Assembly: GCA_036507075.1 (NCBI GenBank)
Contig: DASXQR010000152.1
Location: 64,001 to 128,000, forward strand
Source: Acidobacteriota bacterium
GTDB taxonomy: Bacteria > Acidobacteriota > UBA6911 > JACQSX01
Direction of reading: 5' to 3'
DNA length: 64,000 nt
Every line of letters begins with the position of its first letter. Position 1 is the stretch's first letter. Positions 1 to 64,000 of this stretch are shown here, piece after piece. A program made the position numbers and the translations under genes. Below the pieces are notes generated by a model that saw only the letters and a list, made by a program, of their open reading frames with translations, was not told where the DNA came from and made no database searches.

Positions 1-1860
1 GGAGCGCCCACGGATGAGGCTATTTGCGGCGGCATCCCGGTGATGAATCTACCCGGTGGGAATCAGCGGAGAATCGGACGAACTACCTCGGTGCCTCAGT
101 TCCAGACGCCACGATCCTATGACATCCGTGACTCAGTCGCCTGGACACGGGGTGCGCATTCCATCAAGTTCGGCGGCGGATTACTCCATGTGCAAACCGG
201 GATTCGCGACGTCAGCTCGCTGCTTGGAAGTTTCACTTTCAGCGGCCGATTCACCGGTTCCACCACCAACGCCGATTATCAGGCCGGGCTTGCCGATCTG
301 CTGCTTGGCTTTCCCACGCGCTACCAGCAGGACTCCAACACCGTGTTCAACCAGTTCCAGAAAATCTACTCTGCTTTTGTTCAGGACGACTGGAAGGCCG
401 GCTCCAAACTGACGCTCAACTATGGATTGCGCTACGAATTCGCCACTCCGCCGCGCGAGAGGGACCATCAGGCGGCAAACTTCGATTTCAAAAACCAGGC
501 ATTCACCCAGTCACGCAGCGGCAGCATTTTTGAAGAAGCGCTGATTCACCCCGACAAGAATAATTTCGGACCGAGGATCGGGTTTGCGTATTCAATGATG
601 GATCGTGTGGTCCTGCGCGGCGCTTACGGCGTGTTCTATAACCACACCAGTCGCACCGGAAGAGAGGGCATGCTGGGATTCAATCCTCCGTTCATCGTAC
701 TGGCGGATTCTCAAATCGGCGGCAGTAATGTCCTTAAGTCCACAAACGCGATTTTCCGTCTGCAGGATGGAATACCCGCCGGTTTTGTCGATCTAAAGCA
801 GGTAAACCTGACTACTGTAGCCCGCAAGGCGCAGGACATTAACCAGCGGACCACTTACGTTCAACAATGGAACTTCGGAATACAGCACGAATTGATCAAA
901 GACCTGCTGCTGGATGTCGCTTACGTCGGCAACAAGGGAACCAAGCTGGCTGCTTTTCGAAACCTGAACCAGCGGTTCGTGGTCTTCAACCCAACCACCG
1001 GCGCGCCGTCGGCAGGAGCCAGACCTCTGGCGGGAGTAGGCCTGAACGGAAATATCCAGTTTCTCGAGAATCTCGGGATCTCCAACTATCACTCACTCCA
1101 GACACGCCTCGAGAAGCGCTTTTCCAGGGGTTTGTCCGGCCTGGTTTCGTACACCTGGGGAAAGGCCCTTACCAATTCCGTGGATCACCTCTCTACCAGC
1201 GGCGTCGGGAATGGAACTGATGTGGGCGTGTTTCGCGAGCCACAGAATGGGTTGGATCGCAGAAATGAGTATGGGCTGGCCGAGTTTGACGTTAAACACC
1301 GGTTTGTCGGATCGGCGGTGTGGGAGATTCCCTTCGGACGCGGGCGGGCGTTCGGGTCGGATGCAAGCGGCGCGCTGGATCTCCTGTTGGGAGGATGGCA
1401 GCTTTCCCCCATCGTAACGGCGCAAAGCGGACTGGGGCTGACAGTGCTTCAGAGCCAGGTCCTGGACCTGGGGGATGAGCGGCGCAACCGGCCGAATCGC
1501 CTCGCCAATGGAACGCTTCCCTCCAGCCAGCGGACAGTGGATCGCTGGTTTGACACCAGCGCTTTCAAGGCTCTGCAGATCGATCCAACCCGCGATGGGT
1601 TCGTGGCCAACCAGGCTTTCGGGAATGCCGGAGTGGGTATTATGCGAGGGCCCAACCTTGTCAACGTTGATTTCAACTTAAGCAAGACGTTTCGCGTCAG
1701 CGAGGGCCAGTCGGTTCAATTTCGATCCGAGTTTTTCAATGCATTGAATCACACCAACCTGGGTGTGCCGGGAATAACCATGGGCGGAGGCTTCGGCGTA
1801 ATCTCCAGCACGTCGACTGAGGCGAGGATTATTCAGTTTGCTTTGAAGTACCGCTTCTGA
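1..1860 (+). CDS. TonB-dependent receptor (Oar-like), 3' part, truncated at window start
   Basis: Frame is open from base 1. Motifs FVQDDWK, LNYGLRYE, NNFGPRIGFAY, FRSEFFNALNH and C-terminal RIIQFALKYRF are typical of this beta-barrel family. Confidence 0.9.
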   Translation, partial: GAPTDEAICGGIPVMNLPGGNQRRIGRTTSVPQFQTPRSYDIRDSVAWTRGAHSIKFGGGLLHVQTGIRDVSSLLGSFTFSGRFTGSTTNADYQAGLADLLLGFPTRYQQDSNTVFNQFQKIYSAFVQDDWKAGSKLTLNYGLRYEFATPPRERDHQAANFDFKNQAFTQSRSGSIFEEALIHPDKNNFGPRIGFAYSMMDRVVLRGAYGVFYNHTSRTGREGMLGFNPPFIVLADSQIGGSNVLKSTNAIFRLQDGIPAGFVDLKQVNLTTVARKAQDINQRTTYVQQWNFGIQHELIKDLLLDVAYVGNKGTKLAAFRNLNQRFVVFNPTTGAPSAGARPLAGVGLNGNIQFLENLGISNYHSLQTRLEKRFSRGLSGLVSYTWGKALTNSVDHLSTSGVGNGTDVGVFREPQNGLDRRNEYGLAEFDVKHRFVGSAVWEIPFGRGRAFGSDASGALDLLLGGWQLSPIVTAQSGLGLTVLQSQVLDLGDERRNRPNRLANGTLPSSQRTVDRWFDTSAFKALQIDPTRDGFVANQAFGNAGVGIMRGPNLVNVDFNLSKTFRVSEGQSVQFRSEFFNALNHTNLGVPGITMGGGFGVISSTSTEARIIQFALKYRF

Positions 1861-1861
1861 A

Positions 1862-1970
1862 AGGCCGGAAGGCGGAAAGCGGAAGGCAGAAAGCAGAAGG
1901 CAAAATTTCCTGGTGCCTTGGTGTCTTGGTGGCAAAAAAACGATCAACCACCAAGGCACTAAGACACCAA
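1862..1970. repeat. 7-bp tandem repeat (GGCGGAA/GGCAGAA) followed by TTGGTGTCTTGGTGG...CCACCAAGGCACTAAG inverted repeat
   Basis: Read directly; lies between convergent genes. Confidence 0.8.
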
Positions 1971-1995
1971 AAGGATTCCGCCGCTCGACTTGGCC

Positions 1996-4521
1996 CTACG
2001 CCCTCGATATGCAAAGAAGTGGCAGCGATTCCCATCGTCTTCGTTCTTCCAGCGCCGGCGGGATGATCAATGTCTGCGGCTTGGTGCTGTTGTCCGGCTT
2101 CTTCTTGAGGATTTTTTCCTGCCGCCTTTGCTCCTCTTGAATCTCTTTGCGCGTGCGTTCGTCGATTCTCTTGTCTTCTTCCGTTTCTTTCTCTTTGACG
2201 AAGCTGTAGGCGCGCTTCAAGGCGCGGCGGAATTCATCGCTCACGCTGTCTGCCTGAGGCACGGAGCCGATCACGTGCGGCGTAATCAGTATCACCAGCT
2301 CGGTGCGCCGGGTGTTGCGATTAGTTGAGCCAAAAAGCGCGCCCACAACCGGCAGGTCACCCAGCAGCGGGACGCGTGTGCGTGACAGGTTGTAGCTGTC
2401 GCTGATAATCCCGCCGATAGCAAGGGTGTGCCCGTCTCTGACGATCAGCGACGTCTGAATGTAGTTTCGACTGATCGTAGGCGTGAGGCCTCCGCCGGTG
2501 GGAGTGCTGATTTCAATCGCCAGATCCATTGTCACCATACCCGAAGCGCTGATCCGCGGATTCAGTATCAGGCTGGTACCGGTTTGACGAAACTGGATCT
2601 GATTCAGAAATGCGCCCGCGCTTCCGGTTTGAATCGGATCTCCAAACGAAGAGGTGGTCACGGGAACGTCGGCCCCGATGTTGATGGATGCTTCCTGCCC
2701 GTCGATAGCCAGTACTCTGGGGGCTTCGAGAACCTTGACATTGGTCTTGGTTCGCAGCGCGTTCAATTTGGCTTCGATTTCTCTGGAGTCCCCGATGATG
2801 AACCGCGTGGCCGCCGCCAGGGTCCCGGTAGTGCTGACAGACGCGGTGCTGGCAAGAGCCTGCTGGCGCGCTTCCAGAAAAGCGGCAATTCCAAAAGTCA
2901 GGTCATCGCGAAGCTCCACCGAGTAAACTTTGGCCTCGATCAGGACCTGGCGCGGCATCACATCGAGCTGTTTGATGGTCCGTTCAATATATTGATAATC
3001 GGCTTCGGTGGCCTGGATGATCAGCGAATTATTAAATTCGTTGACGATGATCTTGATGTTCCCGCCAAGGAGAGATCCGGTCCCCGCCTGGGACCGCTCG
3101 GAGATGGGACGCCCTTCAATACTGGGTCCCAGCCCTCCTCCGCGTATGTTCCTCCTTGGTCCCATGCTTTCCTGCGGCCGGATCGACTGGCGCTGCTGTG
3201 GCTGTGCCTGCTGCTGCTGGGTGGCCAACTGGCCTTCCGCCGTGGCGGCCGACGGCAGACCGGAACCGTCGCTGTAAAGCTGCGAGAGGATTTCCGCAAT
3301 GTTGCCCGCCGTGGAGTTTTCCACCTGGTAGACAAAGGTCTGCAGGTTCATCCCTCCCGAAGCCGAGTCAAGCTTCTCGATCCACTTGCGCACTTCGTCC
3401 ATGCTCCCCTTGGAGTGCGCCACCACCAGGATCGAATTCAAGCGTTCGATGGGAATGAAGTTGATCCCGCTGGACTCCCCGCCGCCGGCGAAAACCTTGG
3501 CAAGATCGGCGGCCACGTCGGGGGCACGATTGAAGCGAATCGGTATCAGCTCGGTGGTGTTGATGTCAAAGAACCGCGTGTCCAGTATGTCGATCAGTTG
3601 CTTTGCTTTTTCAATGTTCTTCCGGAAATCGGTGAGGATGAGAAGGTTTTTGGAGTCATACTGCAGCACAATCGACCCGCCCGACATGAATGGCTGCAGC
3701 AGAGTGACCATGTCCCCGACGGGAATAAACTGAAGCGGAATGATCTCGGTAATCATTCCTTTCTCATCCGACGTTCCCGGCCCGGAAATCGAGATCACCC
3801 GCGGGGCTGTTTCCGCTCCCGGCGGCGGCGCGCCGGCTGCGGCCTGGGTTCCGGCCGGAGGCGCGGGGCCGGGGGCCGCAGGCTTAATCACCTCGGTCTT
3901 GGTTTTCAAATCCAGCAGAATCTGGTGCGGAATTCTGATCGCTTCGGCGATCGGCACAATCAGATAGATTTCGTCCGCCTGGACGATGGCCGCGTTATTC
4001 AATTTGAGGATCATTTCGAGAGTGGCGAAGATATCCTCACGTTTGATCGGCTTTGTGGTCAGCAGGTTGACCGTGCCGTTGACCGCCGGGTCGATCATGT
4101 AGCTGAAGCCCAGCTCTCTCATCAGCGTTTCGATGACCGTGACCAGAGGCACGTTGGAAAACTGCAGCACGATTCCCTGACCTGTTGACTGCACCTGAGT
4201 AACCACCGGACCCGCGGGCTGCTGCTGCGTCGGGCGCCCGGGCTGTTGGGCGCCGGGCTGAACCTGGATCTGCTCGGGCTCGACCGCTGTGGGAGTAGAA
4301 GGTGTCGAGGGACGGTTGATCCCGCCAATGATGGTCTCCAGACCGCCCAACGGCGTTCGCTGCTGCTGTGCCGGCGCGGCCTGGACCGGTGAGGGCACGA
4401 TGACATTCCTGCGAGTCGTGGTTCTCTGCTGCAAGGCCAGCATCTCGGGCAACACCGCTCCCTGAAGGCTGCAGGCAGAGCAGAAGACTATCAGCACGCT
4501 AAACCAATTACGCCGTTTCAT
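1996..4521 (-). CDS. gspD: Type II secretion secretin GspD
   Basis: Signal peptide, N domains, QVLIEAKV, APRVLAIDGQEASINIG, VPLLGDLPVVGALFG, RTELVILITPHVI. Confidence 0.92.
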   Translation of the reverse strand: MKRRNWFSVLIVFCSACSLQGAVLPEMLALQQRTTTRRNVIVPSPVQAAPAQQQRTPLGGLETIIGGINRPSTPSTPTAVEPEQIQVQPGAQQPGRPTQQQPAGPVVTQVQSTGQGIVLQFSNVPLVTVIETLMRELGFSYMIDPAVNGTVNLLTTKPIKREDIFATLEMILKLNNAAIVQADEIYLIVPIAEAIRIPHQILLDLKTKTEVIKPAAPGPAPPAGTQAAAGAPPPGAETAPRVISISGPGTSDEKGMITEIIPLQFIPVGDMVTLLQPFMSGGSIVLQYDSKNLLILTDFRKNIEKAKQLIDILDTRFFDINTTELIPIRFNRAPDVAADLAKVFAGGGESSGINFIPIERLNSILVVAHSKGSMDEVRKWIEKLDSASGGMNLQTFVYQVENSTAGNIAEILSQLYSDGSGLPSAATAEGQLATQQQQAQPQQRQSIRPQESMGPRRNIRGGGLGPSIEGRPISERSQAGTGSLLGGNIKIIVNEFNNSLIIQATEADYQYIERTIKQLDVMPRQVLIEAKVYSVELRDDLTFGIAAFLEARQQALASTASVSTTGTLAAATRFIIGDSREIEAKLNALRTKTNVKVLEAPRVLAIDGQEASINIGADVPVTTSSFGDPIQTGSAGAFLNQIQFRQTGTSLILNPRISASGMVTMDLAIEISTPTGGGLTPTISRNYIQTSLIVRDGHTLAIGGIISDSYNLSRTRVPLLGDLPVVGALFGSTNRNTRRTELVILITPHVIGSVPQADSVSDEFRRALKRAYSFVKEKETEEDKRIDERTRKEIQEEQRRQEKILKKKPDNSTKPQTLIIPPALEERRRWESLPLLCISRA

Positions 4522-4536
4522 CTTTTCTCCGTGAGT

Positions 4537-5409
4537 TTACTGGTTGCGTCGCTGCGGCCGGGGAATTCGACCGAACGGTGTGTCCAAGTAACCCGCATTA
4601 GGTTGTGGACTCTGGTTTGTGATGCCCTGGTTTGGATAAATACCCTGCTGGCCGACCTGCGAATTGCTTCCGCGCGCCATTCCAGGCCGGGCGGCGCCAC
4701 TGGCATTGCCAAGCTGCGGAGCCACACCTGCGCCCGCCGGACCGGCCCCGCTTCCCACAGTTGAGACCTGAATTGAAGGCCCCGCAGGCGCTCCGGTTGC
4801 AGAGGAAGGCGGAAGAGAGGCCGGCGCGCCACCCTTCTTGCTTGATCCAACCTTGATGACGGTGGCCGCCAGGCGTCCAACCACCGGACCGCGAACTGAT
4901 GCCGCACGCTCGTTAATGCTGATATTGTGCGTCATTTCCCCCCAGGTAAAAACCATCCCGTCATTGCGGATCTCGGTAACGCGCCCAAAACCCATGATGG
5001 CGTCACCCACCTGGAATGTCTTGATCTGCTGTCCCGGCTCCTGGACATAGGCCACTCTCTTGTCTCCGATCAGTGAAACACCTGTCATTATCGGCGTGCC
5101 CTGCATCGGCGGAATCTTGGGCGTATTATCCGCAACAGGCTCGGGCGGCTCGATTTCGCGGCGATTCGGTGAAAACAAATTCTTCTCGAACAGCACGTTG
5201 TAATTGCCGGCCGGCTGAAGATGATATGAAGACTGAGTCGCCGGCAAGGAGTTTGTTGTCGCGCCCTTCGCGGGAGGCGCCTTGTTGACCCGGATTCTGG
5301 CAACGTTGTTCTGAGTTTCGTAGGATTGCCACTCCGTGAAGACCGCGTTACCTACGAACAGCACCGCCACCAGCAAAACGAGGTTGATCAACATAAGCTT
5401 TCGTCTCAT
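4537..5409 (-). CDS. GspC-like inner-membrane protein
   Basis: N-terminal TM, KNLFSPNRR motif, low-complexity tail, position directly before gspD. Confidence 0.6.
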   Translation of the reverse strand: MRRKLMLINLVLLVAVLFVGNAVFTEWQSYETQNNVARIRVNKAPPAKGATTNSLPATQSSYHLQPAGNYNVLFEKNLFSPNRREIEPPEPVADNTPKIPPMQGTPIMTGVSLIGDKRVAYVQEPGQQIKTFQVGDAIMGFGRVTEIRNDGMVFTWGEMTHNISINERAASVRGPVVGRLAATVIKVGSSKKGGAPASLPPSSATGAPAGPSIQVSTVGSGAGPAGAGVAPQLGNASGAARPGMARGSNSQVGQQGIYPNQGITNQSPQPNAGYLDTPFGRIPRPQRRNQ

Positions 5410-5415
5410 GACCTG

Positions 5416-5970
5416 CTATCCTTTTCGGACCAGTGCAGCCAGCGTGATTCGAGGCTGCAATACCACCTGATTGCGATTCATATAACTGTTGACAGACAAC
5501 TGTCGAATTTCCAGAAAGTAGGGATTGCTCGCCAGCGCATACATGAAACGCGTCAACGGTCCGATGTCGGCGTTCACGTTAAAATCGATGGAAATCTTGC
5601 TGTAGCCGCTCTTGAGTTTTTCCTCGGGAAGAATATTGGTGCGCGTGATGGTCACACCGTTCGCCTGCGCATATTGATTCAGCGTGTCGCGCAGTTTGGC
5701 TTCCGCTTCGCCGGAATCATTCACCAGCAGGAACAAAGACTGGAGCTGGCGCTTGCGTGCCTGCAGCGTTTTGAGCTCTTTGACGTAGTCGTCGCGGCGC
5801 TGCAGGTAGGTCTGGTAGTTCCGAATTTTGCCTTTTTTCTGTTGAATCTGGTCCACCAGGTCCTTTTTGGAATCCATGAACGGCAATACCACCCAACCCA
5901 CCAGCACAATTGCCGCCGCGCCGATCAATCCCACCGATAGAACGATGCGTTCCCGCTTATTGATTTTCAC
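5416..5970 (-). CDS. gspM: T2SS GspM/PilO-like protein
   Basis: KINKRERIVL followed by a TM and coiled coil; operon position. Confidence 0.75.
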   Translation of the reverse strand: MKINKRERIVLSVGLIGAAAIVLVGWVVLPFMDSKKDLVDQIQQKKGKIRNYQTYLQRRDDYVKELKTLQARKRQLQSLFLLVNDSGEAEAKLRDTLNQYAQANGVTITRTNILPEEKLKSGYSKISIDFNVNADIGPLTRFMYALASNPYFLEIRQLSVNSYMNRNQVVLQPRITLAALVRKG

Positions 5971-7361
5971 TGCTTGATCTCCGCCACAAAATTGAAGCGC
6001 TCTTTCTTCACACGCTGGTCGTAGGTGGTGTATTTGTTTTCCACCTTCTGCAGATGTCCCGATCGCAGCAGGACATTCTGAATGGCGGTGGGGTTGCTCG
6101 AGTAGCCGGTAATATCCACTCTCCTGGATTGCGAGTCGATGGTCATCATTTGCAAATAGGCTTCCTGCGGCAGCTTGTCCGTCAATTCCTTCATCACTTC
6201 CAGAGTGACGCTTCTCCCCCGCGTCAGTTCTTCCAGATACCCGATATCGACCCGGGTTGCGTCGATATCCTTCTGCATCTTCTTGAGCTCTTCGATTTTC
6301 GGTTCCAGAGAATGGATCCTGTCGTCCAGTTGATTAACGAACTCCTGCCCCTGGAAATAATCTCTCATGAAGTAAGCCGCCACTCCCGCGATCACCAGCA
6401 GCGCCAGAATGATCGTCGGGACATACACAATCTTCCTGGTAACCCGGCGCCGGGACGGCGGAACGAGATTGAGCGCAATCGGCGATTTCTTTGCGCGAAA
6501 CGAAGACAGCGCCAGTCCCACCGAATTGCTCAATTTGGCGGGATCTCGCAACTGCAGCTTTCCCTTCAGGGCATCCGCCAGAAGCTCGGTTTCCTTGAAG
6601 CGCTGTTTAAACTCGTGATACAGCCGGCCGGCATGCGTGCCGGAAAAATAAAACCGGTCGATCGTCCCATCGTCTACTTTGATCTGGGAGAGCAGTTGCT
6701 GCAACTGATCCAGCAAATGATCGACGGTGCTGCTTTCGCTGCTTACGGTCAGCTCGCGCGAAAAGATATTCTCTTTCCCCTGCAGAACCACCATTTCCGA
6801 AGCGGCATCATTGATGTCAAAAACCACTACCAGATCCTTGCCGGCAAGCAGATCCTTCTTCAGCGAAACCAGATTAAAGATCGCCGATGTGCTCATCTCA
6901 ACGCGACTGGGAGGCAGCTTGTTGGCCCAGAGGCGATCAATATAGGGATCCAGCCATCCCTTTCGCACCATGGCCACCTGCAGCAGCAGTTTCTTCCGCT
7001 CCAGGTCCTGCTTCAAGATCACATGGTCAAAGTAAGATGCTCCTTCTTCGCTGGGCAGGTAATATTCGACTTGATACTTGACCAACTGTTCGAGATTTTC
7101 GGCCGCTTCCAGCGGCAGTTCCAGTTGGCGCAGGATGACCTGATTGCGCGGCAGTCCAAGAATGATGTTCTCGCGATTGAATCCGTTGTGCTTGCGGATG
7201 TTCTGGATCTTCTGCCGCAGTTCCACTTTGTCGAGCTGGAGGAAGTTTTCAATCACCTGCGTGCTGCTTGCGGCAAATCCACTGAGGCGCTTCTTGACCA
7301 CAGTGAAGACCACATCATCTCCGCGGATTTCGATTCCCAGGCTCGAGTTCACGCTAAGCAT
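5967..7361 (-). CDS. gspL: T2SS GspL-like (PilM/PilN fusion type) protein
   Basis: LGIEI actin-like N-terminus, LNLVP motif before a TM, PilN-like C-terminus. Confidence 0.75.
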   Translation of the reverse strand: MLSVNSSLGIEIRGDDVVFTVVKKRLSGFAASSTQVIENFLQLDKVELRQKIQNIRKHNGFNRENIILGLPRNQVILRQLELPLEAAENLEQLVKYQVEYYLPSEEGASYFDHVILKQDLERKKLLLQVAMVRKGWLDPYIDRLWANKLPPSRVEMSTSAIFNLVSLKKDLLAGKDLVVVFDINDAASEMVVLQGKENIFSRELTVSSESSTVDHLLDQLQQLLSQIKVDDGTIDRFYFSGTHAGRLYHEFKQRFKETELLADALKGKLQLRDPAKLSNSVGLALSSFRAKKSPIALNLVPPSRRRVTRKIVYVPTIILALLVIAGVAAYFMRDYFQGQEFVNQLDDRIHSLEPKIEELKKMQKDIDATRVDIGYLEELTRGRSVTLEVMKELTDKLPQEAYLQMMTIDSQSRRVDITGYSSNPTAIQNVLLRSGHLQKVENKYTTYDQRVKKERFNFVAEIKQ

Positions 7362-8524
7362 TAGAGTTCCAGGTTATTCTCGTTCCAGTAATAAATTCTG
7401 TATCCGGTGGCACTGATGTTGTCGGAACCAAACGTGCAGCGGATCAGCGAAGCGATGCGTTTTCCGTTGAGCCGGGCCGTGATCTTCAACGAAAACACGT
7501 TGCTGGGGCTCAGAGTCAGGAAACTCATCACGTTCGGATCTGCCTGAAATCCCAATTGTTCACCGAGCTGTCCGGCTGCCGACAGCTTCATTTCACCCCG
7601 GCGGGCGACGATCTGCCGGGCCCGCTCGGGATCCATTCCCGGTATAGATGCAAGAACCTCAAATGGGGCTGACTTTATGTTGATTTGATTCCTAAATGTA
7701 TAAGTCGTCAAAAAGTTGACCAATCCACCACGAATCATTTCCTTCCCCGATTCATCCTTAAACTTCTGACCGTAAAAGATTTCCGGCGTCACTCCTTTGA
7801 CCAGCAACAGCTCCTGGATATTGTCAAAGAGGCCGTCCTTGCAATGGTACGGCTCGGGCAAAGACATGTAATAGTCGTCCTCGGCCCCTAGAGGCAGGGG
7901 GTCTTTGTCGGGATCCCGCCAGTCGCCAATGGCGTCGGTAATGGCCAAGGCCGTGTCCCGGTTGACCCCGAGCTGTGCCAGCAGCCCCCGGAGCAAATCC
8001 GGGGGGGCAAGATTCAGGTTGATCTTGCCGGTTTCATCCGTGATTTCAACGTCGGCTTGCCCTCCGGCCATGGCAAAGGTCAAATGGCCGCTGTCCAGCT
8101 CCTCGTCTATGTCCTGTTGCGCGCCTGCAGCCAGGGTCGCCACCCCCTGAGTTTTCAACGCCTGAATCAGGGCGCGATTGATCGTGTAATAAGCCGCCGA
8201 GCGCGCGATGTAATAGGACTGCTTCAACTCGACCTCGTTGACGGTGGCCTTCACTTCCATACGCACCGACCGGCTGAAAGAGAGCGCGATCAGCGAAAGG
8301 GCCACCAGCACCCAGGAAAGCAGCACCATCAGCGAGCCGCGCTCTTTCAAATGCGGAATGGGGAATGCGGAATGCGGAATGCATTCTGAATGCGGAATGG
8401 TGTCTTGGTGTCTTGGCGGTTGATAGTTTTTTAACCACCAAGACACCAAGGCACCAAGAATTCTCCCATTCCGCATTCCGCATTCCCCATTCCGCATTCG
8501 GAAAGCGTTCCGCATTCGACTCAC
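7361..8524 (-). CDS. gspK: Minor pseudopilin GspK; leader extended by in-frame repeats
   Basis: KERG-SLMVLL cleavage site, DETGKINLN, DWRDPD, ELLLVKGVTPE. GTG start overlaps the gspJ stop. Confidence 0.88.
   Translation of the reverse strand: MSRMRNAFRMRNGECGMRNGRILGALVSWWLKNYQPPRHQDTIPHSECIPHSAFPIPHLKERGSLMVLLSWVLVALSLIALSFSRSVRMEVKATVNEVELKQSYYIARSAAYYTINRALIQALKTQGVATLAAGAQQDIDEELDSGHLTFAMAGGQADVEITDETGKINLNLAPPDLLRGLLAQLGVNRDTALAITDAIGDWRDPDKDPLPLGAEDDYYMSLPEPYHCKDGLFDNIQELLLVKGVTPEIFYGQKFKDESGKEMIRGGLVNFLTTYTFRNQINIKSAPFEVLASIPGMDPERARQIVARRGEMKLSAAGQLGEQLGFQADPNVMSFLTLSPSNVFSLKITARLNGKRIASLIRCTFGSDNISATGYRIYYWNENNLEL
8351..8518. repeat. Nested inverted repeats: GCGGAAT/ATTCCGC heptamer arms around TGGTGTCTTGG...CCAAGACACCAAG
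   Basis: Read directly, inside the gspK 5' end. Confidence 0.85.
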
Positions 8525-9315
8525 TGTGCGCCTCCGCCGATGATTCCGCGCAGGTTCGGCGGGATGACGCCCCCGGCTCCAAATCCCGGTCCACCGGTGG
8601 TTCCGTCGGCGTTAATCAGACCGACGATTCTCAGTTTCTTCTGATCCTTTTTCAGCATCGTGATGCGCACGGCCAGGGGAAGCTTTCCCACGGTCTCCGC
8701 GTCCCAACTGGTGTGCCAGAAGTACTCGTCTGGTTCCTTGGCCCCGAAATATTCAAACGTGCCGTCTTCCAGGTTTTTGAAAAAGACAGTTCCTTTGACC
8801 TTGTCGCCGACCGTCATTTCCAGGTAGGTCTGCCCGCCGCGGTACTGTTCTTCGGTCTCGACAAATTCCAGGGCGCCCTGCTCGCCCCGGTCAAACGAAT
8901 AGGAGATCATCGACATGCCCGCGTTCTTGCGGAAAAAAAGTGGCGCGAAGCTCGCGAACAGGATGCGCCTGGGCTCTCCTTTGAACAGGGGCGGAATCCG
9001 GAGCCGGGCATTCACCAGGCGCTCAAAAAAGCTGTCGGGGGTTCCCGGCGGGGCGACGCCTTGTTGCTGTTGCTGCTGCTGGCGGATCGGTTCGTAAAAC
9101 TTCCCCTGAGGCCGGACCGGGTAGGTCGAGCCGATCTGCGTCTTTACCAGTCCGATGACTACTTTTTCGCGCTGGGAGTAATCCATGCGCTCCTGGCCGG
9201 TCCGATAAATCTTCAACGACACCTGCAGGGCGGTGAAGATGATCAGCGACAGGACGCCGATCAGCGCCAGCGAGATCACAAGCTCAATGAGGGTAAAGCC
9301 GCGCCTGTCTGTCAT
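8521..9315 (-). CDS. gspJ: Minor pseudopilin GspJ
   Basis: MTDRRG-FTLIELVI prepilin motif, LPLAVRI near the C-terminus, ATGA overlap with gspI. Confidence 0.85.
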   Translation of the reverse strand: MTDRRGFTLIELVISLALIGVLSLIIFTALQVSLKIYRTGQERMDYSQREKVVIGLVKTQIGSTYPVRPQGKFYEPIRQQQQQQQGVAPPGTPDSFFERLVNARLRIPPLFKGEPRRILFASFAPLFFRKNAGMSMISYSFDRGEQGALEFVETEEQYRGGQTYLEMTVGDKVKGTVFFKNLEDGTFEYFGAKEPDEYFWHTSWDAETVGKLPLAVRITMLKKDQKKLRIVGLINADGTTGGPGFGAGGVIPPNLRGIIGGGAQ

Positions 9316-9983
9316 GGAACGATTCCCCGGTAGGGATTGGGCGGCTGGGCGCGGCCGGGGACCGGCTGCGGGGTGCCAAACGGAGTCACTGCCCCAGGCA
9401 GGCCCTGGTTCTGAACCTGGCGCAGGCCAACGGGCTTCAGGCAACTCAAGCGATACAATTTGCCGTTCTTGTCATTTTTGTAAATCACGTCGACGCGCAC
9501 GTTGAGCAGCTTCAGGGGAAAGGGCTGCTGCGGATCCCAGCGGGACATTTCGGGAATCTGGTAATCCTGGACCTCTGCCACCCAGCGGAAATTTTCATCC
9601 AGGTCGTCGTGCCGCGTCATTGGGCCTTTGATGGTTTCATCCGACAGAATCTCGTTCATCACGTTTTCGGCGTGATTCATGGCCTGGCCTGCGAGATCGA
9701 TCTTCCTTACATTCTTGATGGCGCCGGAAAAGAGCTGCAGCGCCAGCGTGATGCCCACGCTGACAACAGCCAGCGCCACGACGATTTCCAACAGGCTGAA
9801 CCCGGAACTGAACCGCCAAGAGCGCCAAGAACGCGAAGCGCATTGATTCATCCTGTCTATTGACTGGGGGGTGTCATTTTCAAAACGACAGCTCGTCGGC
9901 AGCGCCATTTTGTTGGTACTTGCACGATGTGATCTCATTATTCTTTGCGTTCCTGGCGCTCTTGGCGGTTTACTCGTTCTCAT
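9312..9983 (-). CDS. gspI: Minor pseudopilin GspI; long repeat-derived leader, start uncertain
   Basis: SG-FSLLEIVVAL prepilin motif; ATGA overlap with the gspH stop. Confidence 0.82.
   Translation of the reverse strand: MRTSKPPRAPGTQRIMRSHRASTNKMALPTSCRFENDTPQSIDRMNQCASRSWRSWRFSSGFSLLEIVVALAVVSVGITLALQLFSGAIKNVRKIDLAGQAMNHAENVMNEILSDETIKGPMTRHDDLDENFRWVAEVQDYQIPEMSRWDPQQPFPLKLLNVRVDVIYKNDKNGKLYRLSCLKPVGLRQVQNQGLPGAVTPFGTPQPVPGRAQPPNPYRGIVP
9811..9971. repeat. Inverted-repeat element AACCGCCAAGAGCGCCAAGAACGC ... GCGTTCCTGGCGCTCTTGGCGGTT with ~100 bp spacer
   Basis: Read directly, inside the gspI leader region. Confidence 0.85.
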
Positions 9984-10486
9984 CTCTGCTCCCTGGGCAC
10001 GATCAGTCTGGCCGTACCGGTGAGCAGCTCGGTTTTGATCAGCACCTTGCGGCCCCGGTTGTTTTTAAGCCAGACCTCGGCTTCGTCAGCCCGCCCGTTG
10101 GGATAAAAATTGATGAAGAGCACCTGCTCGTGATCGTCGTTTCCCTCGTATTTGACGGCATCGATCTGAATTTCATCGGTCAGTTCGAAATCCCGCACCT
10201 TCTCGTGATAGGCGTCGGCCAGAAAAATCCTGTTTTTGTCCCGCTCCACGGCAACTCGATAAACGCTTTGCTGCCCCACGGCAAGAATACGCGCGCTCCG
10301 GCACAGGGTGGCCAGGTCGCGCCCTTTCGCCTCCAACCGCATCCCGGACAACCCGGTGCGCATGGAAGGCATCACCACAGCCCCGGCAATGCTGACGATC
10401 AGCAGAACCACGATCACCTCGAGCAGCGAAAAGCCACTCGGATTCCGGATTGAAGACTGCGGATTGTGGATTGGCTTTGACAACAT
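9980..10486 (-). CDS. gspH: Minor pseudopilin GspH/FimT family
   Basis: SG-FSLLEVIVVL, FYPNG, ELLTG motifs. Confidence 0.85.
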   Translation of the reverse strand: MLSKPIHNPQSSIRNPSGFSLLEVIVVLLIVSIAGAVVMPSMRTGLSGMRLEAKGRDLATLCRSARILAVGQQSVYRVAVERDKNRIFLADAYHEKVRDFELTDEIQIDAVKYEGNDDHEQVLFINFYPNGRADEAEVWLKNNRGRKVLIKTELLTGTARLIVPREQR

Positions 10487-10492
10487 ACTGTT

Positions 10493-10969
10493 TTAACGCT
10501 GCGCTCGCCTTACCGGAGCGGGGATGTCCGCATTAATGCCATCGCCCCCTTCTTTGCCGTCTGCCCCCAGGCTGAGGAGATCAAATTCGCTGCGCCTGCC
10601 CGGAATGCGATAAGCGTATTCGTGATCCCATGGGTCCAGCGGAATTTCTGACTTCAAATACGGTCCGTCCCAGCTTGGAATATTGCCCACATTTTCATAC
10701 AACACTCGCAACCCTTCCTGGTCCGTGGGATAGCGCCCAACATCGATACGAAAACCTTCCAGAGCTGTATCGAACACCCGGATCTGAGTATTGGCGCTGG
10801 CCACCTTGGCCTTATCCACATTTTTGATTACCTTCAAGCTCACAATTGCAGCCAGCAAACCAAGAATGACTAACACCACGATCAATTCAATGAGCGAGAA
10901 CCCCCGATTCACCCTTCGATCCACCATTCTCCCCATCATTTTCCCTCTCTCCGTCTCTCCCTCCATCAC
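10493..10969 (-). CDS. gspG: Major pseudopilin GspG, second paralog (start uncertain)
   Basis: RG-FSLIELIVV, GRYPT, WDGPYL, DPWDHEY, SLGADGKEGG. Confidence 0.9.
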   Translation of the reverse strand: MMEGETERGKMMGRMVDRRVNRGFSLIELIVVLVILGLLAAIVSLKVIKNVDKAKVASANTQIRVFDTALEGFRIDVGRYPTDQEGLRVLYENVGNIPSWDGPYLKSEIPLDPWDHEYAYRIPGRRSEFDLLSLGADGKEGGDGINADIPAPVRRAQR

Positions 10970-11009
10970 AGGTCACCTTCCACAACGATAACCAGAAGTG
11001 ACACATCGA

Positions 11010-11125
11010 GGGTCCGCTTGCTGACGCGCGCGGTTCGGCCGGTGCTCCCATCCACCGCCTCCTGCCTCCTGCTTCCTGCCTCCTGCTTCCTGCCTCCTGC
11101 CTCCATCTCTCCCTCTCACTTCCCT
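11010..11125. repeat. REP-like CCGCTTGCTGACGCGCGCGG followed by CCTCCTG heptamer tandem repeat
   Basis: Read directly; the REP-like arm matches the one at 41520-41550. Confidence 0.75.
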
Positions 11126-11126
11126 T

Positions 11127-11573
11127 TCACTTCCCTTCATTCCACGATGTGATGTCGCTGTTGTCTGCTTCGCCGCCTTCCTGGCCGTCGGCGCCCAGTG
11201 AATAGAGATCAAATTCGCCGTGCTGGCCGGGAGAGCGATAAATGTATTCGCGCGCCCACGGATCCTTGGGTACTCCCTTTTTCAGGTAAGGCCCGCTCCA
11301 GTTTGGAATATTGCCCACATTTTCTTTCAGCGCCCGGAGGCCTTCCTCGCCGGTCGGGTAACGGCCCACATCAAAATTAAAGAGATCCAGGGCCTCCTCC
11401 AACTCGGTGATCTGCATCTTGGCAATCTGTGAACGACTTCCTTTGAGCCTGTTCATTACTTTGGGACCAACTACTGCAGCCAGCAGGCCCAGAATAACGA
11501 GCACCACAATCAGTTCGATCAGCGAGAAGCCTCTTTGGGCGTTGTTAACTTTCTTATCCTTAAAGTTCACCAT
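11127..11573 (-). CDS. gspG: Major pseudopilin GspG
   Basis: QRG-FSLIELIVV, GRYPT, WSGPYL, DPWAREY, SLGADGQEGG. Confidence 0.93.
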   Translation of the reverse strand: MVNFKDKKVNNAQRGFSLIELIVVLVILGLLAAVVGPKVMNRLKGSRSQIAKMQITELEEALDLFNFDVGRYPTGEEGLRALKENVGNIPNWSGPYLKKGVPKDPWAREYIYRSPGQHGEFDLYSLGADGQEGGEADNSDITSWNEGK

Positions 11574-11594
11574 GGTTCTCCTTAACTTCCCTTT

Positions 11595-11866
11595 GGTCAG
11601 TGGTCAGTTGTCAGTTGTGGTCAGTTGTCCGTTGTTATCGGGTTATCAGGTTATCGGGTTATCGGGTTACGGGTTCAAAGTTACGGGTTACAGCGAATTT
11701 CAAAATTGAAGATTTTGGAGTCGCCAAACCATTCTCAATTTTCAATTTTTCAACCCGCAACCCGTAACCCGTCAACCCGTAACCCGAAAACCCGCAACCC
11801 GTCAAACCTTAAGTCGTTAACCCGAATTCCGCTAACAACGAACCACTGACAACGGACAACGGACCC
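11595..11866. repeat. Nested inverted short tandem repeats (GTCAGTT/GACAACG outer; GGTTAYC/AACCCG inner)
   Basis: Read directly between gspF and gspG. Confidence 0.8.
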
Positions 11867-13087
11867 CTAAAGGGGTATATCGTTGATGCTGAAGATCGCC
11901 ATCAGCATGGAAACCACCATCGTTCCAATGATCAGACCCATCACCAGAATAATCGCCGGTTCAAAAAAAGCGATCAGGCTCTTGACTGAAGATCTCACTT
12001 CCTTGTCATAAGTATCGGCAACCTGCAACATCATCGCATCGAGGTTTCCCGTTTCCTCGCCGACTTCGACCAGATGGAGAGCAAAGGGAGGAAACACATT
12101 GGCGGCCCGGATCGGGCCGGAGATTCCTTCGCCTTTCTTTATTCCCGATTTGATCGCGTCCATGCTCGACGCGATCGCCTGGTTGTTGACAATCTCCTTG
12201 ACGATGGTCATCGAGTTAAGCAGCGGCACGGCGCTGCGCAACAGAATGCCAAGCGTGCGGCTGAAGCGCGCTACCTCCATTTTGTGCATCAAAGGCCCAA
12301 TCATCGGCAGCGTCAGCAACCTGCGGTCCCAGTTCAAGCGGCCTTCTTCGGTCCCCAGATATCGCTTCACAATATAGAAGATAAGCGCCGCTCCACCGAT
12401 CAACGCCCACCACCAGGCTCGCAGGAAATTGCTGATGCCAAGCATGATCTTCATCGGCAAAGGCATGGGTGCGCCGGCGTTTTCGAAAACCAGCGAGAAC
12501 TGGGGAATTACAAACAGCACTAGAACCACAATCGAGCTGAGAGCCACCGTCATCAGCAGTACCGGATAAATCATCGAGGAGAAAAAATACTTCTTCAAAT
12601 CCTGAGCGCTCTCCAGGTATTCAGCCAGCCGTTCCAGGATATCGGGAAGCACTCCGCCGGTCTCGCCGGCCCGGATCATGTTGACGTAGATTTTGGGAAA
12701 GGCGCGCGGGTGTTTTCCCATGGCATCGGCCAGGGATCTGCCGCCTCGAACCTCGTCCAGCACGTCTCGAATGATTTCACGGACGCGAGGCTTCTCAGAA
12801 AGACTGGTGAGAATGGTGAGTGACCGGTCCAGCGGCAGGCCGGCTTTTACCAGAGTTCCCAGTTCCTGGGTGAAAATCAGCAAATCCTTCCCGCTGACTT
12901 TTCCCTGGCCGCGGGAAAATGAAAAGAGCCGTCGAAACGCGGGCGTGTTCTCGTCGCTGGCAACTCTAATGGGCAGGTATCCCTGATCGCGCAGCGCGTC
13001 AAGCACGCTGCGATCATCGAGCCCCTCGAGGGTCCCCTCGATCACGCGTCCATCTACGGTCAATGCTTTGTAGTTGTAGCTAGCCAT
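11867..13087 (-). CDS. gspF: T2SS inner-membrane platform protein GspF
   Basis: FTQELGTLVKAGLPL, RAGETGG, VGEETGNLD, EPAIIL. Confidence 0.93.
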   Translation of the reverse strand: MASYNYKALTVDGRVIEGTLEGLDDRSVLDALRDQGYLPIRVASDENTPAFRRLFSFSRGQGKVSGKDLLIFTQELGTLVKAGLPLDRSLTILTSLSEKPRVREIIRDVLDEVRGGRSLADAMGKHPRAFPKIYVNMIRAGETGGVLPDILERLAEYLESAQDLKKYFFSSMIYPVLLMTVALSSIVVLVLFVIPQFSLVFENAGAPMPLPMKIMLGISNFLRAWWWALIGGAALIFYIVKRYLGTEEGRLNWDRRLLTLPMIGPLMHKMEVARFSRTLGILLRSAVPLLNSMTIVKEIVNNQAIASSMDAIKSGIKKGEGISGPIRAANVFPPFALHLVEVGEETGNLDAMMLQVADTYDKEVRSSVKSLIAFFEPAIILVMGLIIGTMVVSMLMAIFSINDIPL

Positions 13088-13097
13088 ATCTACGTTT

Positions 13098-13255
13098 AGT
13101 TGCGGGTTACGGGTTTACGGGTTCCGGGTTGTTGCCCGCATGAAACTTTAAGCCTTGCACTTAAGCGCTGGTCAGTTGCACGCTGCAAGTCGCGGTATTG
13201 AATGCGTGTTGGCCATGTCAACCCGCAACTCGGAACCCCGGAACCCGCAAACGCG
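13098..13255. repeat. CGGGTT / AACCCG inverted short tandem repeats
   Basis: Read directly between gspE and gspF. Confidence 0.7.
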
Positions 13256-13264
13256 GCGCAGCCT

Positions 13265-14989
13265 CTAGGTCTCCTGCGTTACCCGCAGCACCTCCGAAAC
13301 GGTTGTGATGCCCTGGCGCGCTTTGTCCCAGCCATCTTCTCGCAGGCCGCGCATTCCATTCTGTGCCGCTTGCTTGCGCAGCGTATTGCTGTCGGCTTCC
13401 GTGATGGTCAGATGGCGGATGTCGTCATCCATCAACATCAGCTCAAAAATTCCAATCCGGCCGCTATAGCCCGTCCCGCTGCACTCTTTGCATCCCTGGC
13501 CCTGGTACGTGATGGTTGATTCGCCATTCTTGTTCATTCCGATTTCACGCAGGAACGCAGGATCATTCTGCACTTCCGCCTTGCACTTCTCGCAGATCAC
13601 CCGCACCAGACGCTGCGCCAGAACGCCCAGGATTGAAGACGACAGAAGGTAATCTTCCGCGCCCATATCCACCAGACGCGCAATCGCGCTGGGAGCATCG
13701 TTTGTGTGAAGCGTGCTGAACACCAGATGTCCGGTGAGCGCGGCCCGGATGGCGATTTCGGCCGTTTCCAGGTCGCGGATTTCCCCCACCATGATTACAT
13801 CCGGGTCCTGGCGCACGATCGAACGCAATCCGGCGGCAAAGGTCAGCCCGATCTGCGGATTAACATGGATCTGGTTGATTCCGTTGATCTGGTACTCGAT
13901 GGGATCCTCGATGGTGATGATTTTCTTGTCGGGCAGATTGATTTTGGTAAGCGCTCCGTAAAGCGTTGTCGTTTTGCCCGAGCCGGTGGGACCGGTCACC
14001 AGAATAATGCCGTGAGGGCGCGCAACCAGGTTCACGAACATCTTGAAAGTGTCAGCGGCGAAGCCGAGCCGGTTGAGATCGTAAATTTGCGTGTTGCTTT
14101 TATCGAGAATACGCATCACCACGCTTTCGCCGTACAGCGTCGGCACGGTGGAAACACGCAGGTCAATTTCCCGCCCCAGCACCTTCATTTTGATGCGCCC
14201 GTCCTGCGGGATTCGCCGCTCGGCGATATTCAGCTTGGCCATGATTTTGATGCGTGAGATCACGGCCGCCTTGAGCTTCTTTGGGGGCGATTCCACGTCA
14301 TGCAGGATACCGTCGATTCGATACCGGACTTTCAGTTCCTTTTCGAAAGGCTCAATATGTATGTCGCTCGCCCTGCTTTCAATCGCCTTGCTGATGAGCA
14401 GATTGACCAGCCGGATGACGGGAGCTTCGGACGCCATGTCCTTCAGGTGCTCCACATCGTCCATGTCTTCTGCGAGCGCCTCCCGGTCGCCTTCGTCAAA
14501 TCCCTCGACGATGCGCCCCAGCACGGTGCTTTGATTGCCGTAAAATTTCTCTATCACGTCCTGAATTTCGTTATCGGCCGCCAGTACTTCTTTGAGCTTC
14601 TGATAGCCGGTGTAAAGCCGGATGGAATCCAGAGTGGCGTAATCGAGCGGGTCATTCATCGCCACCACCAGCGTGCCGTCATCCAGTATGTTGATCGGCA
14701 CAAACTTGTTCTGGCGCATGAAGCGGGCATTGAAGGTATTTTCCAGAATGGGAACTTTGGGCCAGTCTTCCTCCGTCATCACGGGAATTCCCAGATGGTC
14801 GCCCAATACATGAATCAGGTCCTTGTCGGAAAGGGCGCCCAGATCAACCAGGATCTTGCCGATCTTGTCGCGCGATGTCTTCTGCACGCCCAGTGCGGTC
14901 TTGACTTCCTCCTCTGACACAAGGCCGCGACGGACCAGTTCCTGTCCGAATAGTTTTCGCTGTCTTAACTCAGCTAGTCTGACTGCCAT
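13265..14989 (-). CDS. gspE: T2SS ATPase GspE
   Basis: Walker A GPTGSGKTTT, RQDPDVIMVGEIRD, TGHLVFSTLHTN, tetracysteine motif. Confidence 0.95.
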   Translation of the reverse strand: MAVRLAELRQRKLFGQELVRRGLVSEEEVKTALGVQKTSRDKIGKILVDLGALSDKDLIHVLGDHLGIPVMTEEDWPKVPILENTFNARFMRQNKFVPINILDDGTLVVAMNDPLDYATLDSIRLYTGYQKLKEVLAADNEIQDVIEKFYGNQSTVLGRIVEGFDEGDREALAEDMDDVEHLKDMASEAPVIRLVNLLISKAIESRASDIHIEPFEKELKVRYRIDGILHDVESPPKKLKAAVISRIKIMAKLNIAERRIPQDGRIKMKVLGREIDLRVSTVPTLYGESVVMRILDKSNTQIYDLNRLGFAADTFKMFVNLVARPHGIILVTGPTGSGKTTTLYGALTKINLPDKKIITIEDPIEYQINGINQIHVNPQIGLTFAAGLRSIVRQDPDVIMVGEIRDLETAEIAIRAALTGHLVFSTLHTNDAPSAIARLVDMGAEDYLLSSSILGVLAQRLVRVICEKCKAEVQNDPAFLREIGMNKNGESTITYQGQGCKECSGTGYSGRIGIFELMLMDDDIRHLTITEADSNTLRKQAAQNGMRGLREDGWDKARQGITTVSEVLRVTQET

Positions 14990-14993
14990 AATT

Positions 14994-15548
14994 TCAGTAT
15001 TCGACCAACTCCACTTTTTCGCGAAACTGGCGAGAATCAATTTTTTTTGAACTGTAATCCACCAACGCCTTCTTGGAGACTCGAAACACCAGCACTTCTT
15101 CCTTTTGACTGGGCACCAGCGCCGTGCGGTCTTCCAGGTGAGCGGAAACCGCAAAACTTTCATCGGTGTTCAACTGCGTGAGTGCGTTTCCGTAATCGCC
15201 GAGCAGCTTTAAAATTGTTTCTCTCACCATGCGGATCTTTTCCGCCCGCGTGCGCGGATTGCTTGGAAATTTCTTCACGCCAAAGGGGGTGACGATCTCG
15301 TCCCGGTTGATATTGAGCAGGAACGTGAAGTTCACGCCGAAGCCGGGAAGATAGGAGCCCTTGGGATCATTCACCAGCGCCATTGGATGGTTGAATTCAT
15401 TCTTCAACGCGGTCTGCAGGATCCCCTCGAATATTTGAATTTCATTGCGCATCTGCCGAAGTTCGACCGAATTTCGCGCAAGCAGCAGGCCCGGAGAAAG
15501 AAGCATCAACCCTGATATGGAGACGATTTTTAAAGCTCTAAGTTTCAT
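14994..15548 (-). CDS. Hypothetical exported protein
   Basis: Signal-peptide-like N-terminus; tightly packed between anti-sigma and gspE. Confidence 0.7.
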   Translation of the reverse strand: MKLRALKIVSISGLMLLSPGLLLARNSVELRQMRNEIQIFEGILQTALKNEFNHPMALVNDPKGSYLPGFGVNFTFLLNINRDEIVTPFGVKKFPSNPRTRAEKIRMVRETILKLLGDYGNALTQLNTDESFAVSAHLEDRTALVPSQKEEVLVFRVSKKALVDYSSKKIDSRQFREKVELVEY

Positions 15549-15566
15549 AAGTTTCGCCCTCTACTG

Positions 15567-16178
15567 TTATTGCGTGCGATTCTGTGGATTGTCCCAGCGG
15601 GTCTGGACCTGGCGCTGCAGCCCTTGCAGATCATTCTCAATTGCGGTGTGCTCGGTATAATGTCGAGCCTGGGAGTCTTCCCAGACGGCGTACAGCATTT
15701 TCAGCTGGCGCCTCTCGCTGTCCATCATCAGATTGTCCACATATTTAAGCATTTCGCGGTCGCTTAAGCGCCGCTCGCCGGCATCGGCCGTCTGATCCTT
15801 CCACAGCCGGGCCTGAACCGTAAGACCGGCCTCATTCCATTTCACCTGGCTTTGCGTAGCACCCAGCAAACCGACCAGCAGGAGCATTGCGGCAATGGCG
15901 CCCTTTACAGCCATCCAGGGACGGTTCCCGAGGCGCCCGAAACGCAAGATCCTGGGCTGCGAAGAAGACTTGTAGTCAGGCCGCACTCGAAGCTGCCAGT
16001 CGGTCTCTTCGTCGGGCCATTGCTGCAGCAAGGTTCTCGATTCCAGCAGATCGGTGTACTCCTCATGGCAGAACGGACAGTTGTCTACATGACTGAGAAG
16101 GTCCAGTTTTCGGCGCGGTCGAAGCCCCTCTTCGTACACCAGTTCAAGCAATTGATCTTTGCATTCTTCGCAGTGCAT
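15567..16178 (-). CDS. Zinc-finger (zf-HC2) membrane anti-sigma factor
   Basis: MHCEEC...HVDNCPFC (HxxxCxxC) plus a TM, directly downstream of an ECF sigma. Confidence 0.8.
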   Translation of the reverse strand: MHCEECKDQLLELVYEEGLRPRRKLDLLSHVDNCPFCHEEYTDLLESRTLLQQWPDEETDWQLRVRPDYKSSSQPRILRFGRLGNRPWMAVKGAIAAMLLLVGLLGATQSQVKWNEAGLTVQARLWKDQTADAGERRLSDREMLKYVDNLMMDSERRQLKMLYAVWEDSQARHYTEHTAIENDLQGLQRQVQTRWDNPQNRTQ

Positions 16179-16201
16179 GGGCGCAAACTCCTTGGCATTG
16201 G

Positions 16202-16266
16202 CTTTGTGCTCTTTGTGCCTTTGTGGTGATTTCTTCTCAACCACAAAGACACACAGGACACAAGGG
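16202..16266. repeat. CTTTGTG...TGTGGTG / ACCACAAAGACAC inverted-repeat element
   Basis: Read directly. Confidence 0.8.
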
Positions 16267-16268
16267 GT

Positions 16269-16859
16269 TTATCTTCGGCTCAATTCCTTTTTCACCAGCA
16301 GCCGCCTGAGCGTCTTTAGCCCCAGATACATGCGCGATTTGGCGGTGCTGAGGGGAACATCCAGGATTTCGGCGATCTCATGAAATCTCAAGCCTTCGTA
16401 CTCTTTCATCAGAATCACCAGACGTTGCTCTTCGGGAATCAACAGAATCACTTCTTTCAGTCTCGCCACACTTTCTTTTCTCTGCAGCCGCTCCTCGGGA
16501 GTCTCCTCGGATTCCGACAAGGCGCGGCGAAGTTCGACTTCCTGGGTTTCCGACTGGTGGTAGATCTCGAGTGGTATGTTCTGCTTTCCCTTTGACCGGC
16601 GAAATGACATCCGGCATTCGTTCAAGGCTATCTTGTAGAGCCACGATGAAAACCGCGCAGCGTCATCCAGTTCCTTGATTTTCAAGAATGACTTGGCGAA
16701 CGTGTTCTGGGTTAAATCCAGCGATTCCTCGTAGTTACCGATGTTCCTGTAGATGAAGTTGAAGATCCGTTTTTGCCAGCGACGGATCAACTCATCAAAA
16801 CTTGATGAGTCTCCCTCCAGGTACTTCTGTACCAGGTACTCATCGCTGAACTCCATCAA
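16269..16859 (-). CDS. ECF sigma-70 factor
   Basis: DLTQNTF, FSSWLYKIALN, EIAEILDVPLSTAKSR. Confidence 0.92.
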   Translation of the reverse strand: MMEFSDEYLVQKYLEGDSSSFDELIRRWQKRIFNFIYRNIGNYEESLDLTQNTFAKSFLKIKELDDAARFSSWLYKIALNECRMSFRRSKGKQNIPLEIYHQSETQEVELRRALSESEETPEERLQRKESVARLKEVILLIPEEQRLVILMKEYEGLRFHEIAEILDVPLSTAKSRMYLGLKTLRRLLVKKELSRR

Positions 16860-17055
16860 GGCTCCTTAACAGACGTTAGGATGCGACTTTCGGCAGAAAG
16901 TCTAATATTTCAAGAATTTACGCCAGAACGTAGTTACCCTCGAAGGATCAACTACTTAGCATCGTATTATCGCAGATTAGGCTGGAATAGTGAAAGGAGC
17001 GTCCGCACAACTCAATAATTTTCGTGGATTTCTGGATTGTGCAGTTACGTACGGT

Positions 17056-17331
17056 ATGAATCACCACAAAGACACAAAGATCACAAAGGATCAAGCTAAC
17101 CTTATGTCGAATCGTGTTCTCGGGGCGGCCATCGAAGTCCATCGTCTCCTTGGGCCGGGATTGCTGGAATCGACTTACGAGGCTTGTCTGTGCAGGGAGC
17201 TTTCTGTCCGCGGGATTCAATTCCACCGGCAAGTACCGCTGCCAGTGGTTTACAAGGATGTGAAACCGGACTGCGGGTACCGGATTGACCTGTTAGTTGA
17301 GAATTTACTTATCTTTGTGTCTTTGTGGTGA
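17056..17331 (+). pseudogene. C-terminally truncated GxxExxY family protein bracketed by a 21-bp inverted repeat
   Basis: GAAIEVHRLLGPGLLESTYEACL...GYRIDLLVEN; the ORF ends at 91 aa inside the repeat, before the usual ELK motif. Confidence 0.85.
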
Positions 17332-17340
17332 AACCAGCTC

Positions 17341-18921
<1,581 letters not shown>

Positions 18922-21606
18922 TCAGGCTCCATGGCAGCGCTTATATTTTTTGCCGCTGCCGCAGGGACACGGCTCATTGCGTCCCACCTTGGGATAAGCG
19001 CGCTGCATGGTTTTGACCGGGGCGTCCGATCCTCCCAGTGATGCGGGGTTTTCTGCAGGCGCGGAAAGCACCAGCTCATGCTGCCGTCGCCGCTGCTGCT
19101 GGATTTCGCGCTGCTCTTCCTGAGCCACCGGCTGCAGCAGGAAAAGGTAGCGCACGATTTCCTCGGTAATGCGGTTCCAGAGGTCTTCGAACATATCGAA
19201 GCTCTCTTTCTTGTACTCGACCAGCGGGTCTCGCTGGCCGTAACCACGCAGTCCGATTCCTTCCTTTAGATGGTCGAGAGCAAGCAAGTGGTCTTTCCAC
19301 TGATTGTCGATGATATTCAACATGATCATGCGCTCGTGGAATCGCATCACCTGGGGTCCGTCCGGGCCGATCTGCTTTTCCTTATCCTCATATTCGCGCT
19401 GGATCAAAGCCCACAACTGGTCTTTCAGGTCACGACGGCCGAGCTTTGCGGGATCGATTCCGGTCCTCTTCAGATCGATTCCGAAAATGCGCTCCAGGTT
19501 GACCTGCAGATTGGCGATGTCCCACTCTTCGGGATGCTGTTCTTCGGGGGCGTACTGGTCCAGATTTTCCAGCAGCAGCTCTTCGGCTAGCTGCATGATG
19601 TATTCACGCTGGTCCTGGCCTTCCAGCAGCTCGCGCCGCATGCGGTAAATTTCGGCGCGCTGCTTGTTCATCACGTCGTCGTATTCGAGCAGATGTTTGC
19701 GAACCTCGAAGTTGTGTCCTTCCACCTGGCGCTGGGCGCGCTCGATCTGTTTTGTGATCAGACGGCTCTCGATGGGGACTCCTTCCTCCATTCCCAGCGA
19801 CTGCATCAGGCCGGAAATACGCTCGCCGGCAAAGATGCGAAGCAAGTCGTCTTCCAGCGAAAGGTAAAAACGCGAAGATCCGGGGTCTCCCTGGCGACCG
19901 GCTCGCCCTCGCAACTGATTGTCGATACGTCTGGCTTCATGCCGCTCGGTGCCGAGGATGTGCAGGCCGCCGAGCCCGATCACTTCTTTTCGCTCCTCTT
20001 CCACGTCCGGCTTCACCTGCCCGAGCGCCTCCTGGTAGTCCTTTTCTGAAGCAGTAGTGGGATCGATGCCCCGGTCCCGCAAGATCTGTCGCGCCAGAAA
20101 TTCCTCGTTTCCACCCAGCAGGATATCGGTGCCGCGGCCGGCCATGTTTGTAGCGACAGTAACGGCGCCTTTTCTTCCCGCCTGGGCGACAATCTCGGCT
20201 TCCTTCTCGTGATATTTCGCGTTCAACACGACGTGTTTGATTCCCTGGCGCTTCAGCATGGTGCTGAGCCGTTCGGACTTTTCGATCGCGATCGTGCCCA
20301 CCAGCACCGGCCGGCCCACGTCATTCAATTCCTTGATTTCGTTCACCACGGCTTCAAATTTTTCGCGCTCGGTCCGATAAATCACGTCCGGATGTTCGAT
20401 CCGGTCCAGTCGCTTGTTGGTCGGAATAGCCACCACGTCCAACTTGTAAATCTTGTGGAACTCTTCCGCTTCGGTCTCGGCAGTTCCGGTCATACCGGCC
20501 AGTTTTTTATACAGACGGAAGTAATTCTGAAAGGTAATGGTCGCCAGCGTCTGGTTCTCGCGTTCGATGCGGACGCCTTCTTTTGCTTCCAGAGCCTGGT
20601 GCAGGCCGTCGCTGTACCTGCGTCCGGGCATCTGACGTCCGGTGAACTCATCGACTATGACGACCTGGGCGTCCTTGACCAGATAGTCGACGTCCTTGGT
20701 AAAGAGCGTGTGGGCGCGCAAGGCCTGCTGAACATGGTGGACCCACTCCATGTTGCGAGGATCATACAGGTTGCCCACACCCAGGTAGCGTTCGGCCTTC
20801 TCGATTCCTTCTTCCGTGATCGTCACAGTACGCGCCTTTTCGTCGATCAAGTAATCAATGTCGCGGCTCAGACGTGGAATGAACTTGTCGACCTTGTAAT
20901 ACTTGTCCGTCGATTCTTCGGCCGGTCCCGAAATGATCAGCGGCGTTCGCGCTTCATCGATCAGGATCGAATCCACCTCGTCCACGATTCCGAAATTGTG
21001 CGCGCGCTGCACGCAGTGCGACAGGTCAAATTTCATGTTGTCGCGCAGGTAATCGAATCCGAATTCGTTGTTTGTGCCGTAGGTGACGTCGCACTGGTAG
21101 GCCTGCTGCCGCTCGAAATCATCCAGCTCGTGCTGGATGGTGCCCACCGTGAGGCCCACGTAGTGGTAAATGCGGCCCATCCATTCCGCGTCGCGCCGGG
21201 CCAGGTAGTCATTCACCGTCACGACGTGCACGCCTTTCCCTGCAAGGCTGTTGAGATAGACGGGCAGTGTTGCCACCAGCGTTTTTCCCTCGCCGGTTTT
21301 CATTTCGGCGATCTTGCCCTGGTGCAGCACGATTCCGCCGATCAACTGGACGTCATAGTGACGCATGTTGAGCGTGCGCTTGCCTGCTTCGCGCACCACG
21401 GCAAAGGCTTCCGGCAGCAGCTCGTCCAGATCGGCGCCGCGGCTCAGTTTTTCTTTGAGTTCTCCGGTCTTCGCTCTCAGTTGATCCGCCGAAAGTTTCG
21501 CCATGTCCGGCTCGAGCCGATTAATCTGAGCAACCCTCGGCGCAATGCGCTTCATGTCGCGCTCGGACTGTGTGCCGACGATCTTTTTCAGGATGGTTTC
21601 AAACAT
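18922..21606 (-). CDS. secA: Preprotein translocase ATPase SecA
   Basis: [34 protein letters not shown]-terminal [17 protein letters not shown]. Confidence 0.98.
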
Positions 21607-21639
21607 TCAAGTTAACAGGGGCAAGAGTTACCAGTTACA

Positions 21640-21770
21640 AGTTCGTTGTCGGTTGTCGGTTGTCCGTTGGAGTCTGAAAGTCAAAAGTCGAAAGTCGAAA
21701 GTCGAATTCAGACCTTTGACTTTCGACCTTTGACCTTCGACTTTCAGACCCCAGGGACAACGGACAATCA
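21640..21770. repeat. Nested heptamer inverted repeats (GTTGTCG/GACAACG outer; AAAGTCG/CTTTGAC inner)
   Basis: Read directly upstream of secA. Confidence 0.8.
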
Positions 21771-21827
21771 CGACTTTAACAAAGTTGTACAGAGAGAGCC
21801 AGCATTCGCGGAAAGGATTCGGGGCGT

Positions 21828-23453
21828 TTACTGCGGTAAACCCAACCGCGCCAGGATGGAAGCGAAACGCGCGTCGGAGTGAAGGCTGTCGAAAAGCGGA
21901 TTCACCTTCAGGTACAGCAACCAATAATTGATGGGTTTGTCGCACGCCGTGTTGAGCCAGCGAAACGCCGCGTCAGTTTCGCCGAGCAGCGTGTGGCTCT
22001 CGGCTAGTTCGTACGCCTTTTCCTCTTCACGGAAATTCCAGAATCGCACGAGCTTGATCTGCTCTCGCCATAGAGCCGACGGCTTTGATGTATAGTAAGC
22101 CGCCCGGAGTCTGGAGATATCAGCGGTGGGGTAATACCGCCACAATTCAATAAGCGCGACGTATTCATCAAACGCTTCGTCGTATCGACCCGACACCACA
22201 TACGCGAGGTACAGCAGCATGTGCGCGTCGAAGAAGTTCGGGTCCTGTACCAGGATACTTCGACAGTCCTGAATGCAGCGCTCATAATCACGTTTGAAGT
22301 AAGCCGTTCGCGCCAGATCCGCGCGAATGCTCAGCGAAGACGGATCGAGATCGCGGGCGAGCCGAAGTTCCTGCTCGCATTTTTTCAGATCGCCCTGGAT
22401 TGCGAAATACTGAGCGTAGTACTGCCATACTTTCGGGTCATTTGGGGAAAGCGCGGCGGCGATTTTCAACTCGCGCTCGGCTTCCGACCAGTTGTGATCG
22501 CGAAACATTCGAATGAATCCAAGCGTACTGTGCGGACCGGCCAGCGAGGGATCAAGCGAAAGCGCCTTACTGGCAACTGCGTCGACTTTCTTGAGGCTCA
22601 GGAGATCTCCGGCATATCCTTCCGCCAGACCCACATAGGCTTGCGCAAAATTGGGATCCCTTTCAATTGCGCGCTGAAATGCAGCGATGCCTTTGAACAG
22701 CCCGTTATGACTCTTTTCGCGCAAAGCCTGTTGGCCTTCGAGATAAAAACGGTAGGCCTCCGCTGAATTTGTGCCCTTCGGCCGGGGGGCCGCAGGCGAC
22801 GGTCTCGGTCCGGCGCTCGCATCAATTTCCGAAGTAGAACGCTGTAGTCGCCAGATATAGGCGATCGAGGCGGCTGCAATCAAGATCATCGCTGTCGTCG
22901 CCCGGGACCACCTATTCAACGGATATGTCAAGCGGCGCACCCACGACTGGGTCGCATGAGGTTCAGGCGCCGCCAAGCCAAGCCCATCGGCCGGGTCTAA
23001 TACACTGGCTGATGGAATTTGCAGCCCCACCAGATGTTCTGCGGCCTTGCTTCCGCTCGCGCCGGCGTTGCTCTCGACCGTCAGATTTGCAGTGCCATCT
23101 GCGACGGTTTGCACAACACCGACAAACCGATAACCCCGTTTTGGAACATTTTCGATATGGCAATCGCTTGCATAGAGTGCGAGAACGCGGCGAAGACCTG
23201 AGATGTTCTTTGCCAGGTTGCCCTCCTCAACGAACGTGTCGGGCCAAATCCGGTCAAGAAGGTCCTTCTTGCTGACAATCCGTCCACGCTGCTCCAGCAG
23301 CAAGACGAGAATCTCAAAGGCCTTGGGAGGCAACGAGACAATCTCCCCCGAATGAAATAACGCCGCCTGGCCGCCGTCCAGCAAGAGCGATCCGAACTGG
23401 TATGATTTATGGTCGTCGCCTGTAACAGCCAGGTCCAACAGCATCATTGACAA
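21828..23453 (-). CDS. CadC/OmpR-type winged-helix, TM and TPR-repeat regulator
   Basis: LPPKAFEIL, IWPDTFVEEGNL, VPKRGYRF, a TM, then TPR repeats. Confidence 0.88.
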   Translation of the reverse strand: MSMMLLDLAVTGDDHKSYQFGSLLLDGGQAALFHSGEIVSLPPKAFEILVLLLEQRGRIVSKKDLLDRIWPDTFVEEGNLAKNISGLRRVLALYASDCHIENVPKRGYRFVGVVQTVADGTANLTVESNAGASGSKAAEHLVGLQIPSASVLDPADGLGLAAPEPHATQSWVRRLTYPLNRWSRATTAMILIAAASIAYIWRLQRSTSEIDASAGPRPSPAAPRPKGTNSAEAYRFYLEGQQALREKSHNGLFKGIAAFQRAIERDPNFAQAYVGLAEGYAGDLLSLKKVDAVASKALSLDPSLAGPHSTLGFIRMFRDHNWSEAERELKIAAALSPNDPKVWQYYAQYFAIQGDLKKCEQELRLARDLDPSSLSIRADLARTAYFKRDYERCIQDCRSILVQDPNFFDAHMLLYLAYVVSGRYDEAFDEYVALIELWRYYPTADISRLRAAYYTSKPSALWREQIKLVRFWNFREEEKAYELAESHTLLGETDAAFRWLNTACDKPINYWLLYLKVNPLFDSLHSDARFASILARLGLPQ

Positions 23454-23663
23454 CCCCGCTAAATGACCGATTCGAAGAGATATTTCGATAGTTGCTGGCT
23501 CCAGATTCTATTCCACCGCACCAGAAATTTCAAAGACAAGGGCGAAAACCTTGAACCAGCACGGCGCTGCCCGCTGGTAAGAAAAAAGTAAGACTTCGGT
23601 AAAGACTCTCTCCCTGTTTGTCGTCAATCTGAACTCCACTCAGCCGTTCAAAGGGGGGCACTG

Positions 23664-26093
23664 ATGGCACTGGCGTCGCGTCTTAGATTTCTGGCTGTTT
23701 TCTCCTGTCTTGCTCTGCTTTTAATCATTGTCAACCCCTCCTCGTCCAGCAAGCGACAGACGGAGGCGTCCCGAAGGCCTGGTTCGTTGAAACCAGAACC
23801 CCATAGGTTGCAACCGGAGCCGAACCGAGACACATCACCCATCAAAACCTTAAAGGGGGGCAAGATGCGGCGTGACCGCCAGGATCAGCGGCTGCGTCGT
23901 CTGAGAGGACGCGATACCGATTCCCTTCACCCCTCTGCGCCCTCGGCGGTAAAAGGAATCCGGCGCGGGGCTGCCGTTATTATGGAAGGCCTCCCGGTCT
24001 CGTTTGAAAAGAACGAAGACCAGGCCGAGCCGAGTGCACTCTATGTGGGAAGAATCGGAAGTCAGTCGGTCTTCGTCGAGACCGATCGAGTGAGGCTGAA
24101 GATCTACACGGTGAACTCACCACAAAGACACAAAGGACACAAAGGCGTTCGTGATCTTGGCGCCTTTGTGGTGAATGAAACCTCAGAAGTAGTACTCCGC
24201 TTCCTGAATTCGAATCCCGACGCCAAACTGACCGCCGAAGACCCGCTTCCCGGCAAAAGCAATTACCTGTTCGGCAACGACCCATCCCATTGGAAAACCA
24301 ACGTCCCGCAATACGCCAGGATCCGCTACAAGCAGATCTATCCGGGAATCGACCTGGTCTTCTACGGCCACAACCAGCAACTCGAATACGATTTGGTCGT
24401 TTCACCCGGAGCGGACCCGAATGTAGTGAAGATGGAGTTCGTCGAAAATAGCGCGGGGGAGCGGGAGAGCGGGAGAGCGGGAGAACTGAGATCGAAAATT
24501 GGAAATCGCAAATCGAAACTCCAGATCAGCGACGAGGGTGACTTGATCCTGGCCACGCCGGCCGGCGAAATTCGCCAACTGAAGCCGAAGATTTACCAGG
24601 AAGTGAATGGCTTCAAGTTCCCGGTGCCGGGAAGATACGTTTTATCCACCACAGAGATACAAAGAGCAATCGGCAATCCGCAATCGGCAATCCGCAATTC
24701 ACTCGACATTCGACACTCGTCACTTGTCACTTTCCAGATCGACTCCTATGACCGAACCAAGCCGCTGGTGATTGATCCCAAGGTGGTCACCCCGATTGAC
24801 ATACCGGGCAGTGGCAACCAACAGATCCAGGGGATTGCCGCCGACGCTCAGGGGAACTGGTATTTGACCGGTTCGACCGATTCAACCAACTTTGCCACGC
24901 GCAATCCAGTCCAATCGACCCGTGCCGGCGATTTTGATGCGTTTGTGATGAAGCTCAGCCCGGATGGGAAAACGATCCTTTATTCGACCTACCTGGGTGG
25001 TACCAAGCCGGATACCGGATACGGGGTTGCCGTCGATTCTGCCGGTAGCGCTTACGTTGTCGGCATGACCGATTCTACCGATTTCCCCACGCGCAATCCC
25101 ATTCAGTCGGCATATGCCGGACCCGCGAATCCATTTACTTTTGCGGGCGACAGTTTCGTTGCCAAGCTGAGTCCAGAAGGCTCGTCGCTGGTTTACTCCA
25201 CATATCTGGGAGGCTCGCAGGATGAAACCCGCCCCGGTATTGCGGTCGATTCATCCGGAAATGTGTATGTCGCAGGCGGTACCAGCTCGACGAATTTTCC
25301 CACCCGCAATGCGCTGCAAAGCACGATGACGCCCGCCGGCGCGACGGGGACTTTCTTTCAAGCAGGATTTATTTCGAAACTGAACGCCAGCGGCTCAGCT
25401 TTGGTGTATTCGACTTTCTTGGGTGGGGGGACAAGAATCAATGGAATGGCCATTGATTCGACAGGCAATGTCTACGTGATGGGCAATGCCGGCACGATCC
25501 CTTCGCCCAGCGGATTTCAGCGTACGCCCGGCGGAGGCGGTGATGCGTTCGTTGTAAAAGTGAACAGCGCAGGTTCTGCCGTGGTGTATTCGACTTATCT
25601 TGGCGGCAGCGGATTGGAACAGGGTTGGGCCATTGCGGTTGACGCCTCAGGAAACGCCCATGTGACTGGTTCGACACAGTCGACCAATTTCCCCACGGTC
25701 AATCCATTTCAGCCCAGCAACGGAGGCAACGGTGATACTTTTGTTACTAAACTGAACCCCGCCGGCACGGCGCTCGTTTATTCTTCCTATCTTGGCGGCT
25801 CGCAAGCTGACGACGGCAAAGGGATCGCCCTCGACACCACCGGCCGTGCGACGGTCGCGGGCACAACGCGATCAACAAATTTCCCGGTCAAAGACGCAAC
25901 TCAAACGACGCTGGGCGGAGGGAGCGACATCTTTGTAATTCGACTTTCCACAGCCGGCTCTTTAGAGTTTTCGACTTACATAGGCCGCACAGCCAACGAA
26001 TATACCAACGCTGTCGCGGTTGGATCGACGAGTGCCAAAAAAACGGGTGGGGATGGAATACGATACGTCGATGAACCTGCCAGTCCAACCTGA
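23664..26093 (+). CDS. Secreted SBBP beta-propeller repeat protein; N-terminal part of an interrupted gene
   Basis: Signal peptide, YPGIDLVFYG, LVIDP, repeated LVYSTYLGG / IAVDSSGNAYV / STNFPT. Confidence 0.88.
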   Translation: MALASRLRFLAVFSCLALLLIIVNPSSSSKRQTEASRRPGSLKPEPHRLQPEPNRDTSPIKTLKGGKMRRDRQDQRLRRLRGRDTDSLHPSAPSAVKGIRRGAAVIMEGLPVSFEKNEDQAEPSALYVGRIGSQSVFVETDRVRLKIYTVNSPQRHKGHKGVRDLGAFVVNETSEVVLRFLNSNPDAKLTAEDPLPGKSNYLFGNDPSHWKTNVPQYARIRYKQIYPGIDLVFYGHNQQLEYDLVVSPGADPNVVKMEFVENSAGERESGRAGELRSKIGNRKSKLQISDEGDLILATPAGEIRQLKPKIYQEVNGFKFPVPGRYVLSTTEIQRAIGNPQSAIRNSLDIRHSSLVTFQIDSYDRTKPLVIDPKVVTPIDIPGSGNQQIQGIAADAQGNWYLTGSTDSTNFATRNPVQSTRAGDFDAFVMKLSPDGKTILYSTYLGGTKPDTGYGVAVDSAGSAYVVGMTDSTDFPTRNPIQSAYAGPANPFTFAGDSFVAKLSPEGSSLVYSTYLGGSQDETRPGIAVDSSGNVYVAGGTSSTNFPTRNALQSTMTPAGATGTFFQAGFISKLNASGSALVYSTFLGGGTRINGMAIDSTGNVYVMGNAGTIPSPSGFQRTPGGGGDAFVVKVNSAGSAVVYSTYLGGSGLEQGWAIAVDASGNAHVTGSTQSTNFPTVNPFQPSNGGNGDTFVTKLNPAGTALVYSSYLGGSQADDGKGIALDTTGRATVAGTTRSTNFPVKDATQTTLGGGSDIFVIRLSTAGSLEFSTYIGRTANEYTNAVAVGSTSAKKTGGDGIRYVDEPASPT

Positions 26094-26141
26094 ATAGGCG
26101 GTGGCCGCTTCGGAGGTCCGGAGCCAGGAACTAATGACGAA

Positions 26142-28946
26142 ATGGACTGTATATTCGAAATTACATTCCCGCCGCCGACTGAAATCTTCGAAGTCGACAA
26201 CTGTATCAAGATCCTGAAGAAGGATGGTCATCTCATCGATGGACACGCGTCGCGACATGCGAGCGATGCAGCCGGCCGTGGCTATAAGGTAGTGCCGGAG
26301 AGGAGCATCTTCACCAAGATCAACGAAGCGTTTGAGTTCACTGCGAAAACAGAGGACCTAACCGGTCACAAGCTGGACTTTGAACCGGGTGACAGCGTTC
26401 TACTTAATCCGCTGCCGTGCCAGTATAAAGAAAACGTTGTTTTTCCCGCTGCTAATTCGGGCGGAGCTCTCCGAGATAATGCTCTCATCGGTTCAGGGAT
26501 GGAGAACACAATCATCGAAGACGAAGGGCAGCCGCTCATTGTACTGAATCCTTCGGCCAGGCTCGAGGCCTTTACGATGGGTGCAAGTGCGCCGGAGTTG
26601 GGGATTCGATTCTTCGGTCAGGGTGGGGATCAGGCGCTTATGTCTAAGGTCAGAATATCGCAGGCTGGCCTGGGCATTAGAGACCGAAAGGATATAGTGA
26701 TCTCTGATTCACGATTCATCAATTCACAAGCGGGCGCGATTGGTATCGACGGTGCGGCGTCGTCATCCATCGTAATAGATAACGTATCGATTGACGGCGG
26801 CCGTGGAATTTATGTAAAGGACGTCCAGCCGGCCAGCGGCACTGGTCTGGTGATCAACAAAGTCACGCTGCAAACCCCAGCGGAGGTCGGGAAAATTACA
26901 AACTCACGCGTCAACATCACGGATCTAAACGCCAACTTATATGTGGAAGGTTTGACCATCGAGCAGAGTACCGGTGGAATATCAAAAAGCAACTTTGTAA
27001 AGGCTCAGAATTTTGCTGACTCCGTTGGGCTGAGTTTGCTTAACAACGGTAGTTTCACAGTCGGACCTGGTGTCGCCTTCATAGGCGAACCAAGAATACC
27101 TGTATCCGGTGAGGGCATATACTTCACAAACGGCGCAGCCTTGGTGATTGCCGGAAATTCCATAAGTCAATATCTTTTGGGTATCGATGGATTCGTCAGT
27201 CAAAACGCCGAGTTAGCCAAGAAAGTACTTCTGGAGAGAAATGCAATAAAGGGCAACAGTATCGGCGTACGAATAGCCGTAAGCGGCTTTCAGCCGGCGG
27301 GCTCGACAAAGAGCCGCGAATTTGGCTTCCCCAACGTCGCAGGCGCCGGTTCTCCACTTGTGCTCCAGAATAATTCCATCTTCGGTAACTTACAGTTCGG
27401 TGTCCGCATCGAAAATCGGAATACGGACCTGGGAGGTGGCTCATTCGGGAGTACAGGAGGTAACATCCTCTCGGCCAACGGTCAACTGGATCTGACTAAC
27501 GAATCTGGCGGTCGCATCTCGGCCAAGAACAACGTCTGGTCCAGTGCTGATCCGAATGAGATTCTAAGCAGGTATGTCACTCCTGGTGCAGGGATCGACG
27601 TCGCTCCAGTCATGCCTGTACAGTCGAAGTACTTTGCTCAATTCGTCGAGTTGTCCGGCTTTACATCCAAGGCAACCCTGACCAATTCGTCGCGTACCAA
27701 TGGCGCTGCGGCATTACTTGCTTTTCGGAATTCTGCCGGTGTAGCGCAGAATGTACCACTTAACGGCAGCGACAGCGTTAACGGGCTGCAGCCCGGGGCT
27801 GTCGCCGCGCTTGGAGCAGCTTCGTTTGCAACTAGCGCGGCAACGACGGCTGTCAATGTCGGCTCGCTCACTGTCGCCTCTGGCCGTCCGCTTGCCGGGA
27901 CTGTACTGTTTTCCGGCCCTTCGGGTGTTGCCGGAGTAGGCGCGTCTGAATTGCTTACTCAGTTCATCGCTCCTGTGGAAAGAAACACTGCCAAGTCCGT
28001 GAACTCCGGCGTCGCAATCACCAATCCGAATACGACGACGGCGGTTGGTGTCCAACTGCGGCTGCGCGAGAATTCTACTGGCCAGATTCGGCAGGCGACG
28101 CTGCAGCTTGCGGCCGGCGGTCAGGCGGCTAAATTTATCGATGAGTTGTTTTTAGGATTGCCCAACGACTTCGTCGGCACATTAATCGCCGCTGCGCCGA
28201 CACAGATTGCCGCAACCATCATTCGCACCAGTCCTGGCCAATTTGCCACATTGCCGGTGACCGGCGCCGGAGTGAAGAAGCTTCTCTTCGCACAGTTCGG
28301 CGAGGTGACGGGTGTCAGCTCGACACTCACCTTTGTGAATCCTTCCACGGACAAAACGGCCAACGTGACGGTGAAACTCTATGACGACAACGGCGCCCCG
28401 CTCACTGTAAATCTGGGCGGTCAGGATCGGGCCGGGCAGTTTAACTTTAATGTGTCGCCGCAGAGTTCCGTCAGCTTCAGTTCTCCGGGAACGAGTGCTG
28501 CGGCCAAAGTTGGGTCCGTAGTTGTCGATTCGACTGAAAACATCGGGGGCACGATTCTGTTTGGCGGTGCATTTGGATTGGCAGGAGTGGGCGCAAGCCA
28601 GGCACTTTCAAACTTTATTGCGCCGGTTGAGCAAAGCGCCACAGGCAACGTGACCATCGGCGTGGCGCTGATGAACCTCGGCACGGCCGAAGTTACGGTT
28701 CGTCTGACGCTGCGCGATGAATCCGGTACGCCGCTCAGCAACGGCACCGTCGATGTAAAGCTGAAAGGTCTGGGCCACGATGCCAAATTTATCGCCCAGC
28801 ATTTCTCTAACCTGGATCTGAAAGATTTCCGGGGGACGATCACCGGAGAAGTCATAGGCCAGGGCCAGATCGGCGCCACGGTGATCCGACAGTCAGGCGC
28901 GCCGCTGGAATTCGCGACGCTGCCGGTAGCGGAGATTATCCCTTAA
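26142..28946 (+). CDS. Beta-helix plus repeated beta-sandwich surface protein ('gene A'); same frame as the upstream SBBP ORF
   Basis: Beta-helix-like region then two YFAQF / GVAIxN repeats; no signal peptide; only one TGA separates it from 23664..26093. Confidence 0.8.
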   Translation: MDCIFEITFPPPTEIFEVDNCIKILKKDGHLIDGHASRHASDAAGRGYKVVPERSIFTKINEAFEFTAKTEDLTGHKLDFEPGDSVLLNPLPCQYKENVVFPAANSGGALRDNALIGSGMENTIIEDEGQPLIVLNPSARLEAFTMGASAPELGIRFFGQGGDQALMSKVRISQAGLGIRDRKDIVISDSRFINSQAGAIGIDGAASSSIVIDNVSIDGGRGIYVKDVQPASGTGLVINKVTLQTPAEVGKITNSRVNITDLNANLYVEGLTIEQSTGGISKSNFVKAQNFADSVGLSLLNNGSFTVGPGVAFIGEPRIPVSGEGIYFTNGAALVIAGNSISQYLLGIDGFVSQNAELAKKVLLERNAIKGNSIGVRIAVSGFQPAGSTKSREFGFPNVAGAGSPLVLQNNSIFGNLQFGVRIENRNTDLGGGSFGSTGGNILSANGQLDLTNESGGRISAKNNVWSSADPNEILSRYVTPGAGIDVAPVMPVQSKYFAQFVELSGFTSKATLTNSSRTNGAAALLAFRNSAGVAQNVPLNGSDSVNGLQPGAVAALGAASFATSAATTAVNVGSLTVASGRPLAGTVLFSGPSGVAGVGASELLTQFIAPVERNTAKSVNSGVAITNPNTTTAVGVQLRLRENSTGQIRQATLQLAAGGQAAKFIDELFLGLPNDFVGTLIAAAPTQIAATIIRTSPGQFATLPVTGAGVKKLLFAQFGEVTGVSSTLTFVNPSTDKTANVTVKLYDDNGAPLTVNLGGQDRAGQFNFNVSPQSSVSFSSPGTSAAAKVGSVVVDSTENIGGTILFGGAFGLAGVGASQALSNFIAPVEQSATGNVTIGVALMNLGTAEVTVRLTLRDESGTPLSNGTVDVKLKGLGHDAKFIAQHFSNLDLKDFRGTITGEVIGQGQIGATVIRQSGAPLEFATLPVAEIIP

Positions 28947-29189
28947 CCAGTGCATCTGAGTCCAAGCCTCCTGAGCGTGGCCTGCTGTTCCAAAACCAAT
29001 TCACGGAGCGGCCTGCCCGTTAATTTGCAAATATTCGTGATGCGCGGCGAAACCTCCGCGAGCGATGGGGGAATGGCAGGTTTGCAGTTCTTGTTCCAGA
29101 AGATCGAAGGCCAGGCTCCGTTGTTGTCGCACCACGCGTGGCATTAGGTTTATACTCATGCGCGCGGTTTTTCGGGGCCGTTGGTTGAT

Positions 29190-29510
29190 CTTGATACACC
29201 GCCCGCCGATCGAATCCAGTGACATTACAGTCACCGCGACTTCCTTGCGCGCCCTTCAGGTCTATGCGCCGAAATCACAGCGGGCCGACTATGTGAAGCC
29301 GCGGGAATGCCGGTTACCGATCAAGTCTATCGACGCGGGATCCGCTTTCTTCTGAACACCCAGCTCGAAGACGGGTCCTGGTATGTCCGTTCCCGTTCCA
29401 TGCCTTTCCAGCCCTTTTTTGAAAGCGGATTCCCCCACGGACATGACCAGTGGATTTCCGCAGCCGCCAGCAACTGGGCCACCATGGCGCTGGCGCCGGC
29501 AGCGCGATAA
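29190..29510 (+). pseudogene. 3' remnant of a prenyltransferase/squalene-oxidase-repeat protein
   Basis: HRPPIESSDITVTATSLRAL, then a frame change to RGIRFLLNTQLEDGSWYVRSR...ESGFPHGHDQWIS; no start. Confidence 0.7.
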
Positions 29511-29612
29511 GCCTTGAGGCTGCCGGGCCAATGTGCGGGCATTCAAGGCCATCGTTCCACCTCCTTGCCAGAGTGATTGCAGCTTCATCTGATATCGTTA
29601 TATGATGACGGT

Positions 29613-29843
29613 ATGCGGACCATCATTGACCTCCCGGAAGACCAGATTGAGGCGCTCGACGAGTGGTGCCGGCGAAAGAAGATCTCTCGCGCCGAGGCGA
29701 TTCGCCAGGCGGTTGCCCAGCTTTTACCGCGCCACAAGTCGAGCTGGCGAAATCATCCTGCCGTGGGCTTGTGGAAGGGACAAAAAAGGCGGGCCGATTC
29801 GGTCGAATACGTCCGCCGCGTTCGGAAAGAGTGGCAGCGGTGA
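29613..29843 (+). CDS. CopG/RHH antitoxin (VapB-like)
   Basis: MRTIIDLPEDQ...ISRAEAIRQAV; GTGA overlap with the PIN gene. Confidence 0.88.
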   Translation: MRTIIDLPEDQIEALDEWCRRKKISRAEAIRQAVAQLLPRHKSSWRNHPAVGLWKGQKRRADSVEYVRRVRKEWQR

Positions 29844-30205
29844 AAGCGCTGTTCGATTCGAACATTGTAATTGACGCGCTCAAGGCCATTCCGCTCGCTT
29901 TTGAGGAACTCGAGCGGTACGAGGAATGTCTGATCAGCCGCATCACATGGATCGAAATTCTTGCCGGAGCGGAGTCAATGCTCGAAGAGCAGGCATTTCG
30001 GGATTATCTGAAAAAATTCAGCATCCGCGAATTGGATGGACCGGTCAGCGAACGCGTCATCAGCCTGCGTCGGAAATACAAATTGAAGATCCCCGACGCG
30101 ATTATCTGGGCAACAGCCGAGCACGAAGGCTGTATCCTGGTCACGCGCAACACGAAAGATTATCCCAAAGACCTTCCGGGGATCCGGTTCCCGTATAGGC
30201 TATAA
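29840..30205 (+). CDS. vapC: PIN-domain VapC toxin
   Basis: LFDSNIVID, ITWIEIL, KIPDAIIWATA, LVTRNTKDY. Confidence 0.92.
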   Translation: MKALFDSNIVIDALKAIPLAFEELERYEECLISRITWIEILAGAESMLEEQAFRDYLKKFSIRELDGPVSERVISLRRKYKLKIPDAIIWATAEHEGCILVTRNTKDYPKDLPGIRFPYRL

Positions 30206-30249
30206 CGCCGGGAAAAGAAAATGTTGCGGACTTTGGCGCATAACCGCGG

Positions 30250-30340
30250 TTAGTGCCGCGCAGACTGCATTTCGATGACTCGAATCCGGTGCTTGAGGTG
30301 GTGGATCTGGCGCCGGACCTCGTGCAGCTTTGTGTGGTCG
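30250..30340 (-). pseudogene. Recoded duplicate of the last 29 codons plus stop of gene 32090..32422
   Basis: Encodes DHTKLHEVRRQIHHLKHRIRVIEMQSARH*; 12 differences in 91 nt by manual alignment, 10 of them synonymous. Confidence 0.92.
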
Positions 30341-30575
30341 GGTAAATGGGGGACAGTCCCCTTTGGGTGGTAAATGGGGGACAGTCCCCTTTTTTCAGTC
30401 AATGGGGGACAGTCCCCTTTGGGTGGTAAATGGGGGACAGTCCCCTTTTTTCAGTCAAATGGGGACAGTCCCCTTTTTTCGGTCCCTTTTTTCGAGGGTC
30501 GATTTGAAACTCTGGTAAATGTAATACGGTTCTGTCCCCACATCCCCAATAGGTGTCTGTCCCCACATCCCCACG
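30341..30575. repeat. Five tandem AATGGGG(G)ACAGTCCCCTTT palindromes plus two CTGTCCCCACATCCCC copies
   Basis: Read directly. Confidence 0.92.
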
Positions 30576-30584
30576 TCGATCCGC

Positions 30585-31010
30585 GTAGTCGACTCCACGG
30601 AAAACATCGGCGGGACGATATTGTTCGGCGGTAGTTTCGGACTGGCTGGAGCGGGAGCAAGCCAGGCGCTCTCAAATTTCATTGCACCGGTCGAGCAGAG
30701 CACCACCGGTAATGTGACGATCGGGGTGGCGCTGATGAACCTCGGCACGGCTGAAGTGACCGTCCGGCTGACACTGCGCGATGAATCGGGCACACCGCTG
30801 ACCAACGGCACCGTCGATGTGAAGCTGAAAGGCCTTGGCCACGACGCCAAATTCATCGCCCAGCATTTCCCGAATCTGGATCTGAAGGATTTTCGCGGCA
30901 CAATAACCGGAGAAGTGGTAGGCCAGGGCCAGATTGGCGCCACCGTGATAAGGCAGTCTGGCGCGCCCCTTGAGTTTGCGACCTTGCCGGTGGCAGAGAT
31001 TATTCCATAA
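30585..31010 (+). pseudogene. Recoded duplicate of the last 142 codons (28521..28946) of gene A
   Basis: Colinear, no indels; 6 amino-acid changes and about 60 synonymous codon changes by manual count. Confidence 0.95.
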
Positions 31011-31118
31011 GAATAACTCACCACAGAGGCACAGCCCGGCAAAGCCGCAACCACACGCGTCATCATCATTGTGCCTTTTGCACGCGAAGCAACGTTTCCT
31101 TCCGGCTTTTGTTCCGCT

Positions 31119-31649
31119 TCATTTCTTTTCCGGTCCGATGACGTCTTCGACGGATCGCCGGAAGGAAGCAGGGCTGATAGATGGATAGCGGTATAGTTGC
31201 GGCTCGATTTGCGAAAAGAACCGCCATGTTTCATCCGGCTCGATTAAGCCGCGCCGGATCATCTCGCGCACGTCGGCCAGATCCTGATCGTGACTGCGTT
31301 CAATTTTTGCAAGAGCCTGGGAATACAGGTCGTAGTGATAAAAGGAAATCTTCCCTTCACGGGCGATGAAGACACTCCGGTCTTGCCATCCAGGAAGCTC
31401 CGGAATGAAGTCGGCGGGCCAGGCCAGCTCCACGTTGATTTGCAGCGTCTCCTTCAATTTGGGAATCGCTCGCAGCAACAAGTCATGTTCCGGGATAAAG
31501 CGTACGTCGACGTCGATAGTCGCCTGGCGCCATCCAAGCAGAACAGCAGTTGCACCTCCGGTCAGATAGAAACGGGTTTCCTGCTGCGTTTCAAGTGCGA
31601 TGGCACGCAGGAAACGCCAGATCCGGTCTGCATCCGCTATCTGGCGCAT
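31119..31649 (-). CDS. Nucleotidyltransferase-like protein (DUF6036-like)
   Basis: YLTGGATAVL...RQATIDVD (GG...DxD), LAKIERSHDQDLAD. Confidence 0.78.
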   Translation of the reverse strand: MRQIADADRIWRFLRAIALETQQETRFYLTGGATAVLLGWRQATIDVDVRFIPEHDLLLRAIPKLKETLQINVELAWPADFIPELPGWQDRSVFIAREGKISFYHYDLYSQALAKIERSHDQDLADVREMIRRGLIEPDETWRFFSQIEPQLYRYPSISPASFRRSVEDVIGPEKK

Positions 31650-31912
31650 TCCGCTGCACGTTCGAAGCTTACCAGGCGGCGAATCAGGGCATTGTAACGG
31701 GAGTGTGCGCCATCGGGATCGGATTCGGCAAGCTTGCGATACAGCCGTTGCTCCGGCAAGGAAATGGTCGAATTCGGCAGCGAGAAACCGAGCCTTCTAA
31801 GCCTGGGCGCGCCGATAGAGACGAGCAGCGCAGGAATGGTTTCAACGCCCCTGTACAGGTCCTCGATGCCAGCCTGCACCAGTTCATTCCCCGGAAGCTG
31901 GTCTGTCCGCAT
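31637..31912 (-). CDS. Small hypothetical protein coupled to the nucleotidyltransferase gene
   Basis: 91 aa, overlaps the downstream start; AHSRYNALIRRLVSFERA helix. Confidence 0.72.
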   Translation of the reverse strand: MRTDQLPGNELVQAGIEDLYRGVETIPALLVSIGAPRLRRLGFSLPNSTISLPEQRLYRKLAESDPDGAHSRYNALIRRLVSFERAAECAR

Positions 31913-32089
31913 TCGCTTTATGTTAACACGGCCGGCTAAATCGATCTGCAGCCATCAGTGCCCGCGCTTCAGCCCCAGACGGACCGCCAGGCGCGCCGCG
32001 GGCTGACGCCGCCGCGGTACTGACGCTGGACAGATAGCACAAAGATCTTTGTGTTCTTCGTGTCTTTGTGGTGCATAACTTCGGTTTCG

Positions 32090-32422
32090 TCAGTGCCGCG
32101 CCGATTGCATTTCAATTACGCGGATGCGGTGCTTGAGATGGTGGATCTGGCGCCGGATTTCATGCAGCTTTGTGTGGTCGTGAGCCTGGACCAGACCGTC
32201 GCGCTGCGTCTTCAACTGGTGGATCTGATGCTTCAGCTCGGACTTGGTGTGGACCACGTTGTCGGAAAAATGCACGTGGGGCTTTTCAATTCCCAGGGCA
32301 TGGGCCAGCTCGTCCATCAGTTGCTCTTTGTGCTTCCCGTGCACAGCCTCAATCTGGGGAAACTTCAGCGCCTCTTCGCGCAGCTTTACAACAGTCATCT
32401 TTTCCAAATCTTTCCATTCCAT
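32090..32422 (-). CDS. Hypothetical His-rich helical protein with Rho-N/HeH-like N-terminus ('gene B')
   Basis: LEKMTVVKLRE...KEQL; GGGGG RBS; synonymous conservation against its duplicate supports coding. Confidence 0.8.
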   Translation of the reverse strand: MEWKDLEKMTVVKLREEALKFPQIEAVHGKHKEQLMDELAHALGIEKPHVHFSDNVVHTKSELKHQIHQLKTQRDGLVQAHDHTKLHEIRRQIHHLKHRIRVIEMQSARH

Positions 32423-32504
32423 ACAGAACCCCCTTATGGTTTGGTGAATCGGTGTTGAACTGTGGATTACGGAATCTATAAGGCGGATTATATTCCCACT
32501 CTGA

Positions 32505-32566
32505 TTCACCACAAAGACACAAAGGACACAAAATCAAAATTTGTGTCTTTGTGCCTTTGTGGTTTT
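32505..32566. repeat. CACCACAAAGACACAAAG inverted-repeat element with ~8 bp spacer
   Basis: Read directly; may also act as a terminator after gltD. Confidence 0.85.
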
Positions 32567-32567
32567 T

Positions 32568-34016
32568 TTAGTTGAGCGGGGCCGGGAGTTCGGAGTTTCC
32601 CATCAGGAACTGGTCGACGCCGCGGGCGGCCGATCGGCCTTCGGCGATGGCCCAGACAATCAGCGACTGGCCGCGCTGCATGTCGCCGCACACGAATACG
32701 CCGGGCACGCTGGTCATCCAGTTTTTGTCGCGCCACACGTTGCTTCGTTCCGTAAGCCGCACGCCCAGTTCCTCGAGCAATCCGTTGCGCTCCGGCCCGA
32801 TGAAACCCATGGCCAGCAGCACCAGCTCCGCATCGAGGATGAATTCGCTGCCGGGAATCGCGCGGAAGCCGACATTTCCATTCTCGCGAACCATTTCGGC
32901 CTTGACTGCTTCGAGCTGCCGGACTCTGCCGTCTCCGTCTCCGATAAATCGCTGCGTCGAAACCGAGTAAACCCGCTCGCCGCCCTCTTCATGCGCCCCG
33001 GAAACACGAAAAATGTTGGGCCACTGAGGCCACGGGTTGTCGATGCCGCGCGTATCGGGAGGCCGCGACAACAGTTCGAATTGATGAACTGAGCGGGCCT
33101 TCTGGCGATGCACCGTGCCCAGACAGTCGGCTCCCGTGTCGCCGCCGCCGATGATCACCACGCGTTTCCCTTCGGCGCTGACGAAATCTGAATCCGGAAC
33201 ATAGTCTCCTTCGCAGCGGCGATTCTGGAGCGTCAGGTAATCCATGGCGAAATGAATGCCCTGGAGCTCGCGGCCCGGAATTTTCAAGTCGCGCGGCCAG
33301 CGGGCCCCGCCGGCCAGCACCACGGCGTCATAGTCAGACTTCAACTGCGCGGCCGGCAGCGTCACACCCACATTTACACCGGTGCGAAACTCCACGCCTT
33401 CTTCCTGCATGATGCGCAGTCGCCGGTCCAGGAATCGTTTTTCCATCTTGAATTCCGGGATACCGTAGCGCAGCAGGCCGCCGATTCGATCGTCGCGCTC
33501 GTAAACGGTGACATGGTGCCCGGCGCGGTTCAACTGCTCGGCTGCGGCCAGGCCGGCCGGACCTGAACCGACCACGGCCACCCTCTTCCCGGTGCCCACC
33601 GCCGGGGGTTTCGCAGCGATCCATCCCTCGTCGAAAGCCCGTTCTATGATCGACAGCTCCACGCCCTTGATTGTGACCGGATCATCGCTGATTCCGAGAA
33701 CGCACGACCCCTCGCAGGGAGCAGGACAGAGGCGACCCGTCCATTCAGGAAAATTGTTTGTGGCGTGCAGACGGTCAATGGCTTCGCGCCAGTGATCGCG
33801 GTAAACCAGATCATTAAAATCGGGGATGATGTTCCCGAGCGGGCAACCCTCGTGGCAGAAAGGAATGCCACAATCCATGCAGCGGGCCGCCTGCATCTGC
33901 AGTTCTTCCTTCGGATAAGGAAGATAAACCTCCTGCCAGTCGCGAACGCGCTCCTGCACCGGCCGCGCCGGAGGCTTCTTGCGCTTGATCTCAATAAAGC
34001 CCGTAATTTTACCCAC
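32568..34016 (-). CDS. gltD: Glutamate synthase small subunit
   Basis: [43 protein letters not shown]. Confidence 0.97.
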
Positions 34017-37000
34017 CGCCGGCACCCACCAGTTCTTCAAAGGTGGCTTCGCGCTGTTCGGCGCGCGCCCGCGCTTCTGCCTGAAGGACCCGCTTGTAGT
34101 CTCTGGGCATGACTTTAATGAACTGTTTTTGCATCGAAATCCAGTTGGTCAGGATTCCGGCGGCATAGCCGGACTGTGTTGCGTCGAAGTGTCGCGCAAT
34201 CAGGTCGCGCACCGTTTCGATGTCTTCCGGCTGATCCAGCGGTCCCAGGTCGACCATTCCCAGATTGCAGCGCTGCGCAAACTTGCCTTCGCGGTCGAGC
34301 ACGTAGGCGATCCCTCCGCTCATCCCGGCGGCGAAATTGCGTCCCGTCCTGCCCAGCACAACCACCCGTCCGCCGGTCATGTATTCGCAGCCGTGGTCGC
34401 CCACTCCCTCAACCACGGTCAGCGCGCCGCTGTTGCGCACGGCGAATCTTTCGCCTGCAACGCCCCGCACAAAAGCTTCACCGCTGGTGGCGCCGTAGAG
34501 CGCCACGTTGCCGATGACGATGTTTTCTTCCGGAACGAAAGTTGAACCCCGGGGCGGATAAACCACCAGCTTCCCGCCGGACAATCCCTTCCCCCAGTAG
34601 TCATTGGAGTCGCCTTCCAGCGTGAGCGAAATCCCTTTCGGCAGGAACGCGCCGAAGCTCTGTCCGGCCGAGCCGTTAAAATGAATGCGAATCGTGTCGT
34701 CGGGAAGACCCGCGCCGCCCCAGCGCGAAGTGAGCTCGTATCCCAGCATGGTCCCCACAGTACGATTCACATTTCGAATGGGAAGCGAGAACCGGATCGG
34801 CTTTTTGTAAAGCAAAGCCTGCTTGCAGCGGGAAATCAATGCGTTATCCAGCGCCTTTTCAAGCCCGTGGTCCTGAGCGCGCACGCGTCGCCGCGCAACC
34901 GACGGCGGCATATCCGGCTGGTGGAGTATCGAGGAATAGTCCAGCCCTTTGGCCTTCCAATGGTCCAGGGCCGGCTTGAAATCGAGTCGATCGACCCGGC
35001 CGATCATTTCATCCATAGTCCGAAATCCCAGCCGTGCCATCCGCTCGCGCACTTCTTCGGCGATGAAGCGGAAAAAATTCTCCACAAACTCAGGCTTGCC
35101 GTTGAAAAGCTTGCGCAGTTCCGGATCCTGCGTGGCCACTCCGACAGGGCAGGTGTTCAAGTGGCAAACACGCATCATTACGCATCCCAGCACCACCAGA
35201 GGAGCAGTGGAAAAACCGAATTCTTCAGCACCCAGCAAAGCGGCGATCACCACATCGCGCCCGGTCTTCATCTGCCCGTCCACCTGAACCACGATGCGGT
35301 CGCGCAGTTTGTTCATCACCAGCACCTGCTGCGTTTCCGCCACACCCAGCTCCCACGGTATGCCGCCGTGCTTGATGCTGGTCAGAGGCGATGCTCCGGT
35401 GCCTCCGTCGTGCCCGGAGATCAGCACCACATCGGAATGAGCCTTCGCCACGCCTGCGGCAACGGTTCCCACACCCATTTCCGCCACCAGCTTTACGTGC
35501 ACGCGCGCTTTCGGATTGGCGTTTTTCAAGTCGTGGATCAGTTGCGCGATGTCTTCAATGGAATAAATGTCGTGGTGCGGAGGCGGTGAAATCAGCCCTA
35601 CACCGGGCGTGGCATAACGGACTTTGGCGATCCAGGGATAAACCTTATGTCCCGGAAGCTGCCCGCCTTCGCCGGGTTTGGCGCCCTGCGCCATTTTGAT
35701 CTGAAGATCATCGGCATTAACGAGATATTCGCTGGTTACCCCGAAACGCGCCGAGGCGACCTGCTTGATGGCGCTGCGCCGCCAGTCTCCATTTCGGTCC
35801 CGCTTATACCGAGCCGGGTCTTCTCCTCCTTCGCCGGTGTTGGATTTGCCGCCCATGCGATTCATGGCGATGGCCAGAGTCTCATGCGCCTCGGCGCTGA
35901 TCGAGCCGTAGGACATGGCTCCGGTTGCAAAGCGCTTGATGATGGACTCGATGGGCTCTACTTCCTCAATGGGGACCGGCGCGGCCGCCTCTTTCAGTTC
36001 AAAAAGGCCGCGCAGGGTGGCCAGACGGCGGTTCTGATCGTCCACCAGACCGGTGTATTCCTTGAAGATCTTATATTGTCCCGAGCGCGTCGCGTGCTGC
36101 AGCTTGAAGACAGTTTCAGGATTGAATAGATGGAACTCGCCGTCGCGCCTCCATTGGTACTCTCCGCCCCACTCCAGCTCCGGCTCGCTCACCGGGCGCG
36201 GCGAGAAGGCGCGCTCGTGACGGCGGCGCCCTTCCTCGGCGACGATATCAATACCGATTCCTTCCACGCGCGAGGGCGTCCAGGTGAAATAGCGGTCGAT
36301 AAATTCCTTGTTCAATCCGATGGCCTCAAAAATCTGGGCGCCGCAATAGCTCTGCAGCGTGGAGATGCCCATCTTGGACATCACTTTCAAAATTCCCTTG
36401 TTTAGCGACTTGATATAGTTTTTGACCGCCTTCTTATGGTCGATGCCGGGCAGCAGTCCCTGGCGAATCATGTCATCCAGGGATTCAAACGCCACCCACG
36501 GATTGACTGCGCCCGCTCCATAGCCGATCAGCAGAGACACGTGGTGCACTTCGCGCGCATCTCCGGTTTCGATCACCAGCGCGCAGCGCGTGCGCGTGCC
36601 TTCACGAACCAGGTGATGATGGATGGCCGCCGTCGCGAGCAAACTTGGAATGGGCGCACATTCTTCGTTCACGCCGCGATCGCTGAGAATCAGGATGTTG
36701 TGTCCTTGTGCGATCGCCTGGCTGGCCCGCGCCTGCAGGGTTTCAATGGCATCGCCCAGTGCTTCACCGCCGCCGTTTACACGGTAGAGCATGGGTAGGG
36801 TATAAGCCCTGAACGCATCGAGCGGACTCTCACTCTCCCTCTCTCCCTCTCTCCCTCTCTCCCGCTCTCCATCCCTCCGTCCCTCCGTCCCTCCGTCTCC
36901 CCTTTCCCCAACCCCAAGGTGCTTAATCTTGGCCAGCTCGTCATTATCAATGATGGGATACTTGACCTTGATCTGGCGGCAGGATTCCGGCTGCGCTTCG

Positions 37001-38667
37001 AGCAGGTTGCCCTCCGGTCCGATGGTGCTTTCCATGGTGGTCACCAATTCTTCGCGAATCGCATCCAGCGGAGGATTGGTCACCTGGGCAAAGAGCTGCT
37101 TGAAGTAGTCGTAAAGCAGCCGCGGGCGATCGGATAGAACCGCCAGCGCAGTGTCGGTTCCCATCGAGCCGATCGGCTCTTCTCCCGCCTGGGCCATGGG
37201 GCCGAGCAGGATACGCAGATCTTCGTGGGTATAGCCGAAAACCAATTGCCGCGTCAGTACCGTTTCGTGGTCCGGCGCCGGCACAGGATGGGCGGGAACA
37301 TCTTCCAGGCTGATCAGATTCTTAGACAGCCATTCGCCGTAGGGGCGTTCTGCGGCAAGTTGAGATTTGATTTCGTCATCGGAAATGATTCTTCCCTGCG
37401 ACGTGTCCACCAGAAAGATGCGCCCGGGGTGCAGTCTTTCTTTGATCAGAATATTTTCCGCCGGAATGTCCAGCACTCCCACTTCGGACGCCATGATTAC
37501 CATGTCGTCCCGGGTGACGTAGTATCGGGAGGGTCGCAGGCCGTTGCGATCCAGCACTGCGCCGATAACGGTTCCATCGGTGAAGGCAATGGAGGCCGGC
37601 CCGTCCCAGGGCTCCATCAGGGAGGAATGATACTCATAGAAGGCCTTCCGCTCTGCCGGCATGCTTTCATTGCCGCCCCAGGGTTCCGGAATCATCATCA
37701 ATATGGCATGCGGCAGGCTGCGGCCGTTCATCACCAAAAACTCGAGCACGTTGTCAAAGATGGCCGAGTCGCTTCCCCCTTCGCGGATTACCGGAAAAAC
37801 TTTGTGCAGGTCTTCGCCCAGCAGATCCGACCGGCACAGAGCCTGGCGCGCCCGCATCCAGTTGATATTTCCACGCAGCGTATTGATCTCGCCGTTGTGG
37901 GCGATGTATCGGTACGGGTGGGCCAGCGGCCAGGACGGGAATGTGTTTGTGCTGAAGCGCTGATGGACCAGAGCCAGCGCCGATTCCATGTCGGGATCGG
38001 CCAGATCCGGATACATGGATTCGATCTGGGTGGCCGTGAGCATTCCCTTGTAGATGAGCGTGCTGGACGACAGGCTGGGAATATAGAAGAGCTTCCTCTC
38101 GGAAAGGGGGAGCGCGTCGGCGGCATTCTCAATCCGCTTGCGGATCACATAGAGCTTGCGCTCGAAGTGTGCCTGGTCCTTCAACCCGGCGCCCCGGCCG
38201 ATAAACATCTGCCTCATCTTAGGCTCGACGGCCCGGGCCGACTCACCCAACAGGTGATCATCAGCAGGCACATCGCGCCAGCCCAGGAACTGCTGGCCCT
38301 CTTCGACCGTGATCCTTGAAATCAGTTCCTCAAGCAACTGCCTCTGGGCCTGGTCGCGGGGAAGGAAAACAAAGCCCACACCGTAGTCCTTTGACGGAGG
38401 CAGAGGAATATCCAGCCGGGCGCACTCGCGCCGCAAAAACCTGTCCGGAACCTGCATCAGTATGCCGGCGCCGTCGCCCGTATTGACCTCGCAGCCGCAG
38501 GCGCCGCGATGCACCAGGTTGATGAGCACCTGGAGAGCCTGGCGGATGATGGTGTGGGATTTTACTCCCTTGATGTTCACCACAAATCCCACTCCGCACG
38601 CATCGTGCTCGAACCAGGGATCGTACAGACCCTGTGCCGGTGGCGGTCCCGCTGCAAGCTGCCTCAT
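34009..38667 (-). CDS. gltB: Glutamate synthase large subunit
   Basis: [49 protein letters not shown]. Confidence 0.98.
36826..36911. repeat. 8-bp-period pyrimidine-rich repeat (CTCTCTCC/GTCCCTCC) in frame in gltB
   Basis: Encodes [28 protein letters not shown]. Confidence 0.85.
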
Positions 38668-38863
38668 GAATTCCTCCCGAACCTGATTGCAAGGGATGAT
38701 ACCTAAACTTCTTCCATTCGCAATACGCAATGTTTGCATAGTATTCATGAGTAAAACGCATGGAAGCCGTGAACGCGGGAAAAGACTTCACGATGGCAGC
38801 CAAACTCGCGGGCTATCATGCTAGGTTGCCCCTACGATTTTCTGATATCATATTTTGTTTTGC

Positions 38864-38937
38864 GGCGGCGTAGCTCAGTTGGTCAGAGCATGCGGCTCAT
38901 ATCCGCAGTGTCCGGGGTTCGAGTCCCTGCGCCGCCA
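38864..38937 (+). tRNA. tRNA-Met(CAT), probably elongator (Ile2 not excluded); CCA not encoded
   Basis: GGCGGCG/CGCCGCC acceptor stem, TGCGG-CTCATAT-CCGCA anticodon arm, GGTTCGAGTCC. Confidence 0.93.
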
Positions 38938-38995
38938 TATCGAAATTCGCGCAAACTGGTTCCAACCGGCGACACACAGGGCCGCAAAGAACAAC

Positions 38996-40057
38996 ATGGC
39001 TCATCGCGAAACCCGCAACCCGAAACTGGTAACCCGAAACCTGGAACCGAAGACGCGCCCTTCCATATCGGCAAACGAACTGGTCAGCCGCCCGCGCCGC
39101 CTGCGCAGATCCGCTCTGCTGCGCAGCCTGGTTCGCGAGAACAGCGTGGAAAAGAACGACCTGATCTTCCCGATGTTCGTTTGCGCCGGCCAGAAGGTGA
39201 AGCGCGAAATCACAGCCATGCCGGGAAACTTTCAGTTTTCCGTCGATCGGCTCCTGACCGAGCTCGAGTCGGTGTGCAAAGCCGGTATTTCATCCATCAT
39301 TCTTTTTGGCCTGCCGGAAAGGAAAGACGCGTTCGCCACCGAAGCTTACTCGGCCAGCGGCCCGGTGCCCGCGGCGCTCCGGGCGATCAAGAAGGAAAAG
39401 CTGCCATTGATCTGTATCGCCGATGTCTGCCTTTGCGAATACACCGACCATGGCCACTGTGGTCTGGTGGACGGGGAAGAGATTCTCAATGATCCGAGCC
39501 TGGAGGTTTTGGCGCGCACCGGCGTGGCGCTTGCCGATGCCGGCGCCGACATCATCGCCCCCTCCGACATGATGGACGGCCGCGTCGCCGCCATACGCGC
39601 CGGCCTCGATGCAGCCGGTCATGAGAACGTCGCCATTCTTTCCTACGCCGCAAAATACGCGTCGGCCTTCTACGGGCCCTTCCGGCAGGCGGCCGATTCG
39701 GCGCCCCAGTTCGGCGACCGGCGGAGTTATCAGATGGACCCAGCCAACGGCAGGGAGGCGCTCAAGGAAGTTGCGCTCGACATACAGGAAGGCGCTGATA
39801 TGGTAATGGTCAAACCGGCGCTCCCTTATCTGGATATCGTCTACCAGGTGCGCCAGCAGTTTCAGGTTCCGGTGGCGGCATACCATGTCAGCGGCGAATT
39901 CTCGGCCATCATGGCGGCAGCACAGAACGGGTGGCTCGACGAAGAACGGGCGATGATGGAATGCCTGGTGGCCATCAAACGCGCGGGCGCAGACTTTATT
40001 CTCACCTACTACGCCAGACAGGCGTCCCTGCTGATCGATCAGGGATGGTTCCGGTGA
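38996..40057 (+). CDS. hemB: Porphobilinogen synthase
   Basis: [34 protein letters not shown]. Confidence 0.97.
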
Positions 40058-41337
40058 ACAACCGGGAACTGTTCGAGCAGGCGAAGGCTCTTTTTCCAGG
40101 AGGAGTCAACAGCCCGGTGCGCGCCTTTCGCGCCGTCGGAGAAACTCCCCGTTTCATCGCGCGCGGTGAAGGCGCCTGGCTGGTCGACGTTGAAGGGCGA
40201 CGCTATATCGATTACGTGGGCTCCTGGGGACCTCTGATCGCGGGGCATGCGCATCCTGCAGTGATTGCCGCGCTGCAGGCTGCTCTCCCATCAGGCACGA
40301 GTTTTGGCGCACCCAATCCGCTGGAATTGGAGCTGGGACGGCGGATCACCAGGCGCTTTCCTTCGATTGAGAAGATTCGATTCGTAAACAGCGGCACCGA
40401 GGCGACCATGAGCGCCCTGCGGCTGGCGCGCGCCGCCACCGGGCGGGACAAGATCTTGAAGTTCGACGGCTGCTATCACGGGCACAGCGATGGTTTGCTG
40501 GTGCAGGCCGGCTCGGGCGTCGCCACCTTCGGCCTGCCGGACAGTCCCGGAGTGCCGGCCGCTTTCGCGGCGCTGACGATTTCAGTTCCGTTCAACAACA
40601 TCGACGCTGTCAAGGCGGCCTTCGTGAGACATCGCGGCGAAATCGCGGCCGTCATCCTCGAACCGGTCGCGGGCAACATGGGAGTAGTGCTCCCGCATAA
40701 CGGTTTTTTGTCGCAGCTTCGGGAAATCACTCGCAATGAAGGCAGCCTGCTTGTCTTTGACGAAGTCATGACGGGCTTCCGCGTGGCGTACGGCGGGGCG
40801 CAGGAACTATACGGGATCGATCCCGACCTGACCTGCCTTGGAAAGGTCATCGGCGGCGGCCTTCCCGTGGGCGCTTACGGAGGAAAGAAGAAATATCTTT
40901 CCATGATTGCGCCCGAAGGTCCCGTATATCAGGCGGGAACACTTTCGGGAAATCCGCTGGCCATGGCGGCCGGAATTGCCACGCTGGATCTGCTGACGCC
41001 CGATGCCTACCGAAGACTGAATCAGTGCTGCCAGGGATTTTACGAAGGACTGCGATCCGTCATTCGGCGCAGCACCGCTTCGAGCGGCCGCGCCCCTGTT
41101 CAATTGAACACGTGCGGCAGCATGTTCACCTTGTTTTTTACCGAGGCTGCGGTGGTGGATTATGAGACCGCTAAGACTTCGGACCGCGAAAGGTTTGCGC
41201 GATTTTTCCGGCTGCTGCTGGACCAGGGCGTCTACCTCCCGCCGGCTCAATTCGAAGCTGCATTCCTGTCGCTGGCCCACGGCCCGGCCGAGATTGACGC
41301 AACGCTGGCGGCAATTGAGAAGGCCTTTGCAAATTGA
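40054..41337 (+). CDS. hemL: Glutamate-1-semialdehyde 2,1-aminomutase
   Basis: [39 protein letters not shown]. Confidence 0.97.
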
Positions 41338-41343
41338 GGAAAA

Positions 41344-41550
41344 GTCCGAACCGCGCGCGTAAGCAAGCGGACCCTCCGCGGGGATTTGGCCACGAAGGCA
41401 CGAAGAATCGCTATTTATTTTGAAGTGACACTTCTCATAACTCGATCCAGGTTGTCGGAGAAGTGGCACTTCTAATTCAATCGTTGTCCTTCGTGCCTTC
41501 GTGGCCAAATCCCCGCGGAGGGTCCGCTTGCTTACGCGCGCGGTTCGGAC
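41344..41550. repeat. Perfect 62-bp inverted repeat with an internal palindrome pair
   Basis: 41344-41405 is the exact reverse complement of 41489-41550. Confidence 0.95.
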
Positions 41551-41593
41551 GGCGGTGGGGGTGCTATCGAGAGCCTTTATCCAACAAAACGCC

Positions 41594-42097
41594 TCAGGCG
41601 TTTCCCACCTTGGGGGTGCAGCCCAGACAGTCATCGATCATTATCTCGATCTTCGCCAGCGGCCATTTCTTCACGGTGGCGACTTCGGAAATGACCAATT
41701 GCTTGGCTCGATCCAGCATCTTTTTTTCACGGAAGGAAAGACTTTTTTGTGAACTGAGCTGACTGAGATTGCGAAGCACCTCGGCCACCTCGAGAATCGA
41801 GCCCGTCTTCATCTTTTCCAGATTGACCTTGTAGCGGTCCTTCCAGTCAGAAATATGATGTCCGTTCCCATTCTGCAGAATATTAAAGAGTTGATCTAAG
41901 TCTTTCTTTCCGCAGAGTTTACGCAGTCCTACCTGATTTACATTTGCAGTCGGAATCAGCACCACGGAGCTGTTCGACTCGATTCTCAGAGTATAAAACT
42001 CTTCAGGCTTACCGCCGATGACTTTCAGGCTGATACTTTCTATAACGCCGACGCCGTGGTTGGGGTAGACAACTTTATCGCCGACTTTGAATGGCAT
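41594..42097 (-). CDS. carD: CarD/CdnL family transcription regulator
   Basis: FKVGDKVVYPNHGVG, WKDRY, LSFREKKMLDRAK. Confidence 0.93.
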   Translation of the reverse strand: MPFKVGDKVVYPNHGVGVIESISLKVIGGKPEEFYTLRIESNSSVVLIPTANVNQVGLRKLCGKKDLDQLFNILQNGNGHHISDWKDRYKVNLEKMKTGSILEVAEVLRNLSQLSSQKSLSFREKKMLDRAKQLVISEVATVKKWPLAKIEIMIDDCLGCTPKVGNA

Positions 42098-42175
42098 AGG
42101 GCCCTCCGGGGAGTCAATAAGGAAGAGAAAATTATACTCCTTCTGGGTCGACTAAGTCAAAACGAGCGCGAATCC

Positions 42176-42243
42176 CTTCGTGTTCTTTGTGTCTTTGTGG
42201 TGGATAAGTCGTTGCCACCACAAAGACACAAAGAACACAAAGA
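42176..42243. repeat. CTTTGTGTCTTTGTGGTGG / CCACCACAAAGACACAAAG inverted-repeat element
   Basis: Read directly. Confidence 0.88.
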
Positions 42244-42249
42244 TTCGAT

Positions 42250-42648
42250 TCATTTTCTTCGGTACTCCACAATCACGGCAGTGGAAATGCCGCCGCGGGG
42301 AGTGAATTTTCCTTCCACGCGCGCAGTGACCGGGTCGCAGGCCTTAACAAAGTCGCGCAGAATTCGGTTGGTTGCGTTCTCGTAGAAAATCCCGAGGTTG
42401 CGGTAGGCGAGCAGGTATTCTTTGAAGGACTTCAGCTCCACGCACCACTGATCCGGAACATAGGTGATCTTGATAGCGCCGAAATCAGGCAGCCCCGTCT
42501 TGGGACAAACCGCTGTGTATTCGGGAACTTCAATGATGATTTCGTAATCGGGAAACTGGTTTTCCCAGCATTCGATCTCAGGCAGCGCCGCGTCGATCCC
42601 CGACCTTGCTTCCTTTTCCGAGTAACGGCGCTCCTTGCGCTTTGTCAT
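42250..42648 (-). CDS. queF: NADPH-dependent preQ0 reductase (short type)
   Basis: PEYTAVCPKTGLPDF, VELKSFKEYL, FTPRGGI. Confidence 0.93.
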   Translation of the reverse strand: MTKRKERRYSEKEARSGIDAALPEIECWENQFPDYEIIIEVPEYTAVCPKTGLPDFGAIKITYVPDQWCVELKSFKEYLLAYRNLGIFYENATNRILRDFVKACDPVTARVEGKFTPRGGISTAVIVEYRRK

Positions 42649-42708
42649 CACATAACATTTTAGCTGAGAACCGAGCAGCAAAGACAGGAGAGCGGGTAGG
42701 AAAACCTT

Positions 42709-42861
42709 CCCCACAAAGACACGAAGGACACGAAGGGAAGACGTGGGGCAGGCAGAGGCCGGTCAGCTTCAAAAACCCTTGCCGCGTTTACCTTTGGAAA
42801 GCTGACCGGCCTCTGCCTGCCCGACGTCTTGACTTCGTGCTCTTTGTGCCTTTGTGGTGAA
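42709..42861. repeat. CCACAAAGACAC element enclosing a second inverted repeat (GGGCAGGCAGAGGCCGGTCAGCTT)
   Basis: Read directly. Confidence 0.9.
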
Positions 42862-42892
42862 AAGTTCTGACTCGATTTTCTGAAACTAAGTA

Positions 42893-43579
42893 CTAACTCC
42901 TCAGCGCGTTTACAAACTCTCTCACTTTCCATTCCACACCCGTGATGGCCGTGCCTACCACTACGGCATGCGCACCGGCTCGCAGGGCTTCGCGGGCTTG
43001 TGCCGGAGTCTGGACGCCGCCTTCGCAAAACACGGGCCCTTTTGCGCTCTGACAGATTGCCCGCAACAGATCGATGGCCGGCAGAAGCATGCTGCTGGTT
43101 TCCTCGGTGTGACCGGCCAGGGTGGTTGCCACGCAGTCGGCTCCGCTCTGCAGAGCGCTGAGAGCTTCCGCCTCGGTTGCGATGTCGGCCATGGCGATGC
43201 GGCCGGCGCGGTGAATCACTTCGATAATTTCTTCAATCGAATCAGCCTCGGTGCGGGGAAGATGGGTAGCGTCAAACGCGATCACGTCGGCGCCGGCATC
43301 AATCAAGCGCCCGGCGGACTGCGCGGTAGGAGTGATATAGATTGCGCTCGCGCTACGGACCTTTTCCAGACCGATCACCGGGACCGCAACGGCGGCTTTG
43401 ATGGCGCGAATATGCGCCGCACCGCGCGCGCGAATTCCAATGGCTCCCTGGATTACGGCGGCCTTTGCCAAGGCGGCTTGGAACTCTGCCGAATTGAGGG
43501 GAGAAGAATCGTCCGCCTGGCAGCTCACAATCAACCCGCCTCGCAGGCTGTCCAGGATTCCCTCCAGTTGGTTTGTCAT
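42893..43579 (-). CDS. nanE: N-acetylmannosamine-6-phosphate 2-epimerase
   Basis: GGLIVSCQA, VPVIGLEK, IYITPT, MADI, EGG, VVGTAIT. Confidence 0.9.
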   Translation of the reverse strand: MTNQLEGILDSLRGGLIVSCQADDSSPLNSAEFQAALAKAAVIQGAIGIRARGAAHIRAIKAAVAVPVIGLEKVRSASAIYITPTAQSAGRLIDAGADVIAFDATHLPRTEADSIEEIIEVIHRAGRIAMADIATEAEALSALQSGADCVATTLAGHTEETSSMLLPAIDLLRAICQSAKGPVFCEGGVQTPAQAREALRAGAHAVVVGTAITGVEWKVREFVNALRS

Positions 43580-43621
43580 CTGCCACCGGCACGACTGCGC
43601 AACGAATGCGTGATTCCTCAC

Positions 43622-43765
43622 AAATGCGGATTTCGGAATGCGGAATGCGGAATATGTCCATCTAAAGTTTTTGCACCTAAGATCAAGTCACCTCCCATTC
43701 CGCATTCCGAGATCCGCATTCCGCTTTCTGCATTCCGCGTTCCGCATTCTACATTCCGCATTCGA
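43622..43765. repeat. GCGGAAT / ATTCCGC heptamer inverted repeats
   Basis: Read directly; same unit as 8351-8518. Confidence 0.85.
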
Positions 43766-43779
43766 GTGCATCGCCGGCA

Positions 43780-44757
43780 CTATTGACGTCGCACTAATTT
43801 TGCGTCTCCGTAATTCGACTCTGCCCAGAGCCATCGATGCTTGTCGGGATCGCGCGAGATTTCCAGCGCGATTTCAAACGCCGCCTCTCCGGGAGAAGTC
43901 GCCGGCTTTCGGATTTTCATGCGCGGAAAACGGCGCTTGATATGACGGAAGAAACGCCGGCGGACTGTTTCGCTTTGGAATACCTTTCCCACGTAGCCGC
44001 AGATTGTGTTCTGGATTCCCAGATTCAAAATCACCCGCTCGGCGATTTCAAAGAGATCGTCTGCGGCGTCCGCGAGAAGCTTTCGACACTGCGGATCTTT
44101 TTTAACACCCTGGTCGACGAGCTTCGACAGGTGCCCGATTGCCACCTTGTCGAAGCTTCCCTCATAGACAAAATCATGCAGGGCCCGCACGTTGGGCGCC
44201 TTGCTTTGTTTCATGATCTGATCGGCCAGCCATCCCCATCGATCCCGCTTTTCGTGCGCCCGGAAGACATGCTTCAGCCCCGAAAGGCCGATGTCATACC
44301 CGCTTCCTTCATCGCCCAGCACATATCCCCACCCTCCGACGCGGGCAGTGCGGCTTCCTTTTTTCCCGAAGGCATTGGATCCTGAGCCGGCAATCACGAT
44401 CATTCCGTCCTTTCCTGCCGTCACGCTCCAGAGGGCATTGGAAGTGTCTTCGGTGATGCTCAGGCTGTCAAAGTCGAAGAGCTCATTGAGAATCGGCTCG
44501 CGCAGGGACGGACCGCCGCTCAAGCCGAAGTGCGCGGCGGCAAAAGAGGCGCGTCCCGCTTTCAAACCCGCCTTCTCAAGCGCCCCATAGATGGAGACTT
44601 TCATGGCGCCCCGAAACCGTTCCGGACCTCCCGGTTCCTGGATGTGATTACTCGGACCGGCGTGCCCTGTGGCGAGAATCCGCCCGGAAGCATCTCCCAG
44701 CACCGCTTCCGTGTGCGACTGGCCGCCGTCAACTCCCAGGATGAGCTGAACTGACAT
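43780..44757 (-). CDS. BadF/BadG/BcrA/BcrD-type ATPase, N-acetylglucosamine kinase-like
   Basis: LGVDGGQSHT, IAGSGS, GGWGYVLGDEGSGY; adjacent to nanE. Confidence 0.88.
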   Translation of the reverse strand: MSVQLILGVDGGQSHTEAVLGDASGRILATGHAGPSNHIQEPGGPERFRGAMKVSIYGALEKAGLKAGRASFAAAHFGLSGGPSLREPILNELFDFDSLSITEDTSNALWSVTAGKDGMIVIAGSGSNAFGKKGSRTARVGGWGYVLGDEGSGYDIGLSGLKHVFRAHEKRDRWGWLADQIMKQSKAPNVRALHDFVYEGSFDKVAIGHLSKLVDQGVKKDPQCRKLLADAADDLFEIAERVILNLGIQNTICGYVGKVFQSETVRRRFFRHIKRRFPRMKIRKPATSPGEAAFEIALEISRDPDKHRWLWAESNYGDAKLVRRQ

Positions 44758-44765
44758 ACGTAATT

Positions 44766-44826
44766 TTCACCACCAAGACACGAAGGCACCAAGCTTCCTT
44801 TGGTGTCTTGGTGTCTTTGTGGTGAT
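44766..44826. repeat. CACCACCAAGACAC inverted-repeat element
   Basis: Read directly. Confidence 0.85.
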
Positions 44827-44894
44827 TATTGGCTGAAATTTTCTCCACCGTCGATATATCATAATTCGCGGTATTTCCCGATCCGAGGACTCCC

Positions 44895-45485
44895 ATGCTT
44901 AGCCGATTCAGGTGGTATGCACTAACGATCATCGTCACGATATCGGCGGTTTCGTTCACTCTGATTTATTCGCAGAATCAGGATCGAGACCGGGCCGGGC
45001 CGGTATTTCAGGGGAAAGAAACGCTGCTGCGGCCTGTCGGCTATCGGGAATGGGTATTTGTAGGAAGCTCGCTGGGACTTCGCTACGCCCCGGATCCGGA
45101 AGCGGCCTCAAAACGACCCGAGCTGTATCACAATGTCTACATCAATCCACGCTCCTATCGCGAGTTTGTTAAAACTGGAAAATTTCCCGACGGAACAATG
45201 ATGGTGTTGGAACTGGCCGGCAAGGAATCAAAACACGAACCGGGGCTGCAGGGTTCCTTTCAGAAGGAATACGTCGCGCTGGAGGCTTCCGTAAAAGACA
45301 GCAAGCGATTCCCCACCGGTTGGGCTTACTTCAGTTTTGATTCCAGCGATGGGAAACAGAAGGCGAGCGCAGAACCCTTTTCGGCCGAGGAATGTTTTTC
45401 CTGCCACGACAAGAAGGCCGCCACCGATCACGTCTTTACGCAATTTTATCCCGTACTCCGCGCCGCGCGGCCTGCACAACCCTAA
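44895..45485 (+). CDS. Cytochrome P460 family protein
   Basis: Signal peptide, YREWVFVGS, FPDGTMMV, KDSKRF, GWAYF, C-terminal CFSCH, VFTQFYPVL. Confidence 0.85.
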   Translation: MLSRFRWYALTIIVTISAVSFTLIYSQNQDRDRAGPVFQGKETLLRPVGYREWVFVGSSLGLRYAPDPEAASKRPELYHNVYINPRSYREFVKTGKFPDGTMMVLELAGKESKHEPGLQGSFQKEYVALEASVKDSKRFPTGWAYFSFDSSDGKQKASAEPFSAEECFSCHDKKAATDHVFTQFYPVLRAARPAQP

Positions 45486-45509
45486 GCCGCAGTGCTGCAA
45501 AGCAGCGCT

Positions 45510-45629
45510 CAGTACCGCGATCCGTCAGGTCGTGGCGCTCCAGCTTGTCGAGTCATCTACCAGGCCGCCGCAGGTTCCACATCCAGAGCTTCAACTCCGG
45601 CTCGCCGCAACCTGACGGATGCGGTACTG
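45510..45629. repeat. REPIN-like inverted pair CAGTACCGCGATCCGTCAGGT
   Basis: Read directly; same family as 46793-46939. Confidence 0.8.
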
Positions 45630-45674
45630 CGGTCAGCTTCCCGACCAATCCATTAACTCGACAATCACCTCGGC

Positions 45675-46691
45675 TCACGGTCGCTTCTTTCCCAGTAACC
45701 CGGCAAGCGCATTGATCGAGCCGACCATTTCTTCAAATTGGGCGGGCAGCAGCGCCTGCGGGCCGTCACACAGGGCTTCCAGGGGGTTGGGGTGAACTTC
45801 GACCATTATTCCGTCGGCCCCGACGGCCGCACCCGCCCGGGCCAGCGGGACGACCTTCTTGCGATCGCCGGCGCCGTGGCTCGGGTCGACAATCACGGGC
45901 AAATGACTCAATTCCCGAATAGCGGGAATCACGCTCAGGTCGAGCGTGAAGCGGCTGTGATCGGAGAAAGTGCGCACGCCCCTCTCGCACAAAACGACCT
46001 GGTAGTTGCCTTCCGACATCAGATATTCGGCCGACATCAGCCATTCTTCCATCGTGGCCGACATTCCGCGTTTGAGCACCACCGGGCGGCCGCACTGTCC
46101 CGCCTCCTTTAACAGTGAAAAGTTCTGCATGTTGCGCGCGCCGATCTGCACCGCGTCCGCCTGCCTGGCAACCAGTTCCAGGCTGCGCTCGTTCATGGCT
46201 TCAGTGACAAAGGGCAAACCGGTCTCTTCGCGTGCCTCGACCAGCAGCTTGAGGCCCTCTTCTCCCAGACCTTGAAAGCTATATGGCGAAGTCCTCGGTT
46301 TGAAGGCGCCACCGCGGAGGATGTTGGCGCCGTGTTGTTTGACCAGGCGCGCTGTCGCCAGCAACTGCTGCCGCGTTTCCACGGCGCAAGGCCCTGCAAT
46401 CACCGTAAAGTGGCCGCCGCCGATGGGCACGCCGCCGATCTTGACGACCGTATCGTCTTCCTTGATCTCGCGGCTCACCAGCTTGAACGGTTTGGAGACG
46501 GGAATGGCCTGGCGCACGCCGGGCAGCATCTCGAATATTTTCGGGTCAAGCGGCCCTGGGTTCCCGGTGATTCCGATCGCGGTGCGCTGCGCCCCGGGCA
46601 TGCAGTGCGCTTCAAAACCCATGGCGCGAATTTTCGCCACCACGCGATCCACATCCTGCTGCGTGGCATGCAGGTCCATGGCGATCAACAT
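45675..46691 (-). CDS. aroF: DAHP synthase type I-beta with N-terminal regulatory domain
   Basis: [37 protein letters not shown]. Confidence 0.95.
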
Positions 46692-46741
46692 GTTTGTATT
46701 ATACGAGTTGCCAGCCGAGGCGCACGCCAGATAAGGAAGCT

Positions 46742-46939
46742 CACCGCGATCCGTCAAGTCGCGGACGCGCCAGATAAGCACGCCTCACCCAACAGTACCG
46801 CGATCCGTAAGGTCGCGGCGCGCCGGAGAGGTCAGATGTGAAAAGCACGGGCAATACACAGTCGCCCCAGAGCAGTGAAAGAAGCTTACGCCGCTGTGAC
46901 ATTATCCGGGGCGCCGCGACCTTACGGATCGCGGTACTG
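46742..46939. repeat. REPIN-like CAGTACCGCGATCCGTAAGGTCGCGGCGC inverted pair plus one degenerate copy
   Basis: Arms at about 46793-46825 and 46905-46939; extra copy at 46742-46770. Confidence 0.88.
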
Positions 46940-47004
46940 CAGCCCTGAATGGCAGGCCATTTGCGCAAATCACCATGCCCATGCTACAAGAAACGTTCCT
47001 CCGG

Positions 47005-47090
47005 GCCGAAGTGGCGGAACTGGCAGACGCACCGGACTCAAAATCCGGCGAGGTTTACCCCTCGTGGGGGTTCGACTCCCCCCTTCGGCA
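47005..47090 (+). tRNA. tRNA-Leu(CAA); CCA not encoded
   Basis: GCCGAAG/CTTCGGC acceptor stem, CCGGA-CTCAAAA-TCCGG, long variable arm, GGTTCGACTCC. Confidence 0.96.
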
Positions 47091-47349
47091 TTCAAGCCAA
47101 CAACTCAGACTTGGGTACAGCCACGAGCTGACTTTAGAATCAAGCCGGAATTTCGACTCAGCGCCTCAATGAGAACGGAAATCCGGGACCGAAGCGGTGG
47201 GCGTTCCGAATGCCTGGATTACAACGCTGGGCGCGACAACCCATTGTCTGGCCGCACTTTCATGCTCAGCTATGATGAAGAGAGAGGGATAGTGTGAAAA
47301 GAAGGGCCGCGACATTTGGGTCGCTTACCGCGAAAGCGACCACCACCCA

Positions 47350-48054
47350 TGGAGTGAACCGGCGAACCTGCCCGAACCTGTGAATTCCGCGTTCGACGAC
47401 TTCTGCCCGACGCCGCTTCCCGGCGGGAGGTTGTTATTTGTGAGCAGGCGGGGAAGTAGCTGCGGAGTCAGCGCGGACATCTACCAGACACGTCTGCACC
47501 CGGTATGGGGGTGGCTCGAGCCGGAGAACCTTGGTTGCGACGTGAACAGTCCTGCCGACCAGTTCTCACCATCCTAAGTAGAGGCGGAGGGCCAAACCAT
47601 GCTGTTTTTCTCGAGCGGTCGAGAGGGTCCCCAGAATATCTACATGAGCGTGTTTCAGCCGGATGGCGGCTGGGGGCCGGCTAATCCGGTCGAAGAGTTG
47701 AACACACTCTTCAATGACGCTCGACCGAACGTCAGGAAGGATGGGCTCGAGATCGTCTTCGACTCCGATCGCCCAGCTGGCCTCGGTGGCTTCGACATCT
47801 ATTCTGCGGCACGGTCCAGCATCTTCGAGCCGTGGTCGCAACCAGAACCCCTGGGGCCCAACGTGAACTCAGCGTCGTCAGAAACCAGAGCCTCGCTTTC
47901 CCGAGACGGCAGCCGCTTGCACTTCGGCTCCAACCGCCCGGGAGGCCAGGGGAACTCCGAGATTTACATGTCCAGGCGTTCCGGACCTGGTCGCCGCCCG
48001 GGAACTGCATCCCTGCCAATCAGCAGATCGCCGAGCCCAGAGGCGGAGCGCTGA
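47350..48054 (+). pseudogene. PD40/WD40-like repeat protein, 5'-truncated with an in-frame TAA at 47575
   Basis: VNSAFDDFCPT, ENLGCDVNS, FSPS*VEAEG, LGPNVNS...SLSRDG. Confidence 0.75.
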
Positions 48055-48076
48055 GAACAGAGGAAGGAGAAAGACC

Positions 48077-49036
48077 ATGAAAGCGAAGCTATTCAAAATC
48101 AGCGGGGTGTTGGGAAGAGCCCTAGTCGGAATCATTCTTGGCCTGCTGGGCGCTGGGACGATCACTGCGCAACAAACCGTCCCGGCCGCGGGCTCCCTTG
48201 CCCAACCTACGAATGCGGCACCTGTTGTCATTCCACGGGCGACGCAGTATGACCTGCCCTCGCGAATCAACGGTCAGACCTATCGGATCATGGTCTCTCT
48301 GCCGTTCATGTTCGATCCTGCTGCGGCTTATCCGGTGCTGTACGTGCTCGACGCCAACACTATCTTTGGCATCGTGACGGACGTCGCACATTTCCAGTCG
48401 TTCGCGAAAGTCACCGCGCCAGCGATCGTCGTTGGCATAGGATACCCGACCGACGACCTTAACGAATGGGTACGCCGGAGGGCTTTGGATATGACCCCGA
48501 CTCCCTCTCCGAAGCCGGACAAAGCAGGCAAGAATGGAGGAGGCGACGCTTTCTTGCGCGTGATCGACGAAGAAGTCAAGCCATTCCTGGCGACGCGATA
48601 CAAGATAGACCGCTCCAAACAGATCATCTTCGGGTTTTCGTTGGGTGGGTTGATCGCGCTTCGCAACCTGTTTCGCAATCCAACAGCTTTTGCGACTTAT
48701 ATCCTGGCCAGCCCATCGATCTGGTGGGACAACAAGACAGTCCTCGCAGACGAGGAGGCGTTTTCGAAACGAGCCCGCTCAGGTGACTTGCTGTTGACCG
48801 TAATCCTGACTTCAGCCCGCGACGAACAATACCACGATAATGATCCGAAGCTTCTCGCAGAGGCACAGAGCGGCTCTCGCATGGTAGACAACGCCTCCGA
48901 AATCGCCGCTCGATTAACAGCGTTGAATCCGGAGAAGATCAAGGTCTTTCGAGTAATCTTTGACGGCGAAATTCACAATACGGTCACCGCAGCAGCGGTC
49001 AGCCGGGGCCTTCGTCTCGCGCTGCCGCCAAAATAG
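48077..49036 (+). CDS. Secreted alpha/beta hydrolase, IroE/BesA-like esterase
   Basis: YPVLYVLDAN, IVVGIGYP, GFSLGG nucleophile elbow, SPSIWW. Confidence 0.88.
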   Translation: MKAKLFKISGVLGRALVGIILGLLGAGTITAQQTVPAAGSLAQPTNAAPVVIPRATQYDLPSRINGQTYRIMVSLPFMFDPAAAYPVLYVLDANTIFGIVTDVAHFQSFAKVTAPAIVVGIGYPTDDLNEWVRRRALDMTPTPSPKPDKAGKNGGGDAFLRVIDEEVKPFLATRYKIDRSKQIIFGFSLGGLIALRNLFRNPTAFATYILASPSIWWDNKTVLADEEAFSKRARSGDLLLTVILTSARDEQYHDNDPKLLAEAQSGSRMVDNASEIAARLTALNPEKIKVFRVIFDGEIHNTVTAAAVSRGLRLALPPK

Positions 49037-49512
49037 ATCCGCACTGCGCCGATTTTCCGAGGACTTTGCGGACTTGGATTCACAAGGCGCCGCCGAACGA
49101 ATTAAGGATTCTTGTCGCGCGCGGTTCTGCAGTGTGTGGCACAGTTCCGAGTGGTGAGCCGCGACATAATCCTGGGTTGAACTAAATCCTCAGTGAGTTA
49201 TTTGGAAATTCAAATGGCTTTTGGAGCTCGGCTGTGCGGCATCGGCTGGTGTATTCCAGGTTGGGCACCTTTCACTGCCGCAAGCGAGTGCAATTTCCTC
49301 GCATCGTCTTCCATTTGCGCCACGCGCGGTGATTGGAAACAAGATTATGGAAGCAACGCTACTGAAAGTCCTCGACCAACATTCGCTCGTTGCCCGGGTA
49401 TGTGGGATTGCACCTGTGAAGCCGGAGCCCCGAGCCTTATAAACATGGAGGGAAGCAAAGTTTTCAGAGCGCTAACCTGTCGTCAGTTTGGCGCATGAGA
49501 CCGGAATTGGCC

Positions 49513-52500
49513 TCATCGGAAATTCTCCACCAGCATGATGTCCGACCCTTCGTTGCTTAGCTGCGCTGTTAAGAGTGACTTTCCATCCGGCGAAACACTC
49601 AGCCCTGGAAAATAAATAGAGGGGCGTCGCTGCAGGTCTGTAACATGACGGATGCGCTTCGTCGAAAACTCAAAGAAGGAGAGTGAGTTGCTCCTGTTTG
49701 TGGCAATTTGGGAAGATACAATGACGAAGTAAATGCCGGTCCTTGTGATTGTCCAATTGCCGTTACACTCCGGATCAAGATCAAACACCAGGATTTCCTG
49801 GCCGCCTCCCAAGGGCATTTTCCAGAGGCCGCGCTTTCGAAGTTTGGTGAAATAAAGATTATTATCCGGCCCTTCGATTGCGATTGTTCCGCCTCCTTCT
49901 GTAATTTGCATAGCCGGTCCGCCGCGGATCGGCATTTTCCAGATCTGATAGTCACCCGTTCGATTAGACGTAAAATAAATGTGTTTGCCATCTCGACCCC
50001 AGCTGGGAAATGCTTCGATAGATGAATCCCGAGTCAGGCGCCGGGGTTCCCTTCCTGCAACGCTGACGATGTAAATGTCTCGATTGCCTTCAGCCTCGGC
50101 GGCGTAAGCTACGGACAGATTGTCCGGTGACCACTGGGGATGGAACCCGACTTGGGTCAACTGGATCGGGTGCGAACCGTCCGCATTACAAATCCAAATG
50201 GCATGATGTCCCGACCGATTCGATGAAAAAACAATCTGCATTCCATCGGACGTATACGAAGGACCGACATCATCCAAGGTGGAGGCAATCAGAGGCGCGT
50301 CATCCCTGCTCCTTCCGCCGGTGAGACGTATTCGCCAGATATCGCTTGTATCAGCGATGAGCGTGTAAGCAAGGCGGCGACCGGCGCGCGAAATAGTGGG
50401 CCGTTGCGCCGCTTCCCCAATTAAGAAAGGCTTAGCCGATCCACCTGAAGCGGGAACGGACCAGAGACGCAAAAATTCACTCCTAACCGCTGCGCTGCTG
50501 TGGGAACGATTTGACGAGAACACGATTTCTTTACCGTCAGAACTCCAGGCGCAGCCCTCAATGTTGCTGTTGTCAAATGTGATTTGTCTCGAGTGGCCTG
50601 CAGCCACCGGCACAACAAAGAGATTCGCCTTTCCGCCTGAGGATCTACGCACGAATGCCAGCGTCTTTCCGTCTGGAGATGGAGCGGGGAATATGTCGTA
50701 GTCAAGAGGGTCGTCCGGTGCCGTTAATCGTCTTTTCTCGAGCGTATCCAGCGACAGTTGGTACAGAGAATACGGACCGGGCTCCTTTTCTCTGTCTACA
50801 TAAATCAAAGAATTGTCGCCAGGAGACCATGCCAGACCCGCATTAAGCCAAGGCTCGTTGTGCCAATTCAAAGCCTGAATCTTGCGCTCTGGTCCGCCGC
50901 CAATATCGAGCATTACAATCCCGGTCCAGTTCCTGTCCCAGCGAATGAAGGCAAGCCGCCTTCCGTCGGGTGACCAAACCGGGCAGCGATCGTTCGCCGA
51001 GTCGCCGGTTAGCCGCTGCCGTTGTCCGGTCTCGATGTTTTTTACGTAGACATCGAAATTATGCTCTTGTTCGCCATTCCAGGCGAACGCCAATTGTTTT
51101 CCGTCTGGGGAAAGGGAAGGTTCGACTTCAGAGCCGGGGTAGGTGGTAAAAGGAACCGCGTTCAGCGCCGGCAGGGTAGACAGATTGAGGCCGTCCGGCG
51201 TTCGCCGTTCTGAGTATTTCCAAAGCGCCGACACCAAAACGAAACATAGGGCGATAGATGCATAGATCCAACGTTGAGATTTTGTGGAGCGCAGCCAGAG
51301 ACGCTTCTTACCTCCGCTGCGGCTGTGGTCGAGATCCTTGACCAGCCGGTAACCTCTTGCTGATCGAGCAATGGCTTTCAACTCCGTCTTGACATCAACC
51401 GCCCATGCCCAACGCTCGTTTGGCTTCAGACCGCGCTGAACGCGCAGCAGATCCGGTTTTAAATCTGATGCGGTTTGGTAACGAAGGCGGGGGTTCTTTT
51501 GGAGCAACTTCTCGATTATGCGCGAAAGGCCGCCGGGCAGTTTGGAGTTGAGTTTCGAAGGGGGAACCGGAATCTTCTGTTCGTTCAAGATCTCTTCGAA
51601 GATTACGGCCGAAGTCGGTCCGGCGAAGGGCAGCCGCCCTGTCGCCATTTCGTACAGAACAACACCGAGAGAAAAGAGATCCGAACGCGCGTCGACTTCT
51701 TTGCCTCGCGCCTGTTCGGGTGACATGTATGCCACCGTCCCGAGAGCTATTCCAGGGCTTGACAGTGATTCCGCGCTTTCGGCGGATCGACTCTGCTCCC
51801 ACGCTTTTTTCTTATCGCCGACCAGTTTGGCTAAACCGAAATCGAGCACCTTCGCCGATCCGCGCGCTGTAATAAAGATATTGGTCGGCTTGATGTCCCG
51901 ATGGACGATGCCTCGCGCGTGGGCGGCTTCTAGTGCGTCTGTGATTTCGAGTGCATAGCGGAGAACCTCAGGGGACCGCATTGCATCGGCCCGAATATAG
52001 TGCCTGAGCGTCTGCCCTTCCAGCAGCTCCAATACCATAAATGAGCGACCCTCGAATTCCTCTACGTCATGAATGGTGCAGATATGAGGATGATTGAGGG
52101 CGGAGGCGGCGCGCGCTTCGCGGTGGAAACGCTCCAGGACCTTTGCCTCCTTGCACGAGAGGTCTAAGGAAAGAAATTTGAGCGCCACGAAGCGGTTCAG
52201 GCGAGTGTCTTCGGCTTTATAAACGATCCCCATGCCGCCCCCTCCCACTCGCTCCAATACACGATAGTGGGAGAATTGTTTCCCCAGCATCGGGTCGGAC
52301 TCAGATTCGGTCCGGAGGTTCGCGGCAAGAACATGGAGCGCTTCCGATTCGATGAAACCGAATGCTTCCGATCGATGCACTAACAGTGATTCCACTTGTC
52401 GGCGGAGCTCGGAATCACCTGCACATGCTTCGGTGAGTAATCCGTCGCGCTGCGCGCCATCAACGTCGGCAGCCGCCTGGTAAATCTCTTCGATCCTTTT

Positions 52501-52518
52501 CCACTGTTCAGCTTTCAT
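49513..52518 (-). CDS. Ser/Thr protein kinase with TM and TolB-like (PD40) beta-propeller
   Basis: [33 protein letters not shown], repeated PxWSPDG. Confidence 0.93.
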
Positions 52519-52847
52519 GGAGTCGATTCGAACATTCCATTCAAATAACTCACCGGCAATATTCAATCAGCATGATTCCGAGCTCTCGTTGCTTAGTTGC
52601 GCATGACCTGCTGATGAATCTTTTCAATCAGCGCCAAGGCTCAGGGTTCACCGACATCCCGGGTTATTGATGAGAAAAGAAGCCTAGACTTAACCGTATT
52701 ATACGGGAGGTGGTCGCTAAGTCGTAACCCGGATAATTCATGAGTCTTTTTACTGCGGTAGCGGATCCGGGCATTCCGCTGGACGAGACTTCTCGACGTG
52801 TTGTCCCTGCGGGACTATGCGTCGTGGGCCTTGTATCTATATCCGTC

Positions 52848-53507
52848 TTAGCTAATCGGATCGGGCGGGGATATGTGCGGCGGCGAAGTTGACTTGCTCA
52901 GATGCCGCAACAACCAGACTTTTGACATATTCCAGTCGCGCATCACGGTTTCAGTTGAAATGTCCAGCACCGCGGCGGTTTCTTTGACGCTCAAGCCTCC
53001 GAAGAAGCGCATTTCCACGACTTTGCTTTTGCGCGCATCGAGCGTCGCAAGTTCCTCAAGAGCATCGTTAATCGCTATCAGATCGGTCTTTTTGGTTGGT
53101 GTGACGGCCAAGGCTCCGGTGATGGAAACCCTCTGCAAGTCCCCGCCGCGCTTTTGATATCTGCGCGATCGCGCAAAGTCGACCAGGATTCTCCGCATCA
53201 ACTGCGCTGAGACGGCAAGAAAATGCGCGCGGTTCTGCCAACGCACTTTACTGCTTCCCAACAGCCTCAGATAAGCCTCGTTTACCAGCGCGGTCGCCTG
53301 AAGCGTATGGCCCTGGCGCTCGCCGCGCATGTACCGTTCGGCGATCCTGTGCAATTCCCGGTACAAGAGGGGAACAAGTTCCTCGAAAGCGCCCTGGTCG
53401 CCCTGGCGCCAGGCGTGCAGTAATTGTGTGACTTCGCGCCGGCCTTCGCCGGCAGGATTCAGCCGGTCGTCTGTCGTAATCCCCTCCAGGAGCCGGCCAA
53501 AGAACAA
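52848..53507 (-). CDS. ECF sigma-70 factor of the kinase-associated type (start uncertain)
   Basis: EVTQLL, HTLQATALVNEAYLRL, NRAHF, VEMRFFGGLS, VMRDW. Confidence 0.9.
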   Translation of the reverse strand: MFFGRLLEGITTDDRLNPAGEGRREVTQLLHAWRQGDQGAFEELVPLLYRELHRIAERYMRGERQGHTLQATALVNEAYLRLLGSSKVRWQNRAHFLAVSAQLMRRILVDFARSRRYQKRGGDLQRVSITGALAVTPTKKTDLIAINDALEELATLDARKSKVVEMRFFGGLSVKETAAVLDISTETVMRDWNMSKVWLLRHLSKSTSPPHISPPDPIS

Positions 53508-53753
53508 CGATCATCCAGGTCGCGGCCAAATAACCGAAATTACCTCCCATTATAGCCGCTTAAACGCTGATTGCAGGCTGTAAACCAGCGGCGGACCGTG
53601 TGTTCCAAGAACCCACGGACCGTTGCTGACGCTCCGGCTCTGCTCCTAGTTTCATTGGCATGACAGTTTTTATCGTCCTTTCCCGCCTTCCCCACCAACA
53701 GCCACTTCACACCGGCCCGATTGGCCGGTCCGGTTGGCGGCGGGGAGGGAAAA

Positions 53754-54593
53754 ATGAAAGTCCAATTTTGGATAACACTGACACTGCTGGTACTGACAGG
53801 CAATGCAGCTCAGGCTGCAGATTCGGGCGAGATCGGTTTTAAGCTGTATAGAGGCTACATCATCGTGGTGCGCGGCTCGATTGCCGGCATGACCAATCTG
53901 AATTTTCTCGTCGACACGGGAGCCATGCCGAGCGTGATCGATGAAAGTATCGCCGACAGGCTGAAGCTTGACGGCACCAAGCTGCGATTGTCGGTTTTTA
54001 CGGCTGATGTGCAAACCAGACAAGTGGTGTTGCCTGATTTGACTATCGGCCCAGTTCAAGTCAACTCACTCCCGGTTGTCACCCGGGATCTATCGCAATT
54101 CGAAGCCGGCATTGGAACCCGGATCGATGCCATGGTCGGGAGCGACGTTTTGCAAAAGGCTGGTTTCAGCATCGATTATGAATCGAAGAAGATCAGGTTC
54201 CTTCCAGATAATGCGCCGCCATTTCGATGCTCCCGGGGAACCAGGTTGGGGTTCATCGTGACAGCACAGATAAACAACCGAGCGGTTCGACTGCTGGTCG
54301 ATACGGGCGCCAAAGACCTGATTCTGTTTCGCAGACGGATTGAGAAAGTAATCGAAGCGATCAAGGTCAACGGGAGCAAGATCTCCAGCAACATGGCGGG
54401 AGAATCGCAACTCTCGCGACTCGATCTGAAGGAAATAACGGTTGCGGGACGAACCTATCGCGTGGAAACGGCACTGGTCCTGGATACACCCGAGGACACG
54501 CTTCCTGATTTCGATGGCCTTCTGGGATTGTCTACATTAAAGATCAAACGCGTTGACTTTGCGGTCAGCGGCCAAATGACCGCGATGCAGTGA
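53754..54593 (+). CDS. Secreted retropepsin-like aspartyl protease with two domains
   Basis: Signal peptide, FLVDTGA and LLVDTGA, DGLLG. Confidence 0.88.
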   Translation: MKVQFWITLTLLVLTGNAAQAADSGEIGFKLYRGYIIVVRGSIAGMTNLNFLVDTGAMPSVIDESIADRLKLDGTKLRLSVFTADVQTRQVVLPDLTIGPVQVNSLPVVTRDLSQFEAGIGTRIDAMVGSDVLQKAGFSIDYESKKIRFLPDNAPPFRCSRGTRLGFIVTAQINNRAVRLLVDTGAKDLILFRRRIEKVIEAIKVNGSKISSNMAGESQLSRLDLKEITVAGRTYRVETALVLDTPEDTLPDFDGLLGLSTLKIKRVDFAVSGQMTAMQ

Positions 54594-54643
54594 TTACCAA
54601 TAACAGGCAGCCCGCACCCACGAGGGCGGCCGGCTATTCCCCA

Positions 54644-54890
54644 TCAACGACGGGCGAGGGAGAGCCGGAAGGCGGCCATTTCCTCGCCGTTGCGAACCAG
54701 CAGGACGTCGCGGATCAACACCGGATGGTTCCAGGTCTTGCCCTCGAGCGCCTTGAACCGGGCGACCTCCGTGAACTGGTCGGGGGTTGCCCGGACCAGC
54801 GCCAGCTCGCCCTCCTCCGACAGCACCAGCAGCAAGTCTTAATCGGGCAGTAGAACAAGCTGGCCGTTGCCGTAGCGTCCGTCCTTCTCA
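54644..54890 (-). pseudogene. 3' remnant of a PQQ-like beta-propeller protein
   Basis: [28 protein letters not shown]...GKTWNHPV...[10 protein letters not shown]; internal stop. Confidence 0.72.
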
Positions 54891-55178
54891 CCTGGCTTGG
54901 GGCGACAACCGGGACGTACCTTCAAACAAGTGCGTTTTGGAACCAGCTCTGTTCGGGCCCGATTTTAACGGAGCAAGGAATGCGAACGTGTATGTCGATC
55001 GCCTGATCGTCGCACCGTAAGAATACGGAAAGCCGTCGTTCAGGCGACCGCCTTCCAAGACGAGGCGCACCAACTAGCGGGTTGCCGCTGGCGCAGTTCA
55101 AGGGATGCGGAAGCGGTCCGTGTGCGGAAATGCGGCTGCTCACTATGGAGCTCAGAAGCCGTGAAAAAATCGAAAACT

Positions 55179-55256
55179 GCCACAAAGACACAAAGTCGCA
55201 AAGAATGAAATCAAAGACTTATCAAATGTCCTCTGTGCCTCTGTGGCTCTGTGGCC
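55179..55256. repeat. GCCACAAAGACACAAAG ... CTCTGTGGCTCTGTGGC inverted-repeat element
   Basis: Read directly. Confidence 0.75.
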
Positions 55257-55286
55257 AATTTTTTCACGGGTTCTACCTGGGGCCGC

Positions 55287-55625
55287 GTCATGGGACCAGT
55301 CGCTTCAACTCCTCCGCCCAGTGCTGCACCATCACGATGTGCCGGGGAGGGGCGGTTCACTCCTTGATCATCAGAAACCGCCGGCCGTCGGAGGTGACAT
55401 CGAACTGGCGACCCCAGATCCCCCGTGCGAAGGAGGTAGGGGCCGTTGAAGAGCTTCGCCGGCGCAGCGGGGGTCCAACGGATTCCTTGCGCGGCGACCG
55501 GAACTGCCATCATCGCGCCGTCGGCTGCCGCGTAGAACAGCTCATCACCCTTCGGATTCCAGAGTGGGTGCGTGCCGCCGGCAGTCGACACCTGCCACAC
55601 GCCATCACCGACGTTGGGAAATTCT
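55287..55625 (-). pseudogene. Frameshifted 3' remnant of a kinase/PD40-type propeller protein
   Basis: FPNVGDGVWQVSTAGGTHPLW...ELFY, then DVTSDGRRFLMIK...VQHWAEELKRLVP* in another frame. Confidence 0.7.
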
Positions 55626-55773
55626 CCTTTTCCATGGCGCCTCAGAGGCGTCCAGTTTTCGTCCAGTGACCTTTGGGTTTTATTGGTTGGGAATGAAATG
55701 CGCGGTTCGGCGAGAACCCGCCCCCTTCCCTCGAAATGGTGGGTAATGGTTGGTGGTTTAAAAGTTCTGGTTA

Positions 55774-55829
55774 GACTCAAAATCCGGCGGGGTTTACCCC
55801 CCGTGGGGGTTCGACTCCCCCCTTCGGCA
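55774..55829 (+). repeat. attR-like duplicate of the tRNA-Leu 3' half
   Basis: GACTCAAAATCCGG...CTTCGGCA; two mismatches to 47035-47090. Confidence 0.93.
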
Positions 55830-55994
55830 TTTCAAGGCGACAACTTAGAGTGTCTGTCTGGTTCATCACTTCGGTTTTTGCCTCCACTTGTGCCGGAAAC
55901 GTGACGCGAAAGAGTCATTGCATGAATCGCTCGAATACTGCTTTTCCAACTGGCATAATCGGACCGGCATAATCGGAGAGTGGACCTCTAGCTT

Positions 55995-57302
55995 ATGAAG
56001 AGATGGGTGTTTGTTGTGACGCTCGCCTTTGTGGGCGCCTCTGCTCTTCTCATTTGGCGCCATCAAAGAGTTGCCGCCACACTGCCAAAGCACGAACCGG
56101 TGGTCACGATCGAGAAAACCGGCGATGCGTTTGATTGGCTGACCGCGGCGGGTCCTGTAGATACCAAACTTCAGGAAGATTCTTGGGCCTGGCAGCAGGA
56201 GGCGGGCCGCACCCGCCGTCGTAGGTTTTACGCACAAGATGAGTGCCAGGCGTGGGTTTTCGGCGAAAGCATGAACCCGCCTGCGGCCCTGACTGGAATT
56301 CTTTCCGATTATGAAGCCGACCTGGACGATCTTCGTCGATTCCTCAAACAGGGTTCGCTGCGAATCGGCGCCGCAGGGTGGGCCGCCGCGGACAAGGCGG
56401 CCGGCAAGCCGCCGACGGCCGTTCGCGTCTCCAATACGCTTATCATCCGAACGGCGGCGCAGGGACTTGCGTGTTCAGCACTGTTGAGCCACAACCCTGT
56501 TGACGGATTGGACGACCTTGATCGGTTGATGCGAGCTTCGTGGCAGCCGCGGACACAGGTTGATCTTGCAACCTCAGATGCGATTTACAACATTCGTGAT
56601 GACACTTATCTTTCACTTGTGTTGCGCGACCGCCTGCCCGAGACGAAGCTTTCCGCCTGGTCGCAGGAAGAACGTCCCTGCGTTGATTGGGTCGCTGATT
56701 CCGTTCACACCGAACGCCTGACACTCGCGACCATCCATCCGTATTTCCTGGCTGGAGTTTATGTGCGTGTAAGAGGACCGCGCGCGCTGCTTCCCGCCGC
56801 AAAAATAGCGCTTTTTGGCGGAAACGACCTGGAAATCGCGGATCGATATTTGAGTCAGACGGAATCCTGGATACGCAACCGGCAGGGGTCGATGCCGTCC
56901 GCGAAACTGGCCGCCGGCGGGATGCTAAGTGCCTTAGGCAGATTTACCTTGACGAGAGGGGACGAGATGCTTGCCTCATGTCTGCGCGACAAAAACAGAC
57001 ATCGTCTCTTTGCCCTGGGTGCAAAGACGGTGCGGCTCGCCCGAAAGTATCGCCGTCTTCCCCGCGATGAATCCGAATTGCTGGCGTGGCTGCAGGATCG
57101 AAATGCGCTGGCGCAGGGTATCGACCTGCCGCAACTTCGCTACGAGAACCTGGACCAAGCCTTCAGACTCTCGGTCGATCCGAATATTCCGTTACCCGAC
57201 TACCTTCGACCTTCAGAACCGACTCGCTTCGGCCAACCGGTGCACCAATCCTTCTGGAAACAGATCAGTCCATGGAACCTGGAGCTGCGGTTCCGGATGT
57301 AG
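55995..57302 (+). CDS. Hypothetical membrane-anchored or exported protein
   Basis: 435-aa ORF with N-terminal hydrophobic segment; no family recognised. Confidence 0.65.
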   Translation: MKRWVFVVTLAFVGASALLIWRHQRVAATLPKHEPVVTIEKTGDAFDWLTAAGPVDTKLQEDSWAWQQEAGRTRRRRFYAQDECQAWVFGESMNPPAALTGILSDYEADLDDLRRFLKQGSLRIGAAGWAAADKAAGKPPTAVRVSNTLIIRTAAQGLACSALLSHNPVDGLDDLDRLMRASWQPRTQVDLATSDAIYNIRDDTYLSLVLRDRLPETKLSAWSQEERPCVDWVADSVHTERLTLATIHPYFLAGVYVRVRGPRALLPAAKIALFGGNDLEIADRYLSQTESWIRNRQGSMPSAKLAAGGMLSALGRFTLTRGDEMLASCLRDKNRHRLFALGAKTVRLARKYRRLPRDESELLAWLQDRNALAQGIDLPQLRYENLDQAFRLSVDPNIPLPDYLRPSEPTRFGQPVHQSFWKQISPWNLELRFRM

Positions 57303-57487
57303 CTGTCAAACCAGAACCGTGATCCTATTCGTTTGATTCCGCTTCGGAAATGGCTGTCCGAGGTTTCCCTTTCCGGAAGCCGCGCCAAAGATTTTTTGAA
57401 ACCCTGCGCCAAGTTTAGCCTCCAAAAGAATGGACATTTAGTAGAACTGTAAGATCGACATTTAGTGAACTTAAGCAGGAGCTATAC

Positions 57488-58477
57488 ATGGATTCACAGA
57501 GCAACGCCCCCAAAAACTATGAAAAACCGCTGTTTGCGCATTCCTATCCTAAGGAAGCGCCCCGGCGTGGCACCGAACCGGTCGAGGCCGCGACTGCAAG
57601 CCAGCCCGCGCCCGCGAGCCCGGACCCAGCCACGGCCGCGCCGACTCATCATTCCAAGCCGGCCATCTGGCTTCCGATCGCCCTGGGAGTGATTGTCGCG
57701 CTGGTGCTGTTTGCCTTCCACTACACGCGTTCGAGCAAAGAAGAACTACAACGGGAAGTCGCCGCAAAGATCGCCGCAACCGAAGAGCAGACATCGGCAG
57801 CATTGAATCGCCAGTTGCAGGAGTCTGAGAAGCAGAGAGCGGCGCTGCAGAACGAGCTCGAAAGCAACAAGGCACACTTCGGTCAGGAGTTGAGTCAAAC
57901 GCGCAACCTGTACGCTTCGGTCCGTAAAGAATCCGAGCTAAGGCAGAAAGAATTGAAGCAGGCGCTCGACACCAAGGCCGAAAACAGCCAGGTCAGTACC
58001 TTGAAATCCGAGCAGGAAACGGTCAAAACCAACGTGGTGGACCTGAACAACCAGGTTTCCAACGTGAAGACCGAGCTGGGTTCGGTCAAGGACGTGACCT
58101 CAAAACACGGCGCTGAGCTCGAGCAGCACTCGCGCGATATCGCAGCCAACCGTGAAAACATCGGAGCTACGAGCCAGGACCTGAAGACGTTCAAGTCTTC
58201 TTTCGATCGGGAAGTGTTGACGTTCGAGCTTCCCAAGAACGGCTCTTACGTCAAGGTCGGCGAGATTGCGCTGCGTTTGTCCAAGACGTCGGACAAAAAG
58301 TCTCAGTTCACCGTCACCATCCAGGCCGGGTCGAAAGTCCTGACAAAGAAAGATCGGAATCTGAACGAGCCGATTTACTTCTATGTCGACGGCTATCAGC
58401 GCCCGCTGGAGCTGGTGATTGACCGGGTCGACAAGAGTTTTGTAACCGGTAAGCTGAGCGTCCCTAAAAAGAGCTGA
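57488..58477 (+). CDS. Hypothetical single-TM coiled-coil protein
   Basis: AGGAG RBS, Pro-rich N-terminus, TM, long coiled coil, KKDRNLNEPIYFY C-terminal domain. Confidence 0.8.
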   Translation: MDSQSNAPKNYEKPLFAHSYPKEAPRRGTEPVEAATASQPAPASPDPATAAPTHHSKPAIWLPIALGVIVALVLFAFHYTRSSKEELQREVAAKIAATEEQTSAALNRQLQESEKQRAALQNELESNKAHFGQELSQTRNLYASVRKESELRQKELKQALDTKAENSQVSTLKSEQETVKTNVVDLNNQVSNVKTELGSVKDVTSKHGAELEQHSRDIAANRENIGATSQDLKTFKSSFDREVLTFELPKNGSYVKVGEIALRLSKTSDKKSQFTVTIQAGSKVLTKKDRNLNEPIYFYVDGYQRPLELVIDRVDKSFVTGKLSVPKKS

Positions 58478-58630
58478 CACCCCTTCAGAAACGACTACGG
58501 ACTGCGGATTTGTCAGTTGTCCGTTGTCCGTAGTTCAGTACGCGAGCTCCGAGTATTTCTTGGAGCCGCGACCATCCAACTCCGCCACAACGACATCCCA
58601 TCTATGGACAATGGATAACTGACAACGGAC

Positions 58631-59952
58631 CAGTAGTGTCCGGTTAAAAGTCATTGAAAACGAGCTGTTTGCATGTTTGGATTTCTTCGATTTTGTAGTC
58701 TTGTTCTGTAAGTACCTGTGAAATGGGCCTTCTCTCGAACAACGAGATGCTGAGAATTTGTAGAATCGTGTAGAGGCTCAAATCGAGCTTGAGACGTTTT
58801 TTGATGATCGCCACGAGCACGTAAACAGAAACGGCAATCCAGATCTGAGTCTTGATCGCGTTTTCCGAAATGCCGTAAAACTTTTTGATCCTGAGGTGTT
58901 GCTTGACCCATTTGAAAAACAGTTCGATTTGCCAACGGCATTTGTACAGTTGCGCAATGATCAGAGCGGGCAAATGAAAATTGTTGGTCAAGAAAATAAG
59001 TCGTTTGTCCTGTTGCGCATCCAAATACCGGATGCGCCGCAGTTTGTCTGGATAGCCTTTCTTGGGATAAAAGCTGGTCAAAACAATCGTCTGGTCGCAT
59101 TGCAATCCCAGATTCTTGTCGACCGGATGTGAATAGAGTCGGTAGAAATGGAAGTCCTTGCGTGGTCGAATAATGAAGAAGGCCAGCCCTTGGGTGAAGC
59201 GATACAGTCGTTGAAAATCCAAGTACGCGCGATCCATTACGTAGATGGCTCCAGGCTCTGGCATCAGCTCGTCCAGAATATGAATCTCGTGAAAACGCGC
59301 CGTGGTAACGCGGATAAACGAGGGGATGTTGCCTCGCAGATCCAGCAGTGTGTGCAGTTTGACCGCGGCGTTTTTCTCGCGGTACTGAGCCCACGGAAAC
59401 AGCGAAAGACACAAATCGATGGTAGTACAGTCCAGAGCGTACGTTGTTTGATCCAGTTGCACTCCAAATTCTTCGCTCGAGTACAAGGTGCGAGCCGTGC
59501 CGATCAGGACCCGTGCAAAATCGGCATAAATTCTCCAATCTCGACTTTCGTTGGCATCGCTCAAGGTACTGCGCGAAATCCTGCCGCGGATTCCCAAGTG
59601 ATAAAGCTTGCCTTGCATGGTGCGCAGACAAGTCTCCACATCGCGCAGGCTCTCGCGACAAGTCACCTGAGCAAATGCCATGCACAAGAACTGGTCCCAA
59701 CAACTGAATGTTCGTACTCGGTAATTCCCATCGTAACGTTTGGCGCATCGACTGAACTCGTAATGCGGAACAAACTCCATGAGCTGTGCAAAAACCGTGC
59801 GACCTTGGTTCATCAGACGTTTCCCTCCTTGGGGCGAAAGGATTGTCTGAAACGAAGTTTGGATTCAAATCGTTTAAACTCAAATTTATCGCCAACTCAT
59901 TGCCGTTTTTGATGTTGTAGTAATCTTAAAAAATCTTAACCGGACAGTACTG
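58631..59952 (-). mobile_element. IS4-family insertion sequence, 1322 bp
   Basis: TIRs CAGTAGTGTCCGGTTAA / TTAACCGGACAGTACTG (1 mismatch); 9-bp target duplication ACAACGGAC at 58622-58630 and 59953-59961. Confidence 0.95.
58644..59813 (-). CDS. IS4-family DDE transposase
   Basis: RESLRD, SRSTLSDAN, ALDCTTIDL, VMDRAY, YKCRWQIELFFKWVKQ (YREK signature). Confidence 0.96.
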   Translation of the reverse strand: MNQGRTVFAQLMEFVPHYEFSRCAKRYDGNYRVRTFSCWDQFLCMAFAQVTCRESLRDVETCLRTMQGKLYHLGIRGRISRSTLSDANESRDWRIYADFARVLIGTARTLYSSEEFGVQLDQTTYALDCTTIDLCLSLFPWAQYREKNAAVKLHTLLDLRGNIPSFIRVTTARFHEIHILDELMPEPGAIYVMDRAYLDFQRLYRFTQGLAFFIIRPRKDFHFYRLYSHPVDKNLGLQCDQTIVLTSFYPKKGYPDKLRRIRYLDAQQDKRLIFLTNNFHLPALIIAQLYKCRWQIELFFKWVKQHLRIKKFYGISENAIKTQIWIAVSVYVLVAIIKKRLKLDLSLYTILQILSISLFERRPISQVLTEQDYKIEEIQTCKQLVFNDF

Positions 59953-60062
59953 ACAACGGACCACTGACAACTGACAACTGACCACGGCCCAACCTTTGTG
60001 CTCTTTGTGTCTTTGTGGTTAGATCTGCATGTCACAATGCACTTTGAAACCGTCTGGGACCC

Positions 60063-61103
60063 ATGATCAAAGGAAGCCTGCTTCAACGGCGCTCGGCGCT
60101 CGCCACCACCAGCGAGCAGATTCGTATCCTGGAGGAAAATGTAAGTATTCCTCCCTTTAATTCCACGCTCAGCCGTCATGGACTATCCACGCTGCACGCG
60201 GCTGAAATCGAAATTTTTCAGATCAACGTCGGGAAACTTTGCAACCAGACCTGCGCTCACTGCCATGTCGACGCAGGCCCGGATCGGTTGGAAGTGATGA
60301 CGCGCGAAACCATGGCCGACTGCCTGGCGGCGCTGGCGAAGACCTCCATTCCAAAAGTGGACATCACCGGAGGAGCTCCCGAGCTTAATCCGGATTTTCG
60401 CTGGCTGGTGCAGCAGGCACGTTCGCTGGGCCGGCATGTGATGGACCGGTGCAACCTCACCGTGCTGCAGGTGAAGGGACAGGAGGATCTGCCCGATTTT
60501 CTGGCCCGGCATCAGGCGGAAGTAATCTGTTCCCTTCCTTATTACCAGGCGCGGGAAACCGATCGCCAGCGCGGCCTGGGCGTCTTTCAGCGATCCGTTG
60601 ATGCGCTTCAGGCGCTCAACCGGCGCGGCTACGGCAAAGCTGGAACCGGACTGCTGCTGAACCTGGTCTATAACCCGGTCGGAGCATTCCTTCCCGGACC
60701 TCAGAAATCCCTGGAAGCGGACTTCAAACGCAACTTGCTGGCAAAATATGGAATTGAATTCAACAATCTCTATTGCATCACCAACATGCCGATCAGCCGC
60801 TTCCTGGAGTTCCTGCTCGCATCGGGCAACTACCAGCATTACATGGAGCGGTTGCTGCAGGCCTTCAATCCGGCTGCCGTGCAGGGACTGATGTGCCGCA
60901 ATACGCTTTCGGTCGGTTGGGACGGGCGGCTCTACGACTGTGATTTTAATCAAATGCTCGATCTGGAACTCTGCTCTCCAGCGCCGCGGCATATCCGCGA
61001 TTTCAATCTCCAAGCGCTCAACGGCCGCAGGATCGTGACCGGACGCCACTGCTATGGATGTACCGCCGGCGCCGGCTCGAGCTGCGGCGGGGCGGTGGCG
61101 TAG
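60063..61103 (+). CDS. arsS: ArsS-like radical SAM protein with Cys-rich C-terminus
   Basis: CNQTCAHCH, DITGGAPE, YDCDFNQML, HCYGCTAGAGSSCGG. Confidence 0.88.
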   Translation: MIKGSLLQRRSALATTSEQIRILEENVSIPPFNSTLSRHGLSTLHAAEIEIFQINVGKLCNQTCAHCHVDAGPDRLEVMTRETMADCLAALAKTSIPKVDITGGAPELNPDFRWLVQQARSLGRHVMDRCNLTVLQVKGQEDLPDFLARHQAEVICSLPYYQARETDRQRGLGVFQRSVDALQALNRRGYGKAGTGLLLNLVYNPVGAFLPGPQKSLEADFKRNLLAKYGIEFNNLYCITNMPISRFLEFLLASGNYQHYMERLLQAFNPAAVQGLMCRNTLSVGWDGRLYDCDFNQMLDLELCSPAPRHIRDFNLQALNGRRIVTGRHCYGCTAGAGSSCGGAVA

Positions 61104-61123
61104 ATGCAATGAGTGGAGTGACG

Positions 61124-61300
61124 GAGGCAGCAGGCAGAAGGCTGAAGGCAGGAGGCAGGAGGCAGCAGGCTGAATGAGGGAAGCGGAGTCTAGACTTTGT
61201 GCCGGGAGTCTCTTGCATGGAAACCATTCCACATGGAGTTCCGCCTTCTGCCTCCTGCCTCCTGCCTGCTGTTTCCTGCCTCCTGCCTTCCGCATTCTCC
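61124..61300. repeat. GGCAGGA / CCTCCTG heptamer inverted repeats
   Basis: Read directly. Confidence 0.8.
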
Positions 61301-61321
61301 GGTCGATAGCAATGTATCGCG

Positions 61322-62011
61322 ATGAACACACCGTCCATTTCCGTCATCATCATCTGCCGGAATGAAGAGGCGCAGCTTCGGGAACTGCTGCCGGAATTGC
61401 TGCTGTTTCCCGAACTGGAATTGATCGTAGCGGACGGTGAAAGCAGCGACCAGACGCGGCAACTGGTGGAATCTTTCGGCTGTCGTTATATCCGGACACC
61501 CTGCGGCCGCGGCCGCCAGCTCAACGCGGGCGCTCAAGTAGCTCGCGGCGAGACGCTTCTTTTCCTGCACGCGGATTGCCGCCTTGCCAGGGGATGGAAA
61601 GCAGAGCTGGAATCTGCGCTGAAAAATCCCGAAGTAGTGGGAGGCGCGTTTTCTCTGAAGCTTTGCGGCGGGCGTCCGTGGCTGGATCGGTATCTGTCGT
61701 GGACGGGAACCTTGAACGCGCGCAATTCCCAGGTTTTCCTCGGCGATCATTCCATCTTTGTGCGTCGCGGCGTATTCGAACAAATCGGCGGCTTCCCCGA
61801 ATTGAAGCTGATGGAGGATTACCATTTCTCCCGGGAGCTGCGAAAAGCGGGCAAGCTGGTGCAACTGAGATCGGCCTCCATCGCTTCGTCGCGACGCTTT
61901 GTGCGGAACGGATATTTAAAAACAGTGGTGCAAATGCGGCTGTTGCGCCTCTACGGCAGGTTCGGTTTATCCAGCCCCCGACTGGAGCGCTGGTACCTGC
62001 AGGGGCGGTAA
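61322..62011 (+). CDS. GT2 glycosyltransferase of the type associated with arsS
   Basis: GRGRQLNAGA, LLFLHAD, GDHSIFV, GGFPELKLMED, SSRRF. Confidence 0.88.
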   Translation: MNTPSISVIIICRNEEAQLRELLPELLLFPELELIVADGESSDQTRQLVESFGCRYIRTPCGRGRQLNAGAQVARGETLLFLHADCRLARGWKAELESALKNPEVVGGAFSLKLCGGRPWLDRYLSWTGTLNARNSQVFLGDHSIFVRRGVFEQIGGFPELKLMEDYHFSRELRKAGKLVQLRSASIASSRRFVRNGYLKTVVQMRLLRLYGRFGLSSPRLERWYLQGR

Positions 62012-62037
62012 ATCCGAAAATCCGAGTAATAATTTTT

Positions 62038-62176
62038 CGCCACAAAGACACAAAGGCACAAAGACACAAAAGCGGGACGAGGGGCAGGCATAGTCCGGTC
62101 AGGTCTCAAAGGGAACTGGTACGTGTTCTGAGGTGACCGGACTTGCTCCTCGTCTGACTTTGTGTCTTTGTGGTGA
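62038..62176. repeat. CCACAAAGACACAAAG element enclosing an imperfect inner inverted repeat
   Basis: Read directly; inner AGTCCGGTCA / TGACCGGACT. Confidence 0.85.
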
Positions 62177-62182
62177 AAACTG

Positions 62183-62830
62183 ATGCGCGAATTTAGGAGA
62201 ATCGTCTTCGGAGTTGCCGTGGTCGGCTTGCTTACGCTTGCGCTCTGGCCGTATCGAGGGCGGCTCCAATCACTTTCGCCGCAGCTTTTGAAGGGACTGC
62301 TTCTGCAGTGGGGTTTCTGGCAAGGTGCGGCGCTGTACGTAATGGTTTACTCATTCAGCATTCGTCCTTTTGTTCCCATCCCTCCAACGCTTTACACATT
62401 GGCGGGGGGCCTGACCTTTGGTCCTTTGTGGGGAACAATTCTGACCGATATCGGGGCAACGATAAACGCGTCGATCACCTTCCTGCTGGCGCGGTATTTC
62501 GGCAGGGAGTGGGTCGTGAAGCATGCCCGCGGCGGGTGGGCCAATGCGCAACGCAGGCTCTCAGGCGCAGGATTTGTGACAATCCTGTTGGTTCGCTTGT
62601 CTCCGGTTGGCCCCCCTTATGATCTGGTCAGCTACGCGGCGGGCGTCACAGGCATTCGGTTCCGGGATTACTTCTGGGCGACTGCGCTCGGCATCCTCCC
62701 GGCAGTCGCCGCGTACAGTTATTTCGGAGAGGCGATAACCAAAGGAGTTGTCGGCCTGCTCACGGCTCTCTTCGGCCTGGTCCTCCTTTCGATCGCCTTG
62801 CCCTGGCTGTGGAAGAAAACCTTTAATTGA
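62183..62830 (+). CDS. TVP38/TMEM64 (VTT/DedA-like) membrane protein
   Basis: PIPPT...AGGLTFGPLWG, LARYFGR, RLSP, SYAAG, TALGILP. Confidence 0.9.
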   Translation: MREFRRIVFGVAVVGLLTLALWPYRGRLQSLSPQLLKGLLLQWGFWQGAALYVMVYSFSIRPFVPIPPTLYTLAGGLTFGPLWGTILTDIGATINASITFLLARYFGREWVVKHARGGWANAQRRLSGAGFVTILLVRLSPVGPPYDLVSYAAGVTGIRFRDYFWATALGILPAVAAYSYFGEAITKGVVGLLTALFGLVLLSIALPWLWKKTFN

Positions 62831-62842
62831 CACTCTGCCCAC

Positions 62843-62908
62843 AATTGGGGGACTGTCCCCATTTTTAATTGGGGGACTGTCCCCATTTTTAATTCCCATT
62901 TTTAATTC
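62843..62908. repeat. Two AATTGGGGGACTGTCCCCATTTTT palindromes plus a partial copy
   Basis: Same core palindrome as 30341-30480, reverse orientation. Confidence 0.9.
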
Positions 62909-63198
62909 ACGGTTTGAATCTCGGCTGGGGCGGCGGTTCGCTGCGCAAGGTTCATGAATTTTTTCCGCATCTGACGCTCGAGGCTGGGGCGAACTTCCCT
63001 CCTCAAAAGCAAAGGCTTCACCTGGGATTCGCGGCGCCCGCGTTCAAGCTGCAATAGAGAAGCAGCAGGGCGGGCAGCGGGAGCTGTGACCGACGGGCCG
63101 CAACTGACCGGGGGGCCTAACTCCAGCTCAGATGGCTCAATTACGGGCGGTGCAAGCGCGACCATAGACAACAAAGCCAGCAGAAAAATCCTATTCAT
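62902..63198 (-). CDS. Small hypothetical exported protein
   Basis: Signal-like MNRIFLLALLSMVALA; no other support. Confidence 0.45.
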   Translation of the reverse strand: MNRIFLLALLSMVALAPPVIEPSELELGPPVSCGPSVTAPAARPAASLLQLERGRRESQVKPLLLRREVRPSLERQMRKKFMNLAQRTAAPAEIQTVN

Positions 63199-63416
63199 CG
63201 CAATTTTTTCCTGATTTTAAAGGTGCTCTTTCTCGACATAACAATCTTCAGAACTGCACGTGCAAATTCCATTCCAACCCGGGGATTCTTGTCATAAAAT
63301 TCGCCTATCTATTTTTTTCTTTTAAACCTCGAGAGCCTCCAAAAAACTATGCTGGTGGCAAACGCAGGCCGTCCTTTAAGGGGGCATTCCCCAGGGAAAC
63401 AATCCAGGAGGTGTGT

Positions 63417-64000
63417 ATGAAAGCTACGGTTCAGAAGCTGACCGGACGACGCGCGTTCTTTAAGTCTTTTGGAGCTGCAGCGGCAGGAATCGGAGCCGCC
63501 GGCCTGCTCACCGATGCCGATATGGAAGGGGCGACACAAAATGTGAACCGCAGTTCCATGCCCTCTCAATTGAAAATCACCGATCTGAGAGTGGCCGTCG
63601 TCGAGCGCGCCCCGATGACCTGTCCCATTATCCGCATTGACACCAATCAGGGGATTTCCGGGTACGGCGAAGTTCGCGATGGCGCAAGCAAAGTTTACGC
63701 GCTCATGCTCAAGAGCCGCATCCTGGGCGAAAACCCGTGCAGCGTCGACAAGATCTTCCGCAAGATTAAGCAGTTCGGTTTCCACGCCCGGCAAGGCGGC
63801 GGTGTATCAGGGGTGGAAATGGCCTGCTGGGACCTGGCGGGGAAGGCCTTCGGCGTGCCCGTGTATCAAATGCTCGGAGGCAAGTTCCGGGACAGAGTGC
63901 GCCTGTACGCGGACACCACCGAATCGCGCGACCCCAAAGTGATGGGCCAGCGGTTAAAAGACCGGATGGAAGCCAAAGGCCTCACCTGGCTCAAGATGGA
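63417..64000 (+). CDS. Mandelate racemase/muconate lactonizing enzyme family protein with Tat-like signal, truncated at window end
   Basis: AGGAGG RBS; TGRRAFFK; LKITDLR, IDTNQGISGYGE, EMACWDLAGKAFGVPVYQMLGG. Missing from the ORF track because it has no stop in the window. Confidence 0.9.
   Translation, partial: MKATVQKLTGRRAFFKSFGAAAAGIGAAGLLTDADMEGATQNVNRSSMPSQLKITDLRVAVVERAPMTCPIIRIDTNQGISGYGEVRDGASKVYALMLKSRILGENPCSVDKIFRKIKQFGFHARQGGGVSGVEMACWDLAGKAFGVPVYQMLGGKFRDRVRLYADTTESRDPKVMGQRLKDRMEAKGLTWLKM

Follow-up and report, generated by a model that had tools for sequence, protein, structure and literature searches.

How did the 3' ends of two convergent genes come to be present twice, in recoded form, around two different cargoes and a palindromic repeat array? 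This arrangement is found in a 64,000-nucleotide stretch of DNA (hereafter the window) from a soil bacterium of the Acidobacteriota, in which genes A and B face each other, both whole. Between them lie cargo 1, an orphan copy of the B 3' end (B'), a 244-base array of seven repeat units (J), an orphan copy of the A 3' end (A') and cargo 2, with A' pointing towards B and B' towards A (Table 1). This order, first described in an earlier note, was recovered by gene calls. Two orthologous units, each made of an A end, a cargo and a B end, follow each other as a direct repeat; their coding parts have diverged under purifying selection, and their cargoes differ. Viewed as insertions, direct repeats of the target surround the insert in both registers, with A and A' flanking cargo 1 and J, and B' and B flanking J and cargo 2. 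The locus looks like two versions of the gap between facing genes, from two related lineages, each with its own toxin-antitoxin-type pair, the 91-residue partner in cargo 2 being a putative antitoxin. As the earlier note had remarked, no integrase is nearby: in Pfam searches of 51 proteins of the window, integrases and other site-specific recombinases were lacking and a single DDE transposase turned up, 26 kb from the locus; of the genome's 15 integrase-family matches, none is on the locus contig.

Table 1. Features of the locus (positions in the window)
Feature	Position	Strand	Description
Gene A	26142..28946	+	934 aa; beta-helix region and repeated C-terminal domain common in its family; intact
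A 3' end, partner of A'	28521..28946	+	Codons 794-934 plus stop
Decayed 3' remnant of a third gene, inside cargo 1	29146..29510	+	Frameshift, ~75 codons deleted; resembles the terminal part of a gene on contig C134 that encodes 742 aa
Cargo 1 ribbon-helix-helix antitoxin, VapB-like	29613..29843	+	Pfam RHH_1
Cargo 1 PIN-domain toxin, VapC-like	29840..30205	+	Pfam PIN; NCBIfam VapC models score below their cut-offs
B', orphan copy	30250..30339	-	Codons 82-110 plus stop of gene B
Junction J	30341..30584		Five GGGGACAGTCCCC units (30349-30473) facing two inverted variants (~30530-30572)
A', orphan copy	30585..31010	+	Last 142 codons of A; open frame without breaks
Cargo 2 DUF6036 nucleotidyltransferase	31119..31649	-	Pfam; weak AbiEii match (E 0.018); relatives in several phyla
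Cargo 2 91-aa partner, family-less	31637..31912	-	Adjoins the nucleotidyltransferase in 23/30 other loci
Gene B	32090..32422	-	Conserved 110-aa protein, no Pfam family; intact; downstream of gltD

The A end and A' align over 142 codons without gaps and are 82.9% identical. Their codon differences comprise 63 synonymous and 6 non-synonymous changes, and third positions account for 62 of the 73 base changes (dS 1.14, dN 0.024, dN/dS 0.02; Fisher p 2e-38). Over the 30 codons shared by the B end (32090-32179) and B', there are 10 synonymous changes, one I/V change and a TGA/TAA swap (dS 0.86, dN 0.015, dN/dS 0.02; p 4e-7), and weak similarity to B goes on for ~16 bases beyond the B' stop codon. 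The dS values of the two fragments are similar. These counts agree with those of the earlier note, including its figure of about 60 synonymous changes for A, and the dN/dS ratios whose computation it had proposed are both 0.02. Of the six amino-acid changes between A and A', polarised by outgroups, three fall on A and two on A', and one is ambiguous, indicating that the orphan shows no excess decay. A public full-length protein (P0068) is 90% identical to B, and its C-terminal 29 residues are identical to B'. Its valine at the I/V site is no proof of donor origin, since three of four more distant homologues carry it as well. As for A, the C-terminal parts of the orthologues P0001 and P0002 are 73-75% identical. 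Given the two ratios and the full-length match, both A' and B' most likely belonged to working genes in two lineages until recently, as had been proposed.

Paralogy does not account for the fragments, a possibility that the earlier note had left to be checked: other copies of the A-end domain are at most 46% identical in this genome and at most 47% in the order's five other genomes, and B has no match elsewhere. We consider it highly improbable that an old local duplication left fragments that were retained as small functional genes. A' does contain a 129-codon open frame from a TTG codon, annotated by gene callers, but the synonymous-only divergence reaches upstream of this sole annotated start, with seven synonymous and no amino-acid changes in the 12 preceding codons. 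B' encodes 29 residues in a frame that begins inside the repeat, and the sole promoter-like site in 28900-32600 lies upstream of neither fragment, although this is a weak test. Neither codon usage nor identity runs tell host and donor copies apart, and the A/A' and B/B' comparisons gave no signal of a reciprocal host/donor mosaic. The crossover point cannot be placed; the longest run of identical codons is eight (p 0.26).

Another conceivable source of the layout is an assembly artefact in which two strains were joined through the repeat array. The join between B' and J is found inside single contigs of the soil runs X1, X2 and X3, with at least 31 bases on each side, and the X2 contig differs at three sites there, which makes X2 another strain. 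In X1, A, B and the two cargoes have similar contig depths (10.3-13.3); over A' the depth is 0.5-4 among the contigs listed, none of which bridges 30374-31022, the segment containing the J-A' join. This near-lack of cover over A' would suit a chimera, but we did not take it as absence, because the run contigs are only partly covered: the comparison took in ~90% of X1 and 76% of X2, and 32 of ~1,600 pieces are listed. The shares of X4 and X5 were small, and contigs were placed for the runs other than X5. Furthermore, 0.97 of the sampled words of 28000-33000 are found in X1, which would exceed what is possible without A'. In another source, the longest contig (7,873 bases) is common to the proteins encoded by the A end, by A' and by the PIN toxin gene, which presumably lie on one contig. 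Genome contamination is 1.98%, and genes cut at a repeat are not expected from a strain bubble. Altogether, we regard an assembly chimera as very unlikely. Neither a circle nor a collapsed joint was present among the 15 joints listed (22 more exist), in contigs only.

The locus is, in our view, probably a scar left when sister lineages recombined once, additively, at the variable slot that separates the convergent genes A and B. It looks like one DNA-uptake event that was added to the resident version, rather than a replacement or a new self-moving element. Incoming DNA, probably unit 1 with its A end, VapBC cargo and B', would have derived from a relative and paired with the chromosome at only one of its sides. 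The second homologous crossover, which would swap out the resident cargo, would have failed, presumably because the divergence is 13-17% and only 90 bases of B are available on the far side. A point against this reading is that 17% divergence lies at the limit of what RecA-mediated exchange tolerates in B. subtilis (PMC6382021). The free end would then have been joined illegitimately. By one route, homology-facilitated illegitimate recombination (HFIR) without a circle, codon 794 of host A would be the direct target of the join, and the host would lose its 5' part of A; by the other, the fragment would be trimmed, closed into a circle and inserted by one crossover. Both routes, which have been seen experimentally in E. 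coli (PMC3240628), would give the observed order with genes A and B whole. The circle with a single crossover favoured in the earlier note is therefore compatible with the layout, but it is only one of two published routes (PMC3240628), and it is unnecessary, as the same arrangement results from one homologous crossover, located in A or upstream of it, combined with a single illegitimate join. The duplicate may persist because its copies share no identical stretch longer than 26 bases and because a collapse would delete a toxin-antitoxin pair; the scar is probably stabilised by its 17% divergence and its toxin-antitoxin cargo.

As in HFIR, foreign DNA would enter here by one-sided homology without an integrase, and the gene-end duplications of 90 and 426 bases compare with those of 109-950 bases generated by trimmed circles and single crossovers, a by-product of HFIR (PMC3240628). 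The laboratory cases (PMC3240628) differ in having identical homology, 83-87% identical here, and 0-10 bases of microhomology at the join, as well as in that both sides of the present unit are gene ends. The join is a point against additive recombination: in place of the ≤3-10 bases of microhomology that characterise HFIR, a 244-base array touches both cuts. The array would be either a fragile join site or a later settler there. The similarity between the B cut and the repeat spacer (10 of 11 bases), considered as microhomology, does not yield the observed join. Regarding uptake and RecA loading, the genome encodes members of the ComEC (contig C100) and DprA (C110) families; this is gene presence only, and competence genes, found in 10 of 14 control genomes, are no sign that the organism is transformable.

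The repeat at the join would be accounted for if the locus had arisen in two steps, i.e. a tandem duplication, longer or purely resident, with repeats at the join, followed either by replacement of one unit with the allele of a relative through a double crossover, or by a deletion trimming spare copies down to the repeats. Repeat-bordered duplications arise during transformation (PMC3784515), and the five B' codons nearest J match B exactly, as the endpoint of a replacement would leave. Nevertheless, five identical codons have a chance of ~0.08 (estimated from 12 differing codons out of 30), A' is diverged from its first codon, and more events are needed. Moreover, an identical 2-kb tandem should collapse quickly. 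A two-step origin is thus unlikely.

The array might instead have taken part in the join. J borders B' at 1-2 bases and A' at ~12 bases, its repeat sets face inward, and its folding surpasses that of 199 out of 200 shuffled sequences (z -3.8). Its palindromes fit the GGGGWSAS motif of the tyrosine-transposase repeats of TIRtrons (PMC3733652). Exact GGGGACAGTCCCC sites number 70 in the genome, a looser pattern forms 82 clusters, and an intact Y1 transposase gene (C163:36426-37109) has the same repeats on both sides. With low specificity, a related E. coli enzyme cleaves single-stranded DNA at some distance from where it binds, and in vitro it transfers strands (PMC3333891). A dedicated integrase-free system can thus be envisaged, in which GGGGACAG repeats would be the targets, in trans, of a tyrosine (HUH) transposase that would cut single-stranded DNA near them and join it, either closing a circle of A end, cargo and B end or linking incoming DNA to the chromosome, with RecA performing the other crossover. 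However, a local recoded gene end adjoins only one of the 82 clusters, and some high-copy repeat is present anyway in 69% of gaps of at least 100 bases (2021 of 2920), these genome-wide counts being approximate, as they are based on 4,961 genes called with a crude script.

The other scars and the relatives also argue against such a system. Elsewhere in the genome we identified four clear and four weaker local 3'-end scars, all one-sided and all without a J-type junction at the cut. One-sided layouts of gene, cargo and 3' fragment occur on contigs C46, C171, C212 and C224 (dS 0.23, 0.37, 0.86 and 0, respectively), with mutually unrelated cut sites; the C171 cut has a tRNA-like motif, but no tRNA was found there. 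Among relatives, the tandem pattern is uncommon (5 of 136 other genomes). Two-sided scars were found in none of 60 toxin-antitoxin loci of relatives, which are long-flanked picks among the matches listed, from four of five genomes (control, 0 of 99), nor in any of 30 loci with the cargo 2 nucleotidyltransferase, where one locus (L119) has a pair of diverged paralog ends. The absence of such scars around the nucleotidyltransferase also led us to reject the cargo as a mobile unit carrying gene ends. Consequently, a dedicated transposase-based system appears unlikely; the proposal of an integrase-independent cargo-stacking system is unsupported, the pairing of repeat junction and recoded gene ends recurs at no other locus of the genome, an outcome that the earlier note had itself named as refuting, and the junction belongs to a known, genome-wide class of repeats (PMC3733652).

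Among the 60 toxin-antitoxin loci, we also observed one plausible old one-sided case (L191) and one toxin-paralog pair (L243). No donor or single-unit allele was found in the searched genomes, which include none of the same genus, nor a parental allele in which to look for the deletion of recipient DNA that accompanies insertion in HFIR. In 99 loci of B homologues, many of them short and the homologues distant, neither A nor gltD, nor any of the cargoes or an orphan of B, was found nearby, and no relative was found in which A and B are syntenic; one of these loci has a weak match to the 91-residue protein. The best match to B in the 80 metagenome loci kept is 76% identical. We found no description of the two-sided layout in the literature searched, which included few subscription papers.

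Several known systems share part of these features. When integrative elements replace gene ends, e.g. prophage e14 at icd, a synonymous foreign end keeps the host gene whole and the old end stays as a fragment; the present locus differs in that there is no integrase and no conserved attachment core, two genes are affected, and cut sites vary by locus. Minimal mobile elements, for which Saunders and Snyder 2002 is reportedly the defining paper, are exchanged by replacement and leave no orphan gene ends, whereas A' and B' are present here. Those of Neisseria resemble our locus in that a single slot between two genes takes alternative small cassettes that lack a mobility gene, but the alternatives occupy syntenic sites of different genomes (PMC1797815), whereas two alleles are stacked here in one genome. 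The likeness to TIRtrons/TIRYT, whose repeats form dimers or clusters, extends to the motif, the clustered repeats and Acidobacteria being among the hosts (PMC3733652, PMC6006769), as well as to the repeat-flanked Y1 gene elsewhere in the genome; however, the available parts of these two articles do not report cargo capture or gene-end duplication, and the transposase gene is absent from the present locus. Finally, in the merodiploids induced by transformation in Streptococcus pneumoniae, incoming DNA triggers a tandem duplication with a repeat at the join, but these span 100-900 kb with two bordering repeat copies and identical duplicated DNA (PMC3784515), as opposed to 2 kb, one junction and diverged units here.

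If a transposase did make the join, abundant repeats would gain a role in gene acquisition that we did not find described in the literature searched. A repeat-associated tyrosine transposase, acting in trans on single-stranded DNA, would supply the non-homologous join by which a variable slot gains DNA of a sister species instead of exchanging its content, and repeat arrays together with RecA would provide an integrase-free route to stack toxin-antitoxin cassettes between conserved genes, both kept whole. On our reading, additive recombination, known mostly from laboratory strains, has left a clean natural footprint here, across a gap of approximately one synonymous change per site. Taken with the genome's four clear one-sided scars, this suggests additive recombination as a means by which small cassettes, many of them toxin-antitoxin pairs, are acquired by soil Acidobacteria, and that synonymous-diverged orphan gene ends may serve as a searchable marker.

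Two directly repeated units make up the locus, each consisting of an end of gene A, a cargo and an end of the convergent gene B, with a 244-base junction (J) between them; unit 1 closes with B' and unit 2 opens with A', the orphan copies of the 3' ends of B and A. The earlier note's description of these copies as recoded was borne out by codon alignments. A gap-free alignment of A' with the end of A spans 142 codons, of which 63 show synonymous and 6 non-synonymous differences; the longest identical tract is 26 bases. Between B' and the last 30 codons of B there are 10 synonymous changes, a stop codon swap and one I/V change. The synonymous-type constraint reaches upstream of the TTG start assigned to A' by gene callers.

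Features of the locus, its surroundings and other contigs (C, contig; L, extracted locus; G002, genome of a relative). dS and dN, synonymous and non-synonymous divergence; Nei-Gojobori estimates for A' and B' against the intact ends.
Feature	Location	Content	dS (dN)
PDDEXK_3 fragment	17104-17328	short PD-(D/E)XK gene fragment adjoining IMP dehydrogenase gene	
SBBP beta-propeller gene	23664-26093		
In-frame repeats, SBBP gene region	24117-24180, 24460-24720	intergenic-type	
Gene A	26142-28946		
End of A	28521-28946	unit 1	
Cargo 1		decayed remnant of third gene, RHH/PIN pair	
B'	30250-30339	unit 1	0.86 (0.015)
J	30341-30584	palindrome array	
A'	30585-31010	unit 2	1.14 (0.024)
Cargo 2		DUF6036 nucleotidyltransferase, 91-aa partner	
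End of B	32090-32179	unit 2	
gltB	34009-38748	glutamate synthase	
One-sided scar	C46	Fic + DUF2283	0.23
One-sided scar	C171	ASPIC/UnbV	0.37
T-arm-like motif (L106)	C171:22768-22784		
One-sided scar (L104)	C212:10088-12917	ParE/Phd, then HicAB behind fragment	0.86
One-sided scar (L103)	C224:1-2507	nucleotidyltransferase/HEPN	0
Gene and gene-end copy (L191)	G002:C50:250548-254324	PIN gene between	
Tandem pilin-like genes	C213:18339-19346	both full-length	
Y1 transposase locus (L112)	C163:36096-37235	227-aa gene, GGGGACAG repeat clusters on both sides	
Repeated gene segment	C20:5421-5612	adjoins repeat cluster near contig end	

The genome (6.1 Mb in 233 contigs, 95.7% completeness, 2% contamination) comes with runs containing the window that are soil metagenomes, and depth and joins were judged from the assembled contigs of such runs. 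Among the contig pieces listed, none extends over A' or links it to J, as an assembly chimera would have it, but the X1 contig depths are alike (12.9 for A, 13.3 for cargo 1 with B', 10.3 for cargo 2 with B), and the join of B' to J lies inside a single contig in each of runs X1, X2 and X3, with three differing sites in the X2 contig. X1 also contains a 0.97 share of the sampled words of the stretch, of which A' makes up 8.5%, which would leave too little room for a missing A'. A further source contains the protein products of the A end, of A' and of the PIN toxin gene; for all three the longest contig measures 7,873 bases, and it is presumably one and the same. A chimera is unlikely on these grounds.

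Polarisation of the amino-acid changes with outgroups placed three on A and two on A', with one undecided, indicating that A' has not decayed. One full-length protein with 90% identity to B has exactly the B' ending, whose valine is also common in outgroups. A paralogous origin of the fragments was rejected, other copies of the A domain in the genome being at most 46% identical. The view that both versions evolved as working genes, probably in different lineages, is supported. No parent allele was found among metagenome loci, loci around B homologues or related genomes, and the 40 relatives searched include no same-genus genome. Named homologues suggest a placement in Acidobacteriota. In the two closest homologues of A (P0001 and P0002), the SBBP gene and A form a single fused protein, and the two genes of the window may represent a split gene. 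Intergenic-type repeats lie in frame in the SBBP gene region and in gltB, adding low-complexity peptides to both.

High-copy repeats occupy 2021 of the 2920 gaps of at least 100 bases. The GGGGACAGTCCCC of J is present at 70 genomic sites. On C163 it borders an intact Y1 transposase gene, the whole forming a complete TIRtron-like unit. Its sequence matches the GGGGWSAS motif given for TIRtrons (repeats with a tyrosine transposase) in PMC3733652 and PMC6006769; J therefore belongs to a known repeat class. A looser pattern yielded 82 clusters, including chance matches inside genes; a local recoded gene end lies beside one of them, J itself, in a test whose reach is limited to fragments of genes that this genome itself carries. 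The C20 segment, which adjoins a repeat cluster, shares 98% identity with a portion of a C61 gene. A join made by the transposase would agree with the tight abutment of J on both cuts and with how the E. coli enzyme behaves in vitro (PMC3333891), but it lacks a second case and appears improbable.

A scan of all 233 contigs, from which in-frame repeats and full-length paralogs were set aside by inspection, revealed four clear one-sided layouts of gene, cargo and 3' fragment, and four weaker scars on C83 (10 codons), C160, C193 and C225, the fragment being upstream in the last three; the tagged C141 and C99 were left out of these counts. The two-sided layout is absent from the other scars (seven loci rechecked at higher sensitivity), and so is a repeat array at the cut, the C46 tag being a loose 8-base match. 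Toxin-antitoxin-type genes occur in three of the four clear scars and are common here anyway (39 PIN matches). Among sixty chosen toxin-antitoxin loci of relatives, none is two-sided; one is plausibly an old one-sided scar. With one-sided scars elsewhere, and no recoded gene end beside a J-type repeat other than at J in the clusters or the genome scan, the proposal of a dedicated cargo-stacking system is not sustained.

The C212 scar stacks both toxin-antitoxin pairs after the end of a helicase gene and a recoded copy of 33 codons of that end, and segments from the start of a neighbouring gene recur close by. The 52-codon copy on C224 begins a few codons past the HEPN stop, with ~180 bases downstream repeated too; it is a very recent case. 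The tRNA T-arm-like motif on C171 sits right where the pfkB fragment is cut, and a search there found no tRNA gene. In L191, a recoded 45-codon gene-end copy lies 3.6 kb downstream; the gene presumably resembles the CRISPR-associated csb2. The pilin-like genes show 49 synonymous and 3 amino-acid differences.

The host allele would have carried cargo 2 between A and B, and the donor allele cargo 1. Donor DNA ending at codon 82 of B would undergo homologous recombination within A or upstream of it, and the free end of this DNA would be fused to codon 794 of the host's A, yielding the observed layout on a single chromosome. Alternatively, a donor fragment would be trimmed, closed and enter by one crossover. 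The circle and single crossover suggested earlier thus fit the layout, but a circle is not needed, as the linear route gives the same product. PMC3240628 describes the linear route in three competent species and both routes in E. coli, the circle route being ~10x commoner and duplicating 109-950 bases of gene end. ComEC and DprA are present in the genome. According to PMC6382021, 25-35 bases is the quoted minimum for RecA-mediated transformation, near which the longest A/A' tract lies, and 15-17% divergence is the limit in B. subtilis; with such a tract and divergence at the limit, entry would be rare, and collapse also. Toxin-antitoxin pairs would stabilise the duplicate. In 23 of 30 other loci, from several phyla, the 91-aa partner accompanies the DUF6036 nucleotidyltransferase, a pairing and spread as expected of a putative mobile two-gene module. 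The repeats on either side of unit 2 are typical of the genome, which hints weakly that this unit is the resident allele. Recombination, our best explanation, leaves the almost exact abutment of J unaccounted for.

We found no description of the two-sided layout in the literature searched, subscription journals being mostly outside its reach. The scar is real, two-sided and unusually clean; it probably records additive recombination between sister lineages, combining processes and a class of repeats that are both known already.
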